Sequence record: NC_042018.1
Length of the DNA: 64,000 nucleotides
Reading direction: 5' to 3' (one strand)
In this document: positions 1 through 64,000 of the stretch, piece after piece
Layout: each line of letters begins with the position of its first letter
Position numbering within the stretch: the stretch's first letter is position 1
The notes under the pieces: generated by a model
What the model saw: the letters and a program-made list of their open reading frames with translations, nothing else
What the model was told of the DNA's origin: nothing
Databases searched by the model: none
Program-made: the position numbers and the translations under genes

Positions 1-113
1 TTATGTGATGTGGATAATCACAACTCTATTCGTGTGGGCGGTATAAAACGGCTGTCATACGATTGGTTGAAAGCGCTAATTTTTTTGATCAAAAAAATTA
101 TTTTGAGGTAATC

Positions 114-2255
114 ATGACAACTTTAAGCCAAGTTGTACCTGGAAAGGTGAATAACCGGGGCGTGAACGATCGTTCAATTCCTGACTATTCTACCGACCCG
201 GCTACAACCCCGCTTCACATGCCGGTCATTCCGGTAGTGACGCCAAAGGGTGAATTTGGGACGCAGTGGATCAACACCGCTGACTTCCAAAATATTTACG
301 GGAACATCTTCGACCACAAATCGCCTTACTACAACCCTACCGCCGCGCTGATTCAGAACATGATCTCCGGTGGCCAGGCCAGTATCGGTGTCCGTCGTCT
401 GTCAGTGAACAAACAGGTTGCGCGTATCGCGTTGTCTGCGTTTGTCACCAAGAAGAAAGTGACCAACTGGAAACGTAACTATAAAGGCATGTTCGAACTC
501 GACAGCAATGGCGATAAAATCAAAATTGGCGAGCTGGACGGTCTGGAAGTTTACGTGGGTGTGGACGCTGAAGCCGCAAGCAAAGAACCAGGCGAACTGG
601 CGATCCGTACTATTCCGGCTGCCGTGGAAGGCGATAGCGATACCTACGTGTATCCGCTGTTTGAACTCCTGGCCGGCGTGGGTGACGTGTATAACCTGAA
701 CGGTGTACATCTGGGCGTGAAAGATTCTGCGCTGAACTGGAAAGGCATTGCTCAGTTCGTGGAAGCCACGGGTGTGTTCCCGTTCTTCATGCGTCAGTTC
801 ATTGACTCCGCTACCGGCGGTGCGCGTAACTACGTGAAAGACAAAACCGGTAAAGACACCAGCCAGTTCACGCTGTTTGAAGTTGAGAACGATTCTGTCA
901 AGTACAGTCTGCGTGAATGCATCGGTGGCTACACCGGCGGTAACGTTAACCGTCCGACCACGCTGCGCCCTGCGCCGTTTGGTGACGTGGTAACGTACAA
1001 CGACAACATCGAAGAGCTGGCTCAGCTGATGTACGCCGTTGAGAAACCGAACAACACGGGTCTGGTTGACGGCTTCCAGCTGAACTACCGCCAGATGAAC
1101 CCATTCACCTGCACCAACCACCAGGGTGTGCCTTACTTTGCTATCCAGGGTAAAGGTATCTCCATGTGGGACATGTCCTACGCGATCAATGCGCAGTACG
1201 GCGTGTCTCCGTTCCTGGACAAAGATGGTAAGCTGCCGAGCTATGCAACGCCGGTAACCGTACGTGACCCGTTCAACGTACTGGCCAACGTTGAGTTCCC
1301 GCTGACCACCAAGCAGGGTTGGGAAATCACCAACGGCCTGATGGAAGCTGATATCCAGGAGTTCGTCGACTCTCTCGAGCAGTCTAACTACGTGCGTAAC
1401 CGTCAGTCTGTGTTCTGGGACGTTGGTTATACCTACGCGGTGAAAGAGAAGATGATGTCTATCCTGGGTGCACGTAAAGACGTTATGGTCTTTGCTTGTG
1501 CGACCATCTGGGAACCAGGCAAGATGAACGACGTGGCTTCAGTCTACGGTCGTCTGTCTCAGCTCACCGCTGCGCTGCGCATGTATCCGGAATCCGAATA
1601 CTGGGGCACCCAGACCATGCGTGCGTCCGTGAACATCATCGAAGGTAAAATCATCGATGAAGCGACCGGTTGGTACTTCTCTGGTAACATCGATCTGGCC
1701 TACATGTTCGCCCGCTTTGCAGGTAACGCAGCCGGTACTCTGTCTTCTGCCCGTTCTCCGGACCATGCTGACAACCGCCTGTTCACCACCATGCACAGCC
1801 CGAACATCGAATTCGAAGACGACGGTGTGTCTTCCGACAACTTCGACAACGGTGCGATCACCCTGCGTCCGTACGACATCTCTGGCGCGCTGTTCCGTCC
1901 GTGTCTCCCGACCGTGTACAAAGCCAGCATCGACTCTGTGCTCAAAGATGCGGTAACGGCCTTTGTGTGCGTGTGCCTGGAGAAGATCGGTCAGGACGAG
2001 TGGAACGTTGTGTGTGGTGACACCACCATCACTTCGGAAAACTACGCGGCGCTGGTGAAAGACGGTATCGAACGTAAATCTCGTGATCGTCTGGGTGGTA
2101 TCGCGAAGTCTGTTCGCGTTGACGCTACCTACAACGAAAACCAGCCGGGTGGCCGTGCGGTGCTGAACACCGTGATTCATGCTTACTTCAACAAAGGTAA
2201 GTACATGATGAACCTGGATCTGTTCGCGTATAACGAACAGGACCTGGAAGCTTAA
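114..2255 (+). CDS. contractile tail sheath protein (phiKZ gp29-like)
   Basis: ORF 63..2255. Start moved to ATG 114, which follows a GAGG SD. ~713 aa, N-terminal PGKVNNRGVNDRS, strongly optimised codons, directly followed by a tube-sized gene. This is the sheath-tube arrangement of phiKZ-like phages. Confidence 0.8.
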   Translation: MTTLSQVVPGKVNNRGVNDRSIPDYSTDPATTPLHMPVIPVVTPKGEFGTQWINTADFQNIYGNIFDHKSPYYNPTAALIQNMISGGQASIGVRRLSVNKQVARIALSAFVTKKKVTNWKRNYKGMFELDSNGDKIKIGELDGLEVYVGVDAEAASKEPGELAIRTIPAAVEGDSDTYVYPLFELLAGVGDVYNLNGVHLGVKDSALNWKGIAQFVEATGVFPFFMRQFIDSATGGARNYVKDKTGKDTSQFTLFEVENDSVKYSLRECIGGYTGGNVNRPTTLRPAPFGDVVTYNDNIEELAQLMYAVEKPNNTGLVDGFQLNYRQMNPFTCTNHQGVPYFAIQGKGISMWDMSYAINAQYGVSPFLDKDGKLPSYATPVTVRDPFNVLANVEFPLTTKQGWEITNGLMEADIQEFVDSLEQSNYVRNRQSVFWDVGYTYAVKEKMMSILGARKDVMVFACATIWEPGKMNDVASVYGRLSQLTAALRMYPESEYWGTQTMRASVNIIEGKIIDEATGWYFSGNIDLAYMFARFAGNAAGTLSSARSPDHADNRLFTTMHSPNIEFEDDGVSSDNFDNGAITLRPYDISGALFRPCLPTVYKASIDSVLKDAVTAFVCVCLEKIGQDEWNVVCGDTTITSENYAALVKDGIERKSRDRLGGIAKSVRVDATYNENQPGGRAVLNTVIHAYFNKGKYMMNLDLFAYNEQDLEA

Positions 2256-2277
2256 TCCAACGATAAGGAAGAAGTAA

Positions 2278-3174
2278 ATGAGCACTAACTATCCTCATCG
2301 TGACTCGGAAACCACGTTATCCAATTCCGATGCGTTTGTACAAGCGCTGGACCTGACCCGTCGTCCTGTGATTAACGCACAGAGCGGCGGGATGTACGGC
2401 TGGGCCGGTAACATTTTCGAATACGTTACCGCTCAACCGCACGTTCAGCAGCAGAGCTGGTGTATCATGCTTTCCACCCCGGCGTTCTTCAGTCGTCTGC
2501 CGGGCGGGACTGCACTGCACTCTCTGTGCAAATCGTTCTTTGAAAACCGTACCCAGAAATTCGAAGGTCTTTCTGACCGTACGGAGATCAACTTCGGTGA
2601 GATGAAGTGGACCGGTCACACTCTGTCCGTCCCAACGGGTGCTACCCGTACGCTGGGCCAGATTAGCCACACGGCTTATGATACTGAAGGTGAACCGTTC
2701 ACCAAGATGTTCAAAATCTGGTCTCAGTGGGGTCTGATGGATTCCGAGCTGATGAACGCCAAGCTGGTAACACTCCCGGATCCGGGTGACATGCTGCTGG
2801 ACGAAATCTCAGCGTCGGCGATTTACTTCGAACCGACCAAGAACATGAAAGACATCGCGCACGCACAGCTGGCCGTCGGCATCATGCCACGTACTACTGT
2901 TCCGATCGAAATGCGTCGTGATAAAGATGAAGAAGGTCAGCTCCGTATTATCAATATGGAATTCACCGGCCTCATCGAGTCTGACACTCTGGCGGTTAAG
3001 AACATCGCGCGTGAAATGCTGAAACTTCTGCCGCTGTACAACCCAGATGGTATCGCCGCACCTGCAGGCTTCAAAGATCGCACCAGCACTCTGAAGTCCC
3101 TGAACAAGTCCGGCAACATCGAGCGTATGGCTCAGCAGTCGAAAACGGTAACCAATAGCCAGTACATGGGCTAA
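2278..3174 (+). CDS. tail tube protein (phiKZ gp30-like)
   Basis: 298 aa ORF right after the sheath gene, AAGGA SD, optimised codons, followed by a hairpin terminator. Confidence 0.75.
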   Translation: MSTNYPHRDSETTLSNSDAFVQALDLTRRPVINAQSGGMYGWAGNIFEYVTAQPHVQQQSWCIMLSTPAFFSRLPGGTALHSLCKSFFENRTQKFEGLSDRTEINFGEMKWTGHTLSVPTGATRTLGQISHTAYDTEGEPFTKMFKIWSQWGLMDSELMNAKLVTLPDPGDMLLDEISASAIYFEPTKNMKDIAHAQLAVGIMPRTTVPIEMRRDKDEEGQLRIINMEFTGLIESDTLAVKNIAREMLKLLPLYNPDGIAAPAGFKDRTSTLKSLNKSGNIERMAQQSKTVTNSQYMG

Positions 3175-3193
3175 CGATTCCCGGTCATTCACT

Positions 3194-3222
3194 CCTACTA
3201 CTACCCCTCGGGTAGTAGTAGG
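3194..3222 (+). terminator. intrinsic terminator hairpin
   Basis: CCTACTACTACCC-ctc-GGGTAGTAGTAGG, a 13 bp stem just after the tube stop codon. Confidence 0.7.
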
Positions 3223-3267
3223 GTGTTTGATGCTATAGCCTTTTAATTTCACCAAAGGAGCCTCATT

Positions 3268-4113
3268 GTGAACTGCGTCGATTACGCTATTAACATGATT
3301 ACCGGTTCCGATATCGATGAGTACTTATTGAAGTTGGCGTTTGAGAATCCCAATGCGAACTTTAATGGCAATTGGTACGGAATGTTGAGTAACACCACCG
3401 TCGAACAAGGCATACGCGAAAAGGTCATTCACCGCACGGTGTTGCCGGCGTGTCAAGTGGGCGGGGGTAAAACCGAGTACGTTGATTTAACCGGAGCACG
3501 TATTCGTGACCTGGGCAACGGGTACGTTGAGGTTAACGTGCCGGACAGTTTAACCGGGGGACGTAAGATCATCACGGTGGAAGAGATTTATCTGGGGAGC
3601 ATGTCGTCTGCTGCCGGTATGCTGTCCATGGGGATAAACGAAAACACCATGTGTGGTCAAGGTAGCCTGAATGACATGATGCAGGGTCTGGTCGATAACT
3701 TGTCCAGTAACCGTACCATGCCACCTACCTACAGTAACGTCCACATGACGGGCAACAACAGCTTCGTGATTGTGGGGATGAACTCTGGAACGTTTTCAAT
3801 GACAGCGAAGTGCCTGCTGGAGTTTGATGACGGCATGACCAGTATTCACCCAAAAGCGTACGATACGTTTGCTGACCTCTGCCTGCTGGCAACCAAAGCT
3901 TATATCTACCGTACCTGTCGTCGTCCGACACAAGAAGCAGTGATTCGTGCTGGGGTAGCGCTGGAGAGTATCCGTGACGATATTGACGAATACCGGGATG
4001 CCTGGAAAGACTACCGTGAGTTCTTCGATACCACCTGGAAGAAAACCATGGCATACAGCGATCGTCAAGGCATGTATAACCGCATCGCCATGATGACTCC
4101 AACGCGTATGTAA
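3268..4113 (+). CDS. conserved jumbo-phage hypothetical protein, probably virion
   Basis: 281 aa ORF, GTG start after AAAGGAG SD, lies in the structural operon. Confidence 0.6.
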   Translation: MNCVDYAINMITGSDIDEYLLKLAFENPNANFNGNWYGMLSNTTVEQGIREKVIHRTVLPACQVGGGKTEYVDLTGARIRDLGNGYVEVNVPDSLTGGRKIITVEEIYLGSMSSAAGMLSMGINENTMCGQGSLNDMMQGLVDNLSSNRTMPPTYSNVHMTGNNSFVIVGMNSGTFSMTAKCLLEFDDGMTSIHPKAYDTFADLCLLATKAYIYRTCRRPTQEAVIRAGVALESIRDDIDEYRDAWKDYREFFDTTWKKTMAYSDRQGMYNRIAMMTPTRM

Positions 4114-4123
4114 AGGAGTTGAC

Positions 4124-5458
4124 ATGAGTCGTATTTTTGACGCTCAAACGTTCATGTTTGAAGAAGCCCAAGGCATGCAAACGTTTTGGGAAGTGGCGGG
4201 GTTAGAAGACCTCATCAGCAGCGTGGACTGGGGACGTAATGATTCCATCCTGCAGGTGTGTGATTACTTCGGCAAATACTTGGACGTGACTCCGAAGTGG
4301 GCGTTAGCGCTACAGCGTTACGTCTACAACTTCACCACCCGGAAAGTGGGGACCGTGGACTACATGGAGTTCTTTGGGTCGCCGTACCTGGGTCTGCAAA
4401 AGATCACCTTTACCAGCGCAGACCGTAACCAGTGGTTCAGTGAAATCTTCGACGTGGATGAAGAAGAGCTCAAAGAGAACCTGCATGCGGTACGGTCGAT
4501 TAAAACCACCTGGGCAGTTGTGGGGGATGTCTTTAACCTGACCATCCCGTATCTGGTGTATCGCGTGTTCCATTCGAAGTTGGATGCCCGGACGAAACAC
4601 CAGGCCATGGTGGATTTGATTAGCATGTACCACTACAAGTGTCTGACGAGTATCGTGAACAACGACTACCCGTACATGGCGAAACGGGAAGTGGTGCTGG
4701 AAACCTATAACCGCCTGAGCCTGAAGTACGACATCAAACGCTACGGTAGCTGGCGTGAACTGATTCGTGCTCGTGCTGAGTTTATCCTGGACCCTAAAAC
4801 TGGGATTCACTTTAACACCTTCACCAAAATGAACGATGACAAAAAGATCATCTACATGGTGGGGGATATTCAGGACCGTCTGCGTGGTGTGGTGAATGAC
4901 ATCAACAAAGTGTTCCATGATGTCAAGAACAAAATCAACATCGTGTCGTTAGACGGTAACCGTGTGAAGTTGGAAGACGGGGTGGTCTTAAAGAACGTGG
5001 CCAAAGAAGTCACGCAATTTAAAAACTACATCGAGCAGATTCTCACCGGTCAATCTTCTTTCTACAAAGAAGAGCTGTTGCAGTATGCGGTAAAAGATTT
5101 GGATAACACACCGGTGGATAAACTGGGGTATGTGATTCAGAACTTCCCGGCGTTGTACAACAGCAAGAAAGGCGAACACTGGCGTGATTTCATTAACGAG
5201 ATCATAGTCCACCTGTTCGAGTACCTCCATCAGCACGACATCAGCAAAACCAACATGTACGGTGTGCTGGTAAAAATGCGTGGAGCGTACAACAGTCCCC
5301 GCAGTCAAAATGACAGCGTGAAGAAATTGCGTAAAGTGGGGGATGACTTAATCCGGGAACAGACCGGCATTAAAACACCTTCAACGATTACGGGTTTGCG
5401 TACGGCGTTCTTATTATACGTTGTGCTGCGTGTATTAAGCAAAGACTATTACCAATAG
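4124..5458 (+). CDS. conserved jumbo-phage hypothetical protein
   Basis: 444 aa ORF with AAGGAG SD and phage-like codon use. No motif recognised. Confidence 0.6.
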   Translation: MSRIFDAQTFMFEEAQGMQTFWEVAGLEDLISSVDWGRNDSILQVCDYFGKYLDVTPKWALALQRYVYNFTTRKVGTVDYMEFFGSPYLGLQKITFTSADRNQWFSEIFDVDEEELKENLHAVRSIKTTWAVVGDVFNLTIPYLVYRVFHSKLDARTKHQAMVDLISMYHYKCLTSIVNNDYPYMAKREVVLETYNRLSLKYDIKRYGSWRELIRARAEFILDPKTGIHFNTFTKMNDDKKIIYMVGDIQDRLRGVVNDINKVFHDVKNKINIVSLDGNRVKLEDGVVLKNVAKEVTQFKNYIEQILTGQSSFYKEELLQYAVKDLDNTPVDKLGYVIQNFPALYNSKKGEHWRDFINEIIVHLFEYLHQHDISKTNMYGVLVKMRGAYNSPRSQNDSVKKLRKVGDDLIREQTGIKTPSTITGLRTAFLLYVVLRVLSKDYYQ

Positions 5459-5468
5459 GGTTAAAAAC

Positions 5469-6533
5469 ATGGAACTGGGTGAAGAAGAGCTGGGTAGCGG
5501 GATTCCGGATGTTGAGCATATCGACACGGTCATGGACGGCATTATCGATACGGTAACGGGGACCGAGGGGTTAACCCATGCTCAACGTTATTTGGCAGGT
5601 ACGTTGTATGCCAGCGGCATGGTGTCCTATTCGCAGTACCATGGTAGCGAAGGGGTGATGGATACCATCAAAGGGGGATTGAAGAAAGCCTGGGATTACA
5701 TCGTGAAGATGTTTAAACAAATCTGGGGTTTCTTCTTTAAATCGAAAGGTAAACAGGAAGCGGCTGACGCCAAGGCTGCAGTTAGACAGCTGGAAGAGTT
5801 TAGCAATCTGCGTCCTGTTAAATCAGAAGATCGCCGTCGCGCGGTTACTGAAATGGTGAGGGCCGGTGCAAAGCTTGCGCACATGGATTTGGATAAAACC
5901 GATCCAAACGCTAAACGCGCCATGATGCAGCATCTCGAAGTAATGAAAGAGAAAAGCAAAGAGATGCAGCAACTGAGCCCGAACGAGAGCAGCAAAGAAG
6001 CGGCTATCGTTACCGAGGTTAAAAAGGAATTCCAGGAAATTTGTGTAGAGCACGTTAGCGTGAACCTGAGTAATCTCAAAACCAAAGTAGTGGCGAAACT
6101 TACTTCAATTTACGAAAACAACAAAAAGCTGGATGCACTCAAAACCGACACGAGTAAGGATTTGGGTATTACTTGGTTAAAAGGAATTTCGCGTAATATT
6201 GATCGGTTCATTAGTGATATGCGAACCTTTTCAACCGTGTTAGAAGAGTTCCGTTCGACTGAACACGCCAGCAGCTTTGCAAGTAAACTCAAGGGTTACA
6301 TTTCACACATGGAAACCCTCATGGAGAGCTGCGCCAAAACGGAAAATGCGGTTCGTGAATTGATGCGTACTCTTGAGAAAGAGTTAGCAGAAAATCCTAA
6401 TGATCCACAAGTAGCTGCTTTGTTGAATCATGTAAAGACCGGCTTGAAGCTGTCAGCTGAAGTAGCCGAAACAGTAAGTTGGTTATTGCGTGTCACTACC
6501 CAGCTTTGCGATCGCTACTCCGTAAAAGCATAA
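5469..6533 (+). CDS. head/ejection protein of a paralog family with a G-x-E propeptide
   Basis: 354 aa. N-terminus GIIDTVTGTEG...AQRYL...YHGSEGVMDTIKGG is visibly homologous to the N-terminus of 7837..8751. Confidence 0.6.
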   Translation: MELGEEELGSGIPDVEHIDTVMDGIIDTVTGTEGLTHAQRYLAGTLYASGMVSYSQYHGSEGVMDTIKGGLKKAWDYIVKMFKQIWGFFFKSKGKQEAADAKAAVRQLEEFSNLRPVKSEDRRRAVTEMVRAGAKLAHMDLDKTDPNAKRAMMQHLEVMKEKSKEMQQLSPNESSKEAAIVTEVKKEFQEICVEHVSVNLSNLKTKVVAKLTSIYENNKKLDALKTDTSKDLGITWLKGISRNIDRFISDMRTFSTVLEEFRSTEHASSFASKLKGYISHMETLMESCAKTENAVRELMRTLEKELAENPNDPQVAALLNHVKTGLKLSAEVAETVSWLLRVTTQLCDRYSVKA

Positions 6534-6611
6534 TAAGTCCCCCACTAGTAAATTACCAGGAGCTCTATGCATTGTGAGCTCCTGTTTTACTTTTCGTTCT
6601 AAGGAATAAAA

Positions 6612-7337
6612 ATGCCGTACATCGTTATTGAGGGGGTGGACTTTAGCGGTAAGTCTACACTGGCCTCAGCTTTAAAAACACAGCTAAAACTCCAATACGG
6701 TGTGGAGTCGGTAATCGTTGAAGAGCCGTCTACCCACAACGATCGTTGTAAAGCCATTCGTCACGAAGTGACCACCAATCCAACCCTGACCAATGAAGAG
6801 CGCGCTGCGCTGTTTCTGGAACAACGTCAGCTGGTTATGCAGGACCTGGTTCTGCCTGCCCTGAAAGCCGGTAAACTGGTTATCGGTAGCCGTTCGTTTA
6901 TCAGCACCATGGTATACCAGACTCCAGAAAACGGTTTCGGTATGCACGGTGTGCTGAATGCCAATTTAGACGGCCTGGAAGCCTTTGGGGACGACGCAAT
7001 TCCTGACCTGGGGATTCTGTGCGAAATTACGCACGATACGTTCCTGAAGCGTTGTACGGGCCGTAATGGGTATATGGATGAACTGGAAATGCCGTTACTG
7101 GATCCGGTGAAGTTCGCCACCCGCTGTGAGAAATATCTCAAGGCCATGGTATATACCAAAACCGCGCTGAAGAAATTCGACAGTGCGATGTATAGCGGTG
7201 ACCTGGACATGCTGTTAGCAGACCTGGCCCGTAAATTCAAATATGAGAAACTGCCTGAAGAAGGCGAAGTCTCTTCTCTTACTCCACCTCCGGCCAAACC
7301 CGAAGTAAAAGGGGTTGCCTCTTACCTGGTACCGTAA
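6612..7337 (+). CDS. tmk: thymidylate (dTMP) kinase
   Basis: P-loop IEGVDFSGKST, an EP motif, and SRSFISTMVYQ matching the DR(Y/F)xxS..YQ motif. Confidence 0.88.
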   Translation: MPYIVIEGVDFSGKSTLASALKTQLKLQYGVESVIVEEPSTHNDRCKAIRHEVTTNPTLTNEERAALFLEQRQLVMQDLVLPALKAGKLVIGSRSFISTMVYQTPENGFGMHGVLNANLDGLEAFGDDAIPDLGILCEITHDTFLKRCTGRNGYMDELEMPLLDPVKFATRCEKYLKAMVYTKTALKKFDSAMYSGDLDMLLADLARKFKYEKLPEEGEVSSLTPPPAKPEVKGVASYLVP

Positions 7338-7339
7338 AC

Positions 7340-7711
7340 ATGGAAAAAGCACAAAACATCGAAAAGGGTCTTTCCTTTGGGCAAGTCATTGAACGCATGA
7401 AGCGTTTTAAAGGCGAAGCAGCACTGCGCGCTTGGGGTGACAAAAAGGAATGTGTCTTCCTGGTCACTCATCATGATCTCTGCACGAAACTGGGCTACGG
7501 CTACGGTGAAGTTCCCGGGACGGCTTCTTTTGGGGATGCTTTGTGCAAATACCATGAAAGCGGGGAACTGGAAATGGGCTGGCGTCCGAGCTATGCTGAG
7601 ATGGCGTCAAACGACTGGCAGTTTGTGAATTGCGGGGAACGCGATGACATCTATCGTAAATCCAACGACGCTGGCGAAGCTGGGAAAAGTCGTGACGGCT
7701 TTGCCGCCTGA
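7340..7711 (+). CDS. tad2: DUF2829 / Tad2-like immune-signal sponge protein
   Basis: LSFGQVIERMK...RAW...FLV...LGYGYGE...WRPSYAEMASNDWQFV follows the DUF2829/Tad2 pattern (SFGEAL..RxGW..FGFGE..WxPSQxDxLAxDW). Confidence 0.72.
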   Translation: MEKAQNIEKGLSFGQVIERMKRFKGEAALRAWGDKKECVFLVTHHDLCTKLGYGYGEVPGTASFGDALCKYHESGELEMGWRPSYAEMASNDWQFVNCGERDDIYRKSNDAGEAGKSRDGFAA

Positions 7712-7802
7712 AAGACCGGCTCCGTGTAGTACGGGTGCAAACCTGATTAAAAAGGCTAATCCACCCAAACAGTTTAATTTTGATATTAAACCCAAATAAT
7801 AA

Positions 7803-7834
7803 ATACTCTCTCAGCCGTGGCTGAGAGAGTATAA
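7803..7834. terminator. bidirectional terminator hairpin
   Basis: ATACTCTCTCAG-ccgtgg-CTGAGAGAGTAT between convergent genes. Confidence 0.6.
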
Positions 7835-7836
7835 CG

Positions 7837-8751
7837 TTATGCGTGGAATTTGTTGTACAGCTGATTAAACAGACTGAGTTGCTTGTTGAACGTGTTGTAT
7901 TCAAACGTAGCGCACGCAATATCTTTACGCGCCTGGTCGGCTAACTCTTTCATGTTCTGTCGATAATGGTCACTGAGGTCCGTCTGTTTTAACGTTGCCT
8001 CAATTTCGCTAAGGTTCTTCTTCTGATCGTCGATTACCTTTTGAACACTCTTTTCATATTCAGACAAGTCTTTCTGCGTCACACGATTAAGTGTGTTTAA
8101 GAAAGTCGTAATACCGCCATGATGGAAAATGTTCGGCACAGTCTTATGCAGCTCAGGGAGCGCACTGGTTAAACGTTCCTGCAGACGACGAAGCGGTGAC
8201 ACATACTTAACTTTGTTCTTGCTCGTGTAGTCCGTGTATGCTTTATTCAGCTCACCGAGTTTATTCAGCAGCTGTTCAATCTGATTGTGCTCACCATTGT
8301 AAATTGCAGTGCGTCTTTTGCTGCCATCTTTCTTAACGATCAAGACTTCTTTTTCCTGGGCAGCAGCTTCCTGTTCTTTCTTCAGTTCGGCATCTTTAGA
8401 GATAGCGGCGTCAGATTCCTTTACCTGCTCAGTGGTTTCTTTTGCGTTCTCTTCTACCTTTGCGCCTTTCTTACCGGTGAAGACTTCTTTCAGCTTAGTC
8501 CATAGCGCTTCCATGGCTGTTTTGATTGCCTGGTACACTTTCTGTGCCCCTGACTTGATTGTGTCAAGCACACCCTCATTACCGTGGTAGTTGGAAATCG
8601 TTCCGCCGTAGGACCGCACAACAGACTGCAGGTACTGCTGAGCGTACGTTAAGGAGTAACGCTCGGTACCGTCCACCGTATCAATAATACCGGTGAGCAG
8701 GGTCTCCGCGTGGTCGCTGTCCATTTCTTCGTAAACACCATCGAGTTGCAT
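7837..8751 (-). CDS. head/ejection protein paralog with a G-x-E propeptide
   Basis: 304 aa. GIIDTVDGTE...YAQQYL...YHGNEGVLDTIKSG, paralogous to 5469..6533. Confidence 0.6.
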   Translation of the reverse strand: MQLDGVYEEMDSDHAETLLTGIIDTVDGTERYSLTYAQQYLQSVVRSYGGTISNYHGNEGVLDTIKSGAQKVYQAIKTAMEALWTKLKEVFTGKKGAKVEENAKETTEQVKESDAAISKDAELKKEQEAAAQEKEVLIVKKDGSKRRTAIYNGEHNQIEQLLNKLGELNKAYTDYTSKNKVKYVSPLRRLQERLTSALPELHKTVPNIFHHGGITTFLNTLNRVTQKDLSEYEKSVQKVIDDQKKNLSEIEATLKQTDLSDHYRQNMKELADQARKDIACATFEYNTFNKQLSLFNQLYNKFHA

Positions 8752-9149
8752 GATTTTATCCTGTTAGTTTAGTTCATAAAATTTCGCGCATATCTCCCCC
8801 TCCTTGCCCCGTCTTAGGGGGCAAGGAGGTATTACAGTATGGGAGGGACGAGCGAGGAATTACTAAACTGTAATAGGTATAAAACCCAGTTAGTTATTTT
8901 TAAGCAACTGTAAGGTTATCTACTCTGTAGGCTCTTAACCATTAACTAAGGTTTAACGTTAAGGCGGTTCAGTTCTTGCAGATTAAGTAATTTTCTACTA
9001 CGTGGTAATATACATATACCGGCTGTAATGATTTACCACCACGACCATATTATATTTTTATTTTCTATAAGTTTTCAAACCTGTACTATTAGGGTGAATC
9101 TGAATCCCATATTTAGGTTCGTAACTTAACTTTGAATAGGACTGAGAAA

Positions 9150-9911
9150 ATGAGTGAAGGTAAAGGCTTGATCGTAGAACACAACCAACTGCACTCCGTC
9201 TTCGACATTCTGGAGCGGCAACCAGCCAACACGTTTAACAGCATTATGGCCGTAGGCGGTGGCAGCAAAGGCGGTATCATTCGCAGTAACCTGGAGTGGG
9301 ACAGCAAGCAACAGCTGTACACGGGTAAGACCTGGATCGCCTCTCCGCTGTTGAAAGGTGTTAAGAACCTGCACCTGCCGACGCTGTCGATTATTCCGTC
9401 GACTCGCAAAATCATGCTGACCTTCAACCTTCACGGTCGCATCTTTACGCAGCTGACCAACGATGAAGCTTACAGCTATTTCAAACAGACTCGTGGATTC
9501 AGCCGTCATTACCTGGATGTGTTGGGTAAGCGTATTGAGATTGCTATTGAAGACCACAACAAGCAGCAGTTCATTCGTATCCGGTATGAAAGCATGACGC
9601 TGGAACATTTGGACGATTTACTGAAGCACGGAGAAGTCATCAAGACCTATCCGGTACGTAAAGAAACCTGGTCAGTGATTCCGGAAGTCCGTAAAGAGGA
9701 ATTCCCTACCATTGACGAGATCAAACATGACGGCTTGTTAGTTCGTCGTGCCATCAATTACTTTAACGGAGGTCGTCTTAAAGAAGAAACTGAATATTAC
9801 GTAATCGAAGCCACCGGCATCTTCCACACGTACCGTGGGACCCAGCCTGACTTCCGATTCCACGAACGAGTCGGCTATGTCAACATGACACCATTAGCCT
9901 CGATTAAATAA
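9150..9911 (+). CDS. hypothetical protein, probably early
   Basis: ORF 9132..9911 with ATG at 9150, downstream of an early-promoter-like motif at 9071-9096. Confidence 0.55.
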   Translation: MSEGKGLIVEHNQLHSVFDILERQPANTFNSIMAVGGGSKGGIIRSNLEWDSKQQLYTGKTWIASPLLKGVKNLHLPTLSIIPSTRKIMLTFNLHGRIFTQLTNDEAYSYFKQTRGFSRHYLDVLGKRIEIAIEDHNKQQFIRIRYESMTLEHLDDLLKHGEVIKTYPVRKETWSVIPEVRKEEFPTIDEIKHDGLLVRRAINYFNGGRLKEETEYYVIEATGIFHTYRGTQPDFRFHERVGYVNMTPLASIK

Positions 9912-9991
9912 GCCCGTCTTATTTAACGATGATTTAACCAAGGGGAAGAATTCGCTTCCCCGTTTTTAATCTTACTTGAAAGGATAGAAAA

Positions 9992-10660
9992 ATGAGCAAC
10001 ACCACTAATCCAGTAATTGCAATGGGTATCCAGAGCCGTATGGAACTGGTCCAAACCATCAAAGAAGCTGAACAGCGTTTAGCGATGGCACAAGAAACCA
10101 TTAAGCAGGCCAATGAAGCTATTGCTTCACTCGATGACTTCTTTGGTAAAGATGACGCTTACCGCAAGGTACAAGAGATCTTCTCTGGTACTGCAGAAGA
10201 GTTCTATGGTCGTGCTCGTACCTTTACCACCAACCTGTTGTCTGAACTCATTGAACATCATCAAAGCCATGAACGTTCCGCTGTGATGAAGAGCAACTGG
10301 CAAGACAACATCCGCCGTCTGGAAGGGATGGAATACTCTGAAGAGATGTTCGAACAGACCGGCGTGTGGCAGAGCCTGGGTGGGTTACTGAATAACCTGA
10401 TGTCTGTTGTTACACCAGAAGGTGAGAAAAGTCAAGAGCTGCGCATGTTTATCACACGCTGCATGCAGCTGGCCACAACAGTACCGCAGAGCTTCTACGC
10501 TGGTGCTACGGACTTCTCTCGTGGTAACCTCAATCCGTTGAACAACCGTAACAATCGCATGATGGGTGGTCGTTACAATAACGGGGTATTAGGTAACGGC
10601 ATGGCTGCGCCGGGTAACCCAATGCCTGGTGGTCGTCCTACTGACTTTGATCGCTGGTAA
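9992..10660 (+). CDS. hypothetical coiled-coil protein with an N/G/M-rich disordered C-terminus
   Basis: 222 aa, AAAGGA SD, heptad-like N-terminus, tail NNRNNRMMGGRYNNGVLGNGMAAPGNPMPGG. Confidence 0.6.
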   Translation: MSNTTNPVIAMGIQSRMELVQTIKEAEQRLAMAQETIKQANEAIASLDDFFGKDDAYRKVQEIFSGTAEEFYGRARTFTTNLLSELIEHHQSHERSAVMKSNWQDNIRRLEGMEYSEEMFEQTGVWQSLGGLLNNLMSVVTPEGEKSQELRMFITRCMQLATTVPQSFYAGATDFSRGNLNPLNNRNNRMMGGRYNNGVLGNGMAAPGNPMPGGRPTDFDRW

Positions 10661-10669
10661 TCTATAACG

Positions 10670-10697
10670 CTACTCCTACCCGTTTGGGTAGGAGTAG
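10670..10697 (+). terminator. intrinsic terminator
   Basis: CTACTCCTACCC-gttt-GGGTAGGAGTAG followed by a T-rich tract. Confidence 0.75.
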
Positions 10698-10848
10698 TTT
10701 ACTTATATATTTTATGTTTTTTGTAACTGTCTCGTAAGTTTTTACCGACGGATAAATATCCTATGTCTTTCCGTTTCGTCATCTCTCTTTTTCTTACCTA
10801 AATTTCCTCCATAAATTACTCTAAAAAGTGGTTTACGGAGGGGGTTTG

Positions 10849-10882
10849 GGGGAGGACAAGAGAACGGGAGGACAAGAGAACA
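10849..10882. repeat. perfect 17-nt tandem duplication
   Basis: GGGGAGGACAAGAGAAC at 10849-10865 and again at 10866-10882. Confidence 0.85.
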
Positions 10883-11274
10883 GTTTCGAACAGTTTTGAA
10901 AGTTTTGGGGCCGCTGCCCCAGGTTACATAAGTTAACTAAGAGAATAAGAATAATTATAATAAATACATTAAGAGAATAAGATCAGATCGGATCCGGGAA
11001 AACGTTAATTAGCTAACTATCCTTAGGGGTAGTTAGAGAGAAGGATTATGATCAGAGACAGAGAGTAAGCTTAACTATAGTTAAGGGATAGAGAGTAGGG
11101 ATCAGGAGAAGAGCATACAGGGATCCTGTTATAGGGAATACCAGTAATTCTTCATAGTGAGCTTTATAGTTATAACCAGATAATATGTCTAGGGTAAAGT
11201 CCTCTGGATATACATTACTTAATAATCATAATAGTTCATTTAAGATACTGTTATTGTAAGGATATAGCAAGTCA

Positions 11275-11763
11275 ATGAATACATACAGCAAGAAAGAGCT
11301 TCAGAAACAATTAGCTGACGTAGAGAATCAGTTAGTGGAGCTGAACAAGAAGAAAGACCAACTGCAGAAACAGTTAAGCCGGAAAGAGCTTATCCTGCCG
11401 TTCTGCGTAAAACGGAACGACAGCCAGATTCTGATGCAGGGTGGGGATGAGATGCCTAGCACGCTGTATGCGAATCTGCACTGCGCATTAACCCGGGAAG
11501 GGAAACGTATTACCCCGCTGAACTTAACGCGTCTGTGGGGCTTATACGCCATTACCAAGCAGTTTACAGCAGACAAGAAGGACGGAGCCTTTAGCCTGCA
11601 GACCAGCATTGGCAAGAAGTGGTACATTAGCGTGTTCTGGGAAGGCAATACCCAGGTAGTACGGTTACTGAAAGAAGGCACCAGTAAACCCATTCACGTT
11701 AACCTGAAGTACCGCTTTACCTTGAGCGAGCTGATTCTTTGCTTGGACATCATGAGTCGTTGA
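11275..11763 (+). CDS. hypothetical protein with N-terminal coiled coil
   Basis: 162 aa ORF, AAGGA SD, TACATTAC motif upstream at 11211. Confidence 0.55.
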   Translation: MNTYSKKELQKQLADVENQLVELNKKKDQLQKQLSRKELILPFCVKRNDSQILMQGGDEMPSTLYANLHCALTREGKRITPLNLTRLWGLYAITKQFTADKKDGAFSLQTSIGKKWYISVFWEGNTQVVRLLKEGTSKPIHVNLKYRFTLSELILCLDIMSR

Positions 11764-11840
11764 TACCTCTGGGAAACGGACTTCCCCTTTAACGTTCTAT
11801 TTTACCAGAAGCAGGACACAAATTAGGACAACCCCCCTCC

Positions 11841-12311
11841 ATGAAAACAGCGGAACTCGATTTAAAACAGTGGATGCGTAAAACGTTGGAGAACCAAATC
11901 CAACACAACCAACGCATAGGCACCCAGCTGCAGGACAATACCAGCAAGCTCGAAGCCCAGATAGCCCAACTCGACACCGACACCGAGTTACTGGTGGCTA
12001 ACCTGAAAGCCGAACTCAACGACAACGAATACACGGCCTTACGGAAAGCCATGAAAGAAGCCGGCGTAAACGACCACTTCTACCTGGCGGTCTGTACCAG
12101 TATCCACAGCTATTGCCGATTAGGGGTAGACCTGGAACACGTGGTGAAACTACCGAAGCGCCATTTGATTCTGAATACCAGCCCCAACTATTTCCATTTC
12201 TATTTCTTCCCCTACAAGTACCGACTCGAACGGCACCTGATAGAGAGCGAAGATTTAACGGCGTGGTTTGCGTGGCTCCTGAGCATGCTGATTAACGAAT
12301 TTAAAATGTAA
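11841..12311 (+). CDS. hypothetical protein
   Basis: 156 aa ORF, AGGA SD, coiled-coil N-terminus. Confidence 0.55.
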   Translation: MKTAELDLKQWMRKTLENQIQHNQRIGTQLQDNTSKLEAQIAQLDTDTELLVANLKAELNDNEYTALRKAMKEAGVNDHFYLAVCTSIHSYCRLGVDLEHVVKLPKRHLILNTSPNYFHFYFFPYKYRLERHLIESEDLTAWFAWLLSMLINEFKM

Positions 12312-12324
12312 TTCTTTTTGGTCC

Positions 12325-12339
12325 TATATTACTAGGGTG
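12325..12339 (+). promoter_or_regulatory. early (virion RNAP) promoter, TATATTAC type
   Basis: Exact TATATTAC (phiKZ early consensus) followed by TAGGGTG, with a T-rich upstream tract. Confidence 0.65.
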
Positions 12340-12378
12340 AATACTTCCCTGTTATTAATTTATTTAAAGGATAACTCA

Positions 12379-13125
12379 ATGTCTACTTCCAATGCTAAAA
12401 TGAAACCGTCTGTTCGCAAACTGTACGAAGACCGTCTGCTGAAAGCCCAGGACCACCTGGCGACGTTAACGATTGCCCGCGATAATCTGCAGGCCGCGAT
12501 TGAGCAGGCGCAGGACGACGTGGTAAGTCTGGAACGTACCCTGGCTGACGATGAAGTACTGGGTCATCTCACTTTCCTTTCGCCGACCAGTAGAGGTTTA
12601 ACCCAGCTTTGTCGGAACATCGAACAAGGGGTAGCTGTAATTAAGAAAACCGAACAGGCACAACAGTCCCAATCTGAGCCATGCGGAATGATTGCAGTAC
12701 CGTTCAGTCATATCTTCCGTATGATCGTCAACGCTTATGATGACTCAGCCACGACACCTGACCAGCCTGAGTCTGAGCAGTTTATGACCATGGCTGCTCA
12801 TGTTCCGTTTTATCATGAGTGTGCACAGCAGTCTCAGCCCGAGTCTATACTGACCAGCCTGAAACCAACTAAACCCACACCGGATACAGTGTCTCGTGTT
12901 GAACAAGCTCAAGCCATCGTGCAACAGCTGAATATCGACGACCTGGTCATTGCAAATCACTTGATTGAATTACTGGACGGTCTGAAATACGATATTCCTC
13001 TCATCACACCCGACAGAATCTGTGAACTGGCTGTGCAAAACTTTGAAGGCATACACCGTCGTGAACATTGCACACCGATGCAAGACCACGGGTTCCGTTT
13101 CTACGTAATGACCGGCCGTAAATAA
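12379..13125 (+). CDS. hypothetical early protein
   Basis: ORF 12337..13125. ATG 12379 follows AAAGGA; the track's GTG start lies inside the promoter motif. Confidence 0.6.
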   Translation: MSTSNAKMKPSVRKLYEDRLLKAQDHLATLTIARDNLQAAIEQAQDDVVSLERTLADDEVLGHLTFLSPTSRGLTQLCRNIEQGVAVIKKTEQAQQSQSEPCGMIAVPFSHIFRMIVNAYDDSATTPDQPESEQFMTMAAHVPFYHECAQQSQPESILTSLKPTKPTPDTVSRVEQAQAIVQQLNIDDLVIANHLIELLDGLKYDIPLITPDRICELAVQNFEGIHRREHCTPMQDHGFRFYVMTGRK

Positions 13126-13549
13126 ATAATTGGGTGGCGGATATTATAACCCAGGAGTCACTGTGCATTATATGCTTAAGTGAGGACTGTGTGTTGCTGG
13201 TACTTTCACTACCGGTAACGAATTGCCCGCCACTGCCATTTAAAACCTATTTTGGGTATATGTTATTGTTAGAAGATTTGAGAGTGCTGATCACCTTTTC
13301 CGTGGCACTCTCATTTTTATTTTTGTTTATTTTTTTGTATGTGTATCTTATACGGAGAATAATTACCTGAGTAGTTTGACTGCGAAAAGTTTCGGGTTCG
13401 CTCTGCAGCTGAATGTCAACAGCCAACACCTCAAACAAAATTTTCGTTATCATCATTTTAAACGGATTTAGTCGCCACCACCGGGGAAGCCTGGGATTAT
13501 CCGGTTAAACTACTCACATAATTCTTTTTAGTGTATGTTATACACAACC

Positions 13550-14275
13550 GAACTGAAGCACCATAGCAATCTGGACTCGTCGCCTAGAGCTGCGTTTGAC
13601 TTTTTCTTTAAACCATGGCCTGGCTTGTTGAGTAACCAACGGCAGACTTTGGGTTGTCTTGTTCAGTCTATTGTGCTTCACCCCTTTACCGTTTTCAGCG
13701 CCTGATGTGATTCCAGAGTCGGGTTCCTGCTTTTGTTGAAAACGGTCCTTCTTGCCGGTGCTCTCTGCACTCACGGTGAAATCTCCATTTACCACGCCCC
13801 CTGATTAGGGTTTCGGAGAGTACTGGCAAACCTTTCCTCGGTATGTCGTTTACATGTCTGCGCTTAACCTTTGTGAGAGCGCGGGGCGCATGATTCGGCA
13901 ACCCTGGTTACGAGCACTTTATATCTTTCTGCTCACAATCCCTCCCTCAGGCACATGGCCGGGAAACGGAGGGTCCATCTGATGTGCAACGGAGACGGGT
14001 CTGTTGAACTTGCGCGAAAAGATACGGGCTGCCTTTTAATGTGTAATCCCTCAAAGCGAATGTGGGAGATAGCATCCAGACCCAAAGGCGGTCAAGTTGT
14101 TAAAACAAGTAGCCCGAGAATGAGAGGGCGAACGGAGTATGCAGCCTGTTGGCTAGCTCGGGAATTGAGTCGACCGATACCCGAATTGGCCAATGGAGTG
14201 TTTACTTTCAGACGGTGACACTAGTGGAAGCATCAGTCGGTGATGCAACTGCAGCGGAAAACAGACAAAGCTTAT
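13550..14275 (+). ncRNA. candidate large structured non-coding RNA, class unknown
   Basis: No credible ORF. A series of long stems with G-U pairs on the + strand: 13554-13576/13661-13680, 13689-13700/13734-13745, 13752-13766/13815-13829, 14025-14040/14099-14116, 14230-14246. Ends at a terminator. Confidence 0.65.
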
Positions 14276-14289
14276 TTTTCTATCCTTTA

Positions 14290-14323
14290 GTTACTCTTGG
14301 CCTAGGCCAAGAGTAACATTTTT
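14290..14323 (+). terminator. intrinsic terminator closing the candidate ncRNA
   Basis: Perfect 28-nt inverted repeat GTTACTCTTGGCCT/AGGCCAAGAGTAAC followed by ATTTTT. Confidence 0.75.
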
Positions 14324-14394
14324 CTATGTTTGCTATTTTTATTTTTTCACTGATTGGTTAAGTATATTAGCGGGACCCTAAAGATTTTTACCTC

Positions 14395-14409
14395 TATATT
14401 ACCAGGGTG
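14395..14409 (+). promoter_or_regulatory. early promoter of phuZ (TATATTAC)
   Basis: GATTTTTACCTC-TATATTAC-CAGGGTG. Confidence 0.65.
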
Positions 14410-14451
14410 TATAGGCAACTGCAATTAATCCATTTAATCAAGGAGAAGTAC

Positions 14452-15417
14452 ATGTCTGAATTACAATACTACCTGTGTGGCGGCGCTGGCATCTCTATCG
14501 GTGTGGCTCTGAAACAACAGACCAACACGGCGGCTAACCGCACAGCTAAGATGGTCGGCATCGACAGCTCTGACCGCAACGACTCTGACGGCCTCTTCCC
14601 GGTAGTACGTATGGAAGGCACGCGCGGTTCTGGTAAAGTGAAATCCACCAACGCCGAACCGATGAAACCGTTCCTGGCAGAAGTGCTGACCCAACACAAA
14701 CCGGCCAGCTTCAACATCATCGTCTGTAACGCCGCTGGCGGTACCGGTTCCCTGATGGCAACCTACCTGCTTCAGAAACTCGTCGCTGCAGGTAAAGTGG
14801 TATTCCTCTGCCTGGCATCTGACGAGACCAGTCAGAAAGAGTTCGAGAACGTCATCTCCACCAAACGTTCTTTCGCTGCCCAGACTGAGAAAAACCAACT
14901 CGACGTGCCGGTTCCGTATCTGGACATTGTTCAGACGCCGGACATGACCCGTGGTGATGCAAACCGCCGTATCGTTAACCAGCTCGATCTGTTGAGCCTG
15001 TTCGCAACTGAAACCAATGAAGAAGTGGATTATCAAGACATCTTGTCTATGGTCCGCTACTCCAAAACCTGTAACGTTGCGCCGGCGCTGAGCAAAATCA
15101 CTTTCCACGATCAGGAAACGGCCCGCTCCTATACCGGTAAAGTTCCGGTAGCAGTGTGCTCGCTGTTTGATAACCGCGACGCGGTAGCGCCGTTGTTTGA
15201 AGGTTGCGTATACCGTGCAACCGGTGTGTTCAACAAATCCAACAACCCACCGGCTGATCTGAAAGAGATTCACATGGTCTTTGACCACGGTGAAGCAATC
15301 GACGAGCTGAAGGAGCGCATGGAATTGCTGAACGACCGCAAAATCGTAACAGCCAACAAGTACTCTGAAGTTGACAAAGTCAGCGACGGTGCCGACGATT
15401 CCGGCGTGTTCTACTAA
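14452..15417 (+). CDS. phuZ: PhuZ phage tubulin
   Basis: CGGAGISIG nucleotide-binding loop, AAGGTGS tubulin signature, acidic C-terminal tail DDSGVFY, ~321 aa. ATG 14452 follows AAGGAG. Confidence 0.92.
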   Translation: MSELQYYLCGGAGISIGVALKQQTNTAANRTAKMVGIDSSDRNDSDGLFPVVRMEGTRGSGKVKSTNAEPMKPFLAEVLTQHKPASFNIIVCNAAGGTGSLMATYLLQKLVAAGKVVFLCLASDETSQKEFENVISTKRSFAAQTEKNQLDVPVPYLDIVQTPDMTRGDANRRIVNQLDLLSLFATETNEEVDYQDILSMVRYSKTCNVAPALSKITFHDQETARSYTGKVPVAVCSLFDNRDAVAPLFEGCVYRATGVFNKSNNPPADLKEIHMVFDHGEAIDELKERMELLNDRKIVTANKYSEVDKVSDGADDSGVFY

Positions 15418-15492
15418 TCATTAAATCTTACTGCCCTCTCTCCTATATAGGAGAGAGGGTAAGTTCACTTAGTTTTAAAAAGGGGTGTTATC

Positions 15493-15783
15493 GTGTCTAA
15501 GCGCTTCTCTATTAATTTAAAATCACTTAGCATACCCCAACCTACAGACGGTACGCAAGTCTTCTCAGAAGACCTCTCAGGCATGAGTATCTTATGTCTT
15601 GTTTTGTCACAGTTGGGGTTCCGCATAGTCCCGCTAGCTACCATCGTCGAAGGAGTAGATGAAAGGTACATCAATGAGTTGTATAATTTGATCGTCCCGA
15701 ACGTAATTGGAATACCGTCTGGTGCAGCCGCTGAGGTTATCCCCATTAATTTTAACAATTATTTAATTCAGTTCACCTACTGA
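15493..15783 (+). CDS. small hypothetical protein
   Basis: 96 aa, GTG start, first gene of a tightly packed cluster. Confidence 0.45.
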   Translation: MSKRFSINLKSLSIPQPTDGTQVFSEDLSGMSILCLVLSQLGFRIVPLATIVEGVDERYINELYNLIVPNVIGIPSGAAAEVIPINFNNYLIQFTY

Positions 15784-15792
15784 GGACGACTC

Positions 15793-16278
15793 ATGTATCC
15801 CGTAGATATAGTCAATTTAGCCAAGATGTTACGTACAGGCTCTGTAGAGGCTTCCCTGGATGCCGTTTGCATTTATGCCGAGCGCGCCATGGAACACGTT
15901 GTGGAACTTGTCAACCTGAACGATCCGCTTCAGGAGAACATCTTAATTGACGATTTGATAATGATGTACGAGGTGATTCTCCCCGGCATCGATACTGTCA
16001 GCATCATCAAAGATTATGTTACCGACGTCCGCGAAGCGATGAAACGCAATTACTGGGATCCGCGGTGTAAGGTTAAGCTTATCAAACAACGTTTGAACAA
16101 GCGGTACTACCGTGTACATATCGTTATGGATTTAGAGTTGACGGCAGCCAATCTGTACAACAGCGTGGTGGACTCATCTGTTCCGGTTCACCTGGAAGAC
16201 GTCGTCGATGATAATCCGAGTCCGGAGTTATTGGCCCAATATGAACAGAAATATACCGACCACAAATCCGACGAGTGA
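15793..16278 (+). CDS. hypothetical protein
   Basis: 161 aa, GAGGA SD. Confidence 0.6.
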   Translation: MYPVDIVNLAKMLRTGSVEASLDAVCIYAERAMEHVVELVNLNDPLQENILIDDLIMMYEVILPGIDTVSIIKDYVTDVREAMKRNYWDPRCKVKLIKQRLNKRYYRVHIVMDLELTAANLYNSVVDSSVPVHLEDVVDDNPSPELLAQYEQKYTDHKSDE

Positions 16279-16774
16279 AGAACAGCCGGTACTGAATCAG
16301 TTCATTTTCCCGTTACGTCCTTTGCAACAATATTTGTTAGAAGAACTACCACGGCGCAATATTAATAAAGAGAACATCGGTAACCAAATGGTACCGTTAA
16401 TGGGGGCCGTCATTCAAGAAACAGTGGATGACTTTGGTGTCCGCGGCATTAGCTTAGATGAAGAACGGTTTACAACCCGTCGGTTATCCGGCATGTATTT
16501 AATGTACGATGACCGCATGGACCTTGTTGATGAGTGTCAACGGATGTTACACGCCGGTGTCTATGGCATGTCAGAGTTTACCTACTTTGAATACCCATGG
16601 TATTACCGTTTGTTGAACCTCGACTACCTCCTCTTAAAAATAGATAAGCGAGACCTCGTATGCCCACCCCCATCCGAAACCCTAATCAAGCCAACCGATA
16701 CACCATCACCGTCCAACATTATCTCCAGCAGTGGGACGCTCAACTTATCTCACATGCTGAAAACGTTGGATTAG
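16241..16774 (+). CDS. hypothetical protein
   Basis: ORF 16208..16774. Start uncertain; ATG 16241 used. Confidence 0.5.
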   Translation: MNRNIPTTNPTSEEQPVLNQFIFPLRPLQQYLLEELPRRNINKENIGNQMVPLMGAVIQETVDDFGVRGISLDEERFTTRRLSGMYLMYDDRMDLVDECQRMLHAGVYGMSEFTYFEYPWYYRLLNLDYLLLKIDKRDLVCPPPSETLIKPTDTPSPSNIISSSGTLNLSHMLKTLD

Positions 16775-17004
16775 GCAATGCGTTGCTGGCGGCGTTAGTA
16801 GGGTCTGCTATTAATAAACAGGCGTTTGACCTGGAAACTTGGTTGATTGACATTGGTGTCGATGAAGTTGCCCGTACCTATTTTATCTTGACCCATCAAT
16901 TGACCGTCGAGCAAATCTTCATGGATTTGTCAAACTTTGTTGCTGTTCACGCCGTGGTATCGTGGAACATTGTTTCCGGTACACTTATCATGGAGGTTAT
17001 ATGA
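16660..17004 (+). CDS. hypothetical protein
   Basis: 114 aa, overlaps both neighbours, stop coupled to the next start. Confidence 0.5.
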   Translation: MPTPIRNPNQANRYTITVQHYLQQWDAQLISHAENVGLGNALLAALVGSAINKQAFDLETWLIDIGVDEVARTYFILTHQLTVEQIFMDLSNFVAVHAVVSWNIVSGTLIMEVI

Positions 17005-17345
17005 ATACTGTTCCTCACCGTCTGATGAAAACGCACCACATCAAAATCCCGCCCAGCACCGACGTGCAGAATCTGTTGGGATGTTATAACAACCTCTTTA
17101 TTGCTCGCGGAATTACATCGTGCATTCCGTTCACGAGCCAGGGGGACTTTACACATCCTATTCCAGAAAGTTACCAGCAATTGCTTAACGACTTCATGCA
17201 GATGAACACCACCCTTAACGGTCTGGCGATGTCATTTGAAGCAATTCAAGTAGACGACGTTAAAGTTCATCCCCAGGGCATGATGGCAACTTTCTTTTTC
17301 TCGATGCAGGAAAAGCAAGACAATGTCATATTTATTAACCAATAG
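17001..17345 (+). CDS. hypothetical protein
   Basis: ORF 16962..17345. ATG 17001 follows GGAGG and overlaps the upstream stop (ATGA). Confidence 0.55.
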   Translation: MNTVPHRLMKTHHIKIPPSTDVQNLLGCYNNLFIARGITSCIPFTSQGDFTHPIPESYQQLLNDFMQMNTTLNGLAMSFEAIQVDDVKVHPQGMMATFFFSMQEKQDNVIFINQ

Positions 17346-17697
17346 CCGGCCGCTGGATGTAGCACTTTACCTGCTGTATCGCGACCACCCCGATACGCCG
17401 CCAGAGCTGTTGTCAGAAAGCTGGTTATTTGATGCGTTGGACAATCACTTCCAGCGGTTATTTAATCCCTACTACGGCAATGACCCCGACGACGACCACG
17501 AACTCACGGCAGACAATATCTTTCAGGATCCGGATGAGACGTTGACAAAGATGCTATTAGGAGAGGTAAACGAAGGCGACGGTAACATTACCTACGCAGA
17601 AGTTTCACCGGCTCCTTTTCGTTTCGTTCACATTGAGGCACAAGCCTTTGTGTTTCCGTGTATCTTTGTTGACATCTATGGAGCTTTCCGACCATGA
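17323..17697 (+). CDS. hypothetical acidic protein
   Basis: 124 aa, coupled to its neighbours. Confidence 0.55.
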   Translation: MSYLLTNSRPLDVALYLLYRDHPDTPPELLSESWLFDALDNHFQRLFNPYYGNDPDDDHELTADNIFQDPDETLTKMLLGEVNEGDGNITYAEVSPAPFRFVHIEAQAFVFPCIFVDIYGAFRP

Positions 17698-18104
17698 TCA
17701 ATCCGAACATTGGAGATATTGTTGATTTCCAATTGGTTCAGAGTGGGATTTACGGTGACAAGCGCGTGGAGGTTAAAATAACCGGCTTGCTGGATTATAA
17801 CACCGCGCGCTTAATCGACCCGCAACTGAACAACAAACACACTGCCCTGTTCCCTTACTTCCGTGAGAGTGTAGGTAACGTAAATGACCCTGCTGCGTAT
17901 CAGTACATGGCAGTCACGAACTCTGCCGGCACCACAGAGATGGTGGGTCTGCCTTGGGTACTGGAAGCGACTTTTAAAGCCGTTACCTCACGTACTGCCA
18001 CCTATGTCATCCAGAACTTCCGCGAAGAGTTCCGGGCTCCTATTCAGCGTTTCCTCGCTGACCTGGGAGCGGTGTACACCATGGTCACCAACGACAAACA
18101 ATAA
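17694..18104 (+). CDS. hypothetical protein
   Basis: 136 aa, GGAG SD, ATGA overlap, followed by terminator 18112-18141. Confidence 0.6.
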   Translation: MINPNIGDIVDFQLVQSGIYGDKRVEVKITGLLDYNTARLIDPQLNNKHTALFPYFRESVGNVNDPAAYQYMAVTNSAGTTEMVGLPWVLEATFKAVTSRTATYVIQNFREEFRAPIQRFLADLGAVYTMVTNDKQ

Positions 18105-18184
18105 AACCTTACTACTCTTCCTATTAATGTAGGAAGAGTAGCTAACCTCTATTCGCTTTTTATTTTTTCGTAAGGATAACTGAC

Positions 18185-20257
18185 ATGAGTACTGTTTCCC
18201 CGTTCAGAGAATCCCAATATACTGCTGACCGTGATTTAGAGAAACATTATCATAATCAGGCTGCCTTATTGCTCAGTAAAGTTTATAACGTAGACCAAGA
18301 GAAACTTAAACCATTGGTACAGGAAGTGTTTGTACCGAACTACAACGGGTTTAAAGAAGCCAAGATTCAGGTTGTCGAAAAGAACAAATACGGGGACCGT
18401 GAACTCACGGTAAAAAGTGCGCGCCAGTTCTTCAAAGAAGTTCAGGACAATAACTACCATTTATCTCCTTCTTTGGTGGCGTACAAACACTCGGACGAAG
18501 AACAATCTGTTAACTCAATTGGTACTGAAGAGTTTCTGAAAGCACGTAAGCACTTTAAAGGTAAACGTCAGGAAGCGAAAGCCGCCGGGGACAAAGTTGC
18601 GGAACGTGCCTTTAACCAAATTCAGAATGCGTTAAAAATCTTCAACAACGCCCAGTCTGGTGCAATGTCATCAAACGGGACACCGCTGAACAATAAATCG
18701 GGTCACACGACACTAACCTCTACCTGTCGTGTATTGACTTCCACAGCCAACATTTGTAATGAACGTTTGTTAACCGGTAACCGGTTGTTCTTGAACTACG
18801 AACGAACGATGGAAAACTTCTTGTCGTTGTTAACTGCCACCGACTTGAAGCGCGTACAAGCAGTTATGGATACGTTGGGCATGATCCATGCCACCACCGA
18901 GCAGGTGATGGACATGGTACGTCGTTGTGCGCACTATTACTGGAGTGACCGTAAGCGCATGGCCATGCTGCAAGAATTCGTTGATCGTCTCACACCGGTT
19001 GAACGTACCGTAATTCTGTGTGTGATGGACCTCAACGGTCTGATGACCACCAACCAGAAAACCCTAACGGCGTTCCTGGATGACTGGTGTCAAGTCCCGA
19101 CCATTCCAGCAGATGCGAAAGCCGAAGACTTTGTAGCGCCGGCTAACACCGACTACTACATTCTGGCAATTACCAAGCTGGGTGAGAAACCAAGCAAGCT
19201 GGCCATTAACCACCTGAACTCGTACCACCTGACGGTTGAAGAGAAATGGAAAGACTTTATTGAAGTGTTCATGAAGTCGAAGATTCCGCCGTCTGGTATC
19301 TACAGCATCAAAGAGATGATTCGCGAATCCGTATTGACTTCGGATACTGACTCTTCTATCTATACTGTGGACAACCTGATCGACAAGTACACGCAAGACC
19401 TCAACGTTGCACTGCGACTGAACGGGGTACTGACGTACTTTGTGCGTATGATTGCCGTACATCAACACGCGCAGTTTAGTAAGAACATGAACGTGGCTGA
19501 GAAGAACCTGTATCGTCTCAACATGAAGAACGAATACCTGTTCGGCTCTTACGTAACCACGCTGATGTCCAAGCACTACTTTGCCACACAGATGATGGTA
19601 GAAGGTGTACTGAACAAAGAGATCGAAATGGAAATCAAAGGGGTTCACTTGCGATCGTCGAAAGTGGCACTGGAAATCAAAGAGTTTGCGCACAAGTTAA
19701 TGCGTGACATCTTGGATGCAGTGTACGAGAAGCGGCAGTTGGATGCACCGGCGATTTTACATCAGGTGGGAAATCTGGAACGTCAAATTATTCAGGATAT
19801 CGAAAGCGGCAGCCCGGTGTGGTTAACGCGTGCGACTATTAAGGACAAGGCGGTTTACTCCAACCCAGACTCCAGCATCTACTATTACCACGAACTGTGG
19901 GAAGCAGTGTTTGCTGAGAAGTACGGGAAGGCTCCTGAGATTCCGTATACGGCGATTAAAATCAACACCAATACGGATTCCAAAAGTCGTTTCAACGAGT
20001 ACCTGGAAACGATTAAGGACGCTCAGTTGCGTGAACGCATGAAGACCTTTGTGGAAGGCAAAGATAAACTGACCACGTTCTATCTGCCGATGGAAATGGT
20101 GAGCAGCATTGGTGGGATACCGAAAGAGATGATTGCGGGTGCAGACATTCGTTCTATCATCAACCAGAACCTCAAGTCTGTGTATGCGGTTTTGGAGACA
20201 ACAGGTATCTATCTGTTAAACGACAAAATCACGAGGCTGGTATCGGATGAGCACTAA
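18185..20257 (+). CDS. family-B DNA polymerase, C-terminal (motif B and C) subunit, phiKZ gp50-like
   Basis: QNALKIFNNAQSG (motif B), SDTDS (motif C), YLFGSY...KHY and KGVHLRSS. Has no exonuclease domain and no motif A. Confidence 0.85.
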   Translation: MSTVSPFRESQYTADRDLEKHYHNQAALLLSKVYNVDQEKLKPLVQEVFVPNYNGFKEAKIQVVEKNKYGDRELTVKSARQFFKEVQDNNYHLSPSLVAYKHSDEEQSVNSIGTEEFLKARKHFKGKRQEAKAAGDKVAERAFNQIQNALKIFNNAQSGAMSSNGTPLNNKSGHTTLTSTCRVLTSTANICNERLLTGNRLFLNYERTMENFLSLLTATDLKRVQAVMDTLGMIHATTEQVMDMVRRCAHYYWSDRKRMAMLQEFVDRLTPVERTVILCVMDLNGLMTTNQKTLTAFLDDWCQVPTIPADAKAEDFVAPANTDYYILAITKLGEKPSKLAINHLNSYHLTVEEKWKDFIEVFMKSKIPPSGIYSIKEMIRESVLTSDTDSSIYTVDNLIDKYTQDLNVALRLNGVLTYFVRMIAVHQHAQFSKNMNVAEKNLYRLNMKNEYLFGSYVTTLMSKHYFATQMMVEGVLNKEIEMEIKGVHLRSSKVALEIKEFAHKLMRDILDAVYEKRQLDAPAILHQVGNLERQIIQDIESGSPVWLTRATIKDKAVYSNPDSSIYYYHELWEAVFAEKYGKAPEIPYTAIKINTNTDSKSRFNEYLETIKDAQLRERMKTFVEGKDKLTTFYLPMEMVSSIGGIPKEMIAGADIRSIINQNLKSVYAVLETTGIYLLNDKITRLVSDEH

Positions 20258-20477
20258 TCCTGACCTTACCGTAACGGTGCACCCGGCAGAAATTTGGGGA
20301 CCACGTTGGCGGGGAGTGGAGGCCATGATCAAGGTCTGGGCAGAAACTTGCCTGCCAGAAAGAACCACAGTTCAGACCCCAGAAACCACTCATTGGGACA
20401 TGAACATCTACCAGCCGCCTTTCGACAGCGTGGTAGAAAAAGTGCGTCGTCACCCTAATCCACAATACCGTAAATAA
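20247..20477 (+). CDS. small hypothetical protein
   Basis: 76 aa overlapping the polymerase stop, GAGG SD. Confidence 0.45.
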   Translation: MSTNPDLTVTVHPAEIWGPRWRGVEAMIKVWAETCLPERTTVQTPETTHWDMNIYQPPFDSVVEKVRRHPNPQYRK

Positions 20478-20537
20478 GCTATATTCTATGTAAAGAGCCC
20501 AGGGGAATTCCCCTGGGTCTCTCTTAAGAGGATCACG

Positions 20538-21776
20538 TTAGCTCATGTTGATTTTGTTCAATGCCTGCACTTTTAAGGCCAGCTCGGTCAAGTGACCTTT
20601 AACCGCCTTGTCGGTTATCCGTTGATAGTTGTTAATCATCTTCGGTACCGCAATGGCAATTTGTGTATTGATGTCCCCAGCCTTATAGGACAGCTCATTG
20701 GCAATGGTCAGGTACAAGGCAAACAGCTTTAAGGTTCGTGGTTCGTACACCCAACGGGTTTGAGCAAACATCTTAATACGGTCGCTCTCCCGGAGGAAGT
20801 CGAAATACGGTACCGCATAGAGGCTGCTAATCTGTGCCAGCAAATGCCCAAGGTTGTCTAATCGACGTCCTTTAATCGCACGCACCAACCAACCCATGTA
20901 GTCAGTTAACCGTTTGCGAACATCCGTGGTAATAAAGGTTACGTCTTCGGGATTCATTAAGTCTCCGTACGGCCTTTCATTTACTACGTGTTCATATAAG
21001 GTATTGACCACGTTCATCTGATTGTGAATCAACTGAGCATTGACCAGCGGGTATTTTACCAGATAGGCATGAATACCGGTATCGACCTCACGCAGCTGAC
21101 GCATGTAGTACCACCATCCTACAGCCAGCTCTACCACATCAATCCCAATAAAGGCAATTCCGCCAGTGCCGTGAAAGGTCTTGTGACCAATACGTTCAAT
21201 GCTGGGTTTGTAACTGTGAAAGTTTACTGTGCTGTACATCGGTATAACGGGACACAGGTGCTCGATGCGAGTCAGCTCTTCGTCGTAGGTTTTGTTGTTG
21301 TCCAGTAAGAACAATACTTCTTTAACGCCGTTGCCGTAGAACACATCGCTCTGTGGTTCACCGAGATGTTGGATGTTGGTAATTTTAAACAGCGTACTTA
21401 ATGTATATGCGCGGAAACGTGCATAGGTCACCACATACTCCAGTGACCAGTCCGGACTGATTGCTAACTGCTGTAACAACCCCACTAACACATGTTGGTT
21501 AGGCAAGTTGTAGTTCACCATCGCAACACGTTGCATCAAAGCGCGTCGGTTGAATTCGGTATCCCTGATTAAATTGTTAAGCGGTCCATAGTTTAATAAA
21601 GGATATTTGAATTGGGTGAATGAAGGTAAAGAGAGAGTGTTCATTAATTTTTTACCTGCATCATCTATTATATGTAAATAATCACTCGGGCACAACCCGG
21701 GGAATGGGACCAGAACGTTTTTTGGCTTTCTATACGATTGCCGGTCGGCGAAAGTCCGTTGCCTAAAAATTTTCAA
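20538..21776 (-). CDS. conserved core protein divergent from chimallin
   Basis: 412 aa ORF; the true start may be ATG 21644. Conserved position next to chmA. Confidence 0.55.
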   Translation of the reverse strand: MKIFRQRTFADRQSYRKPKNVLVPFPGLCPSDYLHIIDDAGKKLMNTLSLPSFTQFKYPLLNYGPLNNLIRDTEFNRRALMQRVAMVNYNLPNQHVLVGLLQQLAISPDWSLEYVVTYARFRAYTLSTLFKITNIQHLGEPQSDVFYGNGVKEVLFLLDNNKTYDEELTRIEHLCPVIPMYSTVNFHSYKPSIERIGHKTFHGTGGIAFIGIDVVELAVGWWYYMRQLREVDTGIHAYLVKYPLVNAQLIHNQMNVVNTLYEHVVNERPYGDLMNPEDVTFITTDVRKRLTDYMGWLVRAIKGRRLDNLGHLLAQISSLYAVPYFDFLRESDRIKMFAQTRWVYEPRTLKLFALYLTIANELSYKAGDINTQIAIAVPKMINNYQRITDKAVKGHLTELALKVQALNKINMS

Positions 21777-21779
21777 CCC

Positions 21780-21794
21780 TGTATTATTAACGTG
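21780..21794 (+). promoter_or_regulatory. early-type promoter of chimallin
   Basis: AAAAATTTTCAACCC-TGTATTAT-TAACGTG matches the motif family. Confidence 0.55.
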
Positions 21795-21878
21795 AATGGA
21801 TATAAAGAAATCATATCTTTTATCCTCGCTTAAGCTAATAAACGTTTATTACCTAACATCCGTAAATGGAGAATAAGA

Positions 21879-23864
21879 ATGTCTTTAAACAACAGCTCTA
21901 ACTGGAATGGCGGCAACAAGGAAGAAAACAACCAGTCTGGTCAGAACGCGGGTTCTCAGAACACCAATGCTCAGGGCCTGGTTGGTCTGTTCCAGCAGAC
22001 GTCCATGACGTCTGATAACCGTAACCTCAAAGACGTCACCGACGTCCGTGAACAAATCATCGAGTTCTACAAAACTCAGAAGTCCTCCACGACCTCTCAG
22101 CTGCAGCAGCAAATCATTCCGGAAGTGGAAGCGATGACCGCCACCATTTCTCCGCAGCTGCCGGGCCTGTGTTTCTACCGCGAAATCCAGGGCCAGATGT
22201 ACGTGATGGGCGTCCTGTTCTCCAACAACAACCTGGCGATCTCTACTGAGCAAATCAACGTTGCCGGTTTCGGTGGCAATGGTTCTCAGCGCGTGTCTAT
22301 TCCGCTGACGCCGGCTGACTATGCAAACGGTCAGGTTATCGAAGGTATCCGTAACCACTACCGCAGCGTAGCATCAGCACGTCAGATTAACACCGTCAAC
22401 ATCATCAACGTTGTCGTGGCTGATCTGGAAATGTACACCCACGCTGAAATCGTTGACGCGGCTAACCGCATCGACACCATCGCCAACTGGCTGACCCGTG
22501 AGTGGGAAGAAGCGATCCTGGTTAAAGCGGCCGAGCAGGCAACTGCTGCGCAGATTTCTCTGCCGTCTCCGTTCAAAGAGAACAAACCGTTCGGCAACAA
22601 CAACGCCGCAGAAGCGCGCGTCAACGTTGTTAGCGGCCGTCTGAACACGGCGCGTCAGCTGTCTCCGGCGAACATGGAAGTCATCGTGTCTACCATGAAC
22701 CCGAACAGCAACAGCCAGTCTCAGAACAGCAAAGAAATCGCTCGTATCAAAGCGACGGTTTCCCTGAAAGGCGTCTCCTTCCAGGAGCACCAGCAGGCGC
22801 TGATGGCGAACCAGAACGCACAGCAGAACTTCATGCAAATGATGGGTCTGGGTGGTTCGGTTTACCCGAACGGCTACCGTCCGCTGCGTCCGGTTATCAC
22901 TCTGGACCAGGTCCAGTCTGGTGAGCAGATGAACTACAACGGCGGTCTGGCTCCGTACTTCTTCGGCCTGTTTGCCCTGATGTGCACCAACAACAACTAC
23001 GTGTTCGCAGAAGCTCTGCGTCGTGTAAGCGTTGGCGCTCGTGGCAACCTGTCTGATCTGGAAGTGCGTATCAACCAACTGCTGCAGGGTTCCGGTGTGC
23101 CTAACCCGCAGAACCGTATCCAGCTGACTGACAAAACCATCTCTGACACCGACGTGGTGAACCAGTGGATTCGTCAGAACGTCGCTCCGCACGCAACCTT
23201 CCAGACCAACCTGGTACTGCGCGGCGTGAACGGCTCTGTTAACAACTTCCTGCTGCGTCTCGCAGGTGGTGCTGGTCGCGGTGAAGCGATTAACACGGTT
23301 GTTAACTGCCTGGATGCAATCTCCAACGGCGCGGCATCTACCCTGATCGCTCGCAACCACACCTCCGGCAAAGGCTGGACCAAAGACAAGCCGATTCTGC
23401 ACCGTACCGCAGAAATCGCTATCAACGGTCTGGCGACTTACGGCGACAAACAGCTGAACACGCTGGAAATCGACGAAATGCTGCTGGGTCACGTGAAGGG
23501 CAAAAATGGTATCAACGCCATTGCTGACTTCCTCCGCGTGCAGTACGGCACCGACAACGAAGAGTTCAAGTCTCGTGCGCAGAAACTGCGTATCCAGCTG
23601 AACGAATCGCTGTTCGACGGCGCAGTGCACATCAACAACTTCTCTCAGGTTCACATCTGGGATCCGCTGTTCATGCAGCTGCTGGGTGAGTGCATGGCTG
23701 ATATCGGCGCAATGAACGTCGCTAACAACCTGGGCTCGTTCCGTACTACTAACCTGGTCTACGCACCGGGCGCTGGTCTGGCAACCTACGCTTCTGCTGG
23801 CAGCAACGGTAACGTTGGCGGCATGATGGCGTCTGGTTTCTTTAACGGTGTACCGTTCGCGTAA
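21879..23864 (+). CDS. chmA: chimallin, phage nucleus shell protein
   Basis: 661 aa, extreme codon optimisation, disordered N-terminal segment and a C-terminal segment ending in an aromatic residue. Lies between the DNA polymerase and nvRNAP beta'-N, the phiKZ gp54 position. Confidence 0.85.
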   Translation: MSLNNSSNWNGGNKEENNQSGQNAGSQNTNAQGLVGLFQQTSMTSDNRNLKDVTDVREQIIEFYKTQKSSTTSQLQQQIIPEVEAMTATISPQLPGLCFYREIQGQMYVMGVLFSNNNLAISTEQINVAGFGGNGSQRVSIPLTPADYANGQVIEGIRNHYRSVASARQINTVNIINVVVADLEMYTHAEIVDAANRIDTIANWLTREWEEAILVKAAEQATAAQISLPSPFKENKPFGNNNAAEARVNVVSGRLNTARQLSPANMEVIVSTMNPNSNSQSQNSKEIARIKATVSLKGVSFQEHQQALMANQNAQQNFMQMMGLGGSVYPNGYRPLRPVITLDQVQSGEQMNYNGGLAPYFFGLFALMCTNNNYVFAEALRRVSVGARGNLSDLEVRINQLLQGSGVPNPQNRIQLTDKTISDTDVVNQWIRQNVAPHATFQTNLVLRGVNGSVNNFLLRLAGGAGRGEAINTVVNCLDAISNGAASTLIARNHTSGKGWTKDKPILHRTAEIAINGLATYGDKQLNTLEIDEMLLGHVKGKNGINAIADFLRVQYGTDNEEFKSRAQKLRIQLNESLFDGAVHINNFSQVHIWDPLFMQLLGECMADIGAMNVANNLGSFRTTNLVYAPGAGLATYASAGSNGNVGGMMASGFFNGVPFA

Positions 23865-23947
23865 TCGGTTAGCATAAAACCAAATAAGCTAAGGGGGTTT
23901 CGACTCCCTTAGCTTTATTTCGCTTTTTAATTTTTTGAGGTACCGCT

Positions 23948-25579
23948 GTGAACATACCCGACTTAACGCCGTCTAATGAGTTAGCCATTAAAGCGCTCAC
24001 TAACCCGCGTTTAAATCACTTCGATCCCCTAACCGACTTCATGGGTTTCGCACAACGCTACGGTGGGGATTTAACGGACGACCCTCAATTTTCGAAACCG
24101 CTGTATTTTGATTTTGAAGATTACGATTATCTTCATGATACTTCCCGTTTGACGCCGGTGTATCTCAACGACTTCGACTTTAACTTAGAAGAAGACCGTG
24201 AACGTCTGGCGACATTAACCCGTATGGATTTCAGCGGTAACACGTTTGAGTCTATTGCGGTGTGCAGTCCCGATTGCGGACATCTGAAAGGCAACTACCT
24301 GATCGGCTCAGACCGAACCTGTTCGAAATGCGGTAACAAAGTTGAGCGTTTCTTGAACCGTGGCAGCGACACCAAACTGTGGTTGCGTTTGCCCGAAGGC
24401 GTGAAGGCATTTGTGAACATTGGTGTTTACAATACCTTCCTTACCAGTATCACCATCAGTAACAGTGGCTCACCGAAAATCTGTCTGCCGCGTTACTTCA
24501 TCGATCCGAACTACCGCAAGCACGAAAACAAGCGTCGCATTACCACGCTGAGTGTGCTGCAAAACGTGCTGTCTGATTTGGACATTAAAGAGGTGAACCT
24601 CAACACCTTTGTGGACAACTACGACCGCATCATGCAATACCTGTTAATGGGTCCGGGTAAACGCTATACCGGCCTGGGTGAACGTGTCACCGATATGTTG
24701 GCGTTGTATCACCAAACCCGCAAGATTGTCTTTAACCACTACCTCAAGGTACCGAACCGTTACAGTACCGTTATTGAGCGTGGCGACAAAGACGTCTACT
24801 GTGCAGAAGGGCAATTAGAAACTACCCAGATTTACTACGCCATTGCCGATACCGCGAAGTCTGATGAATATTATCAGCTCAGCGAAAAGGAAATTCTGCG
24901 TAACGTAGAAATCGTGGGCAAGAATCTGGTGAAGCTCACTGAGCAGTACGGGAAAGTCAATAACCCGAAGATGATCTTTCACAAGAAAGGTCTGAGTCGT
25001 AAACACGTGTGTTCAGGTTCTATCCCAATGACCGGTCGTTCGGTTATTACCAGTCAGACCGGGATTATGGACCCAGGCAACCTGGAGATTCCGTGGAAGA
25101 TTGCGCTGGCGATTCTGGAATACCACCTGGTGGGGTTCCTGTACCGTCAAGCCAAGACGCCGTGGGAAGCCTATCGCCACATGAACCTGGCGGCACACGA
25201 AGTGGATGATCTGATTGACGGATTCTTCCGTCGTATGGAAGACGAGCGTAAGGCGCTGATTCAAGCGGGTCGTAACCCGTCGATTGAATACCTCAGCTTG
25301 CGTACCTTCTTCCTGAACGTTAACCGTAACCTGCACGATGAGTCGATTAAGTTACCTATCCTGGCCTGTGCTCCTATGAACGCAGACTTTGATGGCGATA
25401 ACGAATACCTGCTCTTCCTGCTGGATTTGGAATCCAAAGCCAAAGCGTACGGAGCGTTCGGTCATCACCTGATGTTAGACACCAATCAGCTGTTCAAGGT
25501 GAATCGGTATGCGGCACAGGCAGCCACAAACTACATGAACCTGAACATCATGATGCAGAACACACCGGTGGTTGAATGA
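23948..25579 (+). CDS. rpoC: non-virion RNA polymerase beta' N-terminal subunit (phiKZ gp55/56.1-like)
   Basis: Zn finger CSPDCG...CSKC, GRSVI, AGRNPS, catalytic PMNADFDGD. Confidence 0.9.
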   Translation: MNIPDLTPSNELAIKALTNPRLNHFDPLTDFMGFAQRYGGDLTDDPQFSKPLYFDFEDYDYLHDTSRLTPVYLNDFDFNLEEDRERLATLTRMDFSGNTFESIAVCSPDCGHLKGNYLIGSDRTCSKCGNKVERFLNRGSDTKLWLRLPEGVKAFVNIGVYNTFLTSITISNSGSPKICLPRYFIDPNYRKHENKRRITTLSVLQNVLSDLDIKEVNLNTFVDNYDRIMQYLLMGPGKRYTGLGERVTDMLALYHQTRKIVFNHYLKVPNRYSTVIERGDKDVYCAEGQLETTQIYYAIADTAKSDEYYQLSEKEILRNVEIVGKNLVKLTEQYGKVNNPKMIFHKKGLSRKHVCSGSIPMTGRSVITSQTGIMDPGNLEIPWKIALAILEYHLVGFLYRQAKTPWEAYRHMNLAAHEVDDLIDGFFRRMEDERKALIQAGRNPSIEYLSLRTFFLNVNRNLHDESIKLPILACAPMNADFDGDNEYLLFLLDLESKAKAYGAFGHHLMLDTNQLFKVNRYAAQAATNYMNLNIMMQNTPVVE

Positions 25580-26220
25580 ATAGTGCAAACGCGTTCAGTT
25601 ATGCAATCTCGGGGGCAATGGGCGAAAAGCAAATTCAGTCCTATGCCAACTTCGTGAATCTGGCACACCAAAACCTCGTTGGGGTGGGTAGCTGGCTTCA
25701 GGAACAAGCTGAGCGTACCATGAACCAGTTCAACAATTTCGTGAACTCTCGTGCATGGGAACTCAGTAGCCGCCTGGCGAAAAAGAACGAAGGTGATTAT
25801 GTAGGGCGTTATGAGATTGGGTATTTGGGGTCGTTAACTGGCCTGCAGAATGCACAAGGCTTCATGCGTAACTACGTGATGGCCAACCCAAATGTTATGC
25901 AGATGTACCTTGATGGCGAGATTTCTGGCTATGACGGGGAACTGCATGCGCGCTGTACTGGGCTGGCGGAAGAGAACATCTATTACCGTCGGGCCATGAA
26001 CGGTGTCCTGGACTTCCGGGAAACCGATAACGGAAAACAGCTGCACCACGCTCATTACTTCGAGCAGGGTAACTCACTGTCCTTCCGTGAACGAGTCGAT
26101 ATCCAACGTACCTGGGCAGCTGCTAATCATCATCTGGCGGCCACCGAGTTTGATATCACGTCATCCAACGGCGATAAGCGGAAATCGTTTATCATGGATG
26201 ATGAAACCCCTTCTGAATAA
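25576..26220 (+). CDS. conserved core hypothetical protein
   Basis: 214 aa, ATGA-coupled to beta'-N. Confidence 0.6.
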   Translation: MNSANAFSYAISGAMGEKQIQSYANFVNLAHQNLVGVGSWLQEQAERTMNQFNNFVNSRAWELSSRLAKKNEGDYVGRYEIGYLGSLTGLQNAQGFMRNYVMANPNVMQMYLDGEISGYDGELHARCTGLAEENIYYRRAMNGVLDFRETDNGKQLHHAHYFEQGNSLSFRERVDIQRTWAAANHHLAATEFDITSSNGDKRKSFIMDDETPSE

Positions 26221-26275
26221 TTAACCTCTGCGCCAATGCTTCGGTGTTGGCGTAGTCTCTATAGGAGTCCAGGCC

Positions 26276-26518
26276 ATGGGCGAGAAAAAAGAATTTGTAG
26301 TACAAGGTGTACACGAATACCAGTATAACGGTGAGACGCACTGTGAAGCCGTGAGCGACGATAAAGCCAAGTTCTGGTCCGTTTATCGGGTTGATCATCA
26401 GGGCCTCTCCTCGGCGCTGTGTGACTGCCCTACGCGTGAGAAGGCTGAGTTCATCGCAACCCGCCTGAACTTCGTTAAGGATATCCGCGAAGAGCTGAAC
26501 GCGATGTTGGCGAAGTAA
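26276..26518 (+). CDS. small hypothetical protein (FWSVY motif)
   Basis: 80 aa, AGGAG SD, flanked by hairpins. Confidence 0.6.
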   Translation: MGEKKEFVVQGVHEYQYNGETHCEAVSDDKAKFWSVYRVDHQGLSSALCDCPTREKAEFIATRLNFVKDIREELNAMLAK

Positions 26519-26666
26519 AGTATATGAGGTGGGGTTTCCCACCTCTGTTTCCTTTGTTCTTTTATTTTTAGTTTGCAGTTGATTTCAGGTCTATATAGTT
26601 AAGGTGAATAAAGTAATAGAAACTTTATCATTCTCACATTTAACTATAATGAAAGGAATTGAAATC

Positions 26667-27035
26667 ATGGCTAAATTAACAATTAACTTCGACGCTTCCA
26701 TCCTGAACGAACTGCACACCAAACGCTGGAACCACTTAATCGGTATGCTGGAAAACGACGCGCTGTTCGTGGACGACCATCGTCACGGCATGGAACCGAC
26801 CAAGCTGCCATACAAAGCACTGATTGTTCACATGCGTGGCGAAGTTGTAAACATCTGCCCGTTCATTGACAACACGCCGTATTTCTGCATTAACCCGCTG
26901 ACACCATTTGAAGGTGTTATTCATCTGGACCGTAACAGCTGTGGCCACACCATTATGCGCGAAGGCAGCAAGAAGTGGCAGTTGGACCAACTGGTAGCAA
27001 AAGGCGAAATCGCCGGTTACATCGAAATTAATTAA
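26667..27035 (+). CDS. hypothetical early protein
   Basis: ATG 26667 follows AAAGGA; promoter-like TATATAGT..GGTG at 26592. Confidence 0.6.
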   Translation: MAKLTINFDASILNELHTKRWNHLIGMLENDALFVDDHRHGMEPTKLPYKALIVHMRGEVVNICPFIDNTPYFCINPLTPFEGVIHLDRNSCGHTIMREGSKKWQLDQLVAKGEIAGYIEIN

Positions 27036-27058
27036 TTGAATCAATAAAGGAAACAGTC

Positions 27059-27181
27059 ATGCAAACCCTCGGCATCGCATTCTTTGTAGCAGCGTTCACC
27101 CCAGTCGTTATCGGTTTAGCGTATTACTTCATTAAAGACATGCGTGCCGAAAACCAACCCATGGCTGTACGCAACAAGTAA
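27059..27181 (+). CDS. 40 aa single-pass membrane microprotein (absent from the ORF track)
   Basis: AAAGGA SD; translates as MQTLGIAFFVAAFTPVVIGLAYYFIKDMRAENQPMAVRNK*. Confidence 0.6.
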   Translation: MQTLGIAFFVAAFTPVVIGLAYYFIKDMRAENQPMAVRNK

Positions 27182-27247
27182 GTCATAGCCCTGCATCTGC
27201 AGGGCTTAGCTTTTCATCATTATTTTTTTTTTCGTAAAGGAATTCTC

Positions 27248-27658
27248 ATGTCTACTTTTTGTGTGGCAACCATGTCCACAGAGAACGGATGGGAGACCCA
27301 GTCGGTCCCCACGGCTCTGTCGCTCCATTTAATGTATTGGTTCGCTTCCCGTCGTAATCAATCCAAAAACTTGGCTAATGTCCCCAGCTTCTATTATCTG
27401 TGGCAAAAGTACGGCACCAACAAAGAGCAACTGATTTCTAACTGTCGTCAAGAACTCATTCAGTATATGTCTGAATTGTTCGATTCCCCTAAGGTGGAAG
27501 TGACCGCAGTGGATACGTCAGAAGCCGGTAGTAGCTTCCGTTTGGTGTTCGCAGTACAAGTATTTTCTGACGGGACGAACTATGACTTAGCAAGGTCCGT
27601 GTTAATTACAAACGAAATGTATAAAGTTCTGGACGAGGAGAGATTAAATAATGCATGA
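27248..27658 (+). CDS. putative gp25-like baseplate wedge / sheath initiator
   Basis: 136 aa. Helix (CRQELIQYMSELF) followed by KVEVTAV..FRLVFAVQVF strands resembles the GPW/gp25 fold (inference). Confidence 0.4.
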   Translation: MSTFCVATMSTENGWETQSVPTALSLHLMYWFASRRNQSKNLANVPSFYYLWQKYGTNKEQLISNCRQELIQYMSELFDSPKVEVTAVDTSEAGSSFRLVFAVQVFSDGTNYDLARSVLITNEMYKVLDEERLNNA

Positions 27659-28457
27659 CGATCGCCACTATTCTGATATTGAAATGGAACAAAACGCGCA
27701 AGAAGAGAACGCTTCCTACTCTCCTGAACTGGAGCCGGAATTAGAGTTCCTGAAAGACCTGCGTGTTCACACCATCAACGGCAAGCTGGCACTGGGCGAT
27801 GAAAAGCTGCCGTTTAACGTCGCCAAGATCTATTCTGAAAAGGAGTTCGTGGATGTTTGGCTGATGCAATTTGCATTGGGTAACCATTACGGCATTAACT
27901 ACTTTAACCATCGCGAGTGGGGCAAAGAAACCAACCTGGGTACGCTGGCCGCCATGGTGGTTGATGAAGAAGGCAAACCTGTGCTGTTCGTTCCGCCGGT
28001 TATCAGCACCAACATGACCGACCGGGATTACGAGCTGTTGCGCATGGCCAGCTGGACCGTCAACAACAACATGAACGACAACATGAAGAAGAACGACCCG
28101 AACGCCAGTTTGGACGTTGCTCGCAAGATTCATCAGCACATCACCCAAAAGGCGATGACGTTGACGGATTTGATTGTCCCGGAGTTCTACGCCAAGCACA
28201 ACGTCGTGCCAGAAGTAGAGCAACAGGCTTTCTATCTGCGGGATGTTATTAATAACGGCGCGGTCGATATTAAAGACATGGTTGAAGTTCGTGAAATCCT
28301 GTACAAGGTACATCGCAACGAAGAACTCACCAGCGTAGAAAAAGAAAAGATCAATACGCTGTCGCGGGGTCAATTTGAGTTCACTGCACCGGAAGAAAAA
28401 TCCACCGGCGGTGATGACGATACCGGCACAGATTCGTTTAACCCATTGGAGTGCTAA
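27651..28457 (+). CDS. conserved core hypothetical protein
   Basis: 268 aa, GAGGAG SD, acidic termini. Confidence 0.6.
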   Translation: MHDDRHYSDIEMEQNAQEENASYSPELEPELEFLKDLRVHTINGKLALGDEKLPFNVAKIYSEKEFVDVWLMQFALGNHYGINYFNHREWGKETNLGTLAAMVVDEEGKPVLFVPPVISTNMTDRDYELLRMASWTVNNNMNDNMKKNDPNASLDVARKIHQHITQKAMTLTDLIVPEFYAKHNVVPEVEQQAFYLRDVINNGAVDIKDMVEVREILYKVHRNEELTSVEKEKINTLSRGQFEFTAPEEKSTGGDDDTGTDSFNPLEC

Positions 28458-28483
28458 CGGCACTAACAGGGGATTAAAGCAGC

Positions 28484-29668
28484 ATGTTAACAAAAGTAAA
28501 GGAAGCGGTCAGCGAAGCACTTCATGGCGACGCACCCGTTTCTAACGGTCCCCTGAAAATTCTTTGGTGTTCGGACCAGCACTGTTTGCACAACAAAACC
28601 CCCACGGAACATATCCTGGCTAACCTGAGTCGTTTCTTCTATGTCGACAACGACCTGGCAAAAGTGGACATGATTGTGTTTGGTGGGGACTTCCTTGACC
28701 GTTTGGTTGAGGCCACCGACAAAAACCTGATGAAGGTGTTGGGTTGGATTAAAGTCTTTCTAAAGAAGTGCGAGGACCATAACGTCAAGGTCCGGTTCCT
28801 GGAAGGCACTAGTTCACATGACTGGGGTCAGCCCAAGCACTTTGAGTTTGCAGTACCGCATGAAGCCGACGTGAAGTACGTAGACACCTTATCGGTAGAA
28901 ACGTTCCCCGAGTTCAACAACCTCACCATGATGTACGTGCCTGACAACATGGGTAACCGTACGCCGGATGAGATTTGGGAACTGGCGTTGCAGGTACTGA
29001 ACCAGGCGGAACTGAAGGAAGTCGATTTGATTGCTTTCCACGGTGGCTTTTATTATCAGCTCCCGGAAAAAGCCTGGAAGCATGCTCACATGGAATCCCG
29101 TTGGGAATCGATTGTGAAGTACGGTATCTTTGCGGGACACATTCACATTCCGTCACACAAAGGTAAGATTTACTGTTCAGGGTCGTTTGATCGTATTCGC
29201 CATGGGGAAGAACATCCTAAGGGTGGGTACATTATCGAATTGGACAACGTTGCCGATACCTTTAAAGCCACGTTCTATGAGAATAAGAAAGCGTTACCTT
29301 ATCTCACAATGTGGATTAACAAGGAAATGACTGCGGAAGATTTGGTGGAGAAGATTCACCTGTTCATTCGTAATCACAAGCTGCCTCCGCATTCGCAAAT
29401 CAAAATTCGAAATGGGAACGGAGCAGTGGTCAATCCGGTGGTCAACATTCTATCGACGGAGTACCCGAAGTTGGGCTTCTCGGTGGAAAACGATTCCGAA
29501 GATGAAGCCGTTATCGACAAAACGTTGTTTGATCCAAATCTTTATCAGGGAGTGACGCTGGACGAAAACAATTTGTTTGACGCCTTGTACGCAGAAACCC
29601 AAGAAAAATTCAACTCTTTATCATTAAGCCGAGAAGAAGTCGAATCGGTCTTAAAGGAGTTTATGTAA
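28484..29668 (+). CDS. sbcD: SbcD/Mre11-like metallophosphoesterase nuclease
   Basis: SDQH, GGDFLD, EGTSSHD, FHGG and GHIH calcineurin-like motifs. Confidence 0.8.
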   Translation: MLTKVKEAVSEALHGDAPVSNGPLKILWCSDQHCLHNKTPTEHILANLSRFFYVDNDLAKVDMIVFGGDFLDRLVEATDKNLMKVLGWIKVFLKKCEDHNVKVRFLEGTSSHDWGQPKHFEFAVPHEADVKYVDTLSVETFPEFNNLTMMYVPDNMGNRTPDEIWELALQVLNQAELKEVDLIAFHGGFYYQLPEKAWKHAHMESRWESIVKYGIFAGHIHIPSHKGKIYCSGSFDRIRHGEEHPKGGYIIELDNVADTFKATFYENKKALPYLTMWINKEMTAEDLVEKIHLFIRNHKLPPHSQIKIRNGNGAVVNPVVNILSTEYPKLGFSVENDSEDEAVIDKTLFDPNLYQGVTLDENNLFDALYAETQEKFNSLSLSREEVESVLKEFM

Positions 29669-30451
29669 ATGGGGCGAGATGTCGGAACACTGGGTATGTC
29701 CGCCGGGACATCCTTGGCGTTTGAAGCAGAAGGAGCGAGCGCGATAGTGAGCGCAGACTCCTTGCTGTTCAATCTCCGTACACTCATTCGTAATGCTTAT
29801 GAATCGTTCTCCTCAGTCACCCCAACTGCCAAGCAGGTTATTGCGTCAGTAAAGGATGATATTGTGAAGATCGGTAAGTGGGTAGAAGACCATCGAGGGA
29901 CACGGCCTATCTCGATGACCATCTACTATCCCACGTACAAAAGCCTTGCACGAGTGTACAACAAAGCTGATTTGTGGGTTCCAACCAAAGACCATCAACT
30001 GGCCTATGCCAAACTGGTCGAAGAGGTGGGCAATGCATTGTGTGACCAATACAAGGGATTGATTAAGCAGGTGGATTGTGACTTCCCCAGCTTCTCCGGT
30101 CGCGGTATTGTGATGACACACCATGTAGTAGACCTGACGTTCACGACAGGCACTACCCGTCTCTATCTGCTGGAATCCCACACCGGGAGTCTGAAACCGT
30201 ACACACAGTGGTACACGAAACTCACCGGTGGGTCAGAGTTGTTCTATATGCCCTTTAATCATTTGACCATTCAAATCTTCGGAGATCGTTCTACGAATTT
30301 CAAATCATCGAAGATAGGGATTAAGAATGTATTAAAGACAATCGCCAAAGATGCGCGCTGGACATCTGCAACCAGCTACGAACGTGTCAAGTTCACTATC
30401 CGTAATTTGCCTGCGGGCACGGATAAAGCTGGACTGCTCATGCTATTATAA
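29669..30451 (+). CDS. conserved core protein (phiKZ gp66 position)
   Basis: 260 aa between the SbcD-like and ChmC-like genes. Confidence 0.55.
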   Translation: MGRDVGTLGMSAGTSLAFEAEGASAIVSADSLLFNLRTLIRNAYESFSSVTPTAKQVIASVKDDIVKIGKWVEDHRGTRPISMTIYYPTYKSLARVYNKADLWVPTKDHQLAYAKLVEEVGNALCDQYKGLIKQVDCDFPSFSGRGIVMTHHVVDLTFTTGTTRLYLLESHTGSLKPYTQWYTKLTGGSELFYMPFNHLTIQIFGDRSTNFKSSKIGIKNVLKTIAKDARWTSATSYERVKFTIRNLPAGTDKAGLLMLL

Positions 30452-30517
30452 ATAAATACTGGCGTCCTATCTCTATAGAGTGAATGCCGGCATTTTCAGA
30501 ATTTAAGAGGAAATATC

Positions 30518-31282
30518 ATGTCAACAGGACAACGTCAGTTTGCGGGTAAGCCGCGTAAAAAGAACATGCTTAACGATTACCGTCAGCCGCTGCCGTGCAG
30601 TGATGAGCCGATGCCTGGTTCGAAGTATCCCGCTCAGCTGATGTGGGAACAGAAGGCCAACGGTAACATCGTTCTGAAAATCGCCGATGGCGTGTTCCAG
30701 GAAAACGCGAAGGGTAACCATAAAGAAGCAGAGATGGTTGCCGCAGACCGCAACATTCTGTTCCAGGCACTGCTCGATGCCGCGGATAACCCGAACTTCG
30801 GTTCCAAGCAGATTGCCGTACGTAAAAAGCAATTCGTCTTCCAGGGCGGTCAGCGTCGCATGTCCGACCAACCGGTGGTGCAGTGCTACCTGACCATCAC
30901 CCGTAACGAGCGCGGTGTGACCCTGGGTTACTCCAAAGGTGACTACAAAGTCCTGATCCGTTTCCGTGGCCCGAACGACTCTACTGTGTTCGTGAAGAAC
31001 GAAGCCGGCGAGCGTATGGAAGACCACGGTCTGATGTCACGCTGGGCGGTAAAAGGCTACGTAGGTTTCCATCAGCCAATTCTGGACCAGATGGAACTCA
31101 CCGGTTGGGAACCACCGAAACCTCGCGGTGAGCAAGGCGGCGGTGGTGACAGTGGTGGCGGTTACGGCGGTGGTAATGGCGGCAATGGCGGTTACTCCGG
31201 CGGTGGTTATTCAGGTGGCGGTAACGGCGGACAGTCTGCGCCGGCACCACAGGGTGGCTTCGACGAAGACATCCCGTTCTAA
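30518..31282 (+). CDS. chmC: ChmC-like nucleus-associated nucleic-acid-binding protein (phiKZ gp67 position)
   Basis: 254 aa, optimised codons, G/Y-rich disordered tail ending in the SSB-like FDEDIPF, immediately upstream of the gp68-like gene. Confidence 0.65.
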   Translation: MSTGQRQFAGKPRKKNMLNDYRQPLPCSDEPMPGSKYPAQLMWEQKANGNIVLKIADGVFQENAKGNHKEAEMVAADRNILFQALLDAADNPNFGSKQIAVRKKQFVFQGGQRRMSDQPVVQCYLTITRNERGVTLGYSKGDYKVLIRFRGPNDSTVFVKNEAGERMEDHGLMSRWAVKGYVGFHQPILDQMELTGWEPPKPRGEQGGGGDSGGGYGGGNGGNGGYSGGGYSGGGNGGQSAPAPQGGFDEDIPF

Positions 31283-31429
31283 CAGGAAGTAGTCTATAAC
31301 TCTTATATACCAACAACCTTTGGGGGAGACCGCAAGGTCTCCCTCCCTTTTTTACCCTTTCGCAATAATTTTTCAGCACTACATTATTAGTGTGTATAAG
31401 AACATGTAATATTCCTCAGGAGAAGAATT

Positions 31430-32992
31430 TTGCTTATTATCGAATCCACCCGCAGTTCGAAGAAGACCCTTGACGGTGTCGTGGTCTCCTATAACGGACA
31501 AACATTACGGTTTAACGGGAAAGCCACCATTAAGCTAGAGCGTTCGTTTAAGAGTGCAGGTGATGACGCTGAAGAAGCGAATCTGTTTGACTGCCAAAAC
31601 GAATACATCGAAAACACGTTCACCAAAGAACAAAAGATTGCGCTGTTCAACTGTTATCAGCGTGGTTACGATGTGGTTGAAAACGGTAAGTTCTCCGACT
31701 ACCAATCGGAAATCAGCAAGCTGGTACCGATTATTAACGACATCTTTGAAATCATCAATCCCGACAAGTTCTTCTACTTTATCCAGGTAAGCCGACACCT
31801 GGTGGTACCGAAAGAACTCAGCGTCGCGGCCAGCAAAGGGGATTACCCGGAAGAAACCACCCTGCTGGAAAAAGATTACATCGAACTGGCGAAGATGACC
31901 TTCCTGGTCCGTACGGTGTATCCGGTACTGTTCTCCTTACTGGCACGCTTTGAAGATCTGATGGGCGGCGGGTACAATGAACTGGTTGCCGGTAAGCTGC
32001 TGAAAGATTCACCGCACGTGAAACACACCGCGGGTTGGAATCGTCTGGTGCAGTACGTACAGTTCACCTTCACCAAACACGGCGTGCCGCAACAGTCTGT
32101 GAACGTGGCCAGTATGGAACACTTCATGGAACGTGTGGTGTACCGCACTATCTTTAACCGTCTGTGCTGTGCGGTGATTCCGGAAACGGAAGAAGGCAAG
32201 AACATTGCTACCGCTATCTCAGCCGAAGTGCGTCAGTGCGAAGCGTCCACTGGAGTCTACAAACGTAAAGAAGCCAGTTACGATGCAGACGACGATAAGC
32301 GCTCTCACTACGAGAAGTACCAAATCAGTGAAACCGTGAACTCGGCCAAAGAAGCTGCACAAGCAGAATGGTTCAGTTTCGGTCTCTACGATGAAGAAGA
32401 CCGCCCACGCTTTAATAACCGCTTTATGCATCAGTGTAAAGCATTGGGGATTAAGCAGGAGCAGTTAGTTGACCAGGTGTTTGATAATCTACCGACTATC
32501 TGGGATTTCGAGTTAGGCCAGCACATCGTCAAGATTTTGCAGTTGACGTACATGGGCAAGCTCTCTCCCAATATTTATTACGCCTGTTCCTACGAGCAGC
32601 TCATGGCAGCGATTGCCATTGCACAAGTCTGGTTAGCAGAACGTGGGTACTATTACCTGCCATCTGTGTTGGGTGCGATTCCTACCGAAGACGGAGTCCG
32701 TACTCTGGCTGACGTGATGAAGCTCAACACCGAAGACCGCGAAGCCCTGGATGCCATTTGTGACGTACAGGCGAAAAACAACGAAGGCCGCTCAAACAAT
32801 GAAGCGGTGCTCGCAGCTGCTGAGTTCCTCGATAACTTTGGCAACGGTATCTGGAAGACCAACCTCGAGTTGGGTGTGCTTCAAGAACCGGAAGTCTACG
32901 GTCGTGTGAAGAAAGGTTCACTCTTCCCGCTGGAAATCACCAAAGAAATCAAAGAAGAATTCATGCGTTTAATCATTGAGTCCAATACTTAA
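31430..32992 (+). CDS. nvRNAP promoter-specificity subunit (phiKZ gp68-like)
   Basis: 520 aa, TTG start after AGGAG, own early-type promoter at 31380, synteny in the nvRNAP block. Confidence 0.7.
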   Translation: MLIIESTRSSKKTLDGVVVSYNGQTLRFNGKATIKLERSFKSAGDDAEEANLFDCQNEYIENTFTKEQKIALFNCYQRGYDVVENGKFSDYQSEISKLVPIINDIFEIINPDKFFYFIQVSRHLVVPKELSVAASKGDYPEETTLLEKDYIELAKMTFLVRTVYPVLFSLLARFEDLMGGGYNELVAGKLLKDSPHVKHTAGWNRLVQYVQFTFTKHGVPQQSVNVASMEHFMERVVYRTIFNRLCCAVIPETEEGKNIATAISAEVRQCEASTGVYKRKEASYDADDDKRSHYEKYQISETVNSAKEAAQAEWFSFGLYDEEDRPRFNNRFMHQCKALGIKQEQLVDQVFDNLPTIWDFELGQHIVKILQLTYMGKLSPNIYYACSYEQLMAAIAIAQVWLAERGYYYLPSVLGAIPTEDGVRTLADVMKLNTEDREALDAICDVQAKNNEGRSNNEAVLAAAEFLDNFGNGIWKTNLELGVLQEPEVYGRVKKGSLFPLEITKEIKEEFMRLIIESNT

Positions 32993-33022
32993 TTTAATTG
33001 TAATTAGGAGCATAGAAAAATC

Positions 33023-34462
33023 ATGGCAGAGATCCGCTTAGAAGAAGCTATTTTCGGTATGTCGAACAATAACCACGTTCACGTTCACCGTCATAACCAA
33101 CTGTTGCTTGACCCTCAACAAGTCGACCAACTCAAAATGGAATCCATGGGGGGTGGTGTACGTTCTTCCACCCTTAACGATATTGCATTGAAAGCCGGTA
33201 GTCTGAGTACCGTTGCTCAAGGTGCGGTTGATTTAGAAGAAGGCTGGAACCTGCGTCGTGGGTTAGGTATGCTGCGCTTCATGGTTACCCAGAACGGTCT
33301 GGTAGAAGAAGAGCTCTGTATTCTGGGCTACCTCAAAGGCGGTTCCGCATCGGTGATGGGTATCGAAGGTCACACCATGTTTGTGCCAGTGCGTTCCTGG
33401 AGCAAGGTAACCGAAAACAAACAGAACCCGCTGGACGGCATGGACTATTCCCAGACCACCATCAATGACTCCTCGCAGTTCCTGATGGGTGACCCGGGTC
33501 AGACCAAACGTCTGCAATCACTGCGTCCAATTGACATTGCGGATTCCGTGGTGGGCTACGCAGCAGTACAGGCAGAAGACAGTGGTCCGAAAACCTTCGA
33601 TGGCAACATCGGCAGCGACCTACAGGTAAACGGCATCACCGTCTCCAAAACCCACAACCTCAATCCGGTGTTTCACAGCCGTGAACTGATTAAGATGGCG
33701 TCCAATGTGCTGGGCGATACGGCAGCGCAATACGGTACACAGTACGCGTTGACCGACGCCACTGCTGCGCCAGGGTTAGGTGAAATGCACCCGACTGAAA
33801 ACCCGTTCCTGCGAACCATGCAACACCAAACCGGTATGCATACGTTCCGTGGGTTCGACGGTTTTACCATGGACGAAATTGCCGCGGTGTTTGCTAACCT
33901 GGCAGACGTGTTGAACGTTAACCTGCTGGATGAAACATCTTATCCGGGTGTCGATAACACAGCCACCTCCAACGAGTACGGTACTTCTTCACCGTATGAA
34001 ATCCTGGGGTCTGAACTGGCGTACATTACTGTGCACTCATTGATCCAATGTGGTCTGATGTCAGTAAGCTTCTCGGCGACCAACGACTTCAGCGAAACAG
34101 GCGGTCTGGCTAACAACAACGGCACGGTATTCATCCCAGGTGAATCCATGTCCTTGCTGAACCACGATGATGCACTGGCTGCGCGTGTGGAACGTTTCAT
34201 GAACCTGGTGGACCAGAACTTCTTCACCAAGCTCAATGGCCCGTATCACCACAACCGTACCATCGTCGGGGTAAAAGTGGAATCGTACCTGTTCGGTGAA
34301 ACCGTCGTGGAAATCTCCCTGAACGGTAACTTCAACGACCAGCGCCGTTACGTAAACGCAACCTTCGCTATTAACCGTCACAGCACCAACATCGGTGCCA
34401 ACCAGGTTTCGGTCGACCAGGCCACTAACTTCTTCGAAAGCATTCGCAACTATTTACAATAA
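33023..34462 (+). CDS. picA: PicA/Imp1-like phage-nucleus protein import factor (phiKZ gp69 position)
   Basis: 479 aa directly after the gp68-like gene. Assigned on synteny and length only. Confidence 0.55.
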   Translation: MAEIRLEEAIFGMSNNNHVHVHRHNQLLLDPQQVDQLKMESMGGGVRSSTLNDIALKAGSLSTVAQGAVDLEEGWNLRRGLGMLRFMVTQNGLVEEELCILGYLKGGSASVMGIEGHTMFVPVRSWSKVTENKQNPLDGMDYSQTTINDSSQFLMGDPGQTKRLQSLRPIDIADSVVGYAAVQAEDSGPKTFDGNIGSDLQVNGITVSKTHNLNPVFHSRELIKMASNVLGDTAAQYGTQYALTDATAAPGLGEMHPTENPFLRTMQHQTGMHTFRGFDGFTMDEIAAVFANLADVLNVNLLDETSYPGVDNTATSNEYGTSSPYEILGSELAYITVHSLIQCGLMSVSFSATNDFSETGGLANNNGTVFIPGESMSLLNHDDALAARVERFMNLVDQNFFTKLNGPYHHNRTIVGVKVESYLFGETVVEISLNGNFNDQRRYVNATFAINRHSTNIGANQVSVDQATNFFESIRNYLQ

Positions 34463-34475
34463 GGTATCTGAACCA

Positions 34476-35882
34476 ATGAATGAATTAAACAAACTGTATT
34501 CCGCCATGTGGAAATCCTGGGGCGGCGTCATCAAGGAAGATGGCCGCATGGTGCTGGAAGTGGAAGGTAGTGAATACCCGGTGCGTATCGACGAGATGGA
34601 CATGTTCCTGCCGTTGAGCGAAGTGCTGGAAGGTCAGACCATGGGTAAAGTGTTCTTCCACCCGGCCTGTGAAAACATCACCTCCAAAGAAACCGAAGTC
34701 TTTAAGGTGATCCGCAAAATTGCACCGATGCGTCTGCTGACCATGTTCCGCGAGTATCCGCTGGTACTGCTGGACGTGGCTACCCGTAAGACCAAGAAAA
34801 CCTGGCGTCAGGATATTCTGGACTTGCTGGACCCGCTGAGCAACGTTAAGAAGAACGTGCGTGATGAGCTCAAGATGCTGTTCTCTCGCATGCACATTGA
34901 AGTGGAAAACGAAGGCGTCGACAACCGCTTCATTCACTTCAAGGTCAGCAAAGGTGGTGGACGTTCTAAAATCACCGGCGAGAAGGTGTACTACAAAACC
35001 AAGCCAAGCTTCCCGTTCTATAATGAAATGGTGAAGAAGCTGGCACGCAGTGAAGGGATGGCGGATAACCAAACGGTTGAAGTCAATAACTTTAGCGTGT
35101 CTCGTGGCGCACTGAAAGTGGCGGTTGATCTGTTCCAGGGTATCCTGCCGGCGGTAATGGCTCCGGACGACTACGAGTTTGAATCCACTCAACCGGTGGC
35201 AGCACGCTTGACGTCGTTCTTGATGTGTTATGCAGAAATGGCCGAACAGCTGAACCGTCTGCAGAACAACTTCCGCGCTGACTTCGATAAGAAGGGTATT
35301 TACCCAATCGATGTAAGCTGGGTAGAGCACCTGGAAAACCTGCCGGACATCTATCGTCAGGTACCGCAGATGGATTACAACTCGCACAACACGCAGGAAG
35401 AATCCACCAGTGGTGTCAACCAGGGCAACCTGGGCAACATGCTGAGCTTCAACAGCAACAGCAACAATACCCAACAGCAACAGCAGAACCCGCAACAGCA
35501 AGTGACCAATCAGATGGCACAGGCGCAGGGCTTTGATACCACCGCTCCGATGATGCAGCCGGGCGATGACTATCAGAACTTTGACATCGACTACAACACC
35601 AACTCCGTCATGCACTATGCACGTAACCGTTCTACCGGCATGACTGTATTGTACCGTTGTTCTCGTCGTGGTAACCTGATTGAGCGTCGCGAGCTGTATC
35701 CGCAGCAGCAGGGCGGTATGATGGGTGGTATGAACATGGGCATGCAGAACATGATGCCTAACATGATGATGATGATGCCTAACGGCATGATGACCATGAT
35801 GCCGATGTCAGCACCGACAGCGGGTTCTACCATGAACAGCATCCAGCCGGGCAGCTACGATAACACCCCAGCGGTGTTCTAA
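34476..35882 (+). CDS. conserved core protein with Q/N- and M-rich low-complexity C-terminus (phiKZ gp70 position)
   Basis: ORF 34395..35882, ATG 34476. Tail NSNSNNTQQQQQNPQQQ and GGMMGGMNMGMQNMMPNMMMMMPNGMM. Confidence 0.6.
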   Translation: MNELNKLYSAMWKSWGGVIKEDGRMVLEVEGSEYPVRIDEMDMFLPLSEVLEGQTMGKVFFHPACENITSKETEVFKVIRKIAPMRLLTMFREYPLVLLDVATRKTKKTWRQDILDLLDPLSNVKKNVRDELKMLFSRMHIEVENEGVDNRFIHFKVSKGGGRSKITGEKVYYKTKPSFPFYNEMVKKLARSEGMADNQTVEVNNFSVSRGALKVAVDLFQGILPAVMAPDDYEFESTQPVAARLTSFLMCYAEMAEQLNRLQNNFRADFDKKGIYPIDVSWVEHLENLPDIYRQVPQMDYNSHNTQEESTSGVNQGNLGNMLSFNSNSNNTQQQQQNPQQQVTNQMAQAQGFDTTAPMMQPGDDYQNFDIDYNTNSVMHYARNRSTGMTVLYRCSRRGNLIERRELYPQQQGGMMGGMNMGMQNMMPNMMMMMPNGMMTMMPMSAPTAGSTMNSIQPGSYDNTPAVF

Positions 35883-35948
35883 CTCGCAACATAACCCCTA
35901 CCCCAGTACCCGTCAAGGTACTGGGGTAAAAGGAGATTGTATTCTTTT

Positions 35949-36275
35949 TTAACTGCGAACAGTATTCTTACGGGCTATGATGCTTTCCAGCTCAGATTCA
36001 TTAAGGGTACGGATCTCTTTCAGTCCGCTGATATCCATAAAGGGATCTTCAATACCGTTAATAAAGGCAGTGGCCCAATACAAATGTGGCGGTATGCCTT
36101 CGCTGCGAAGTAAACGGTAGAAATCAAACCGATACATCTGCACCGAATAACGATTAATGATCGATTTGGTTCCCGCAGACTTCAGTAGCAGTTCTTTCTC
36201 TGACCGCACCAGGGTTTTAAACTCTTCGGTGTAGTAGAAGGCATACAGTTCGTTGTAGCCGGTTTCAATAGGCAC
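35949..36275 (-). CDS. T4 gp53-like / LysM-type baseplate wedge protein
   Basis: 108 aa, AGGAG SD. RFDFYRLL...LYWATAFINGIEDP resembles the gp53 R.D.....YW.I...N.I.DP pattern. Confidence 0.5.
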   Translation of the reverse strand: MPIETGYNELYAFYYTEEFKTLVRSEKELLLKSAGTKSIINRYSVQMYRFDFYRLLRSEGIPPHLYWATAFINGIEDPFMDISGLKEIRTLNESELESIIARKNTVRS

Positions 36276-36355
36276 GTCTTAATCTCCTATGCAATTTTAG
36301 CACTATATTATTAAATTGTAAATGGACAAGTAGTTTCACTAAAGAGGTATAATTA

Positions 36356-38467
36356 ATGGGCCTTAAAATCAACCAACTTCATCCTGATGTCATGGGTGTC
36401 TGCATTAACCTTAACGTGTTTCCGTGGAATAACTCCGCCGCACGTTTGTACATGTGCGGTAACATGATTCCAAAGTCAGTGGTGACCGTTGGTCGGACTA
36501 CCCGTAAGATTATCTCCGGGTTCGAAAAACAGTATGGAGAAACTGCGCGCAAAATCACGGCCCCGGCTAACATGACCGTTGAGCAGGTTTTCTTTATTGA
36601 AAGTCTGCAAGGCAATGGATTGGCAACCGACGAATGGAACAGCATTTGGGTGGTGTTCAAGAATGATGAAAAGAACGCCTACGATGTGCTGGAACTTCCT
36701 CGGTACAATACCCAGAACACCTACATCGGCTTCGAATACGTTTATGACAAAGAAATGATTAAGCGTCTGTTCGAAGAGAAGAACCCCACCTTCCGTAAAG
36801 GTGATGTGTTCGGGTGGTCCCCACGCATCAGTGAAAGTGGTGAGTGGCGGTTCGGGATGGAAACCAAGGTCGCAGCCATGTCTTCTCACCGTACGGAAGA
36901 GGACGGCATTGTTATCACCGAGAGCTATGCGCGTAACCGTATGCGCTGTATGTTCAAACATGAACGTGAGTTCAACTGGGATGAAGAAGAGTACGTGCCG
37001 GTGTTCCTGTACGGTACTGACGAGAATCCGCGTCCGTTCCCGGAAAGCGGTGAACCGATTCGTCCTGATGGTCTGGTTATGGCTTTCCGCAAGCGCGTCA
37101 CGGAAAACGCGTTAGTCAGTCTTACCAAGAAAGCATTGCGTACACCGGACTACCTGTATGACATTCTGTTCTATGCACCGGCTGGTGCACGGGTAATGTC
37201 AATCGACGTCAGCAGCGACCGTATGAAGAACCAGTCGAATAACCGCAGCACGGAATACATCGACCAGGAACATAATCGGATGCTGACTCAGATGGAACGT
37301 GCAGCAAACGAACACTTCATGCGCATCATCTCCTGGTACGAGAACAAGAACTACCATAACGGTAAAGTGGAAATCCCGGTGACCTTTGAGCTGGATACCT
37401 TTATCCGTAATGCCTACTACAACTACACCGTGGACTTCCGCGGTCAGACCAAGCAGATTAACCCGTTGTACCGTGCTTTCAAACGTACCCGTAAGAAAGA
37501 CTGGAACGTGAAGATTCTGCTGAAAGAAGAAGTGGTGGGTCGCAGTAAGTTCAAGCTCTCGGGCATGAACGGTGACAAAGGTGTAGCCGTAACCGTTATT
37601 CCTGATGACCATGCACCGATGTACGAAGACGGTACCCGTGCTGAAATCATCATCAACAACACGCCGGCGTTCCGTCGTCAAATCTTCGGGATGTTAATGG
37701 AGATGAGTATTAACTTCATCAACATGAACGTTCACCGGGAAATGTGTGCACTGCGTGACCAGGGTAATTATAAGGAGGCGTGGGCGAAGCTGATTGAGTT
37801 CTACCATACCGCTAACCCTGAGTTCGGTGAGATGGTGGATTCGGTGTACGTAACGGATGAAGAGCGTTTCGAGCACGTGGATTACGTTGCCCGTGACCAA
37901 ATCTCCATTCAGTACCGCAGCGACTCAAAAGTAGTTGGGGCCGATATCATTAATGCGTTACGGAAGAAGTATTCTTATAAGCCGCAGAAAGCGTACTTCG
38001 TGAATGCCCTGGGTGAACGTATTCTCAGTGAGAACCCGATTCTGATTACGTCCATGTACTACATGCTGTTGGACAAATTCGGAACGGACATGTCATCTCA
38101 GGCCATGCCGAAGTCGAACCTGTTTGGTATGCCGGCGAAGCTCAACGAGCAGGATAAACACGGGAACTGGTATCGCGATATCTGGAACCGTAACTCCGGG
38201 GAAACGGAATCACGTCTGCGCGTTAGCCAGAGTGGTTCACAGGAAATCGTCAAGAACTTGGCGCTGGCCTACTCTCCTGACCTGCGTCGTGCTGTAGCGT
38301 CCCGCATTATCCGTGCTGACGATCCGTTTGAAATCAAGCAGATTGTGAAGCCGGCAGAATACGCCACGAATGCTGCAGTTATCATGGGTGGCTCTATGCT
38401 GTCCGATTCGGGGTACACTATCCGTCACGAACGCCCAACCGATCGCTCTTCAAATACCGGGGAATAA
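36356..38467 (+). CDS. rpoB: non-virion RNA polymerase beta C-terminal subunit (phiKZ gp71/73-like), uninterrupted
   Basis: EDGIVITES, KFKLSGMNGDKG, GETESR; 703 aa; promoter TATATTAT at 36304. Confidence 0.88.
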   Translation: MGLKINQLHPDVMGVCINLNVFPWNNSAARLYMCGNMIPKSVVTVGRTTRKIISGFEKQYGETARKITAPANMTVEQVFFIESLQGNGLATDEWNSIWVVFKNDEKNAYDVLELPRYNTQNTYIGFEYVYDKEMIKRLFEEKNPTFRKGDVFGWSPRISESGEWRFGMETKVAAMSSHRTEEDGIVITESYARNRMRCMFKHEREFNWDEEEYVPVFLYGTDENPRPFPESGEPIRPDGLVMAFRKRVTENALVSLTKKALRTPDYLYDILFYAPAGARVMSIDVSSDRMKNQSNNRSTEYIDQEHNRMLTQMERAANEHFMRIISWYENKNYHNGKVEIPVTFELDTFIRNAYYNYTVDFRGQTKQINPLYRAFKRTRKKDWNVKILLKEEVVGRSKFKLSGMNGDKGVAVTVIPDDHAPMYEDGTRAEIIINNTPAFRRQIFGMLMEMSINFINMNVHREMCALRDQGNYKEAWAKLIEFYHTANPEFGEMVDSVYVTDEERFEHVDYVARDQISIQYRSDSKVVGADIINALRKKYSYKPQKAYFVNALGERILSENPILITSMYYMLLDKFGTDMSSQAMPKSNLFGMPAKLNEQDKHGNWYRDIWNRNSGETESRLRVSQSGSQEIVKNLALAYSPDLRRAVASRIIRADDPFEIKQIVKPAEYATNAAVIMGGSMLSDSGYTIRHERPTDRSSNTGE

Positions 38468-38474
38468 TAGCGAC

Positions 38475-40460
38475 ATGATGAAAATTAATCTTCGAGAGTT
38501 TGCTAACCTACCAGAAGAAACTATTCTGCGTTGGCGAGGATTTCGTTTTGCCGCAGAGGTCACGGATGACTTCGGGGAAACCAAAAAGTCAGACACCTAT
38601 AACCTGATGCTCAGTTGGTATGGACTGATTGTGCATCGACAGTTTAATGAGGAGAAATATCACCTGGATGAAATCGTGGACTGTAAAGTCTATAACGAAG
38701 ATTCCTTGGCGGAACCGATTAACTGTTTCCTGAACCGTATCATGGTCACGATGTACGACCCGGTTCAGTCTGACCTGATTAAACGCCTCATTTATATCTG
38801 GCAGTGCAAGCTCAATAACTTCCTGGTGGCTACTACTGAAGGTCACGCTATCTCTGCGGATGCCGAGTGCGTATCGGAAGTGCAGCAAGACCCAGGCATC
38901 ATTGAGCTGCGCAATCGGGTACTGGCCGGTAAGATTTCCATTGACGATGGTGAGCAGGAGTTCATCACCTACATGGAAACATCACCGTCGCTGGATTACA
39001 ACACCTTTGCGCTGCTGGCACGTACTGGTGGTGTGCAGTACAACCAGGCGTATCAGACTATCATCTGTCGTGGTGCGGTGTTTGATTTGAACAACCAAAT
39101 CTTCCCGAACCCGATTTATGATTCGTACGCTACGGGTATCACCAACCTGGCAGACTCCCTGGCAGAAATTAAGGGTGCGGGTAAATCACTGATTACCAAC
39201 GGCAAGGCGCTGAAGGACTCAGAATGGTTCCACCGTAAAACGCACCTTTATATGTCTGTGCTGGAATCGATTGACCACTTCCACGACTGTGGTTCACCGT
39301 ACACAGTTCCACTGAAAGTCACCGGCAAAGACTTTGCTAAATCCCTGCAGGGGAAATACATGGTCACCGAAGACAGTCAGCTGGTATTGATTACGCGTGA
39401 CGTGTCGAAGAAGCTGGTGATTGGCGACACCGTGAACATCCGTTCACAGGCGTTCTGCTTGTCTCACAATCCAGCGGCTCCGTGTCGTGTCTGTTACGGT
39501 ATGATGAAAACCGTTGTGCCGTACAACACCATCATGAAGCGGGATGCCAACATCGGGATGTTCTCAGGGACCACGGTCTGTAACCCGATGGGTCAGAAAA
39601 TGCTGTCCACTAAACACTTCCTGCGTAACACCACCACACAACCGTTTGCCGTAATGCGTGCAGATGCTGACATCATCAATACCAACGGTGATGACATCTT
39701 CCTGAACAAAGACCTGTGTCGTGCAGGAACGGAACTGGTATTGCCGGTGGCTGTGGTGCGTGAACTGTCGGACCTGCGTTCTCTGGATACTTTGGAAAAC
39801 GTAAGCCAGGATAAACTGTCCTTCTTTAACGATGTGACGTTTAAGTACACCATGGAAGATCCAATGATTGGCGGGACCACCACCCATCAGCGTTCTGTAG
39901 TGACATCAGTGTCCTCTCGTTCTGCGAAGATGACCACTGACTTCCTGGAGTACGTACTGACCCGTGGTTGGAAAGTGCAGGACAAGAAGTTCATCTCGGT
40001 AGAGTTAGGCGGCTGGAACCATAAAGCTCCGCTGTTTGAACTGCCGTACATGCACGAAGACCTGGACGTTCACCGTCGGCGTATCGAATCGTTCTTGACG
40101 TTCTCAAACCGCAACATCACCTGGAAGAAGCAGGAGGTGACCCCGCGTCTGTTTGGTGACGTGCTGAGCGAATTCTGGCAGCTCATGGCGCAGAAGTTTA
40201 AGGGCAACAACATTATCCATTTAGAGACAATGCTGTATGCCACAACGGCTGCGGACCCGTTCAATGGATGTTATGCACTGGTCAACGGCCGGGGTACTAA
40301 GTACTTCACGTCGTTTGTCAATTGCATCAACAACCGTGGTGCAGGAACCATGTTAATATTCGAACGCCAGCAAACGTACTTGAACGACCCTAAATCGTTC
40401 TTGATCAAAGACCGCCAGGGTACCCCCCTGGAGTGTTTCTGGAACCTGGCTTGTAGTTAA
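38475..40460 (+). CDS. rpoC: non-virion RNA polymerase beta' C-terminal subunit (phiKZ gp74-like)
   Basis: ATG 38475. EIKGAGKS, DCGS, C...PCRVCYG Zn site, trigger-loop-like CNPMGQKMLSTKHF. Confidence 0.88.
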   Translation: MMKINLREFANLPEETILRWRGFRFAAEVTDDFGETKKSDTYNLMLSWYGLIVHRQFNEEKYHLDEIVDCKVYNEDSLAEPINCFLNRIMVTMYDPVQSDLIKRLIYIWQCKLNNFLVATTEGHAISADAECVSEVQQDPGIIELRNRVLAGKISIDDGEQEFITYMETSPSLDYNTFALLARTGGVQYNQAYQTIICRGAVFDLNNQIFPNPIYDSYATGITNLADSLAEIKGAGKSLITNGKALKDSEWFHRKTHLYMSVLESIDHFHDCGSPYTVPLKVTGKDFAKSLQGKYMVTEDSQLVLITRDVSKKLVIGDTVNIRSQAFCLSHNPAAPCRVCYGMMKTVVPYNTIMKRDANIGMFSGTTVCNPMGQKMLSTKHFLRNTTTQPFAVMRADADIINTNGDDIFLNKDLCRAGTELVLPVAVVRELSDLRSLDTLENVSQDKLSFFNDVTFKYTMEDPMIGGTTTHQRSVVTSVSSRSAKMTTDFLEYVLTRGWKVQDKKFISVELGGWNHKAPLFELPYMHEDLDVHRRRIESFLTFSNRNITWKKQEVTPRLFGDVLSEFWQLMAQKFKGNNIIHLETMLYATTAADPFNGCYALVNGRGTKYFTSFVNCINNRGAGTMLIFERQQTYLNDPKSFLIKDRQGTPLECFWNLACS

Positions 40461-40475
40461 GGACAGGAGTAGGGT

Positions 40476-42008
40476 ATGCGCCATACGGCCGTTATTAGCA
40501 CGGCGAATAACTATATCCGTGTTCATGGTTATCACCAGGAGTTCGTCGAGCGTGTGATAATGCCGTTTTGTCGTATGAACCTGTATAAGACGGGGAGGGT
40601 CCCAATACCTGGGACCCGTGAAACCAAATACGTGACCACTCATGTGTTTGCCCGGTTTAACTTCGACAAAACAGAATTTCGCATTTGCCGCGAACTGTTT
40701 GATAGCTTTATCGATTATGCTGATACTCATGGCTACCACAAGAAACGTATCAAGGTTATCTCCGAAGCCGAACTGAGTGGCGTTAACGTCTCGTTTCAGT
40801 TTCAGGACGGTTGGGGGTCACCGCGACCGCATCAGGTGGATTGGTTAGAGTATCAGATGGGTGAAGGTGCGCTCAAGATAAACAACATGACGCCCGGGGG
40901 CGGTAAAACGTTTTGTGCGTTATACCAGATGGTGAAGATGGGTGTTCGCACCCTGATTACCATTCAGCCACGGTATATTCCGGTGTGGATTAAAGCACTG
41001 GGGGATATTGTACAGCTGGGTCCCCGTGACGTTATCTTGTGTGAGGGTGACCTCTCGCAAATCGTCGAGAACATTGAGAACGGTACGATTAACCCCAAAG
41101 TGGTTATTCTGCCGATGACCCGTATTGAACAGCATCTGAAGAAAGAGAAAGAAGACGAGTCCTATCCCGATTTGGACAACATCTTCCGGCGCATGGGTTG
41201 TGGGTTCCGTATCCAGGACGAAGCACACGAAGCCATCCACCAAATCTACCTTTCCATGATGTACGGTAACTTTCCTAAAACCCTGGTGCTCTCGGGTACA
41301 TTGCAAGCCGATGACCCGTTCACCAACAAGATTTACCGCTGGCTGTTCCCGAAGAAGCATTACCTGAAGGCAACAGAACATAAGCAATACCTGGACATCG
41401 TTGCTTACCAGTATCAGATTGACATGCGCAAGTATCGCATTAATACCATGTCATTTGGGTCGTACAGTGATGTGACCTTTGAGAAGTCGATTATCCGTAA
41501 TGGCAAGTTGATGAAGTTTTACTTTGAGCTCGTGAAGAAAGCGTTTGACGAGTTCTACCTTCCTCGAAGGCGTGAGGGTGGCAAGTGTCTGCTCTTCTTT
41601 TCGAAGGTGGATATGTGCGAACGCATTTGTTCAATGCTTAAGCACTGCTACCCTGACATGGATATCATCACGTACACCGGTGAGAACAGTAAGAAGGAAC
41701 GCAAAGACGAGTACCGTAAGCATGAGGTGGTAATCTCTACCCCTGGTAGCTGCGGAACCGGTAAGGACATACCGGGACTCATCAACGTGTTCTGTTGGCA
41801 CACTGTGTCCTCTATGCAACGTAACGACCAGATACTGATGCGCCTTCGCGATATCAGCAACCTCTGGACGGACATCGACCCGTTGTTCCTTTACGGCGTT
41901 TGTCTCGATATACCGAAGCATAAGGAGTATCACCGTAAACGTTATTCTCTGTTTGAACCAAAAGCCAAGCGTCAACGGCTGATTAATTCCGACATGATTC
42001 TAATGTAA
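40476..42008 (+). CDS. SF2 DEAH-box helicase (phiKZ gp75-like)
   Basis: TPGGGKT (I), DEAH (II), SGT (III), GTGKDIPGL (V), QILMRLR (VI). Confidence 0.88.
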   Translation: MRHTAVISTANNYIRVHGYHQEFVERVIMPFCRMNLYKTGRVPIPGTRETKYVTTHVFARFNFDKTEFRICRELFDSFIDYADTHGYHKKRIKVISEAELSGVNVSFQFQDGWGSPRPHQVDWLEYQMGEGALKINNMTPGGGKTFCALYQMVKMGVRTLITIQPRYIPVWIKALGDIVQLGPRDVILCEGDLSQIVENIENGTINPKVVILPMTRIEQHLKKEKEDESYPDLDNIFRRMGCGFRIQDEAHEAIHQIYLSMMYGNFPKTLVLSGTLQADDPFTNKIYRWLFPKKHYLKATEHKQYLDIVAYQYQIDMRKYRINTMSFGSYSDVTFEKSIIRNGKLMKFYFELVKKAFDEFYLPRRREGGKCLLFFSKVDMCERICSMLKHCYPDMDIITYTGENSKKERKDEYRKHEVVISTPGSCGTGKDIPGLINVFCWHTVSSMQRNDQILMRLRDISNLWTDIDPLFLYGVCLDIPKHKEYHRKRYSLFEPKAKRQRLINSDMILM

Positions 42009-42102
42009 TTGAAGATTACCCTCTCTCCCTTCCCGGGGAGAGAGGGTATTTTCTTAGTGTCGTTCCCATATTACATGGTGTTAACGCGTCGAGAAGGTTG
42101 AA

Positions 42103-42537
42103 ATGAGCGACGAGAAAGATTTTGATAAAGAGAATGCGGACCAGCAATTTAGTATCGTGTTTCGCAACCAGCACGGCTATACCGAGGACATCTACGAACT
42201 GTTAAAGGGGAGCTTGACTGATGCTTTACTTGCTTATGAAACTGCTGAGACGTGTTCTTATGACAACCTCCAGTGGGACATCACCCAACAGATATACGAC
42301 CAACGAGGACGATTAAACGTCAGTCCTTTAAACGACAGCTACATGCGCATCCTAAAAGATGACCGCGAGTGGCGAGACGAAATGTATACCGGTACCCAGT
42401 TCCTGATTAACCATGTGTTGCAGGAGAACGAGGCCCGACTGTTAAGCATTTATCAATCGTACAACATTCGAGATGTGCAGGTCCCGGTAGTCACACAGAA
42501 TCGCATTTTGGTGTTGTTGTCAGGGTTAAAGAAATGA
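42103..42537 (+). CDS. hypothetical protein
   Basis: 144 aa, promoter-like CATATTAC at 42067. Confidence 0.55.
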   Translation: MSDEKDFDKENADQQFSIVFRNQHGYTEDIYELLKGSLTDALLAYETAETCSYDNLQWDITQQIYDQRGRLNVSPLNDSYMRILKDDREWRDEMYTGTQFLINHVLQENEARLLSIYQSYNIRDVQVPVVTQNRILVLLSGLKK

Positions 42538-42902
42538 CAACACAACGCTGGGGATCTCTGTTAGTACCGCTAGAAGGTTTAGTGGACTATGGCTACTATG
42601 AAATCATCTGCCACGCAGTATCAGACAGAATCGTCAGTGTGTTAACCGGGGTGGACTTTGTGGACCACCTTGGGGTTTACGCCATGAACTTCATCCAGGT
42701 GCCGGACCACTATGTGGAACACGGTAATGAAATGGAATTCTACGCTGAGGTAACGTCTGAACTCCGTACGCAGTTTAACTATAACGAATCCCTGCCAGGC
42801 TACCTGAATGCCATGAACATTCTCTCGTTTTACCTGGGACACGATTTCCATGTAGCGGATATGAATGAACGTGGCATCACGGTATTGGTGGAGGCACCTT
42901 AA
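42534..42902 (+). CDS. hypothetical protein
   Basis: 122 aa, ATGA coupling. Confidence 0.55.
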   Translation: MTTQRWGSLLVPLEGLVDYGYYEIICHAVSDRIVSVLTGVDFVDHLGVYAMNFIQVPDHYVEHGNEMEFYAEVTSELRTQFNYNESLPGYLNAMNILSFYLGHDFHVADMNERGITVLVEAP

Positions 42903-42903
42903 C

Positions 42904-43410
42904 ATGAAAAGCGGAACCATAACCTTAACCGACACCATCTTTGGGATGGATGAAATCAAAGCAGACGTGCAGCAGGACTTACTGGTGTTGATTATTGTGG
43001 AGGCCATCCGCAATATCCTCTGGCAACGTAAAGACCAGATGATGGTGGGTTACCACGAGGCGTTAACGTTACGTCCGCTTGAACAACAGGACAACACCGT
43101 TACCGCTGACGATGTTTATGTAATGTCGTTGAATCACCTCATGGACGTGATTGAGTTAAACGACCCGTTGTTTGACACCGAAGATGCCGACAGTGTGGCA
43201 GAAGTCAGTGCAGCATTGAGTGATAAGCTGTCGATGCTCATGGGGTCGATTGACCGATTCAATCATCACGAAGTCTTGCTCCCCTATCAGGAACTGCTGT
43301 TTAACTTCTATGAAGAGAACGAGTTCCCGAGTGTCTCCGGTACCTTTGTGGGAAACAAAGTTGTGCTCTGTTTCACTACACCGACTACGTTTGGTATGGC
43401 TACTATTTAA
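42904..43410 (+). CDS. hypothetical acidic protein
   Basis: ORF 42865..43410; ATG 42904 follows GGAGG. Confidence 0.55.
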   Translation: MKSGTITLTDTIFGMDEIKADVQQDLLVLIIVEAIRNILWQRKDQMMVGYHEALTLRPLEQQDNTVTADDVYVMSLNHLMDVIELNDPLFDTEDADSVAEVSAALSDKLSMLMGSIDRFNHHEVLLPYQELLFNFYEENEFPSVSGTFVGNKVVLCFTTPTTFGMATI

Positions 43411-43469
43411 CCTTTATGGTCTCTGCTCCGCAAGGGGCAGAGGTCAGATACCTATATTGAGGATAGAAA

Positions 43470-43931
43470 ATGACAACGCAGAAAACTACCCCTAAGGCAA
43501 AGGCTCCGGGGAAACTGGTATTGGCAACGATTGTGGCTGAGTGTGCTTATAAAGGACAACAGGCCGTTATGCAGGGTAAACACGAACTCGAAGAAAACGG
43601 GTTTGAATCCGCTAAGGTATCCCGCTGCTGTAACGGGCGTCGTCGTGAACACAAAGGCTGTGTGTTTGAATACATCTCAGAGAAAGAAGCACAGAACCAT
43701 GAGCGTGGTTTTTCACCGGAGACCCGAGCATTCCTCACCAACATCATTCATTTCATGACGCCAGTGATTACCGGTGTGAATGAAGAGACCGGTGAAGAGA
43801 TTGTGATGAACACTGCCTCTGATATGAAGGCCCGTGGTTTCGTGCCGGCTAAGGTACGTGCTATCATTAATAAGGATAAAACCTACAACGGCTGGAAGTT
43901 CACCCGCAAAGACCCTGGTACCTTGAAATAA
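43470..43931 (+). CDS. tandem NUMOD1-like DNA-binding protein with no nuclease domain
   Basis: Two repeats: ENGFESAKVSRCCNGRRREHKGCVFEY and ARGFVPAKVRAIINKDKTYNGWKFTR. Confidence 0.6.
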   Translation: MTTQKTTPKAKAPGKLVLATIVAECAYKGQQAVMQGKHELEENGFESAKVSRCCNGRRREHKGCVFEYISEKEAQNHERGFSPETRAFLTNIIHFMTPVITGVNEETGEEIVMNTASDMKARGFVPAKVRAIINKDKTYNGWKFTRKDPGTLK

Positions 43932-43981
43932 GGTATACCCTACTCCCCAACGGGAGTAGGGTAGTAACCTGGTTTTATTTT

Positions 43982-45286
43982 TTATTGTTGCAGTGCTGCT
44001 TTCAAATCCAACGTGGTGTTACTCAGACCTGCAACGTGTACCGCTTTCATACGGGACAACATCATGTTGGTTGGAACACGTACAACGTCTGCAGACACAC
44101 GGGTGGTATACATCCCCAGCCCGGTACCTAAACAGGTCTTACAGTAGTTGCCGTCTTTCTCAATACAGAACTGAGGTACGCGTATCTTCAATGGTCTACC
44201 CAGCAGGCTGTCGACGTTCTCTTTGGTAATGAGTTCGGCTTGACCTTTGCTGTTGATGTAGTACGACCCTGTCCACCATTTCTTATTGGACTTGGTCAAC
44301 ACCACTTCTTCCCCTACTGGAGATTGACAGTCAGGATTATCTGCACGCACACGCCCTACCAGACGCAGGGTTTCTTTTACCCTGGCTCCGCCTTCACCCG
44401 TTGCCTTACCACGGTTATAGGAACCTTCAATCGCGGTGTTGATGTAGTTCGCCATTTCACTGACGTCCCACCCTTCATCCAACGAGTTGGTCAAGGACAC
44501 AAAGCGACCGGTCTCAGCGTTGTACTCTGCACCAAAGGCAATGAACATACGCTTACGGCTGTTGTCGATAAACTTCTTCTCGATGTAGAAGGTGTTACTT
44601 GCCCCCTTCATCTGAATCTCGTAATCGAGCTTCACCACCTGGTCGATAATGCCCGTGAACACAACCGGGTCATCCAGCTTGTCTTTGTTTTCGGCAAAGA
44701 GCTTGTCACGCAACGCCAGTACTTCTTTCGGTACGGTTAATGCATCAATGCTGCTACAACGCACAAAGAACAGGCTGAGCCCTTCCAGGAAGTTACAGTG
44801 GGCAGAGAACTTGGTGACACAGATGTCAACCGGTGCTTTGCCTTCAGGAACCTCTTGTCCTTCTTCCGGGTTATCCACCATTAACTCACGCAGGGTATCG
44901 CACACGAAGTCTTTGGTGAATTCCCCGTTGTGATACGGTACCAGTTCCCCAAACACTTCCCACAACAGCACCACGTTAAACAGGAAGATACCAAACGTGG
45001 TTTCCGTGGCCTTTCCGCGTAAGCAAGGGTGGAAGTCACCCGGCAGGCTAATCGGTTCATCGATAAAGAACAGCGGTGCATCTTCGGTGTGTTCTATCTC
45101 AACCGGATGGGTACCTTCAAGATACCAATACTTCCCACCTTCTAAATACAACGCATAGGGAATCTTCTTAAACTCCCCAGCACTCTCGATGTCTTCTAAC
45201 TGAATAGAAATGATAGACTGCAAGAATGCCTTTTCGTTGTACGCCTTTTGTTCAAAGGTGTGCTTTAAGTAGTCAATCTTTTTCAT
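43982..45286 (-). CDS. rpoC: virion RNA polymerase beta' middle subunit (phiKZ gp80-like)
   Basis: SLDEGW, EGSYNRGKATGEGG (bridge helix), DCQS and PQFC...YCKTCLG Zn site. Confidence 0.85.
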   Translation of the reverse strand: MKKIDYLKHTFEQKAYNEKAFLQSIISIQLEDIESAGEFKKIPYALYLEGGKYWYLEGTHPVEIEHTEDAPLFFIDEPISLPGDFHPCLRGKATETTFGIFLFNVVLLWEVFGELVPYHNGEFTKDFVCDTLRELMVDNPEEGQEVPEGKAPVDICVTKFSAHCNFLEGLSLFFVRCSSIDALTVPKEVLALRDKLFAENKDKLDDPVVFTGIIDQVVKLDYEIQMKGASNTFYIEKKFIDNSRKRMFIAFGAEYNAETGRFVSLTNSLDEGWDVSEMANYINTAIEGSYNRGKATGEGGARVKETLRLVGRVRADNPDCQSPVGEEVVLTKSNKKWWTGSYYINSKGQAELITKENVDSLLGRPLKIRVPQFCIEKDGNYCKTCLGTGLGMYTTRVSADVVRVPTNMMLSRMKAVHVAGLSNTTLDLKAALQQ

Positions 45287-46191
45287 GACCCTTCACCGCC
45301 TCCCAGTTGCAGTTCGCTGAGGATTTTATCCAGCTTCATCCGCACAGTGATATCATCAATCACTTCGTCCAAGTACTTCGACGCAGCATCTTTGATTTGA
45401 CTGTCATTGAGCTCACTGATTAAGAAGAGACAGATGATGTTAATGCCATACGCCAGCGGGTCACCGTTATCTTCTTCCAGGTAACGCTGTAGATCGCACT
45501 TAAAGAAGTTCAGCAGGCTCTCTACGGCTCCGCCGAGTTGTCCCTGGTTGACGATGTGGTCCCACGTCAACGTGCCTTTAAACAGCGGCTTATTGGCGAT
45601 AACACGATCGATGATGTTTTGCGGTGGGTTCACTTCTTCATCGTTGGCTTTTAAACCATCCGACAGGGCCTTCAGCAAAACTTCACTAACGTCCTCTATG
45701 ATATAAGTAAAGGGTTCTATGTCGAAACCTTCACCGTTCAGCTTTTCCATTACCATCAGGAAACGCTCTTTGGAATCGATGTCTCTCGAATCCAGAATGT
45801 TGCTCAACCCCAGGGTATCTTCATAACCCGGTAGTGTGTACACCATGTCAACCAGACGGATGTACAACGGCAGGTGTTTGTTATCGACGTATTCTGGAGA
45901 AACGGTAAAACCCATCTTCACCAGAATCTCCATTATATTGTCGACTATGAGCGACCAGATAACTTGCTTTTTGGCTTGTGTCTCCAGTTGTTCATCAACA
46001 AACACCTCAGTGATTTGTGTGGGGAGTAAACTGTCCGGATACGTCAGCAAAATGTAGTTCAACCCACGGGTAAGAATTTCATAATGCAGCTCCGGAATAT
46101 ACTCTTTGAATTCCGACCACATATCACCGACGTAGTGAATGGGCAACGTCTCATCACTGTCGTCATATACTTCTTCTATTTCATTAATCAT
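45283..46191 (-). CDS. conserved hypothetical protein
   Basis: 302 aa acidic ORF coupled to the vRNAP subunit gene. Confidence 0.55.
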   Translation of the reverse strand: MINEIEEVYDDSDETLPIHYVGDMWSEFKEYIPELHYEILTRGLNYILLTYPDSLLPTQITEVFVDEQLETQAKKQVIWSLIVDNIMEILVKMGFTVSPEYVDNKHLPLYIRLVDMVYTLPGYEDTLGLSNILDSRDIDSKERFLMVMEKLNGEGFDIEPFTYIIEDVSEVLLKALSDGLKANDEEVNPPQNIIDRVIANKPLFKGTLTWDHIVNQGQLGGAVESLLNFFKCDLQRYLEEDNGDPLAYGINIICLFLISELNDSQIKDAASKYLDEVIDDITVRMKLDKILSELQLGGGEGS

Positions 46192-46230
46192 ACGAATACC
46201 TATACCTTTCGTAAAAAGGAGCTACATAGC

Positions 46231-46989
46231 ATGACCACTAAAAACAACTTCAAAAAGCAGCGTAAAGCCGTACAAAAGCGCAAAGCGCGTGAACAGGCAA
46301 ATGCTCAGGCGAACCACCGTGCACGCTCTCAGCCCAAGGGCAAGAAGAAGCACCCGAAGTACTCTGAAGAGTTCATCCACCGTTATATTCAGCAGCATGG
46401 GTTTGCTCGTGCCGTGGTTGATCTCAAGCTGGAGCCGGAGAACACCGAGTTCACTAACAAAGACATTGCGCAGATGATTGCGGAAAGCATCCCGCCGATC
46501 ACCCGTACGCACGCTGGCGTTGAAGTGCTTGCTCGTCTTGCGAAAGAAGGCGTGATTGAGCTGACCGAAGAAAACCACGCGCTGATCGTTGAATACGACA
46601 AAGTGGTCGTGAAGTTCAACGAAGACGTCGACGCCGTCATCATGCTGATGGAAGCGAAGAAAGAGCCGGAAGAGTTCATGGAGCTGGTCGCGCATCTCAC
46701 CGACATGCTGATGGACCTCATGACCACGTACCGTGAGCCGGTTATCGAGCTGATTGAATCGCACAGCGAGAAGGTCGAAGAGTACGTTAAAGAGCACCGT
46801 GCTGAAGACCAGAGCATGGACGACTACATGACCCTGCTGCACACCCAGCGCGCTGCAGAAATCTATCCTCTTTACCGTACCGGCCTGACTGTGACCGAAC
46901 ACGTCGACGCTGAGTTCGCTAAGTTTGACGAACAGCTTAATGAAGCCGCTGCATCCGAACAGCCGTCTGAAACTCAACCCACTGAATAA
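46231..46989 (+). CDS. hypothetical protein with K/R-rich N-terminus and acidic helical body
   Basis: ATG 46231 follows AAGGAG; optimised codons. Confidence 0.6.
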   Translation: MTTKNNFKKQRKAVQKRKAREQANAQANHRARSQPKGKKKHPKYSEEFIHRYIQQHGFARAVVDLKLEPENTEFTNKDIAQMIAESIPPITRTHAGVEVLARLAKEGVIELTEENHALIVEYDKVVVKFNEDVDAVIMLMEAKKEPEEFMELVAHLTDMLMDLMTTYREPVIELIESHSEKVEEYVKEHRAEDQSMDDYMTLLHTQRAAEIYPLYRTGLTVTEHVDAEFAKFDEQLNEAAASEQPSETQPTE

Positions 46990-46998
46990 CGGAACTTA

Positions 46999-48819
46999 TT
47001 GACCATGGAACAACAACCTGGATTCGATCCTGATCTGAACAAAGATCTCCTGACTGAAGAAGTTGCTCATGCCCCGCGTCCCAATATCGGGCAAGCAGCT
47101 TCTGTACAACCAACTCAGTCTCAGCCGGTTATCCCGCAACCTCAGCCTGTGGTTCAAGAAGCCGCTGCCGCTGTTCCGGTTAAAGAGCCCGTTGCGCCAG
47201 CGCGTGCTGACCAAATTCACACGGCTGAAAACACGCCGTTCAAAAACTTCATCCCGCTGTCCAGCATCTTTATTAAGAAGCTGACCGAGAAAGAGAAGGA
47301 GCAGGGTTATCTGACCGTGTTCCTGGGTAACCACAAAGACGTTATCGAAGCGAAGAACGAGCTGATTCAGAAATGGCTGGTCTTCCGTGCGTCTATCGGT
47401 ATGCTGGCTGACGGTGAAATCACCGAGCAGGAAGCGGAAAGCGCCCGTGCTAACTGGACAGAATATCTGCAGGCGAACCACCCAGGCGAAGACCAGGAAG
47501 AGATGGAGAAGTATTGTCTTGAGCTGTATCAGTTTATGGACACCATCCAGGACGGGATTAAAATCCGCAGTCGTCTGATGCAGGAAGACCGCGTTACTAA
47601 CCTCAGTGACCGTGGCAGTAACTTCATCACTGGCGACATCACCGGTAAACAGCCGAAGGCCGTACTGAAGAACACCGCGCTGTCTGAACAGATGCGTCGT
47701 TCTGCGCTGAACGCCAATCAGGACCTGTATGAGTTTGATATCCTGCTGCGTAACTCGTTTGCCGGTCTGTCTATCCGTCGTCCTAACCTGCTTTCCCTGG
47801 GCAGCCTGGTGCAAGCCATCAGCAATCAGGTAAAAGGCTACGTGCGTCAAATCAACAACCCGTCGGTTACCCTGGCCTACATTGCCGGTATTCGTTGTAT
47901 GTGGGACTACGTGTCTAAACTGATCCTTACCTGTTCAGTAAAAGACACCCGTGACTTCCGCGAGCTGGCTGACTCTATCCTGTTAACGGATGTGGACCAG
48001 CTGGCTGTGGGTCTGTTGAACTCCATCTACACCCGTGGCGTGCATCTCGAACTGCGCTGCATGAACCCGGGCTGTAACTGGTCTGATTTTGGCCTGGCTG
48101 ATCCGTCAAAGCTGTTGGACATTCGTAAGAAGTTCGAAACGCCGGAAGAAGCTGCGGTATTCGCCAACATCATCAACCGTCGCCAGAAGTATTCTCGCGA
48201 AGACATGGAGAAGCTGCAGAAGGCAACCAACTACGGTATTGAAGACACTCGTGTGTTCGGTACTGATGGTCGCCATTACTTCCGTATCTCTCCGCCGACG
48301 TTGACTCAGGCATTCGAAACCCTGGAGTTCTTCACGGAAACCATCAACCCGCGTATTCAGGAACTGCGTGCCAACACGTTGGACCCGAAAGAGTTCGAAA
48401 ACGAACTCACTGCGCTGTTGACCTCTATCTCCTCTGCGGAATACCTGCACTGGATTTCAGAGTACGTGGTACTGCCGGAGCCGGGTAGTGATGCTGAACC
48501 AACTGTGTACGCACGTCCTAAGCACGACACGGCTGAGTTTAACCGTGGCCTGATGGCTATCCTGGAGGATGACCCTGAGCTGGGTAATGCCCTGGTGAAA
48601 TTTGTGTACAACAAATCACCGTTCCTGTCTCGCGTCTTCACTGGGGTTGACCACCACGAGTGCCCGGCCTGTAAAGCACGTTCTGATGAACACGACGGTC
48701 GTCAGTTAGGCTTCACTCCGATCAACGCCTTCATGAGTTTTTTTACCCTTACCCAGTTGAAGCTCATGGTGAGAACGGTCCAGGCCGACATAACAAACCG
48801 CGAAGCCCTCTCGGATTAA
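46999..48819 (+). CDS. CxxC-containing protein, putative tail-assembly chaperone / baseplate-hub assembly factor (0-frame product)
   Basis: 606 aa, CMNPGC and CPAC pairs, slippery T-TTT-TTT near the 3' end. Confidence 0.5.
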   Translation: MTMEQQPGFDPDLNKDLLTEEVAHAPRPNIGQAASVQPTQSQPVIPQPQPVVQEAAAAVPVKEPVAPARADQIHTAENTPFKNFIPLSSIFIKKLTEKEKEQGYLTVFLGNHKDVIEAKNELIQKWLVFRASIGMLADGEITEQEAESARANWTEYLQANHPGEDQEEMEKYCLELYQFMDTIQDGIKIRSRLMQEDRVTNLSDRGSNFITGDITGKQPKAVLKNTALSEQMRRSALNANQDLYEFDILLRNSFAGLSIRRPNLLSLGSLVQAISNQVKGYVRQINNPSVTLAYIAGIRCMWDYVSKLILTCSVKDTRDFRELADSILLTDVDQLAVGLLNSIYTRGVHLELRCMNPGCNWSDFGLADPSKLLDIRKKFETPEEAAVFANIINRRQKYSREDMEKLQKATNYGIEDTRVFGTDGRHYFRISPPTLTQAFETLEFFTETINPRIQELRANTLDPKEFENELTALLTSISSAEYLHWISEYVVLPEPGSDAEPTVYARPKHDTAEFNRGLMAILEDDPELGNALVKFVYNKSPFLSRVFTGVDHHECPACKARSDEHDGRQLGFTPINAFMSFFTLTQLKLMVRTVQADITNREALSD

Positions 48820-49268
48820 TCACCGAGCCTTACTTCTCGGCTGAGTACCTTCGGGTCTCTGGTAACCTGCTTGGGAAAGATATCTCGAACATCTCTCCTG
48901 AGCAGCTCCAACGTTATGAAGAGATGCTGTACGACTTCAACATGGGGTATTACCGAACGGAGACCATGACTCCGTTTTCGTCGGTGGCGTACATCAAAGA
49001 GGAAAACGAATTCTATCATCCTTTATCGTTTGAGGAGACTGGCAAGCGCTATGGGTTTAACAAACTGCACGACGTTATTCCCATGGAGACGTACCTGAAG
49101 CTTCCAGCCTTTATGATAGACGATTTCCTTAACGGCATCACGAAAGGCAAAGAGCAGCGGTTCAAGTTAGATAAGGACAAAGCACCGGCTGACGGTGACG
49201 CACCTAATGCTGAAATGCGGAACGTTGCTCTCCAACTCGAAAGTATCCTGAAGACTATGAACAAGTAA
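48738..49268 (+). CDS. -1 frame extension of 46999..48819 (track ORF 48924..49268), GT-like partner
   Basis: The -1 frame is open from the T7 run at 48738-48744 to TAA 49268, with no ATG until 48924. Confidence 0.55.
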   Translation, partial: FFYPYPVEAHGENGPGRHNKPRSPLGLITEPYFSAEYLRVSGNLLGKDISNISPEQLQRYEEMLYDFNMGYYRTETMTPFSSVAYIKEENEFYHPLSFEETGKRYGFNKLHDVIPMETYLKLPAFMIDDFLNGITKGKEQRFKLDKDKAPADGDAPNAEMRNVALQLESILKTMNK

Positions 49269-49355
49269 TCTTCCCGTATCTCCTCCTCTGGCTGCGGCTG
49301 GGGGAGGGATATTTTATGCATGCCTCCTTATTCTTTATTTATGAAAGGTGAAATT

Positions 49356-49976
49356 ATGGGTCAGCCTACCAAATCCGCTCCACAGATTGAAGAAGTGAAA
49401 GATCTTGCTTCTGAGAAAGAACCAGTCCTGGTACTGGATGAAGCACCTCCGGCTGCGCCGGTAAAAAGCACGGGTGCTGCCAACATCAAACTGAAAGATG
49501 TTGAGACCGTGAAGATTGGCGACCAGATTAGCGCCAAAGGGGATTTCGTCAGTGAACTGATGATTACCCGTATCAACCAGCACATGGAATACCTGCGCGG
49601 CGAGAAAGGCTTCGCTACCGACGATGTGCGCTTCCGTGAAATGATTACCTTCATGGAAACCATCGGCAACTCCACCACGCTGGGTATTGACCAGTACTGT
49701 GTGGTAACCGACTTCCTGATGAAGACCATTCGCGATAACCTGGATGACTTCAAAGAAGGTCGTGCCTTCCGCTTTATGCGTGGTCTGAGCCGTCACTATT
49801 CTGACTCTGCGATTGCAGCTTATCAGAACTACATGACCATGCTGATCCGTCTGGCTGGCGCGTACGCTGACCGCAAGCGCGTCTTTAAGAAGATGGACCT
49901 GGACTACATCACTGTAGGGATGCCGGTTGCTGCACGCAACAACATCAACACCTACATTCGTCGTCTGTGCGAATAA
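49356..49976 (+). CDS. hypothetical protein
   Basis: ORF 49320..49976; ATG 49356 follows AAAGGTG. Confidence 0.6.
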   Translation: MGQPTKSAPQIEEVKDLASEKEPVLVLDEAPPAAPVKSTGAANIKLKDVETVKIGDQISAKGDFVSELMITRINQHMEYLRGEKGFATDDVRFREMITFMETIGNSTTLGIDQYCVVTDFLMKTIRDNLDDFKEGRAFRFMRGLSRHYSDSAIAAYQNYMTMLIRLAGAYADRKRVFKKMDLDYITVGMPVAARNNINTYIRRLCE

Positions 49977-49993
49977 AAGAAACAACATAAACC

Positions 49994-50025
49994 CTACCCC
50001 TACTCCTTAACGGGAGTAGGGGTAG
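49994..50025. terminator. bidirectional terminator hairpin
   Basis: CTACCCCTACTCC-ttaacg-GGAGTAGGGGTAG between convergent genes. Confidence 0.65.
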
Positions 50026-50038
50026 TTATGTGGTTTAT

Positions 50039-51796
50039 TTAAAACTCTGCAGCTTTCAGTTTATTCAGTACGTCTTCTTTACCCAGCTTAATCAGATGAG
50101 ACTCAAACACTTCTTGAATCTCACCGGCTTTCGGGAAGCGGAACAATTCATAGCACAAACTGATGGCGTTCGCTTGAGGACTGGAACCGTAGTTCACTCC
50201 AATCTCTCGGAACTTCATCATGTCAGCACCTTGAATACGTGTGGCTTCCATCTTGGTAGTTTTGTTCCCTACGTTCAACGCAACGGTCTCGGTAGGATAG
50301 GCCCCTTCAACGTCAACGTCATCGGTTAACCCACGTGCCATACTGACCACGTCACTTAACCCTTCGAACAGCACTTTACCCATGGCTGCGTTCTTCTCAG
50401 TTTCAAGAAGAGCAATCCAATCGCCCAGTGTAGGTAGAATGTCAGTAAACGGCTTCTCACGACGTGCACCGGTACAACCCCATACGTAACCATACTTCTT
50501 GGCAACGAACGACAGGGTGTCACTGATGATGCTTGGTTGAGATGGATAGTTGAAGTACTCGGAATACTTTAACAACATCGGCAGAGACAGAGACAGATCA
50601 TCCGTCTTATCGTTAATGTCCTCAATAACGATGTTATCTTTGATGTTGTACATGCAGTATTCGTACTTCGCGTTCTTCTGCATCCAGATGTGCCATGGCA
50701 GCGTACCGGGTAACAGATGCTCACCTTTATCGGTATAGAGCTTTCCGTCTACCTTCTCACGTTCAGCCGTTGCGTTCAAACCGTAGCTTTCCAGTTTGCC
50801 CTGCGGTGCACGTTTAATGGCATACTTACACGCTGCATCAACCCACTGCCATGAAGCCAAGGTACGAACCGTTGGGAATTTCTCTTGCCACTCTAACGGA
50901 GTGCGGTCGCCGTTCTCTTTTACCTTGTGAGTACGACCAGGATGAAACTCATAGTTACAATAATGGTTCGGTACACCTGGATCACAATAGATACGAGCAA
51001 CATCAAACCCATGACGTTTTAATGCGGTTTCGTTTTTCTCCATATCAAACGCGGCGTTCCAACTGGCAATCCAATCTGGACTCCACTGGTGCCACTTTTC
51101 AATGTTGGCTTTAACGATTAACGCTTCGTTATCAAAGAGTTCGTATTCAACGTGAGAGATACCACGACGGTTTAACGTTTCACGCAGATAGAGTTCTTCG
51201 TACTTACGCAGGTTGGCCAGAATCTCCTCATCGTTCTTTTCATCAAACCAGTTACGGTCTGCCGCAAAGTACGCCACCTTTTCAAAGGTAGTAGACGCCA
51301 TGATGATCTCTTCATCCGGCGAATGCATGTTGGTTTCAACGTCGTACGCTGCTGTGCGATACGGTTCAGTTTCCTGGTGTTCCGGATACTTCTCATGGAA
51401 CTTCTGCTTGAACACAACCGGAATCGTCTGTTCACACCCAAACACATACTGACTGCCTTTCATCTGACGAAGCTGTGCAGTGACATCCGGACGACCATAC
51501 AAAATCTTGCTGATGTTGTACGCTAACCGAGCACGACTGCTGCTGTATTTCTTACACATGCGTTCGTCAATGTAATCTTTGTTCTGTTCGAACTTGCGGT
51601 ACTTCTCTTTAACAATGTAGAAGTCCTGCTTATAATCTTCAATACAGGTGTATTGATTGCTTCGAGTGCCGTCTTCATGAATGTTTGTTATCTTGGCACC
51701 CAAAAGATCTTTCATTGGATCGTATCGGTGTACGCCGTAATTCGCGTGCTTACAAACACGAGCAACAATGGGTGAGGAATTAGGAGTCATTTTCAT
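50039..51796 (-). CDS. family-B DNA polymerase N-terminal subunit: 3'-5' exonuclease plus motif A (phiKZ gp82-like)
   Basis: YDVET (ExoI), WNAAFD (ExoII), YNIKD (ExoIII), DVDVEGAYPT (motif A). Confidence 0.85.
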   Translation of the reverse strand: MKMTPNSSPIVARVCKHANYGVHRYDPMKDLLGAKITNIHEDGTRSNQYTCIEDYKQDFYIVKEKYRKFEQNKDYIDERMCKKYSSSRARLAYNISKILYGRPDVTAQLRQMKGSQYVFGCEQTIPVVFKQKFHEKYPEHQETEPYRTAAYDVETNMHSPDEEIIMASTTFEKVAYFAADRNWFDEKNDEEILANLRKYEELYLRETLNRRGISHVEYELFDNEALIVKANIEKWHQWSPDWIASWNAAFDMEKNETALKRHGFDVARIYCDPGVPNHYCNYEFHPGRTHKVKENGDRTPLEWQEKFPTVRTLASWQWVDAACKYAIKRAPQGKLESYGLNATAEREKVDGKLYTDKGEHLLPGTLPWHIWMQKNAKYEYCMYNIKDNIVIEDINDKTDDLSLSLPMLLKYSEYFNYPSQPSIISDTLSFVAKKYGYVWGCTGARREKPFTDILPTLGDWIALLETEKNAAMGKVLFEGLSDVVSMARGLTDDVDVEGAYPTETVALNVGNKTTKMEATRIQGADMMKFREIGVNYGSSPQANAISLCYELFRFPKAGEIQEVFESHLIKLGKEDVLNKLKAAEF

Positions 51797-51879
51797 GTCC
51801 TTGGCATTTTATGAAACTCTTAAAAAACTTTCGCTATAGTTATGCCTGCGCAGTGTTAAATAACGAAGGACGTGCCGCC

Positions 51880-53256
51880 ATGATCGATATTAATTTCCTT
51901 GCACCATGGAAGGTGGAAGGTTTGGAATTTATGGACTTTCAAAACCGATTGTTTTATCATGAACTCAGAGACCTGTTTGAGTCGTATATTCGTCGGGATG
52001 ATGGAAAGGTTCTTCTCAAAGGTTCAATTGAAGAAGACCTGTATACAATCATCGAGCGCTTCACTGGATATAAGAACATCAAGCTGAAGCTGGTAGACTG
52101 GGGTAACTTTGCAGTAGACACGGCGTACTTCAACCCGAAAAACATTTTGAACAGCCAGGCGGCGGAAGATTACTTCTCACCTACTGACTCAACGTTAGGT
52201 AAGTGGTTTGCTAAAAACCGTAACAAGGCGTTCAAAGGCGGTGTTGATCGTAGCACAGGTAAAGTCACCGGTGCGTTCTGTGATCTTCCCGTGGAGCTGT
52301 ATATCAACCGTTACCTGGACGATACCTTCCCGGAAGAGATGGTCAGGAAGTATAACACCGATTATGCTTCACTGTGTGCCGGTGTGGTTGTGCACGAGTT
52401 CGGTCATATCTGGGGCGGTTGCCTTATGATTACCCAGGCGGCAGAAGATAACTTTGTTATCAAAGCAGCCATTGAGGGGATGCGTAAGGTTACGCGAAAA
52501 GAAGAAGCAGTGGTTATCTTAAAAGATGCCGCTAAGCTGCTTGAGCTTGATCCGGTGGCCGATAAAGAAATCATCGACCTGATTGACGGTAAAAACAAAG
52601 AAGAAGTCACCGTCATGTACTTCACCAAGATGATGACACAGCGTAACACTCGTCGTGCATTGTCCCTGGGTGTCCCGCAAATGACCTCGGAAGTGTTAGC
52701 TGATGCCTACGCTATTCGTATGGGTTGTGACCGTGGGTTAATGCCAGCGTTGGCTATTCTTTATAGCACCGGGCGTTCAGGCATTATTAAAACCGGTTTC
52801 TACGCCACCCTTATCTTTACCGTAATCATGCAGTTGCTTACGGGTATTCCGATATTGCTGTTGGTTATGGGTGGGTGGTCTGGTTTCCTGCTGTACTTCT
52901 TCGGCATGACTTTCATCTATTCACTCATTACCTATTTCGGTATGAGTTATTCCGGTGATTATAACTCGGACTACCGTCGCTATGATGACGCTATCCGTCA
53001 GCTGATTGCCCGGTTCAAAGAAGACAAGAACATGTCTTCCCATGACAAGTCCATGGCCATCAAAGAACTGGATAACTACCTGCAAATCGGTAAAACCATG
53101 AAGCCGCTGATTGATAACACTGTGGTGCACCGCACTATGGGTTGGTTATTCAACGGCAGTGATTTCAAACGTAACGAATTCGAACACTATTCCCAGGTCC
53201 TCGTTAACCACGAGATTAACCTGCTGGGTGACAAACTGGGTAAACTCATTGCCTAA
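51880..53256 (+). CDS. membrane-anchored HEXXH zinc-metalloprotease-like protein, probably virion
   Basis: ORF 51811..53256; ATG 51880 follows GAAGGA. VVHEFGH plus EVLADAYA, two hydrophobic TM segments, first gene of the late head cluster. Confidence 0.6.
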   Translation: MIDINFLAPWKVEGLEFMDFQNRLFYHELRDLFESYIRRDDGKVLLKGSIEEDLYTIIERFTGYKNIKLKLVDWGNFAVDTAYFNPKNILNSQAAEDYFSPTDSTLGKWFAKNRNKAFKGGVDRSTGKVTGAFCDLPVELYINRYLDDTFPEEMVRKYNTDYASLCAGVVVHEFGHIWGGCLMITQAAEDNFVIKAAIEGMRKVTRKEEAVVILKDAAKLLELDPVADKEIIDLIDGKNKEEVTVMYFTKMMTQRNTRRALSLGVPQMTSEVLADAYAIRMGCDRGLMPALAILYSTGRSGIIKTGFYATLIFTVIMQLLTGIPILLLVMGGWSGFLLYFFGMTFIYSLITYFGMSYSGDYNSDYRRYDDAIRQLIARFKEDKNMSSHDKSMAIKELDNYLQIGKTMKPLIDNTVVHRTMGWLFNGSDFKRNEFEHYSQVLVNHEINLLGDKLGKLIA

Positions 53257-53267
53257 AGGAACTTATC

Positions 53268-53678
53268 ATGTCTCATCTGAAACACATCTCTGAACTGAAG
53301 CAGGCACTGGATACCCTGGGTATCACCTGTCCGTTCAAACAGCAGGAACTGACCATGGAAGCGTACTTCCGTGCTATCCTGGTGTCGCACTTCCGTTACA
53401 ACACGTCGCTGTCTATGACAGAAGACCAAACCCAGCGTTGCTGGAAACAGCTGGACAAGTGGAACTGCGTCTCCCCGATCAAAGCCCAGCTTATCATGAC
53501 CAAGGTCGCCACCTTCCTGAACAGCCTGCGTAACTCCCTGGGTAACCGCGGCGTGAGTCTGGAAGAAGAACCATCCCTGGAACTGCCGGACGGCACCAAA
53601 CAGTGCCTGTGCAGTCTGGACACCTTCAACGACCTGGTTCAGTACCTGGCCAAAGAAATGAGGGAAGGCAATGAGTGA
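53268..53678 (+). CDS. hypothetical virion-cluster protein
   Basis: 136 aa, AAGGA SD, optimised codons. Confidence 0.55.
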   Translation: MSHLKHISELKQALDTLGITCPFKQQELTMEAYFRAILVSHFRYNTSLSMTEDQTQRCWKQLDKWNCVSPIKAQLIMTKVATFLNSLRNSLGNRGVSLEEEPSLELPDGTKQCLCSLDTFNDLVQYLAKEMREGNE

Positions 53679-55209
53679 TACGCCGGTTTCTTCAATGACC
53701 CAAATCAACAAAGGGAACACCACCGCTTACCTTCCGGGTGACGATGATGATACCCAGCGTGTTGATCTGGATGAGTACTACGAAGAATGCGAGCAGACTC
53801 ACGTCACAAAGATGGTTACCGGTGCTGAAGCATTCTTCAGTAAAGGTGTGCTGTCGAAATCCCTGGCGCGTCTGAGCGGTCTTTCCGGGTGCGAAAATTA
53901 CGACCCTATTCCGTCCCGTATGAATGCAAGACTGGGCGGGGAAGGGTTTGTTAGCGTTATCGTGGATGGCTTTAAGAAGTTCATTGAGAACATCATTAAG
54001 TACGTCAAGATGGCGGTGAACTGGATTGTGGATTTGGTGAAAACCCTGCTCGGTTATAAAAAGACCAAGCGTCAGGTTGAACAAGCCACGGCGGAAATGG
54101 AAAACATCAAGAAGGAGTTCAAGGAACTGCTGAAAGGACTGGGCTTCCCGTCTGACAAGTGGGACCTGGACAAATTCATTGCGGACCCTGAAGTGTCGTT
54201 TGACCGCATGGGTGCTTTCCATATCCTGCGCAACAAGTTCATGGATGATGCAGAAGCCATCAAACGCCTGGGTGAATCTCTGCCTACGTTTGTAACGGCC
54301 GTTGAGTTCATGAACCAGTCCAGCAAAAACGTCAAGCGTGCCAGCGATAACTTCCACAAAGTGATTCACAATGTGGCGGGTGAAGTCCGTAAGGGTAAAA
54401 CCGACGGGCGTGCTGAGCTCGAGTTGATTAAGCAGGCCGGTCATGAAATCAAGTTAGCCACTAACTTCGAAGGCATCACCACCAAGTTGAGCGAACTGTA
54501 CAACGCCCTGTACACCAACACTGACGGCAAGGTTATCAAAGAGAACAAGTTCTCGAACGAAGCATTGCAGGAAGGGTACATGGAAATCCGTGCACAGCTG
54601 CAACAGCTGATTACTACGTCTTCTGTATCCATCCAGTCAGTGCCGGACCGCCAGACGTTGCTCAGCAGCATCGCCGATGCATCAGCCCGTTACGTTGCGC
54701 TGAAAGACACGGACATTGATCTGTCGCACATCGACTTCAAACAGTACGGTGACCTCATTAACAAACAGGACGCGGAAATCATTCGTGAGATTGATAAGCT
54801 GACCGGTGTTAATGGTGCGTTGATTTCTGCCTACAGCAATACGGCGAAGATGGTGCGCGACTATACCCAGTTCTGTCACAGCATCATCAATGTCCTGAAC
54901 CAGACCAACAAGCAGTTGGAAAACCTCTGGCTCTGGCATAGCCGTGCGCAGCAGATGATCTTCTTCTACGTGCTGAAAGACTTCGAAGGCATTGTTGAGC
55001 TGAACAAGCAATACATCGCCATGGGTATGAATCCGTACGCTAACGGTGAAGGCATTCCTCGCGTGGATGGGTTCATTAAGTATGATGACCGGGTAACGAT
55101 GTTTGAAAAGATTGCGGGCACTGCCAACGATCTGCTTGAAGAGAACATCAACGGCATCAAAGACAGCATTCGTAACTTAAGCCGTTCTTTGGGGTGGACA
55201 CCACGATGA
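53671..55209 (+). CDS. head/ejection protein with G-x-E propeptide
   Basis: 512 aa; LGGEGFVSVIVDGFKKFIENIIKY amphipathic segment after a G-x-E site. Confidence 0.6.
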   Translation: MSDTPVSSMTQINKGNTTAYLPGDDDDTQRVDLDEYYEECEQTHVTKMVTGAEAFFSKGVLSKSLARLSGLSGCENYDPIPSRMNARLGGEGFVSVIVDGFKKFIENIIKYVKMAVNWIVDLVKTLLGYKKTKRQVEQATAEMENIKKEFKELLKGLGFPSDKWDLDKFIADPEVSFDRMGAFHILRNKFMDDAEAIKRLGESLPTFVTAVEFMNQSSKNVKRASDNFHKVIHNVAGEVRKGKTDGRAELELIKQAGHEIKLATNFEGITTKLSELYNALYTNTDGKVIKENKFSNEALQEGYMEIRAQLQQLITTSSVSIQSVPDRQTLLSSIADASARYVALKDTDIDLSHIDFKQYGDLINKQDAEIIREIDKLTGVNGALISAYSNTAKMVRDYTQFCHSIINVLNQTNKQLENLWLWHSRAQQMIFFYVLKDFEGIVELNKQYIAMGMNPYANGEGIPRVDGFIKYDDRVTMFEKIAGTANDLLEENINGIKDSIRNLSRSLGWTPR

Positions 55210-55877
55210 CCGAGAAAACTGAACTGATGGATTTCGCTGAACTCGAAAACCGTCGTGATGTGGCTGTAGCCGCAGCAGAAGCCATGGCGGAAGAGTTCGC
55301 TCGCCTCGAAGAGCTGGCCGACAGTCCTATCAGTGGACAAACGGTTATTGCGATCGTTTCCAAGCTGGCTCCGAACGATCTGATTCGAGTGCAGGAACGT
55401 GTGATGTCAGCAGAGTGTCGTGAAAACGGCTACGTACTGAAAGACGCACGCTTCAATGGCCCGGACTCTTACTACCACGGCGTGATTGAAAGCATTAACT
55501 CTGTCATGAAGGGTTACCGCGATCATATCGTTGATGTCTTTGCGAAAGCACTGGCGAACCTGTCTTCTGATTCGTCTAAAGCTGGCGACATCTATGCGGA
55601 CATTGGTCGTGTGGAACAGTTGTCCGTGTGGTTCGGTACAGAAGCCGGTGTGGTCGTTACTGACTGGACTGACATCGTACCGTTTAAACAGGAAGAAGGT
55701 AACTATCTGTTAGAGGCTGCTCCGGTTGAACGGTTTACCGAACACCTGGATGCATTCATTGGCTACTCCGCACTGAACTGTGGTAGTGTGTGGGCACTGA
55801 ATAACGATCTGCCGAAAATCAAAGAGCGTATCAGACTCTTGCAGTTGTTACACAAGCGCGTTCACAGCTATCTGTAA
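55206..55877 (+). CDS. hypothetical virion-cluster protein
   Basis: ATG 55206 overlaps the upstream TGA. Confidence 0.55.
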   Translation: MTEKTELMDFAELENRRDVAVAAAEAMAEEFARLEELADSPISGQTVIAIVSKLAPNDLIRVQERVMSAECRENGYVLKDARFNGPDSYYHGVIESINSVMKGYRDHIVDVFAKALANLSSDSSKAGDIYADIGRVEQLSVWFGTEAGVVVTDWTDIVPFKQEEGNYLLEAAPVERFTEHLDAFIGYSALNCGSVWALNNDLPKIKERIRLLQLLHKRVHSYL

Positions 55878-55930
55878 TACACATAAGTCCCCTCTGCCCT
55901 TTGCGGGGCAGAGGAGGGCTTTATTATGTT

Positions 55931-58855
55931 TTAGTTTCGAATGCTGACATCATGCTGCAAGAAGCTTACCTCAACGGCTTCCTTCACGCTTAACAATCCG
56001 TTGCTGCCTGTTTCCAGAAGCTTACGAACCGAGAAGCCTGACGAGCTGTCCAGGTTACTTACTACATCCAGCGTGGTATCGCCAGCAAAGGCACCAATCT
56101 TCACATCCACCACATCACCCCCGGCATCCTTCTTCAACGCCTCAGTGATATCGGACATCCCTAAGGTATTGCTGGACAGAAGTAAGTTGTTGATGATTTG
56201 CGGTGTGGTTGTGCGCAACGACTCTTTCAAGTTAGTGTTGTTGAACCCTGACTTGTTAAGGTAGTACACCACCTGGAATGCGAGGTCTTGACGAATCACC
56301 GTTTCATAGTTGTTGTTCACCATGACGTTGCGATAGCCAATCTTGCTCTTCGGTTGGTAGTACAATGACGTGCGGTCACGTGCATCGGCGTTAAAGGCTT
56401 CCATGTCTTTCGTAATGACCTTGATGAAGTAATCCTTTGTTTCCTGCGCAAAAGCCTGGTCATACGAATCGTTACTGAAGAAGTAAGCACCGTCAAACGC
56501 GATGAAGTCCCAATGGTACAGCAAGTCCGCCGGAGCTTTCAAGACCGGTTGTCCGTCTGCCCCAATCACATAGTCCACGTTAGCCCGGTATTTATAAATA
56601 GGCGAACCACCGGACGTGTACTTAGGTTCACCGATGTTGTGCTCGATGATAGGACGTTTGTTGACATCCAAGACCAATTTACCTTTATCATCACGCTGAT
56701 ACACAATCTGCTCGTAGGTATCGGGCACATCGTGGTCATAACGCTGATATTGGTCATCACCTTTCAGTGGACGGATACGGCTGTAGATGTTGGTCAACTC
56801 AGCACCCAGTTGCACTTTGTAACGGGTTTCAATGATGGCCATCATCTGACGTGTAAACAACGTCTGGTCCAAACGTTCATCCATAGAGGTTGACGGAACC
56901 GTGGTGTCCGCTGACACGGTGAAGATAAAGGACAGTTCATCGGTCAGTTGAATGGTCACATCACGCACCACACCAAACTGATGCATGTTCTTAATCACCA
57001 GCAGGTTGTTGACGTCCACGTCGAAACTGGACTCCAGCTTAAAGCGCCACACGCGTTCTTGCTGGTCATCGGTACCCATCAGTTCACCGCCAATACAAGC
57101 AGGACGTGCACTGTCTTCCGTAGCGAAAGAGAGTTGTACCCCAACGTTGGCATTCTCCAGCTGTTTATACCCTTTACCGGATTTGGTCTTCAACAGAATC
57201 TCATAGCCGGTATCGGTGTGATTAATGGTAATTTCACCCACGCCCACTTCCAGTCCTAAGTTCGGGTTCTCACCGATATAGGTCGGAAGCATAAACTTCG
57301 GTTCGTCCAGGTGATAGGTCCGCAGTACGGTTTGGTTATTGGTTAAGTCAAACACGTAATAGAACGGAATGTACACCAGGGTGTTGTTCGACACCAGTTC
57401 AACCTTGGCATCCGAACTCAGACCCATGTAGGCGTTCTTGGTGAGTTGATTAATCAACACCGTCGTCGGAGTAGAGACATCAAACAGCACACCCGGTGGA
57501 ATGGTGACACGTTTACCGTTGTCATACACCACACCGCTGTCAATGAGCGTATTCACCGACGTCAAGTGACTGCCCACGAAACAGTTCATGGTAGAGTGGA
57601 AGTCTTTGTTAGACTGTACCGGCAACTCTTTGGTCACGGAATAACGACGGGCTGTTAACAGGTCCACTGACCGCACTGAGCCGTAACCGTAGTTGGCTAA
57701 CTCCCCGCTCAGGTTAGAATCCGTAATTGGAATCCCACGCTGACGACGCCCTGCAATGATGCTCTCCTTTAATACCGTAAACGGAATCGGATTAGACCCG
57801 CCGCTAACGATATCCGCAAACTGCCATGCAATCCCACCGCTTGAGGGAAGTTCCATGGAGTACGGTCCCAACGCTTTACCGGGATAACGGAAGTCCAGGT
57901 AGTTCGGCTGGTATTTGGAAATCTCAATGGAGGTCAGGTCTTTAACCAGTTCGCCTTTGGTGGTGTAGGTGTACAACGTCACCGTCCCGATACCCATACC
58001 GTTAGAGATATAGACATCCGGAATTTCATAACGAATGGTGTTGTTCACCGTATCCAGTTTTAACGCCAGGGTCGGGGTTAACGGATCAAAGGTATCCTGG
58101 TCGTAGCTTACCCGCAGTTCAGTGGTTTGGTTGTTCTGGTTGGTTAAGAACGCTCGTACCCCGTACAGGTAATCGGTGTAGGAATACGCACCTGAACACC
58201 CGCTGCTTTCGGTGGAGTTGATTTTGTCCGACACGGCACAGCTAAGCTGACGCACCGGAATCTTCACCATCAGGAACTTACGGCCTTCAATCTCACGGAA
58301 CTCACGCTCCAGCAGGTTGGTAGACAGCACGTTAAACGGGTTGTTGGTCGAGGCATCGTAAACCACCTGATAACCGGTACGTTCGTTGTAACGAATTTCA
58401 ATCCCGTTCTCAATCAGGAAGTCATACCCCGTCACGGTAATCATGGTGTCTTTCGGAATCAACACCTTCTTGTACCGTGTAGTTACCATGTTGTCCTGGA
58501 TTTCCGCATCCTTGGCAATGGCCTTGAGGTTCTCGACGTTAATCGCAAACCACATAGAGCTGGTGCTAGGGTTAGCGAACAAACCATACCGTTCTTCATC
58601 AGCAATGTTGCGGCTGAGGTCTTCAACGTTACGGGCATGCAGCAGGAAGGTTTTACTGCATGCATCGCTGAGGCGGTTCAGGAAGCCGTGCGTGGTCCCG
58701 ATAATCAAATCCACGCACAGGATAGCCGGGTGGGCTTTGCTGTTCAGTTGAATGGTGCCGTTGTTCCAGCTCTGTTCAACTTCATTAATAATCAGGTTTA
58801 CCCCACGGGTAGGGTTGTTACCTAAGTTAAGGAGGTCATCCTGTGATAAGGCCAT
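55931..58855 (-). CDS. large baseplate/tail protein (phiKZ gp87 position)
   Basis: 974 aa beta-rich ORF in the late cluster, RGIPIT..L motif. Assigned on synteny. Confidence 0.5.
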   Translation of the reverse strand: MALSQDDLLNLGNNPTRGVNLIINEVEQSWNNGTIQLNSKAHPAILCVDLIIGTTHGFLNRLSDACSKTFLLHARNVEDLSRNIADEERYGLFANPSTSSMWFAINVENLKAIAKDAEIQDNMVTTRYKKVLIPKDTMITVTGYDFLIENGIEIRYNERTGYQVVYDASTNNPFNVLSTNLLEREFREIEGRKFLMVKIPVRQLSCAVSDKINSTESSGCSGAYSYTDYLYGVRAFLTNQNNQTTELRVSYDQDTFDPLTPTLALKLDTVNNTIRYEIPDVYISNGMGIGTVTLYTYTTKGELVKDLTSIEISKYQPNYLDFRYPGKALGPYSMELPSSGGIAWQFADIVSGGSNPIPFTVLKESIIAGRRQRGIPITDSNLSGELANYGYGSVRSVDLLTARRYSVTKELPVQSNKDFHSTMNCFVGSHLTSVNTLIDSGVVYDNGKRVTIPPGVLFDVSTPTTVLINQLTKNAYMGLSSDAKVELVSNNTLVYIPFYYVFDLTNNQTVLRTYHLDEPKFMLPTYIGENPNLGLEVGVGEITINHTDTGYEILLKTKSGKGYKQLENANVGVQLSFATEDSARPACIGGELMGTDDQQERVWRFKLESSFDVDVNNLLVIKNMHQFGVVRDVTIQLTDELSFIFTVSADTTVPSTSMDERLDQTLFTRQMMAIIETRYKVQLGAELTNIYSRIRPLKGDDQYQRYDHDVPDTYEQIVYQRDDKGKLVLDVNKRPIIEHNIGEPKYTSGGSPIYKYRANVDYVIGADGQPVLKAPADLLYHWDFIAFDGAYFFSNDSYDQAFAQETKDYFIKVITKDMEAFNADARDRTSLYYQPKSKIGYRNVMVNNNYETVIRQDLAFQVVYYLNKSGFNNTNLKESLRTTTPQIINNLLLSSNTLGMSDITEALKKDAGGDVVDVKIGAFAGDTTLDVVSNLDSSSGFSVRKLLETGSNGLLSVKEAVEVSFLQHDVSIRN

Positions 58856-59940
58856 TAGCGCGGTCCCCAGTATTCCAACTCCATGTTGTTAATGTTGATC
58901 CATGGATACACGCGTCCGTACTGTTGGCCGTAGTAGCTTTTGAAATCTAGCTTACGGTAGTAACTTGCACGACGTTGTGGATGCATGTTCTCATTAAAAA
59001 ACAGAGTGCAACGGTTAAACATATCAGCAACGCGAATGTTCCCGAAGCGGAAACCTTCACTGCTAAAGTTAATTTCGAATTCATCTTGACCCTGACCACG
59101 AAGTGTATCCTGGGTGCGGTCAATGGTAGAGAAAGCCCCTGAAGGGAACGTGGTGGGTACACAACCGGCGTTACAGTAGATACCTTCAATGCTACGCATG
59201 TTCTTGTTCAGAATCATGTGGTAGATGCGGCAATCGTAATCCGTGTAGTTGGCGTCCAGTGCTTCTGGGTACGGTTCCATACCTTCGTCGCCTAAACTCA
59301 CCCCGTCAATATAGTGCAACCAGGCTTCAAACAAATACGGTAAGAAGTTAGGTTTCGGGTTGTAGTAAGTTTGGCGCATGTCGAAGTCGTGGTTGTACTT
59401 CAGGATGCCGTCAACGAACTGCCTGACCTCCTTGCGGAAGCCCGGCTGTGATTTACCCATATTGAGACTGAGATCAGGAAAACCAGAGCTGACTTTTACA
59501 AGGTTAGTGATTGGCGTAATCCACGGCGTATAGGGGTCCAACATGTCGTTTGGGTTGCCGCGGCCCCAAACCGGATCGAGCAGTCCTTTAATGTACGCCA
59601 TCAAACTGTTGGGGCGAGGTTGATATAAAGGAAGCAGTTGTGGGTGCAACCGAACGTTCTCATCCGAAAGATTACAGAGCGGGCGGCTAACAAACACCAA
59701 TCCTATGGTGTCATCTGGAACAGGTGCAAGCTGATTGCCCGGACCTATAATTCGAATCCCTTTGAGCATGTTTACCAATGCGGATTGGTATCCAGGACCG
59801 CCGTTTTCACTAAAGGCGTAGTCCAAAAAGCTCGGCAAGGTCGTGTTGTCAATGTTGGTGGATTTGGGGGCGTTTAACCCCGGGGTACGCTCTAAATCCC
59901 CTATCCCAGGGACAGTAGACATTTCACTCATAATCGTCAA
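58855..59940 (-). CDS. putative tail-tube-like / baseplate protein (phiKZ gp88 position)
   Basis: 361 aa, coupled to the 974 aa gene; C-terminal PTTFP...EFEINFS resembles tube-fold proteins (inference). Confidence 0.45.
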   Translation of the reverse strand: MTIMSEMSTVPGIGDLERTPGLNAPKSTNIDNTTLPSFLDYAFSENGGPGYQSALVNMLKGIRIIGPGNQLAPVPDDTIGLVFVSRPLCNLSDENVRLHPQLLPLYQPRPNSLMAYIKGLLDPVWGRGNPNDMLDPYTPWITPITNLVKVSSGFPDLSLNMGKSQPGFRKEVRQFVDGILKYNHDFDMRQTYYNPKPNFLPYLFEAWLHYIDGVSLGDEGMEPYPEALDANYTDYDCRIYHMILNKNMRSIEGIYCNAGCVPTTFPSGAFSTIDRTQDTLRGQGQDEFEINFSSEGFRFGNIRVADMFNRCTLFFNENMHPQRRASYYRKLDFKSYYGQQYGRVYPWININNMELEYWGPR

Positions 59941-59963
59941 GTTTCCATGATAAAGAGGAATTT

Positions 59964-61067
59964 ATGATCGGTACAGCGCTTAATTTAGGAGCGATGCTCT
60001 TAAATCTGGCTAAATTCGCAATGCCAGAAAACAAAGATGTGGATTCTGCGGGTCGTATCATAGACACCGCGAGACACTCATACAATGTCCTCAATACCAC
60101 CAGTATTTCGCAGAGCGCTAACCGTGCCGTGATTGCCCCGATGGTAGGTGTGGACAGCACGATTCTTCACCAGGAGTACATGAGCGACATCATGCAGGTA
60201 GTTCAACTGCGTGACATTATCTCTGTATTGACGCACCTTAATCTGCAGGGTTCTGTGGGGATGGGTGTGAAAATCGAAAACCTGCTGGGAAGCATCCAAC
60301 CTAACCGCGGTGGGATGATGGCTTACCTGGGTTGTGAAGCGTATGCTGACGGCCCGAAAGCTACCTCCAACAAAAACACCGACGGTACCTTTAAAAACCC
60401 AACCCAATCTTCTGATGGCGCATCGAAAGATCTGATGGAATACGGCCCGCTGGCTGTCGGTAAAGTGGTGCAGGCAGAAGTGTACAACGAACACGGTAAC
60501 AAAGTTACGTTCCCGTTAACCTTCCGTCAGTCTCCGGTCCCCATCAACCTGAAAGACCTGGAACTCATCTTCTCTGCGGCCAAGCCGGAAGACGGTTTCT
60601 TTGCTCGCCTCATGATGGTGAAAACCGGCGAAATCACGTTCCCGGAATTCCTAACCGGTCGTGACCTGATCAAAGATCGTTTCAAAATCAAAAACCAGGA
60701 CATGTCTGGCTATTATAAAGAAGCCGACAAACGTGAACGTGCAAACCGCGCGGCAGCGCTGCGTACTGGTGTGATCTCCATGAACACTATGGCGAACACC
60801 TTTATCATGTCTAATGATACTGCTAACCAGGTTGAGCTTCAGATTGGTAAACGTTTTGCCGATCCGCGTAGCCGCGAAAAAATCTTTAAATCGGTGAAAG
60901 CCAACACCATCGTTGTGTGTAATGAAGACCGTGGCGTGTTCACGTTCTACACCAATGGCGTCGACATGCCGGAAATCTATACTCGTAAAGACATCGCTGT
61001 CAAATCGAAGAAAGATTCAGGCAACACGCTGAACGATCTGGTGAAACTGTTGAACGGAGGGATGTAA
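59964..61067 (+). CDS. internal head protein (phiKZ gp89 position)
   Basis: 367 aa, GAGGA SD, LGCEA G-x-E site. Confidence 0.5.
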   Translation: MIGTALNLGAMLLNLAKFAMPENKDVDSAGRIIDTARHSYNVLNTTSISQSANRAVIAPMVGVDSTILHQEYMSDIMQVVQLRDIISVLTHLNLQGSVGMGVKIENLLGSIQPNRGGMMAYLGCEAYADGPKATSNKNTDGTFKNPTQSSDGASKDLMEYGPLAVGKVVQAEVYNEHGNKVTFPLTFRQSPVPINLKDLELIFSAAKPEDGFFARLMMVKTGEITFPEFLTGRDLIKDRFKIKNQDMSGYYKEADKRERANRAAALRTGVISMNTMANTFIMSNDTANQVELQIGKRFADPRSREKIFKSVKANTIVVCNEDRGVFTFYTNGVDMPEIYTRKDIAVKSKKDSGNTLNDLVKLLNGGM

Positions 61068-61954
61068 TGAATATCCTGGATTACGCAAAGCGCGTCAAGT
61101 CAGTAAAAGACGTGGAGTTGCTGGGTACACTCAGTACCGTCACGGTGGGTTTGCAGGACCTGAAAGAAAACCTGAAAAAGATGGACCTGGCTAACATCGA
61201 CATCTCTGCCCTGGGCGAGCGTTGGATTGTAGCCAGTAGCATCATGAAAGGTGTTAAGCAGGATGGTAGCATTCCGGGCAACATGATTCTGACTGAGATG
61301 TTGGACATGGGTGCGGATTCGGCTATCTCTACTGCTGCTGAACTGCAGGTGCTGATTAAGAAGTACAATCAGAAGGTCTGGTCTGGTCACACGCTGACGA
61401 TTCCACAGACCAACATCCTGAACATGATCGAGCACCTCGAGTTCTGGACGAACTATTCGTCTATGCTTGTTGACGTACTGCTGACCCAGTACAACCAGGC
61501 GACCGCGCCGGACCGTTACATGACCAAAGCCGATGTGCGTTGGATTAACGGGACCAAAGACTTCTACGTCGACTTCAGCAAACAGTTGATGAAAGGGTCT
61601 CGCCACATTATCAGCATCCTGAAATCCATGGATGAGCTGGAAGTGGAAGAAGACGTGGTCGACGTGCTGGAGTCCAGCAAAGGCATTAAGTCGGTATCGG
61701 TCGCTACACGCGGTTTCGGTATCCACAACGTGAACCCTCTCTACTGGTACGACAGTATCAAAGAGAAGGTGGACCTGTGGCGTATCGACAACATGCGTCG
61801 CAACAACGAAATGTTTGCGATGAAAATCAATCAGGCCATCAACAAAAAGAACGGCCAGAACGATCCGCAGCTGGACCGTCAGATTGAAGTCTACCAGGAC
61901 GAGATCATCAAGAACCGTGCCAAAATCGAAAGCATCATTGAAAGCTACAATTAA
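61067..61954 (+). CDS. internal head protein (phiKZ gp90 position)
   Basis: 295 aa, TAATG coupling, C-terminal coiled coil. Confidence 0.5.
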   Translation: MNILDYAKRVKSVKDVELLGTLSTVTVGLQDLKENLKKMDLANIDISALGERWIVASSIMKGVKQDGSIPGNMILTEMLDMGADSAISTAAELQVLIKKYNQKVWSGHTLTIPQTNILNMIEHLEFWTNYSSMLVDVLLTQYNQATAPDRYMTKADVRWINGTKDFYVDFSKQLMKGSRHIISILKSMDELEVEEDVVDVLESSKGIKSVSVATRGFGIHNVNPLYWYDSIKEKVDLWRIDNMRRNNEMFAMKINQAINKKNGQNDPQLDRQIEVYQDEIIKNRAKIESIIESYN

Positions 61955-61965
61955 GGGGTTTTCAA

Positions 61966-62487
61966 ATGGCTAATTTTCGACAAGTGAAAAACGGCTTCGT
62001 TAACTACGACGTCGGCGACGGCGACCTGATGACCATCATGCGTAACCTGAAGCAGTTTATCTGGTCGGGTTACAGTGATTACAACATCCGTTTGAATCCG
62101 CTTATCATCACCGATATTCTGAAACAAACGCGTCTGTTGGTCGGTCAGGACTTCCGGGCATTCTTGATGGCGAACTACAACCGCGGTATCGGTTCCCAAG
62201 CGGGTCTGGTGCGTGAAGTAGTGAACTATCTGTCAGGTCAGGTGGGTTATCGTTCGGTGAACACCGCGATTGTGATTGAAGAGAACAAAATCAAGTCCTA
62301 CGACAAGTTCGAAAACTGGGGCGCGAAAACCATCTCGGCTAATCACATGGATACCGTAGGGTTGAGTCAGTTGGATAAAGTCAACGACTACGACTTCTAC
62401 CGTCTCTGTGCAGGTCTGTCACCGGAACTGCTGGCCCGTATGTTTTTAGTTATCGGCGGGGAGAACATCGATGTCGGACGTAAATGA
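61966..62487 (+). CDS. head-cluster hypothetical protein
   Basis: 173 aa ORF in the late operon. Confidence 0.5.
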   Translation: MANFRQVKNGFVNYDVGDGDLMTIMRNLKQFIWSGYSDYNIRLNPLIITDILKQTRLLVGQDFRAFLMANYNRGIGSQAGLVREVVNYLSGQVGYRSVNTAIVIEENKIKSYDKFENWGAKTISANHMDTVGLSQLDKVNDYDFYRLCAGLSPELLARMFLVIGGENIDVGRK

Positions 62488-63766
62488 TTTATCCGCGCAG
62501 ATGGCCGCTATTAACGTTGTGGCCTCTACCGAGCTGGTAGAAAAGGTAAGCGACACGCACGACCTGGCCCGTCTTCAGAACAAACTGAACGAAAGCCGTA
62601 ACCGTGCTGAAACCGTTCGTTCGCTGTTGGTGAACACCCAACCGCATGAGCTGACCGTTGAAACCGCGAACTACATCGACAACCAGCTCAGTTCTATTGG
62701 GGCGTTACAGGTGGACGGTACTACCGTTCAGGGCGTGGAGTCACTGGGTTACACCCTGATGCCACGTCAGTTCCTGGAAACGCGTCTGGCGGGCTGTGAG
62801 GGCTTCCTGTCTAGCTGGGGTGCTAAGACCACCTTTATTGCTAAGCAAATCGCGGCGGCATTTAAAGATGCCTGGGTTCTGCTGCGTGAAAGCAATGACA
62901 GCCTGCTGAGCCGTTTGGATGCGCTGGACAAAGATATACAGCAAGCCGGGACTTTCCCGGAAGGAACCTCTGAGATTCTCATCGGGTTCCGTCTGTATAA
63001 CCTGTTCCAGATTAATCACGAAGTAAAGGAAGACTGGATTAACCAGTTAACCAAAGTCAGCAAAACCATCAACGGTTTGTCGTCTAACTACTACGTGATG
63101 TCCAAAAACAACCTCAACACCACGCTGAGCTATTTTGGCGGCTTCCCTAAGTTAGACGAAGCGAAAGCCACTGAACGCTACCTGATGCTGCCTGCGTCGA
63201 TTCCGAGCGTACGCTTTAAAGAGTGTACTATCGCTGACCGTACGTGGCCGCAGAAAGGTATTGCCGCGTTCCGCAGTGTGGAAATGATGGGCGGGCGTTT
63301 CTTTATGGATACCCGTACCCTGGACCGTGATCTGTCGCCGAAGATTCCGGAAGACGTTAACCAGTACCTGGTTGGGTATTTGGAAAACGACCGGACGTTC
63401 TTTAACAACAAGCCTGAGAAAGAGTATAACGATCTCAAAGAAACCGTGAAGACCTTGGGGTCTGAACAAATCAAACAGATCGTGAAGCTGGCCCGTACCC
63501 TGTTAAAAGACTGGGAAAAGGTGTACATCGACGGCGAGAAGCACAAGCTGGTTGATAAAGACTACGAAGGCATCATGAAAGAGTTGCTGGACGCAGAGTG
63601 GAATGACGACCTGCGTTACTACGTGTTCAACGCCTTTAACGGCCTGGTCACGAAGAACCAGCAGGAACTGATTGAGCTGCGGGCGAAGGTGAATACCTAC
63701 CTGGTGTTCTTAATCAACGGCATCATTGAGATCTGCTACACGTCGATTGAACTCAATCAGGAGTAA
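62471..63766 (+). CDS. inner-body/head paralog with G-x-E propeptide
   Basis: 431 aa; QGVES and LAGCEGF sites in the N-terminal third. Confidence 0.55.
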   Translation: MSDVNDLSAQMAAINVVASTELVEKVSDTHDLARLQNKLNESRNRAETVRSLLVNTQPHELTVETANYIDNQLSSIGALQVDGTTVQGVESLGYTLMPRQFLETRLAGCEGFLSSWGAKTTFIAKQIAAAFKDAWVLLRESNDSLLSRLDALDKDIQQAGTFPEGTSEILIGFRLYNLFQINHEVKEDWINQLTKVSKTINGLSSNYYVMSKNNLNTTLSYFGGFPKLDEAKATERYLMLPASIPSVRFKECTIADRTWPQKGIAAFRSVEMMGGRFFMDTRTLDRDLSPKIPEDVNQYLVGYLENDRTFFNNKPEKEYNDLKETVKTLGSEQIKQIVKLARTLLKDWEKVYIDGEKHKLVDKDYEGIMKELLDAEWNDDLRYYVFNAFNGLVTKNQQELIELRAKVNTYLVFLINGIIEICYTSIELNQE

Positions 63767-63769
63767 GTT

Positions 63770-64000
63770 ATGACGCCGTCTGTGTTGATGTCCTATCGGG
63801 CAGGATTAGAAGAACATATCTCGTTACGAGAAAGCCATCAACAACTGATTGAGCTGGGTAAAATCCTGGACATGGACTTAAGCGCTGTGTCCGGGAATGA
63901 GGAGTTTGCAGACGACGCCAAAGAAGCGTTAAAAAGCGGTTTCATCTCGTTAGGTCAAGGTGTGCTATCCGCTAGTAAGTGGGTTGGGGGTCAAGCACTC
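63770..64000 (+). CDS. head paralog, truncated by the window end
   Basis: AGGAG SD; MTPSVLMSYRAGLEEH...SGNEEFADDAKEALKSGF; frame open to the end of the window. Confidence 0.6.
   Translation, partial: MTPSVLMSYRAGLEEHISLRESHQQLIELGKILDMDLSAVSGNEEFADDAKEALKSGFISLGQGVLSASKWVGGQAL

Follow-up and report, generated by a model that had tools for sequence, protein, structure and literature searches.

What is made by the short gene that follows the thymidylate kinase gene of Erwinia phage vB_EamM_RisingSun, and, if its product is a sponge for an immune signal, which signal would it hold? The stretch of DNA analysed (the window) consists of bases 1-64000 of the 235-kb RisingSun genome (NC_042018.1, MF459646.1); its positions 6000-9000 agree with both records at 100% identity and have the same coordinates there. 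The gene, gp7, is labelled "putative thymidylate kinase" in the RisingSun records of both GenBank and RefSeq and in the Joad record. The original prediction, made from the letters of the DNA, read it otherwise: as a Tad2/DUF2829-like sponge with substituted pocket residues in a nucleus-forming phage. It named a PF11195 profile search and a comparison with Tad2 structures as checks.

The gene and its label

Two adjacent genes have to be told apart:

6612 to 7337, plus strand: gp6, the true thymidylate kinase (PF02223 at 76 bits; phrog_761)
7340 to 7711, plus strand: gp7 coding sequence, 123 amino acids plus stop; Tad2/DUF2829-family protein

The gap between the stop codon of gp6 and the start of gp7 is 2 nt. 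PF11195 is the sole family returned for gp7 by a Pfam scan at E up to 10, and the same scan gave no match of gp7 to PF02223 or a P-loop. The thymidylate kinase label of gp7 is wrong, and the database error can be corrected: gp7 of RisingSun and Joad is a Tad2-family protein. A six-frame search of the 235-kb genome matches PF11195 at gp7 alone (37.7 bits, 7373-7627).

Family and fold

The part of gp7 that carries the resemblance is the following:

7373 to 7627, plus strand: Tad2-like domain, residues 12-96 (helix alpha1, beta-sheet, two short helices; Pfam envelope)

The match to Pfam PF11195 (Tad2-like) is at 37.4 bits (gathering cut-off 25; E 3.7e-9), with gp7 residues 12-96 aligned to positions 2-73 of a profile 73 positions long. 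When gp7 is run by phmmer against PDB chains, SPO1 Tad2 is found at E 1.9e-6, followed by SptTad2 and then HgmTad2/AcrIIA7. With a profile built from gp7 and its homologues, every solved Tad2 protein is recovered, ModTad2 included, at E-values from 2e-34 to 8e-20. The profile of the variant group described below finds SPO1 Tad2 at E 5.6e-18.

The structural comparison was done with an AlphaFold2 model of a single chain, for which a 29-sequence alignment was the input. The mean pLDDT of the model is 86.7, and the ten-residue block means over residues 1-100 are 78-98. The model has helices at residues 13-22, 44-51 and 85-89, and strands at 23-29, 38-42, 67-71, 77-79 and 93-100. This is the order expected of a Tad2 fold, which has a helix at the N-terminus, an antiparallel sheet, and short helices in its beta2-beta3 and beta4-beta5 loops. 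Helices alpha1 and alpha2, through which the protomers of Tad2 tetramers meet, are both in the model. The best 20 Foldseek matches of the model in the PDB are all Tad2 chains, and the E-values beyond them jump above 0.1. SPO1 Tad2 is the best structural match (Foldseek TM-score normalised to target length, 0.78-0.87).

Chance does not account for a resemblance of this degree, and by HMM and by fold gp7 is a divergent member of the Tad2 family. The Tad2/DUF2829 membership that had been predicted is thus borne out by both checks, the profile search scoring above the gathering cut-off and the single-chain fold comparison returning Tad2 structures. The two motifs quoted in its favor, LGYGYGE and W-x-P-S...DW, are indeed there, at residues 51-57 and 81-93.

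The pocket

Does gp7 also have the pocket of a Tad2 that binds gcADPR? The reference is SPO1 Tad2 in complex with 1''-3' gcADPR, where the ligand is in van der Waals contact with W25 and W73 and has its phosphates and hydroxyls bound by N26 and D79 (Yirmiya et al.). The adenine is held by a hydrogen bond from T78 and by nonpolar contacts with I63 and T65, and water is coordinated by N26, D67, H71, W73, S76 and D79 (Yirmiya et al.). We took the roles of the residues from this SPO1 structure paper and mapped them onto gp7 through the HMMER alignment of the two proteins. The segments concerned are:

7433 to 7450, plus strand: pocket loop beta1-beta2, W32-G33-D34-K35-K36-E37 (W32 is SPO1 W25, kept; N26 becomes G33)
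7490 to 7510, plus strand: L51-G-Y-G-Y-G-E57 loop, the family G-[YF]-G-[YF]-G-E motif in a short insertion of the SPO1 type
7547 to 7555, plus strand: strand residues K70-Y71-H72 (I63 becomes K70 and T65 becomes H72, both adenine-contact positions)
7580 to 7618, plus strand: residues W81 to W93, WRPSYAEMASNDW, with S84, Y85, A86 and E87, as aligned to SPO1 Tad2

The aromatic clamp of the gcADPR pocket is present in gp7, SPO1 W25 and W73 being kept as W32 and W81. S76 (S84) and W85 (W93) are kept as well, S76 being the only one retained among the polar pocket residues. Five ligand contacts are changed (N26 to G33, I63 to K70, T65 to H72, T78 to A86 and D79 to E87) and so are two water-coordinating residues (D67 to S74 and H71 to M79). 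The position of SPO1 F44 is taken by L51. The pocket had been predicted to be substituted, and it is more heavily so than was claimed. The two changes singled out at the time, Q-to-Y and D-to-E, are both real (Q77 to Y85 and D79 to E87), but Q77 lies outside the named ligand and water residues.

The polar and adenine-contact set of a canonical gcADPR-binding Tad2 (N26, D79, I63, T65 and T78) is therefore not found in gp7. Its absence counts against gp7 being a canonical gcADPR-binding Tad2; it does not count against membership of the family. With five contact and two water residues changed, the pocket could also be non-functional or repurposed, and this counts against the sponge reading of gp7. 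The pocket gains the acidic D34, E37 and E87, plus a lysine and a histidine. One may speculate that such a pocket could suit a ligand whose adenine ring is cationic, or a different pose.

Homologues with the same pocket

Pocket columns were tabulated over 61 aligned homologues. W32 (SPO1 W25) and W93 are invariant among them, and the W73 position and the loop glutamate E57 are each kept in 60 of the 61. At the N26 position 49 homologues have Asn; the D79 position is Asp in 54 and Glu in 7. The homologues with Glu at gp7 position 37 and those with Lys or Arg at the SPO1 I63 position are exactly the same eight, and no other has either feature. The eight (gp7, P0002, P0012, P0016, P0021, P0028, P0032 and P0033) are all without Asn26, and seven of them have Glu at the D79 position. 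Within the first 29 sequences, loss of Asn26 is associated with gain of Glu79 (Fisher p = 0.004, the sequences being treated as independent). Occurring as a conserved set in 8 of 61 homologues, the variant residues are a coordinated, conserved re-lining of the pocket rather than decay.

The variant group is rare. A HMMER search of 1.84 billion representatives found P0002 as the only near relative of gp7 (48% identity, E 9e-28), along with 29 distant ones. Searching an index of 5.8 billion proteins with a profile of the subfamily added only two members. A word-index search with gp7 gave no match besides gp7 itself, and a scan of IMG/VR gave none. In the available parts of the Tad2 sets of Yirmiya 2023 and Hadary 2025, gp7 is not among the entries listed. 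In the tree, gp7 and P0002 are firm sisters (100/97); P0012 and P0021 join them with weak support (79/87), and P0016 is placed elsewhere. The tree does not establish that all eight form one clade or that the variant pocket arose only once. A published screen of Tad2 proteins included W-P variants without Asn26 (Tad2_69, 72 and 80), and these were inactive against every system testable (Hadary et al.).

The genomic setting of P0002 is informative. It sits on L004, a 6.3-kb metagenomic contig of a related phage. There a gp5-like gene is followed by a thymidylate kinase gene, whose product has 60% identity to gp6; next come P0002, a small overlapping ORF and, after these, a second Tad2-like gene. 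The second Tad2-like gene, two genes downstream of P0002, has the canonical W-N...S-x-x-D pocket. That one phage keeps both forms side by side suggests that the variant and canonical forms do different jobs and are not redundant. Of the indirect evidence, this pairing speaks most strongly for a changed specificity of the variant form.

The order of kinase and then Tad2-like gene is common to RisingSun and L004 at 45-60% protein identity. Elsewhere in the variant group, one gene has a dCTP deaminase gene at a distance of 3.2 kb and another adjoins gyrase and primase genes, which makes three independent contexts in which variant genes are near genes of nucleotide metabolism or replication. Such neighbors could point to a metabolic role.

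Conservation and distribution

The Joad protein is identical to gp7, and the genes differ by four nucleotides, all synonymous. The flanking genes of RisingSun and Joad differ in 24% (gp5) and 19% (gp8) of their nucleotides. Thus gp7 looks like a real gene, and it is under purifying selection. Contigs 96-98% identical across gp7 were found in four runs from three studies, groundwater and food fermentation among them; the runs were searched as assembled contigs, including 'metatranscriptome' ones, and the matches indicate close relatives in several environments rather than transcription.

A tblastn search of 50,697 phage records with gp7 gave high identity in RisingSun and Joad alone. The other 21 records matched were distant Tad2 genes of unrelated phages, and no counterpart was found in other chimallivirus records. 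Being present as a single copy and absent from the other chimallivirus records, gp7 is therefore an accessory gene, as expected for a counter-defence gene.

The C-terminal tail and an overlapping ORF

Beyond the Tad2 domain the sequence continues, and its end is shared with a second reading frame:

7628 to 7708, plus strand: 27-aa C-terminal tail of gp7, residues 97-123, modelled with low confidence and probably for the most part disordered
7644 to 7799, plus strand: unannotated 51-aa ORF, in another frame, overlapping the 3' end of gp7 (from the ORF list)
7803 to 7832, no strand assigned: hairpin with a 13-bp stem, terminator-like, between the convergent gp7/small-ORF unit and gp8

The extension had been put at about 35 amino acids; it is 27 (residues 97-123), counted either beyond the Tad2 domain or beyond the end of SPO1 Tad2. 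The pLDDT block means of residues 101-123 are 59-65. Part of the tail is common to P0002 (R-D-D-[IV]-Y).

The last 68 nt of gp7 (7644-7711, stop included) are also read in the frame of the small ORF. A counterpart of the ORF is found at the same position in L004, with 16 of 24 N-terminal residues identical, and in the shared DNA the small ORF is more conserved than the gp7 tail between RisingSun and L004. In its non-overlapping part, RisingSun and Joad differ by five nucleotides, four of them at third codon positions, with one residue changed. The 51-aa ORF has no PHROG match; from its pattern of conservation it is probably a real gene. The tail of gp7 is then probably a flexible appendage, kept to its sequence mainly by the overlapping ORF, from which part of its conservation may be borrowed. 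Fusion of gp7 with the small ORF, or frameshifting into it, is unlikely because both copies of the ORF have their own ATG.

A nucleus-forming jumbo phage

Two further genes of the window bear on the kind of phage that RisingSun is:

14452 to 15417, plus strand: gp17, PhuZ tubulin (annotation; Pfam TubZ_C_2 weak, 23 bits, below the cut-off of 27)
21879 to 23864, plus strand: gp28, homologue of chimallin, the phage nuclear shell protein (RefSeq annotation; tblastn)

By tblastn, gp28 is 48% identical to a protein of phage EL and 28.9% identical to the product of an OBP gene annotated 'nuclear shell protein'; genes of this name in OBP, Kc263 and other jumbo phages are its homologues. A phmmer search of PDB chains and a Pfam scan gave no match to gp28. 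Enterobacter phages described as close to RisingSun belong to the Chimalliviridae clade, and nucleus formation has been seen in these phages. The predicted nucleus-forming context is thus upheld by the chimallin homologue, PhuZ and close relatives that form a nucleus, and the label is well founded by homology, the nucleus itself having been seen in relatives.

The idea of a sponge in such a phage is not new, since Tad1 of the nucleus-forming jumbo phage phiKZ is already documented. According to a 2026 review, no anti-defence protein other than phiKZ Tad1 has been described in jumbo phages.

As to the known host, a DefenseFinder survey of 317 E. amylovora genomes found restriction-modification, CRISPR I-E and toxin-antitoxin systems to be common; the rare ones were Pycsar and CBASS type I. 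In its main text, neither Thoeris nor Tad2 is mentioned. This silence of the main text on Thoeris counts against the sponge reading of gp7 and against a simple Thoeris role. The inactivity of the W-P homologues also counts against the sponge reading.

What gp7 may bind

The ligands of the Tad2 family depend on the homologue and include gcADPR (3'cADPR, 2'cADPR), His-ADPR, N7-cADPR, cUMP/cCMP and dinucleotides. The reading we prefer is as follows. gp7 would be made in the host cytoplasm and would assemble as a homotetramer, which in Tad2 proteins is a dimer of V-shaped dimers. In the pockets between its protomers it would trap a small nucleotide-derived alarm molecule, and, with the signal trapped, the effector of a signalling-type defence would never be switched on. 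Given a coordinated polar re-lining (no Asn after the first Trp, and Glu37, Lys70, His72, Ala86 and Glu87 in place), one would expect gp7 to hold another ligand than the 1''-3' gcADPR of SPO1 Tad2, or to hold its ligand in another pose. Candidate ligands are signals of TIR proteins derived from ADP-ribose: 3'cADPR, 2'cADPR, N7-cADPR, canonical cADPR and His-ADPR. On sequence and on analogy with characterized members, we lean toward gp7 being a divergent Tad2 sponge with a re-lined pocket, whose ligand or pose differs from that of SPO1 Tad2, and hold this to be probable without being sure of it.

Cyclic dinucleotides are less attractive as ligands. HgmTad2 and SptTad2 bind cGG and cGAMP through an insertion domain of 35-41 aa, and SPO1 Tad2, in which the insertion is 24 aa long, did not bind any cyclic nucleotide it was tested with. 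The insertion of gp7 between beta2 and beta3 is SPO1-sized, 24 aa; it aligns to SPO1 Tad2 without a gap, and alignment to SptTad2 requires an 11-residue gap in gp7. Binding of CBASS cyclic dinucleotides by the insertion route is unlikely, judged from the sequence, because the 35-41 aa insertion is missing.

Could gp7 simply be an ordinary type I anti-Thoeris Tad2, binding 1''-3'/1''-2' gcADPR in the same pocket with its specificity essentially unchanged? No other solved structure is nearly as close to gp7 as SPO1 Tad2; the two Trp clamps are retained, as is S76, and the D-to-E change is conservative. The gcADPR site has been judged functional in about 99% of Tad2 proteins (Li et al.). Moreover, Tad2_79, which like the gp7 group has no Asn26 (it has Ser) and has Glu for Asp79 (alignment by eye; Hadary et al., Table S2), blocks both type I and type IV Thoeris (Hadary et al.), so that D-to-E alone would not predict a loss of gcADPR binding. 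However, N26, I63, T65 and T78 are changed too, and within a small group the changes vary together as one set. The presence of a canonical copy near the variant in the L004 phage, and the absence of Thoeris from the main text of the E. amylovora survey, also go against it. We consider unchanged specificity unlikely.

A more daring proposal is that the gp7-type proteins are a rare Tad2 subfamily, whose relined and more charged pocket would sequester a signal that has no known sponge. Several TIR signals are of this kind, such as that of type IX and canonical cADPR. Canonical cADPR is used by the type VII/VIII Thoeris systems of Proteobacteria (Gammaproteobacteria), and these systems are neutralised by neither Tad1 nor MoTad2; gp7 might be directed to their cADPR, or to a signal as yet undescribed. 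We would call this quite unlikely, but if it is true, gp7 could be used as bait to isolate the signal, in the way that ModTad2 led to the discovery of His-ADPR.

The position of gp7, 2 nt past the stop of a dTMP kinase gene, invites a different thought: that it serves the pyrimidine metabolism of the phage as an accessory protein that binds a nucleotide, for example to buffer or sense it together with the gp6 kinase, and has nothing to do with counter-defence. L004 has the same order, with proteins only 45-60% identical, and other variant genes are near the dCTP deaminase gene or beside the gyrase and primase genes. RisingSun and L004 are related, however, and a shared order may be plain inheritance, the gp5-like gene being shared too. 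In large lytic phages, metabolic and counter-defence genes are routinely mixed in early regions. Inheritance and this usual mixing explain the kinase, gyrase and deaminase neighbors equally well. We know of no metabolic role for any member of the Tad2 family. The functional results of the Tad2 papers cited are all of immune-signal sequestration, apart from an anti-CRISPR proposal that came without a mechanism. A metabolic function is in our opinion very unlikely.

We give just as little credence to gp7 having kept the Tad2 fold and lost small-molecule binding, to act through protein contacts (for instance by inhibiting a host protein, as was once proposed for AcrIIA7) or to be functionless: heavily substituted polar pocket residues, W-P variants without activity in the screen and the origin of the DUF2829 protein AcrIIA7 in an anti-CRISPR screen would agree with it, but the strict retention of the aromatic clamps and the loop glutamate, and the conservation of the substituted residues within the variant group, argue for a maintained pocket, gp7 is under purifying selection, and AcrIIA7 itself turned out to be a sponge of gcADPR and dinucleotides.

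We thus return to gp7 as a probable sponge with an altered ligand or pose. What is new is a divergent Tad2 member with an uncommon pocket signature; the Tad2 family, and a sponge in a nucleus-forming phage, were known. With a candidate of the Tad2 type in another lineage of chimalliviruses, jumbo phages would have a second family of sponges, which would support the view that the phage nucleus is no shield against signalling defences. The small variant group with its co-varying pocket residues also makes a short list of proteins to test, sponges with altered pockets having been productive tools.

Comparison with known sponges

The closest known system is SPO1 Tad2 (Gp34.65; PDB 8SME/8SMF/8SMG/8WJE), a type I anti-Thoeris sponge of 1''-3' and 1''-2' gcADPR. 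Both it and gp7 are small stand-alone phage proteins, and they have in common the Pfam family, the fold, the short beta2-beta3 insertion with its G-aromatic-G-aromatic-G-E loop, and the residues W25, W73, W85 and S76. Their identity in structure-based Foldseek alignments is 21-26%. gp7 departs from SPO1 Tad2 by N26G, I63K, T65H, D67S, H71M, T78A, D79E and F44L, by an extra Glu at gp7 position 37 and by its 27-aa C-terminal tail. The phage also differs, RisingSun being a nucleus-forming jumbo phage of a Gram-negative host.

HgmTad2/AcrIIA7 and SptTad2 (PDB 8KBI-8KBM, 8WJC, 8WJD) bind both gcADPR and cyclic dinucleotides. They belong to the same family as gp7, and their C-terminal W...S-x-x-[DE]...D-W segment aligns with that of gp7. 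The long insertion that provides their second pocket is absent from gp7.

Other members illustrate that the Tad2 scaffold can be retuned to different immune signals. ModTad2/MoTad2 (PDB 9EIB, 8V3E) sequesters His-ADPR, 2'cADPR and cUMP/cCMP, and Tad2_71 and Tad2_79 act on the N7-cADPR of type IV Thoeris. Their loop architectures differ from that of gp7, and they do not have the pair of Glu37 and Lys63. For ModTad2 the similarity to gp7 is also weaker, the single-sequence search of the PDB missing it and Foldseek giving E 2.8e-4.

Finally, phiKZ Tad1 is comparable to gp7 in its setting, a chimallivirus with a DNA-shielding shell that carries a sponge against signalling defences, a role which for gp7 is proposed. 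The two differ in that phiKZ Tad1 belongs to an unrelated protein family and is reported to be injected with the virion.

Gene content around gp7

The product name given to gp7 (7340-7711), in GenBank and RefSeq alike, is 'putative thymidylate kinase', and the same name is attached to its counterpart in phage Joad. The label is an annotation error in both phages; the true kinase is encoded by the adjoining gene, from which the wrong name probably spread. The genes and open reading frames (ORFs) considered here are as follows.

RisingSun 5469-6533, plus strand: gp5, one flank of the kinase-Tad2 pair
RisingSun 7644-7799, plus strand: unannotated 51-aa ORF, out of frame with gp7 and overlapping its 3′ end
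RisingSun 7837-8751, minus strand: gp8, the other flank of the pair
Joad MF459647.1, 7316-7687: gp7 counterpart, 'putative thymidylate kinase'
L004 2910-3239, plus strand: second Tad2-like gene of this metagenomic contig from a related phage, canonical, 109 aa, with a longer insertion

The flanking genes gp5 and gp8 are paralogues with a common N-terminal domain of about 110 aa, which also matches several further PHROG families of unknown function. Their divergence between RisingSun and Joad is unusually fast: the nucleotide difference is 24% in gp5 and 19% in gp8, and 1-5% in gp6, gp7, and gp10. In X3 and X7, two of four metagenome runs compared, a diverged segment of equal length takes the place of the central part of gp8 (7871-8299).

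The 51-aa ORF has a positional counterpart in L004 (2734-2910), with identity at 16 of 24 N-terminal residues. Between RisingSun and Joad, most differences in this ORF fall at third codon positions. It matched none of the PHROG families compared.

Occurrence and Tad2 paralogues

The presence of the gp5-gp8 stretch at 96-98% DNA identity is confirmed in contigs from groundwater and food-fermentation runs and from one further run; partial matches, known as run-index entries only, come from root, mammal-gut, bear-gut, and wastewater runs. From these contigs and index matches together, RisingSun-like phages appear widespread beyond orchards.

Three homologues from the full HMMER protein scan, P0007 (1741 aa), P0009 (515 aa), and P0029 (1164 aa), are very long polypeptides with DUF2829 units in tandem arrays, each having 4-10 separate Tad2-like-domain stretches. 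In L004, the canonical Tad2-like gene sits two genes 3′ of the gp7-like gene, and that phage contig thus carries two tandem Tad2 paralogues.

Follow-up and report, generated by a model that had tools for sequence, protein, structure and literature searches.

Nucleus-forming jumbo phages have been studied almost wholly through their proteins (shell, PhuZ and RNA polymerases), and the large ornate RNA OLE works in Firmicutes together with the proteins OapA, OapB and OapC. GOLLD and ROOL are phage-encoded RNAs of 600–800 nt and more, built from many helices and pseudoknots, that assemble through kissing loops. The palindrome in loop L9.3 of OLE switches between GGCC, GAUC and AGCU, which was read as a homodimer contact, and the same palindrome-switching signature was used for OLE L9.3 and GOLLD L21a as intermolecular kissing loops (bioRxiv 10.1101/2024.12.08.627333). 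ONT-cappable-seq of phiKZ and 201phi2-1 revealed non-coding transcripts in Chimalliviridae, part of which are conserved across genera (PMC11512511; review PMC13282480); PhuZ is not mentioned in the former work. Hammerheads that process phage transcripts are also known (PMC3088659). The RNA described below differs from the phiKZ and 201phi2-1 sRNAs, which are shorter than 250 nt, mostly derived from 5′ UTRs, and none of which has a multi-domain covarying fold.

The stretch of DNA analysed (the window) consists of the first 64 kb of Erwinia phage vB_EamM_RisingSun, with the same coordinates as record NC_042018.1. The gap between gp14 and phuZ (13126–14451, about 1.3 kb) contains no conserved ORF and is the longest segment of the window without a credible gene, followed by a gap of 614 nt at 10661–11274. 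The GC content across 13600–14200 is 0.49–0.54, compared with 0.37–0.41 in the flanking spacers. An earlier note on this DNA had pointed to this longest non-coding stretch, with about 50% GC, as a large ornate RNA of the + strand with its own terminator; the lack of a conserved ORF, the covariation and the strand-specific folding in all homologs agree with that reading, and the gap almost certainly carries a structured non-coding RNA gene on the + strand. The flanking gp14 and phuZ are intact, unrelated genes. The neighbour proteins gp11–gp14 and gp18–gp23 showed no informative Pfam or PHROG family and gave no pointer to a partner or pathway. No account of an RNA at this locus was found in the literature, and the RisingSun characterisation paper makes no mention of the gp14–phuZ region. 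The features of the locus are listed in Table 1.

Table 1. Features of the gp14–phuZ gap of RisingSun (positions in the window).
Feature	Position	Strand	Basis or remark
Annotated gp15, 69 aa	13247..13456	−	overlaps unit A; judged a spurious ORF call
Terminator-like hairpin closing the gp14 transcript	13280..13318	+	GAGAGTGC...GCACTCTC, then T run; read directly
Motif 1, TATCTTATAC, promoter-like	13344..13353	+	just before unit A; consensus TAT-N-Y-TAT-R
Unit A, structured RNA or 5′ domain, ~170 nt	13352..13523	+	closing helix 13361–13385/13500–13523
Motif 2, TATGTTATAC, promoter-like second copy	13534..13543	+	just before unit B; motif scan
Annotated gp16, 85 aa	13538..13795	−	overlaps unit B; judged a spurious ORF call
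D1, long irregular hairpin with branched tip	13555..13679	+	helices 7 and 8: 7/12 and 9/21 pairs changed on both sides
D2 hairpin, 13687–13700/13734–13746 and 13701–13706/13718–13723	13687..13746	+	8/14 pairs of helix 13 changed on both sides
D3, 16-bp outer helix around an internal region	13752..13829	+	helix 15: 10/16 pairs changed on both sides
Hairpin in part of the clade only	13860..13882	+	helix 18, invariant where present
Core hairpin Pa	13911..13935	+	4/5 stem pairs changed on both sides, eight sequences (alignment A7)
Pseudoknot, 13922–13928 (UAUCUUU) with 14018–14024 (AAAGAUA)	13922..14024	+	all 7 pairs in 8/8 sequences
87-aa ORF	13955..14218	+	not a conserved coding unit
Core hairpin H25/H26, preceded by conserved UGAUG	13984..14015	+	5/6 pairs changed on both sides
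Core helix H27, 14027–14036/14084–14093, with inner hairpins	14027..14093	+	6/10 pairs changed on both sides
CAAGUUGU, invariant single-stranded junction block	14093..14100	+	same in 12/13 family members; GAAGUUGU in L088
Core helix H32, invariant GCAGCC (14143–14148) at base	14136..14206	+	compensatory pairs
Apical loop of H32, palindrome GUCGAC; candidate site of dimerisation by a symmetric kissing loop	14169..14174	+	loop comparison
Hairpin H33 in 3′ extension, conserved loop CAGUCGG	14224..14252	+	7/12 pairs changed on both sides
Intrinsic terminator of unit B: 12-bp stem, 4-nt loop, U run	14290..14323	+	terminator scan
TATGTTTG, directly after terminator	14325..14332	+	invariant in close clade and L013; TATGTTTGC in L014

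The gene-free gap is kept at this locus in eight distinct related jumbo-phage contigs. It measures 1.0–1.3 kb upstream of phuZ in L006, L008, L009, L011, L012, L014 and L016, and the L013 contig, in which no gene was called there, ends after 990 nt of gap. RisingSun and Erwinia phage Joad showed one difference in the 1028 nt of 13330–14357, as against 24 substitutions in the 966 nt of phuZ; since the PhuZ proteins of the two phages are identical, all 24 are synonymous. The identity of the 3′ core to L006 and L011 was 96% and 93%, respectively, with that of phuZ DNA only 81% and 76%. These comparisons show strong purifying selection on the nucleotides of the gap, and the RNA locus is held more tightly in its nucleotides than the adjacent tubulin gene.

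The gap might instead be taken to encode small proteins, since three ORFs exist in it, two of them annotated, with a PHROG family for gp16 and tblastn matches to relatives for the 87-aa ORF. In every relative, gp15 has frameshifting indels and 4–6 stops, and gp16 has such indels and 3–4 stops; the 87-aa ORF, which the earlier note had allowed for as the conserved unit, does exist but is frameshifted in every relative and meets its first stop there at codon 9–27, and Joad itself carries a 1-nt deletion within it. For gp15 no Pfam match was found and the best PHROGs match had only E = 0.34. The sole family of gp16, phrog_37016, appears to have been made from gp16 itself, because the match runs over residues 1–85 of 85. 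The tblastn matches of the 87-aa ORF fall in several frames and on both strands, which indicates conservation of nucleotides, and no gene was called in the gap of any relative. On these comparisons the DNA of the gap is shown not to be coding, and it is scarcely credible that any of the three ORFs is a real gene. The calls of gp15 and gp16, in RisingSun as well as in Joad, deserve re-examination as spurious ORFs, and probably likewise gp268–gp270 of Klebsiella phage Miami. EL and FishSpeaker have an HslV-type gene upstream of phuZ at this place; a decayed copy of such a peptidase gene was rejected for the gap, as tblastn of the EL and FishSpeaker proteins gave a best E = 0.26 and nhmmer found no DNA similarity.

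The + strand of 13527–14323 folds with −279 kcal/mol (z = −3.41), a value that none of 20 shuffles equalled, and the − strand with −229.9 kcal/mol (z = +0.54). In all eight homologs the minimum free energy of the + strand was 24–89 kcal/mol below that of the − strand, with z of −3.6 to −6.6 for the + strand. When the pairs were counted, on a consensus structure derived from the same alignments and with 8–13 distinct sequences, 91.3% of the cells were paired in the six-sequence alignment (38–43% with the partners slid), and 99 pairs were changed on both sides (14–28 slid), which none of 500 shuffles reached. The eight-sequence core including the pseudoknot had 95.8% of cells paired (36–48% slid), and the 3′ core in a 13-homolog alignment 89.6% (38–46% slid). 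Compensatory covariation was strong in the alignments of 6, 8 and 13–14 sequences, and the + strand is thereby shown, at the level of sequence comparison, to fold into a multi-domain structure. Because the alignments are shared and the sequences few, short helices such as 13546–13550/14213–14217 and 14256–14285 are uncertain.

Most of the stems that the earlier note had read by eye recur in the consensus structure, with somewhat different limits. The helix placed at 13554–13576/13661–13680 is found as 13555–13566/13668–13679 and 13570–13593/13642–13667, that at 13689–13700/13734–13745 as part of D2, that at 13752–13766/13815–13829 as 13752–13767/13814–13829, the stem at about 13853–13891 as 13860–13868/13873–13882, and the GCATCA/TGATGC stem at 14230–14246 as 14224–14235/14241–14252. 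The GCACAT/ATGTGC stem lies outside the consensus structure, and the two-part helix 14025–14040/14099–14116 is broken in the relatives, the covarying helix being H27. The checks proposed in that note, shuffled controls and compensatory changes in homologs, both came out in favour of the RNA through the z value and the 99 pairs given above.

The strand comparison also bears on a DNA-level reading, in which the locus would be a replication origin, a packaging or recombination site or a cruciform, with the inverted repeats acting in DNA. The long non-coding region is indeed rich in inverted repeats and carries the palindromic hexamer GTCGAC, replaced by CTCGAG, TCCGGA or TGGCCA in relatives, and we know of no replication origin in Chimalliviridae. 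The helices, however, accept G–U rather than A–C, as the earlier note had proposed for the + strand: the consensus pairs contain 181 G–U/U–G cells and 40 A–C/C–A cells. In RisingSun, L006 and L013 the folding of the − strand is not superior to that of shuffled sequences. Cruciforms would require neither a pseudoknot nor covarying pairs up to about 100 nt apart, and the unit is framed by intrinsic terminators and a hammerhead of the same strand. A DNA element is therefore a very improbable explanation of the locus.

The earlier note's proposal of a structured RNA was supported, with two tandem units, A and B, at the locus instead of one. Its 5′ limit at 13527 was set too late, since the covarying unit A belongs to the conserved block and the locus starts about 190 nt further 5′. 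The hairpin at 13280..13318 forms the upstream border of the RNA locus; an inverted repeat is present at its columns in each relative, with different stem letters, most of all in L006 (alignment), and this hairpin was left out of the pair-count tests. In the closing helix of unit A, 10 of the 22 pairs were changed on both sides and 93% of the cells were paired, and unit A of the + strand gave z = −3.0 to −4.6 in seven homologs.

The consensus TAT-N-Y-TAT-R has only two matches in the 64 kb, at 13344 and 13534, and it occurs twice, with conserved spacing, in every full-length related gap. The late-promoter core of phiKZ is TATG, with the G as +1 (PMC4666361). A TATG had been placed at 13524–13527, where the bases are CTTT; it is found 10 nt further downstream, at 13534–13537. 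Its position within the motif varies, being bases 1–4 in RisingSun, L008 and L009 and bases 6–9 in L014 and L016, with TATA in the others. The elements resemble the late-promoter core of the phiKZ nvRNAP, and we infer that transcription starts there. In L014 and L016 the unit at the position of unit A ends in an intrinsic terminator of its own; there is no clear terminator at the A/B boundary in the RisingSun clade, so the two units may there form a single RNA of about 970 nt. Unit B (13542–14323, about 780 nt) follows the second TATNYTATR element and ends with a covarying terminator. The earlier assignment of a terminator to 14290–14317 proved correct: its 12-bp stem has 6 G–C pairs and is followed by TTTTT, as expected of an intrinsic terminator, 6/12 pairs are changed on both sides, and 100% of the cells are paired in the relatives. 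These motifs make it probable that the RNA is an independent transcript.

A different view of the same elements is that the RNA is a cis-acting leader or regulator of phuZ, with a start at 13344 or 13534 and conditional read-through of the 14290 hairpin, working by attenuation or mRNA stabilisation. Throughout the RisingSun-like clade phuZ is the next gene downstream of the RNA, phuZ of Miami is preceded by an analogous region whose + strand is structured and has a hammerhead at the 5′ side, and the conserved TATGTTTG, which may be a late-type promoter core for phuZ, immediately follows the terminator. Nevertheless, the 12 bp of the terminator stem are perfect, precede a U run and are maintained by compensatory changes, about 130 nt of AT-rich spacer with a conserved early-promoter-like CTAYATTAY separate it from phuZ, and 780 nt is far above the size of any known attenuator. 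Moreover, the core in L114, L367 and L333 precedes a different ORF, not recognisably phuZ. A leader function is thus unlikely; the position of the terminator would rather make unit B a free trans-acting RNA.

Within unit B the domains D1–D3 are clade-specific, and the hairpin at 13860..13882 is absent from L006 and represented in L008 by the 3′ half of the segment only. A core of about 300 nt is conserved, and comprises Pa with its 7-bp pseudoknot, H25, H27, the invariant CAAGUUGU, H31, the invariant GCAGCC, H32 and GGAGUG. The 13-nt loop of Pa, CUUUAUAUCUUUC, is nearly invariant. The pseudoknot has three compensatory positions (UAUCCUU/AAGGAUA, GACCUUU/AAAGGUC and UACCUUU/AAAGGUA) and, by eye, is kept in distant homologs (ACCUUAA/UUAAGGU in L114, UACGGUU/AACCGUA in L333). 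In H27 98.6% of the cells are paired (eight sequences). For H32, a model-fitted alignment of 13 homologs had both partners changed in 16 of the 19 inner pairs, and an independent MAFFT and RNAalifold run in 18 of 31 pairs. The conservation of CAAGUUGU is partly imposed by the search patterns through which the distant members were found.

The core was found in smaller versions on five further viral contigs of 220–232 kb, on two of which, L333 and L088, a type I hammerhead of the same strand lies directly 5′ of it. The sequence patterns used to find these distant homologs select for the invariant blocks in advance, and the model scores of the homologs are inflated for that reason. A type I hammerhead was defined as CUGANGA, stem II, GAAA, stem III and UH, with cleavage after H and stem I open. 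Positions 1625–1681 of L333 gave 22.1 bits (E = 0.0065) with the full Rfam Hammerhead_1 model, below the gathering score of 34, and L088 and Miami match the core pattern by sequence. As in described phage type I hammerheads, the core in L333, L088 and Miami is complete (CUGAUGAG, stem II, CGAAAC, stem III, GUC), immediately precedes the RNA on the same strand, and is predicted to be cleaved after the C of GUC. The pattern had no match in the RisingSun window, where the conserved UGAUG...GAAAAG segment lacks essential hammerhead core bases; the hammerhead differs from the conserved core in being an accessory maker of the 5′ end. Some relatives would set the 5′ end in this way, which suggests a free and defined RNA as the product that matters, and these relatives predict where the 5′ end should lie.

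The region upstream of phuZ in Miami is an analogous locus. Homology of its RNA body to the RisingSun core was not shown: only the hammerhead aligns, model R1 gave 12.4 bits (E = 0.06) and nhmmer nothing. In EL-type phages only a TATCTTATACC motif, about 140 nt and a terminator were found upstream of phuZ, with the core blocks absent. BLAST of the RNAs of L013, L016, L114 and L088 gave no meaningful match among cultured phages. Pattern scans gave chance matches for the most part. Of 93 matches to GCAGCCTRTT..AATGGRRDG on IMG/VR, only the RisingSun contig itself and L088 were real. The pattern CAAGTTGT..GCAGCCTRYT..AATGG gave 90 matches on metagenome contigs, none above 17.4 bits at the pattern site, and a near-identical one ending in ARTGGR gave 39 on genome contigs, in unrelated bacteria. 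The pattern TACGG..AAGTTGT..GCAGCCT had more than 120 matches on IMG/VR, with one weak R1 match (21.3 bits, E = 0.075) among 79 new loci.

A search of the whole window with cmscan against all 4227 families of Rfam 15, the check suggested in the earlier note, gave no match at the gathering score, and 13100–14460 gave none at E ≤ 10. Eleven related loci had no match at the gathering score, and the gaps of L014 and L008 only chance-level matches at E ≤ 10. The RNA belongs to a family missing from Rfam 15. No match was obtained to the Rfam 15 models of ROOL, GOLLD, OLE, HEARO, raiA or other large RNAs. The earlier note could not match the RNA to introns, RNase P RNA, tmRNA, SRP RNA or 6S RNA, and this was borne out. 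Group I and II introns had no Rfam match, and gp14 and phuZ are complete and unrelated, so that there are no exons of a split gene; RNase P RNA, tmRNA, SRP RNA, 6S RNA and tRNA had no Rfam match either, and ARAGORN found nothing in 12500–15000.

Could the core nevertheless be catalytic, either as a large ribozyme or as the RNA part of an RNA–protein complex, with CAAGUUGU, GCAGCC, GGAGUG and the pseudoknot as active site? Its junction blocks are invariant across very divergent homologs while the helices covary, as is typical of ribozyme and riboswitch cores, it is pseudoknotted, and relatives join it with a hammerhead. No Rfam ribozyme family matched even at E ≤ 10, though, and the locus has neither flanking exons, a conserved cleavage or ligation junction, nor a co-occurring partner protein gene. 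The pattern of invariant junctions suits a protein- or ligand-binding RNA equally well. Catalysis by the core is consequently unlikely.

In the RisingSun clade H32 carries the apical loop GUCGAC, which is replaced by ACUCGAGU in L014 and L016 and, as read by eye, by UCCGGA in L333 and UGGCCA in L088. The palindrome is reduced to CCGG (4 nt) in L013, and none is present in L114, L367 and L371. Four different palindromes of at least 6 nt thus occupy the equivalent apical loop in four lineages, the sequence signature of a symmetric kissing loop, with a chance of 0.06–0.12 per loop for a 6-nt palindrome. A loop that changes and yet stays palindromic suggests a kissing-loop dimer and predicts self-association, to which we give an even chance in view of this comparison. 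The palindromes could also serve as DNA-level protein or restriction sites. The switching resembles that of loop L9.3 of OLE, an unrelated RNA from another host biology. The resemblance to ROOL and GOLLD, raised in the earlier note, extends to the kind of object, as a phage-encoded RNA of this size with many helices and a pseudoknot and with a loop bearing the evolutionary signature of the kissing loops through which those RNAs assemble. It does not extend to homology, of sequence or structure (Rfam, E ≤ 10), and the RisingSun RNA is not beside tRNA genes and comes from lytic nucleus-forming jumbo phages, not prophages.

In the explanation that we favour, unit A (about 170 nt) and unit B would each be transcribed from their TAT-N-Y-TAT-R element, with unit B stopping at the 14290–14317 terminator and hammerhead self-cleavage setting the 5′ end instead in some relatives. 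Two copies of the folded RNA would pair through the palindromic loop of H32, in a symmetric kissing loop of the kind described for OLE and GOLLD. A binding surface would be offered by the invariant junction, and the RNA, alone or with protein, might act as a scaffold or decoy in middle or late infection. Taken as a whole, from the non-coding RNA genes on the + strand to such a role, this account seems to us somewhat probable; its last step, the scaffold or decoy role, is speculation and of rather low probability by itself. Equally tentative is the idea of an undescribed, jumbo-phage-specific class of large self-associating RNA that would be central to the infection cycle and not just another regulatory sRNA. 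Such a class would keep a pseudoknotted core of about 300 nt (minimal forms of about 270 nt) in lineages that diverged deeply, among them nucleus-forming Erwinia phages in culture, with a 5′ end from a dedicated promoter or a hammerhead. Its members might assemble from RNA alone, into a dimer or something larger, or join with protein in a complex, and the product might be one that, for example, sequesters a host factor in the cytoplasm or organises components around the phage nucleus and the PhuZ spindle.

The locus would add to the rare class of large ornate RNAs (OLE, GOLLD, ROOL) a new jumbo-phage player, an RNA of about 0.8–1 kb with a pseudoknotted core, absent from Rfam and shared by Erwinia phages that are in culture with many relatives that are not. 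A cultured, genetically tractable phage–host pair for such an RNA is available in RisingSun or Joad on Erwinia, and the natural minimal versions of about 270 nt are suited to structure determination. As a minor observation, the 8-mer AAGCAGCC is shared with 4.5S RNA but lies in a different structural context.

By blastn the window corresponds to the first 64 kb of Erwinia phage vB_EamM_RisingSun (NC_042018/MF459646, coordinates as in the record). This jumbo phage is phiKZ-like and encodes a nuclear shell protein, split RNA polymerases and PhuZ. The gp14-phuZ gap was, as the earlier note had claimed, the longest segment of the window lacking a credible gene (runner-up 614 nt, 10661-11274), and the GC content of about 50% given there agreed with the 0.49-0.54 measured over 13600-14200, against 0.37-0.41 in the flanking spacers. 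Since a DNA search of cultured phages matched only RisingSun and its sister phage Joad (98.8% identity across 13100-14460, blastn), PhuZ was used as query, and contigs encoding its closest relatives (81-49% identical) were retrieved. The RisingSun gene order was common to all of these. A gene-free gap of 1.0-1.3 kb lay 5' of phuZ in L006, L008, L009, L011, L012, L014 and L016; in L013 the contig end cut the gap after 990 nt, within which no gene was called. In the more distant EL-like phages (PhuZ identity 45-48%) the gap was only ~510 nt. The gaps of the relatives could be aligned as invariant blocks with variable stems between them.

Features of the gp14-phuZ region in RisingSun
Feature	Position	Description
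gp14	end 13125	precedes the RNA locus
gp15	13247-13456 (-)	small ORF annotated in the gap (record)
Motif copy 1	13344	TATCTTATAC, precedes unit A
Unit A	13352-13523	~170 nt, after first motif copy
Motif copy 2	13534	TATGTTATAC, precedes unit B
gp16	13538-13795 (-)	small ORF annotated in the gap (record)
Unit B	13542-14323	~780 nt, after second motif copy, to terminator
Hairpin Pa		core; stem covaries, loop nearly invariant
Pseudoknot	13922-13928 (Pa loop)/14018-14024	core; 7 bp
H25		core helix
H27	14027-14036/14084-14093	core helix
CAAGUUGU		core; invariant block between H27 and H31
H31		core helix
GCAGCC		core; invariant
H32		core; long helix
GGAGUG		core; after H32
phuZ	start 14452	follows the RNA locus

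Compared with dinucleotide-shuffled sequences, a check proposed in the earlier note, the + strand of 13527-14323 (-279 kcal/mol, z = -3.41) was more stable than all 20 shuffles, while the - strand gave -229.9 kcal/mol and z = +0.54. For unit B the + strand z was -3.6 to -6.6 in 8/8 homologs, with an MFE 24-89 kcal/mol below that of the - strand. An RNAalifold consensus was obtained over 13335-14325 and pairs were counted on a six-sequence alignment, the controls having their 3' partners slid by 1-3 columns. In this alignment 91.3% of the cells were paired (controls 38-43%), and the covariation proposed as a further check on homologs from upstream of phuZ amounted to 99 pairs with compensatory changes on both sides (controls 14-28), values attained by 0/500 shuffles. 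Structure and pair counts came from the same alignments, and from few sequences, yet the margins over the controls were very large. The best-supported helices were 13361-13385/13500-13523, which closes the 5' unit, D1, D2 and D3 (5' domains of unit B), H25, H27, H31, H32, H33 and the terminator. They contained 181 G-U/U-G cells versus 40 A-C/C-A cells, in line with the claim that the imperfections are mostly G-U and mark a + strand RNA, and the identical pairs read on the - strand fell from 90.5% to 80.2% paired.

The earlier proposal of a large structured + strand RNA was therefore supported, while its boundaries and helices needed correcting. Five of its helices were present in the conserved structure and the terminator at 14290-14317 was confirmed as a stem of 12 bp preceding a T run; the two-part helix 14025-14040/14099-14116 was replaced by a different covarying helix, the GCACAT/ATGTGC stem was absent from the consensus, and the TATG placed at 13524-13527 lies at 13534-13537.

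A protein-coding explanation was weighed against the same relatives. The 87-aa ORF (13955-14218, +), raised previously as a possible conserved unit, was disrupted in every relative by frameshifting indels together with more than one in-frame stop, and so were gp16 and gp15; in Joad a 1-nt deletion falls within the 87-aa ORF. The tblastn matches to relatives occurred in several frames and on both strands, which argues for conservation at the nucleotide level. A Pfam search of the small ORFs gave nothing, and the sole PHROG match of gp16, phrog_37016, spans it end to end, which suggests that gp16 itself gave rise to this family. The annotations gp15, gp16, JOAD_15 and JOAD_16, which overlie the RNA, thus appear spurious. 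A decayed HslV-type gene was also considered, since EL and FishSpeaker have an HslV-type gene in the equivalent position; no trace of one was found in the RisingSun region.

Between RisingSun and Joad, 13330-14357 (1028 nt) differed by a single 1-nt indel, where ~25 changes are expected at the phuZ synonymous rate; gp14 was full of differences, and phuZ had 24 substitutions in 966 nt, all synonymous since the PhuZ proteins are identical. The 3' core was 96% (L006) and 93% (L011) identical to RisingSun, against 81% and 76% for phuZ DNA. The gp14 gene (12337-13125) is hypervariable: ~190 RisingSun/Joad differences of the compared 4.4 kb lie inside it, next to identical RNA, and its homologs in relatives range from 220 to 574 aa.

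Every full-length gap contained two copies of a TAT-N-Y-TAT-R motif at conserved spacing, and the two RisingSun copies were the only matches within 64 kb. A putative promoter element, the motif resembles the phiKZ late-promoter core TATG, with G as +1 (PMC4666361). Since unit A carries its own intrinsic terminator in L014 and L016, units A and B are probably two tandem RNA genes, with a less clear A/B boundary in the RisingSun clade. In L016 one further hairpin that strongly resembles a terminator, AACUCCUACUG...CAGUAGGAGUU with a U-rich tail, was seen at 5650-5710 (unit B ~623-680), ~150 nt 5' of the terminator taken as its 3' end; this RNA may end there, with another small unit after it.

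D1-D3, in the 5' half of unit B, were confined to the RisingSun clade, and the core (13911-14212) was common to all homologs. Across eight sequences the core elements were 95.8% paired versus 36-48% with slid partners; the pseudoknot formed in 8/8, with three compensatory positions. At 13979-14022, conserved UGAUG 5' and GAAAAG 3' of H25 (GUGAUGAG...CUCAAAAG in L013) recall a hammerhead or a k-turn-like junction; a hammerhead was rejected here, essential bases being absent and the flanking bases lying in ordinary pairs.

A covariance model built from 14093-14212 recovered all relatives (61-130 bits) and, after an IMG/VR pattern scan, five more matches on contigs of 220-232 kb (L367, L371, L114, L088 and L333) at 16-31 bits, 80 metagenome loci fitting a comparable pattern by chance scoring <=17.4 bits at the pattern site. 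Inspected by eye, L114, L367 and L333 showed H27 and also the pseudoknot from the loop to the 3' segment, formed by new complementary sequences; as both lie outside the model and the pattern, these three were accepted as homologs. The assignment of L371 is based on the model score and on close resemblance to L367, and that of L088 on the score, the H32 helix and a correctly spaced GAAGUUGU, a block not demanded by the pattern that had retrieved L088; the pseudoknot of L088 would have a possible 5 bp only. In the resulting alignment, fitted to the model (14 rows, one a spurious minus-strand match in L009), 89.6% of the cells were paired versus 38-46%, and across the 13 homologs H32 changed on both sides in 16/19 pairs. 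L114 and L367 carry minimal versions of ~270 nt between a macro-domain-like gene (by eye) and a small ORF. These minimal RNAs (L114 5390-5839, L367 1580-2026) lie directly 3' of a ~148-aa candidate macro-domain protein; tblastn found no cultured relatives of the two contigs (228-232 kb).

The H32 apical loop is a palindrome that differs between lineages: GUCGAC (RisingSun clade), ACUCGAGU (L014 and L016), UCCGGA (L333) and UGGCCA (L088). In L013 the palindrome is just CCGG, and none occurs in the three minimal versions. As random loops of these lengths contain a 6-nt palindrome in 6-12% of cases, chance would rarely give four different palindromes in four lineages (about 2 x 10^-5). Palindrome switching has previously been taken as support for kissing loops between molecules of OLE and of GOLLD (bioRxiv 10.1101/2024.12.08.627333), and within a single molecule neighbouring loop bases are unable to pair among themselves; self-association through the H32 loop is therefore proposed. 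The invariant junction would be a binding surface, a catalytic one being less likely, and the RNA might act as a scaffold or decoy. Neighbouring genes offered no clue to a role, and neither transcript data nor an earlier description of an RNA at this locus was found in the literature. Rfam 15 gave no family match in the window, relatives or distant homologs except a sub-threshold Hammerhead_1 in L333, and ARAGORN found nothing; the RNA is not ROOL, GOLLD, OLE, an intron, RNase P, tmRNA, SRP or 6S. It shares with the large ornate phage RNAs a phage-borne, multi-domain, pseudoknotted architecture, a conserved core with variable extensions and a likely intermolecular loop. It is a new family of this known kind, carried by cultured as well as uncultured jumbo phages.

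In L333 and L088 a predicted complete type I hammerhead (CUGAUGAG, stem II, CGAAAC, stem III, GUC) precedes the core on the same strand; that of L333 matched the full Hammerhead_1 model at 22.1 bits (E = 0.0065), which falls short of the gathering score (34). None was found in RisingSun itself. Hammerheads processing phage transcripts are already known (PMC3088659), and those seen here suggest that the relevant product is a free RNA whose 5' end is defined. By blastn the segment matched cultured Klebsiella phage Miami and its relatives, ~1.26 kb 5' of their phuZ. Phages with this segment include Raoultella phage VB_ZK_P1, Klebsiella phage YC1, Stenotrophomonas phage BUCTxx100 and, at lower identity, Pseudomonas phages ZC03 and ZC08. 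The Miami hammerhead (L375 2405-2475; NC_070950.1 ~222,404-222,474), complete type I, unannotated and ~1.26 kb 5' of phuZ, reads GUGUUAU-CUGAUGAG-UCUU..AAGA-CGAAAC-CUAAU..AUUAGG-UC, with AUAA after the predicted cleavage site. It lies within a 1.5 kb stretch annotated with tiny ORFs only (+ strand z = -4.69 versus -1.86 on the - strand), of which gp268-gp270 may be spurious, and is followed by ~700 nt of structured + strand RNA. Homology of this RNA body to the RisingSun core was not detected (12.4 bits with covariance model R1; nothing by nhmmer).

In phage EL (L004 4495-5000), L018, L205 and L206 a single TATCTTATACC motif 5' of phuZ is followed by ~140 nt with a terminator at the end; the arrangement resembles a short RNA gene in the corresponding position, with no detectable similarity to unit A or the core. 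In RisingSun, TATGTTTG (14325-14332), immediately 3' of the RNA terminator, and ACCTCTATATTAC (14390-14402), ~50 nt 5' of phuZ, are kept in relatives and may be late-type and early-type phuZ promoters, respectively. The AT-rich second-largest gene-free gap (10661-11274; GC 0.33-0.40) shows a strong mid-gap skew of G>C and contains a terminator-like 12-bp hairpin (10670-10697), a perfect tandem GGGAGGACAAGAGAAC x2 (10850-10881) and a 23-nt direct repeat; L006, L008 and L011 have a gap of similar size at the equivalent place.

Follow-up and report, generated by a model that had tools for sequence, protein, structure and literature searches.

Comparative evidence for a predicted programmed −1 frameshift linking the annotated genes gp53 and gp54 of Erwinia phage RisingSun and their Chimalliviridae counterparts

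The tail-assembly chaperones of phages lambda (gpG/gpGT) and P2 (gpE/gpE+E′) are made by −1 frameshifting as two isoforms that share an N-terminal body, the long form adding a C-terminal domain, and neither system shows an obvious strong stimulatory structure. Escherichia coli dnaX also yields two isoforms, tau and gamma, from one gene that carries a heptamer of identical-base triplets, and these isoforms supply a non-virion factor at a fixed ratio. An SD-like element precedes the dnaX site and a hairpin follows it, and U_UUU_UUU by itself is reported to shift far less readily than A_AAA_AAG in E. coli (PMC5009743). We analysed a 64-kb stretch of DNA (the window) from the Erwinia phage RisingSun, in which the neighbouring genes gp53 and gp54 (here ORF1 and ORF2) form a putative recoded gene that can be likened to both kinds of system. 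Its predicted products share an N-terminal body to which the long form would add a domain, as in lambda and P2, and one gene would encode two isoforms, as in dnaX. Unlike dnaX, whose shifted product is the shorter one, the RisingSun locus is predicted to make the longer product by shifting, and neither of the dnaX stimulators was found at its site. From the sequence comparisons that follow, we consider it probable that gp53 and gp54 are a single gene with two decodings, linked by programmed −1 ribosomal frameshifting that would produce a long isoform. The features of the locus are as follows.

47005–48819, + strand: ORF1 (gp53), frame-0 product of 604 aa from the annotated ATG
48738–48744, + strand: slippery heptamer T_TTT_TTT, in the X_XXY_YYZ register of ORF1
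48738–49268, + strand: −1-frame coding extension of 176 codons, the two Phe codons counted, and a stop
up to 48819, + strand: first segment of the extension, overlapping the ORF1 tail
48820–48923, + strand: second segment of the extension, a 104-nt 'bridge' annotated as intergenic
48924–49268, + strand: third segment of the extension, annotated as gp54 (ORF2)
47005–49268, + strand: whole recoded gene as predicted from its parts, one transcription and translation unit with two isoforms, short (frame 0) and long (frame 0 to −1)
49281–49308, + strand: putative terminator-like 12-bp hairpin and T-rich tract, from a consensus scan only

The first T of the heptamer occupies position 3 of an ORF1 codon, so that the motif covers two invariant Phe codons and the wobble base before them. 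Beyond it, frame 0 continues for 24 sense codons to a TAA at 48817–48819. The −1 frame is open from a TGA at 48687–48689 up to the stop at 49266–49268 and has no ATG, GTG or TTG from 48690 up to the annotated gp54 ATG at 48924, the 61st codon past the two Phe codons. A preceding sequence-only reading had placed T TTT TTT at these positions in the ORF1 register and described the −1 frame as open from that TGA into the ORF at 48924–49268; both descriptions are accurate. It had also proposed a 606-aa product and a fusion of about 755 aa. The former follows from an alternative TTG start at 46999, the annotated ATG at 47005 giving 604 aa, and the latter comes to about 754 aa (580 + 174 codons, by codon count only).

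In the proposed mechanism, most ribosomes would read ORF1 to its stop and release the 604-aa protein, whose last ~25 residues are predicted to form a C-terminal helix. Some would slip back one base on U_UUU_UUU, with both tRNA-Phe re-pairing with UUU in the −1 frame, and would read 174 further codons to give the ~754-aa isoform. The terminal helix would thereby be exchanged for a Pro/Gly-rich linker and a helical domain of ~145 residues, and the extra part of the long isoform would comprise gp54 as annotated together with 60 residues missing from the annotation.

The window has fewer T7 runs than expected (8 matches versus 19 ± 6 in shuffles), and only that of the heptamer falls inside a long ORF. 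The run is not significant within the RisingSun genome alone; it is conservation in relatives that places it beyond chance. By orthology and synteny, ORF1 corresponds to phiKZ gp77, EL gp47, 201phi2-1 gp136, RAY gp267 and Goslar gp081, all of which carry the heptamer, as do OBP and a Seoulvirus. Across 64 related loci, an in-register T_TTT_TTY stands at the homologous position in 61 (32 of 34 clusters at 60% identity), and every locus requires a −1 shift to enter an extension of 149–183 codons. The sequence-only reading had suggested looking for such a conserved heptamer and open −1 frame at homologous loci, and its central proposal, a programmed −1 shift fusing ORF1 to the ORF2 frame, is strongly supported by this comparative evidence. 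Heptamer, −1 relation and long −1 ORF also occur together in Joad, FishSpeaker, EL, Miami, OBP, pEt-SU, PS1, pTD1, D3 and SPLA10. All three features were found in phiKZ, 201phi2-1 and RAY as well as Goslar and one Seoulvirus, in 10 of 11 further diverse genera, in four metagenomic close relatives and in 36 of 37 IMG/VR loci, the last having been retrieved with a peptide pattern that itself contained the two Phe residues.

Base composition within the motif is equally constrained. At the X base 32 of the 34 clusters have T, even though the amino acid before the Phe pair varies, and 33 use TTT for the first Phe; the corresponding P values, about 1.6e-16 and 1.5e-19, assume independent clusters, and relatives are not independent. 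Elsewhere in ORF1 only 29% of Phe codons are TTT, TTC being preferred. At base 7 the loci have either T or C, as a tandem-slippage model allows.

Homopolymers are error-prone in some sequencing chemistries, and this is the sole T7 run inside a long ORF of the window, points in favour of an assembly miscall or a recently broken gene. The two-frame layout nevertheless recurs at 64 independent loci from isolates and metagenomes over about 20 years of sequencing, phiKZ and EL among them, and the T run varies in length from 5 to 8 between genomes from different sequencing technologies while the −1 relation is constant. In a library of 1.84 billion representative proteins, none of the 52 clusters that represent the ORF2 domain (100–168 aa throughout) is a single-ORF fusion, and neither is any of 13 ORF1 homologs of 539–621 aa; selection acts on both frames. 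An artefact or a decaying gene thus has next to no chance of being the explanation. Homopolymer length error, which the sequence-only reading had named as grounds for abandoning the proposal, was rejected on the distribution of the layout over loci. As judged by this comparison, the recoding signal is neither chance nor a sequencing error.

The same two isoforms could be produced by transcriptional slippage, in which the multisubunit RNA polymerase of the phage would stutter on the T run and generate a fraction of mRNAs of altered run length, from which ordinary translation would enter the ORF2 frame. Annotations indicate that these phages use RNA polymerases of their own, every locus has a run of 5–8 T, a shared feature that would suit polymerase slippage just as well, and the T7 depletion in the window would be expected if such runs were error-prone in this system. 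Three loci without the canonical heptamer still keep a T5–T6 run; X is not T in these, so P-site re-pairing there would be imperfect. Runs of T5–T8 are short, however, known bacterial slippage sites typically having 8–9 or more (PMC5009743), and run length is not maximised, 16 of the 64 loci having T6 only and then C. Moreover, the fixed bases 1–6, the T/C choice at base 7 and the fixed codon register are what tandem tRNA slippage requires.

Stimulatory elements bear on the same question. A hairpin or pseudoknot 5–9 nt downstream, or an SD-like motif upstream, is common but not obligatory in −1 frameshift cassettes. RNAalifold on 21 loci gave 0 pairs downstream of the site, the RisingSun sequence 3′ of the site folded singly with a z-score of −0.66, and z-scores for downstream folds at 44 loci averaged −0.32 with none below −2. 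No SD-like motif was found upstream of the heptamer, and an Rfam scan matched no family. Because no stimulator was found in any search, shift efficiency is probably low and transcriptional slippage stays a rival, one that we nonetheless hold to be unlikely. The shift is most likely ribosomal.

Upstream of the site the wobble phase corresponds to frame-0 position 3 (0.53 bits, versus 1.14 and 1.31), yet the X base, itself a frame-0 wobble position, carries 1.82 bits. The invariant CC doublets 3′ of the site, at +9/+10 and +15/+16, encode Pro in the −1 frame, and conservation of the −1-frame protein begins at the heptamer. Mean amino-acid identity before the site is 0.50 in frame 0 versus 0.25 in the −1 frame, and after the site 0.28 versus 0.34. 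Selection, as read from these alignments, changes to the −1 frame exactly at the heptamer. Within the RisingSun bridge (48820–48923), pN/pS is 0.37 in the −1 frame versus 1.03 and 2.02 in the other frames; by this measure the 'intergenic' gap evolves like coding sequence.

These patterns bear on whether ORF2 might simply be a separate small gene, with its own initiation or with termination–reinitiation at the ORF1 stop, beside an incidental heptamer. Two genes are annotated in all GenBank records examined, RisingSun has the ATG at 48924, and in the ORF2 frame an ATG (three close relatives) or a GTG (one) overlaps the ORF1 stop, so that a separately initiated, shorter ORF2 product may also exist in some lineages. 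At the same position RisingSun and Joad have ATC, which is no start codon, and their bridge is start-free yet under purifying selection. More generally, −1 conservation with its invariant Pro codons starts at the heptamer, 5′ of usable starts, and in 50 of 53 loci the stretch from the preceding −1 stop to the heptamer contains neither ATG nor GTG nor TTG, leaving them without a start codon able to reach the conserved segment. Distances from the site to the first downstream ATG range from 23 to 140 codons over the 53 loci, and called ORF2 proteins start at scattered profile positions. Separate initiation would also leave unexplained why the wobble base and codon choice of the heptamer are constrained. 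It is strongly supported, on this comparative evidence, that ORF2 is not an independently started gene, and an arrangement involving no recoding appears quite improbable.

Under programmed −1 frameshifting, the extension would be an integral part of the long isoform. Its structural model comprises a low-confidence stretch (residues 1–30) and a helical domain (residues 31–176, pLDDT 81.7). The domain is homologous between the RisingSun/EL/OBP and the phiKZ/RAY/Seoulvirus-like groups (hhalign probability 97.1%, E 5e-11). We propose that the two-frame arrangement would be ancestral to Chimalliviridae and would have been kept so that one message yields both isoforms.

ORF1 is Chimalliviridae core gene cg18 (Table S3 of PMC10299810) and matches phrog_4585 (E 5e-166), an unannotated ortholog family. 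Its AlphaFold2 model has a pLDDT of 81 and a pTM of 0.79, and four Cys residues (352, 357, 553 and 556) are invariant. Pfam, NCBIfam and PHROGs, searched with ORF1, with the extension and with 23 members of the family, returned unannotated ortholog families only, the family members being scanned at E up to 10 (Pfam) and 1 (PHROGs). A profile search of PDB sequences gave nothing for ORF1 (best E 0.74) or the extension (E 0.08), Foldseek matched the ORF1 model to nothing in the PDB (best E 1.9), and the extension model matched one ortholog only in BFVD. The GenBank label of gp53 as a ZipA-like cell division protein was rejected, there being no Pfam or NCBIfam match and no fold match.

The gene lies between a block encoding virion RNA polymerase subunits and the DNA polymerase gene, with a head structural protein homolog and hypothetical genes among its neighbours, and the block is conserved. 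This setting differs from the tail tube- and tape measure-flanked chaperone genes of lambda and P2. ORF1 has no sequence or profile relationship to those chaperones and at ~600 aa is four times too long compared with their 100–150 aa; TAC-named proteins appeared among the Foldseek matches of the ORF1 and extension models only at E above 2. Membership of the lambda G/GT-type TAC family was rejected, with no Pfam, NCBIfam or annotated PHROG match and the wrong context, and the tail-assembly chaperone identity of the lambda G/GT or P2 E/E′ kind that the sequence-only reading had suggested is not supported.

The comparison with T4 gp26/gp51 and TAC proteins proposed in the same reading fared partly better, giving no profile match but a weak structural one. 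Searching the ORF1 model against BFVD with Foldseek returned three T4-like 'baseplate hub assembly' proteins of ~250–285 aa (E 4.7e-3, 1.1e-2 and 0.1; probability 1.00, 1.00 and 0.66; TM(target) 0.43, 0.49 and 0.35). These weak matches span only part of ORF1 and are its sole fold-level relatives outside the orthologous group. Relatives from non-chimallin phages also stand among the Foldseek matches (ranks 13–19). Some depositors have labelled orthologs 'baseplate hub', 'baseplate hub assembly protein' or 'baseplate protein'. Set against this partial resemblance to T4 gp51-type proteins, ORF1 has no Pfam or PHROG profile match to them, its genomic context differs, and no PDB counterpart was found for it. 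To our knowledge, no frameshift has been described for T4 gene 51. Weak as it is, the baseplate-hub lead keeps an assembly-chaperone-like role a reasonable analogy.

Virion annotations were consulted in three phages. In the phiKZ record neighbouring genes are flagged as MS-detected or structural and gp77 is unflagged, and the 201phi2-1 record carries a mass spectrometry note on the neighbours gp138 and gp139 and none on gp136 or gp135; in both records this is an absence of annotation only. A preprint on the Goslar virion structure leaves gp81 (gp081), gp80 and gp82 unmentioned, likewise an absence of mention only. A literature search on phiKZ gp77 function found nothing relevant, 'gp77' matches reflecting the numbering of other phages. 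Our best guess is that the protein serves as an assembly factor absent from the virion, possibly one acting on the baseplate hub, and that the long form would bridge to a second partner as in G/GT pairs.

A bolder version of this idea, which we regard as doubtful, is that stimulator-less recoding would be regulated and specific to the nucleus-forming infection state, the long isoform being the missing assembly chaperone of the Chimalliviridae baseplate hub or tape measure. Efficiency might then be set by a ribosome-associated phage protein, by the conserved nascent peptide encoded just 5′ of the site or by slippage of the phage RNA polymerase, and a G/GT-like solution would have evolved independently on a gp51-like scaffold.

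Chimalliviridae, including phiKZ, PhiPA3, 201phi2-1, Goslar and RAY, serve as much-studied models of jumbo phage biology and are candidates for therapy; cg18/gp77, which has no assigned function, belongs to their core set of roughly 70 genes. The sequence-only reading knew of no description of such a frameshift in phiKZ-like jumbo phages; every record examined indeed lists two genes, and a literature search on these phages found no published report of it. If the recoding is real, the locus is mis-described in all of those records, a ~750-aa protein is absent from the proteome, and 60–140 codons are wrongly listed as intergenic, the phiKZ gap being 218 nt. On the same premise, phiKZ gp76.4, 201phi2-1 gp135, RAY gp266 and Goslar gp082 would no longer count as genes in their own right. 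The recoding would have been kept across the phage family though ORF1 proteins diverged to ~20% identity, and it would be a further example of recoding beyond the classical tail-chaperone families. It suggests a two-isoform logic in an assembly or structural step, and gives a concrete prediction that can be checked against proteomic and ribosome-profiling data already in existence.

The terminator-like hairpin at 49281–49308 lies directly 3′ of the end of the −1 extension.

The window region matches Erwinia phage vB_EamM_RisingSun (NC_042018 / MF459646) at 100% identity and equal coordinates; the features of the locus are as follows.

47005-48819: ORF1 (gp53), labelled 'putative ZipA-like cell division protein' in the record
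48738-48744: seven T's, the T_TTT_TTT heptamer
48924-49268: ORF2 (gp54), labelled 'hypothetical protein'
49281-49308: GC-rich 12-bp hairpin with a T-rich tract behind it, immediately beyond the ORF2 stop and ahead of gp55

The first T of the heptamer occupies codon position 3 of ORF1, giving an X_XXY_YYZ register. Frame 0 continues past the site for 24 sense codons and then stops, and the -1 frame, closed by a TGA at 48687-48689, is thereafter open up to 49268, with no ATG, GTG or TTG ahead of the annotated ATG at 48924. These details, on which a sequence-only reading had based a programmed -1 frameshift, were all confirmed from the sequence and ORF list. T7 runs are rarer in the window than chance predicts (8 matches versus 19 +/- 6 in shuffles), and the others fall in intergenic DNA, at the end of the genome or within an ORF that is small or doubtful; judged from the RisingSun genome alone, the T7 run proves nothing about recoding. 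As a plausible terminator, the hairpin would close the gp52-gp54 unit. An intergenic T10 at 27223-27233, the longest homopolymer of the window, lies just upstream of the ORF at 27248-27658 and may be a promoter tract, a UP-like tract or a spacer prone to slippage.

The -1-frame translation, used as a tblastn query, matched 43 phage records, with matches starting within the part of the -1 frame that overlaps the ORF1 tail and extending over two annotated genes. Loci were then inspected directly for the heptamer, its register, the -1 relation and the -1 ORF. An in-register heptamer, -1 relation and long -1 ORF were present in Joad, Shewanella phage FishSpeaker, Pseudomonas phage EL and Klebsiella phage Miami, and heptamer, -1 relation and long -1 ORF likewise in OBP, pEt-SU, Aeromonas PS1 and D3, Vibrio pTD1, Salmonella SPLA10 and all four closer metagenomic relatives (4/4). 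The same layout was found in phiKZ (gp77 into gp76.4), 201phi2-1 (gp136 into gp135), RAY (gp267 into gp266), Goslar (gp081 into gp082) and a Seoulvirus, and in 10 of 11 additional genera, the exception being pVa-21. Among IMG/VR loci, a sample biased towards the site by retrieval with a peptide pattern containing both Phe residues, 36 of 37 carried a canonical heptamer and long -1 ORF; the exception (L031, 3126-3132) reads C_TTT_TTT, and PhiPA3 (L069, 2838-2844) reads G_TTT_TTT, both keeping the T6 run and -1 extension. The 28 GenBank phages were retrieved independently of the site, with queries ending ahead of it, and 26 have the canonical heptamer. The conserved heptamer and open -1 frame proposed as a check on the frameshift were thus found in homologous loci: the site is canonical in 61 of 64 loci (45 T_TTT_TTT, 16 T_TTT_TTC) and in 32 of 34 clusters formed at 60% ORF1 identity, and the -1 extension is present in all 64. 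A -1 shift is required in every locus (64/64), adding 149-183 codons versus a frame-0 tail of 8-44.

In Vibrio phage pVa-21 (L060, 2730-2760), the ancestral site is degenerate (A_CTT_TTT, a T5 run). A further heptamer in register, A_AAT_TTG, follows 24 nt later, where the -1 frame has not yet closed, and the slip site may have moved there. A RisingSun-like jumbo phage with 81% ORF1 identity (L050, SRR3049147 contig) occurs in a Salmonella enterica serovar Minnesota dataset; its protein P0001 is listed by NCBI as a Salmonella hypothetical protein, and the longest contig with P0001 spans 232.7 kb.

The heptamer is constrained beyond protein coding. The residue preceding the site is not fixed (S, N, A, G, V, T, L, I, Y, H), and the third base of its codon is T in 32 of 34 clusters, against 28% of ORF1 third positions elsewhere. 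TTT encodes the first Phe in 33 of 34 clusters, yet makes up only 29% of Phe codons elsewhere in ORF1, where several genomes have 0-1 TTT versus 21-26 TTC. The corresponding Poisson-binomial tails, ~1.6e-16 for the T and ~1.5e-19 for the TTT, are optimistic in assuming independent clusters. Base 7 is free to be T or C, in agreement with what a tandem-slippage model allows.

By alignment, the frame under selection changes at the site. Before it, conservation is lowest at the third codon position of frame 0 (0.53 bits versus 1.14 and 1.31); after it, what is invariant is a pair of CC doublets (+9/+10 and +15/+16), which read as -1-frame Pro codons and make no sense as frame-0 constraints. The -1 translations can be aligned right from the start and share invariant F, F, P and P. 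Mean pairwise amino-acid identity is 0.50 in frame 0 versus 0.25 in -1 before the site and 0.28 versus 0.34 after it, indicating that both frames code in the overlap and that constraint on the -1 frame is no weaker than on frame 0. Across the 104 nt annotated as intergenic in RisingSun, pN/pS is 0.37 in the ORF2 frame versus 1.03 and 2.02 in the others, and differences by codon position number 133/73/212. A nucleotide block at ~48800-48819, before the ORF1 stop, is nearly invariant in the EL/RisingSun clade (also L014-L046) and read in both frames; dual coding probably explains it, an RNA-level role being a possible alternative.

In 50 of 53 loci, the -1 frame contains no ATG, GTG or TTG from its preceding stop to the site. 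Past the site, its first ATG falls 23-140 codons downstream (median 55), a scatter that leads gene callers to begin 'ORF2' at scattered positions. In phiKZ (L054), the gp76.4 frame contains no stop across the 218 nt annotated as 'intergenic' (3707-3924) between gp77 and gp76.4, nor further back as far as the heptamer, and the first ATG of that frame lies 86 codons past the site. An ORF2-frame ATG overlaps the ORF1 stop in three close relatives and a GTG does so in one (L050-L053), an arrangement that could permit coupled re-initiation in those four; RisingSun and Joad have ATC at this position (48817-48821). A fused single-ORF form was found neither among 13 ORF1 database homologs (539-621 aa) nor among 52 representative clusters of the extension domain from a 1.84-billion-protein library (all 100-168 aa), so the two-frame layout appears to be maintained, not tolerated. 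Profile-profile comparison of the -1 pieces of RisingSun/EL/OBP with those of phiKZ/RAY/Seoulvirus-like phages (97.1% probability, E 5e-11, 97 columns) indicates that the extension is ancestral.

Transcriptional slippage by phage RNA polymerases is a possible route to the same proteins, and the T run itself gains weight from the three loci whose first base is not T; the ribosome is favoured by the shortness of the runs (T6 plus C in 1/4 of loci) and by the way constraint follows the codon register. For ribosomal frameshifting, no stimulator was detected: RNAalifold predicted no conserved downstream pairs in 21 loci, the RisingSun fold had z -0.66, fold z-scores over 44 loci averaged -0.32 with none below -2, the same number of loci yielded no upstream SD-like motif, and Rfam returned no match. 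As U_UUU_UUU is also reported to shift far less readily than A_AAA_AAG in E. coli (review PMC5009743), we speculate that the predicted shift would be of low efficiency, as in tail-chaperone pairs, unless aided; a phage factor and the conserved nascent peptide are speculative candidate helpers.

ORF1 is Chimalliviridae core gene cg18 (phiKZ gp077, Goslar gp081, RAY gp267), entered as a hypothetical protein in Table S3 of PMC10299810, and sits in a conserved block beside phiKZ gp78, gp79 (head protein) and gp80 (virion RNA polymerase beta'). The layout works like that of G/GT-type chaperone pairs; by sequence, size and position ORF1 falls outside those families, and the tail-assembly-chaperone identity first suggested for it was not supported. 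Like dnaX, the locus would give two isoforms of a non-virion factor; unlike it, dnaX has stimulators and a shorter shifted product. Our literature search found no paper describing a -1 frameshift at the cg18/gp77 locus, and all records examined annotate two genes there. On these grounds we regard the site as a new predicted case of -1 recoding, in a family-wide gene new to such recoding.

Pfam and NCBIfam scans of ORF1 matched no family, and PHROG matches were to unknown-function families only. Its confident AlphaFold2 model (pLDDT 81, pTM 0.79) has disordered residues 1-60 and a terminal helix at 575-603 containing the two Phe residues (579-580); four invariant Cys (352, 357, 553 and 556) suggest a candidate zinc site. 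A fold search of PDB returned no match. The proposed comparison with T4-like proteins gave a weak lead in BFVD, where the model matched, beyond orthologs, proteins named 'Baseplate hub assembly protein, bacteriophage T4-like' and 'Baseplate hub assembly chaperone' (E 4.7e-3 to 0.1, TM up to 0.49 on target). Some depositors give orthologs baseplate-hub-like labels. A relation to baseplate-hub assembly is a model-based lead, not proof, and we infer the function of the ORF1 product only weakly. The extension model (pLDDT 81.7) comprises a low-confidence linker of ~30 residues and a helical domain with no informative structure or profile match; the long isoform would carry a Pro-rich linker and helical domain in place of the terminal helix of the short, frame-0 isoform.

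The 'ZipA-like cell division protein' label of gp53 (47005-48819) found no Pfam, NCBIfam or fold support, and has been copied into Aeromonas phage records. Labels also differ for gp45 (40476-42008), a 'putative terminase' in Joad GenBank and a 'DNA helicase' in RisingSun RefSeq.
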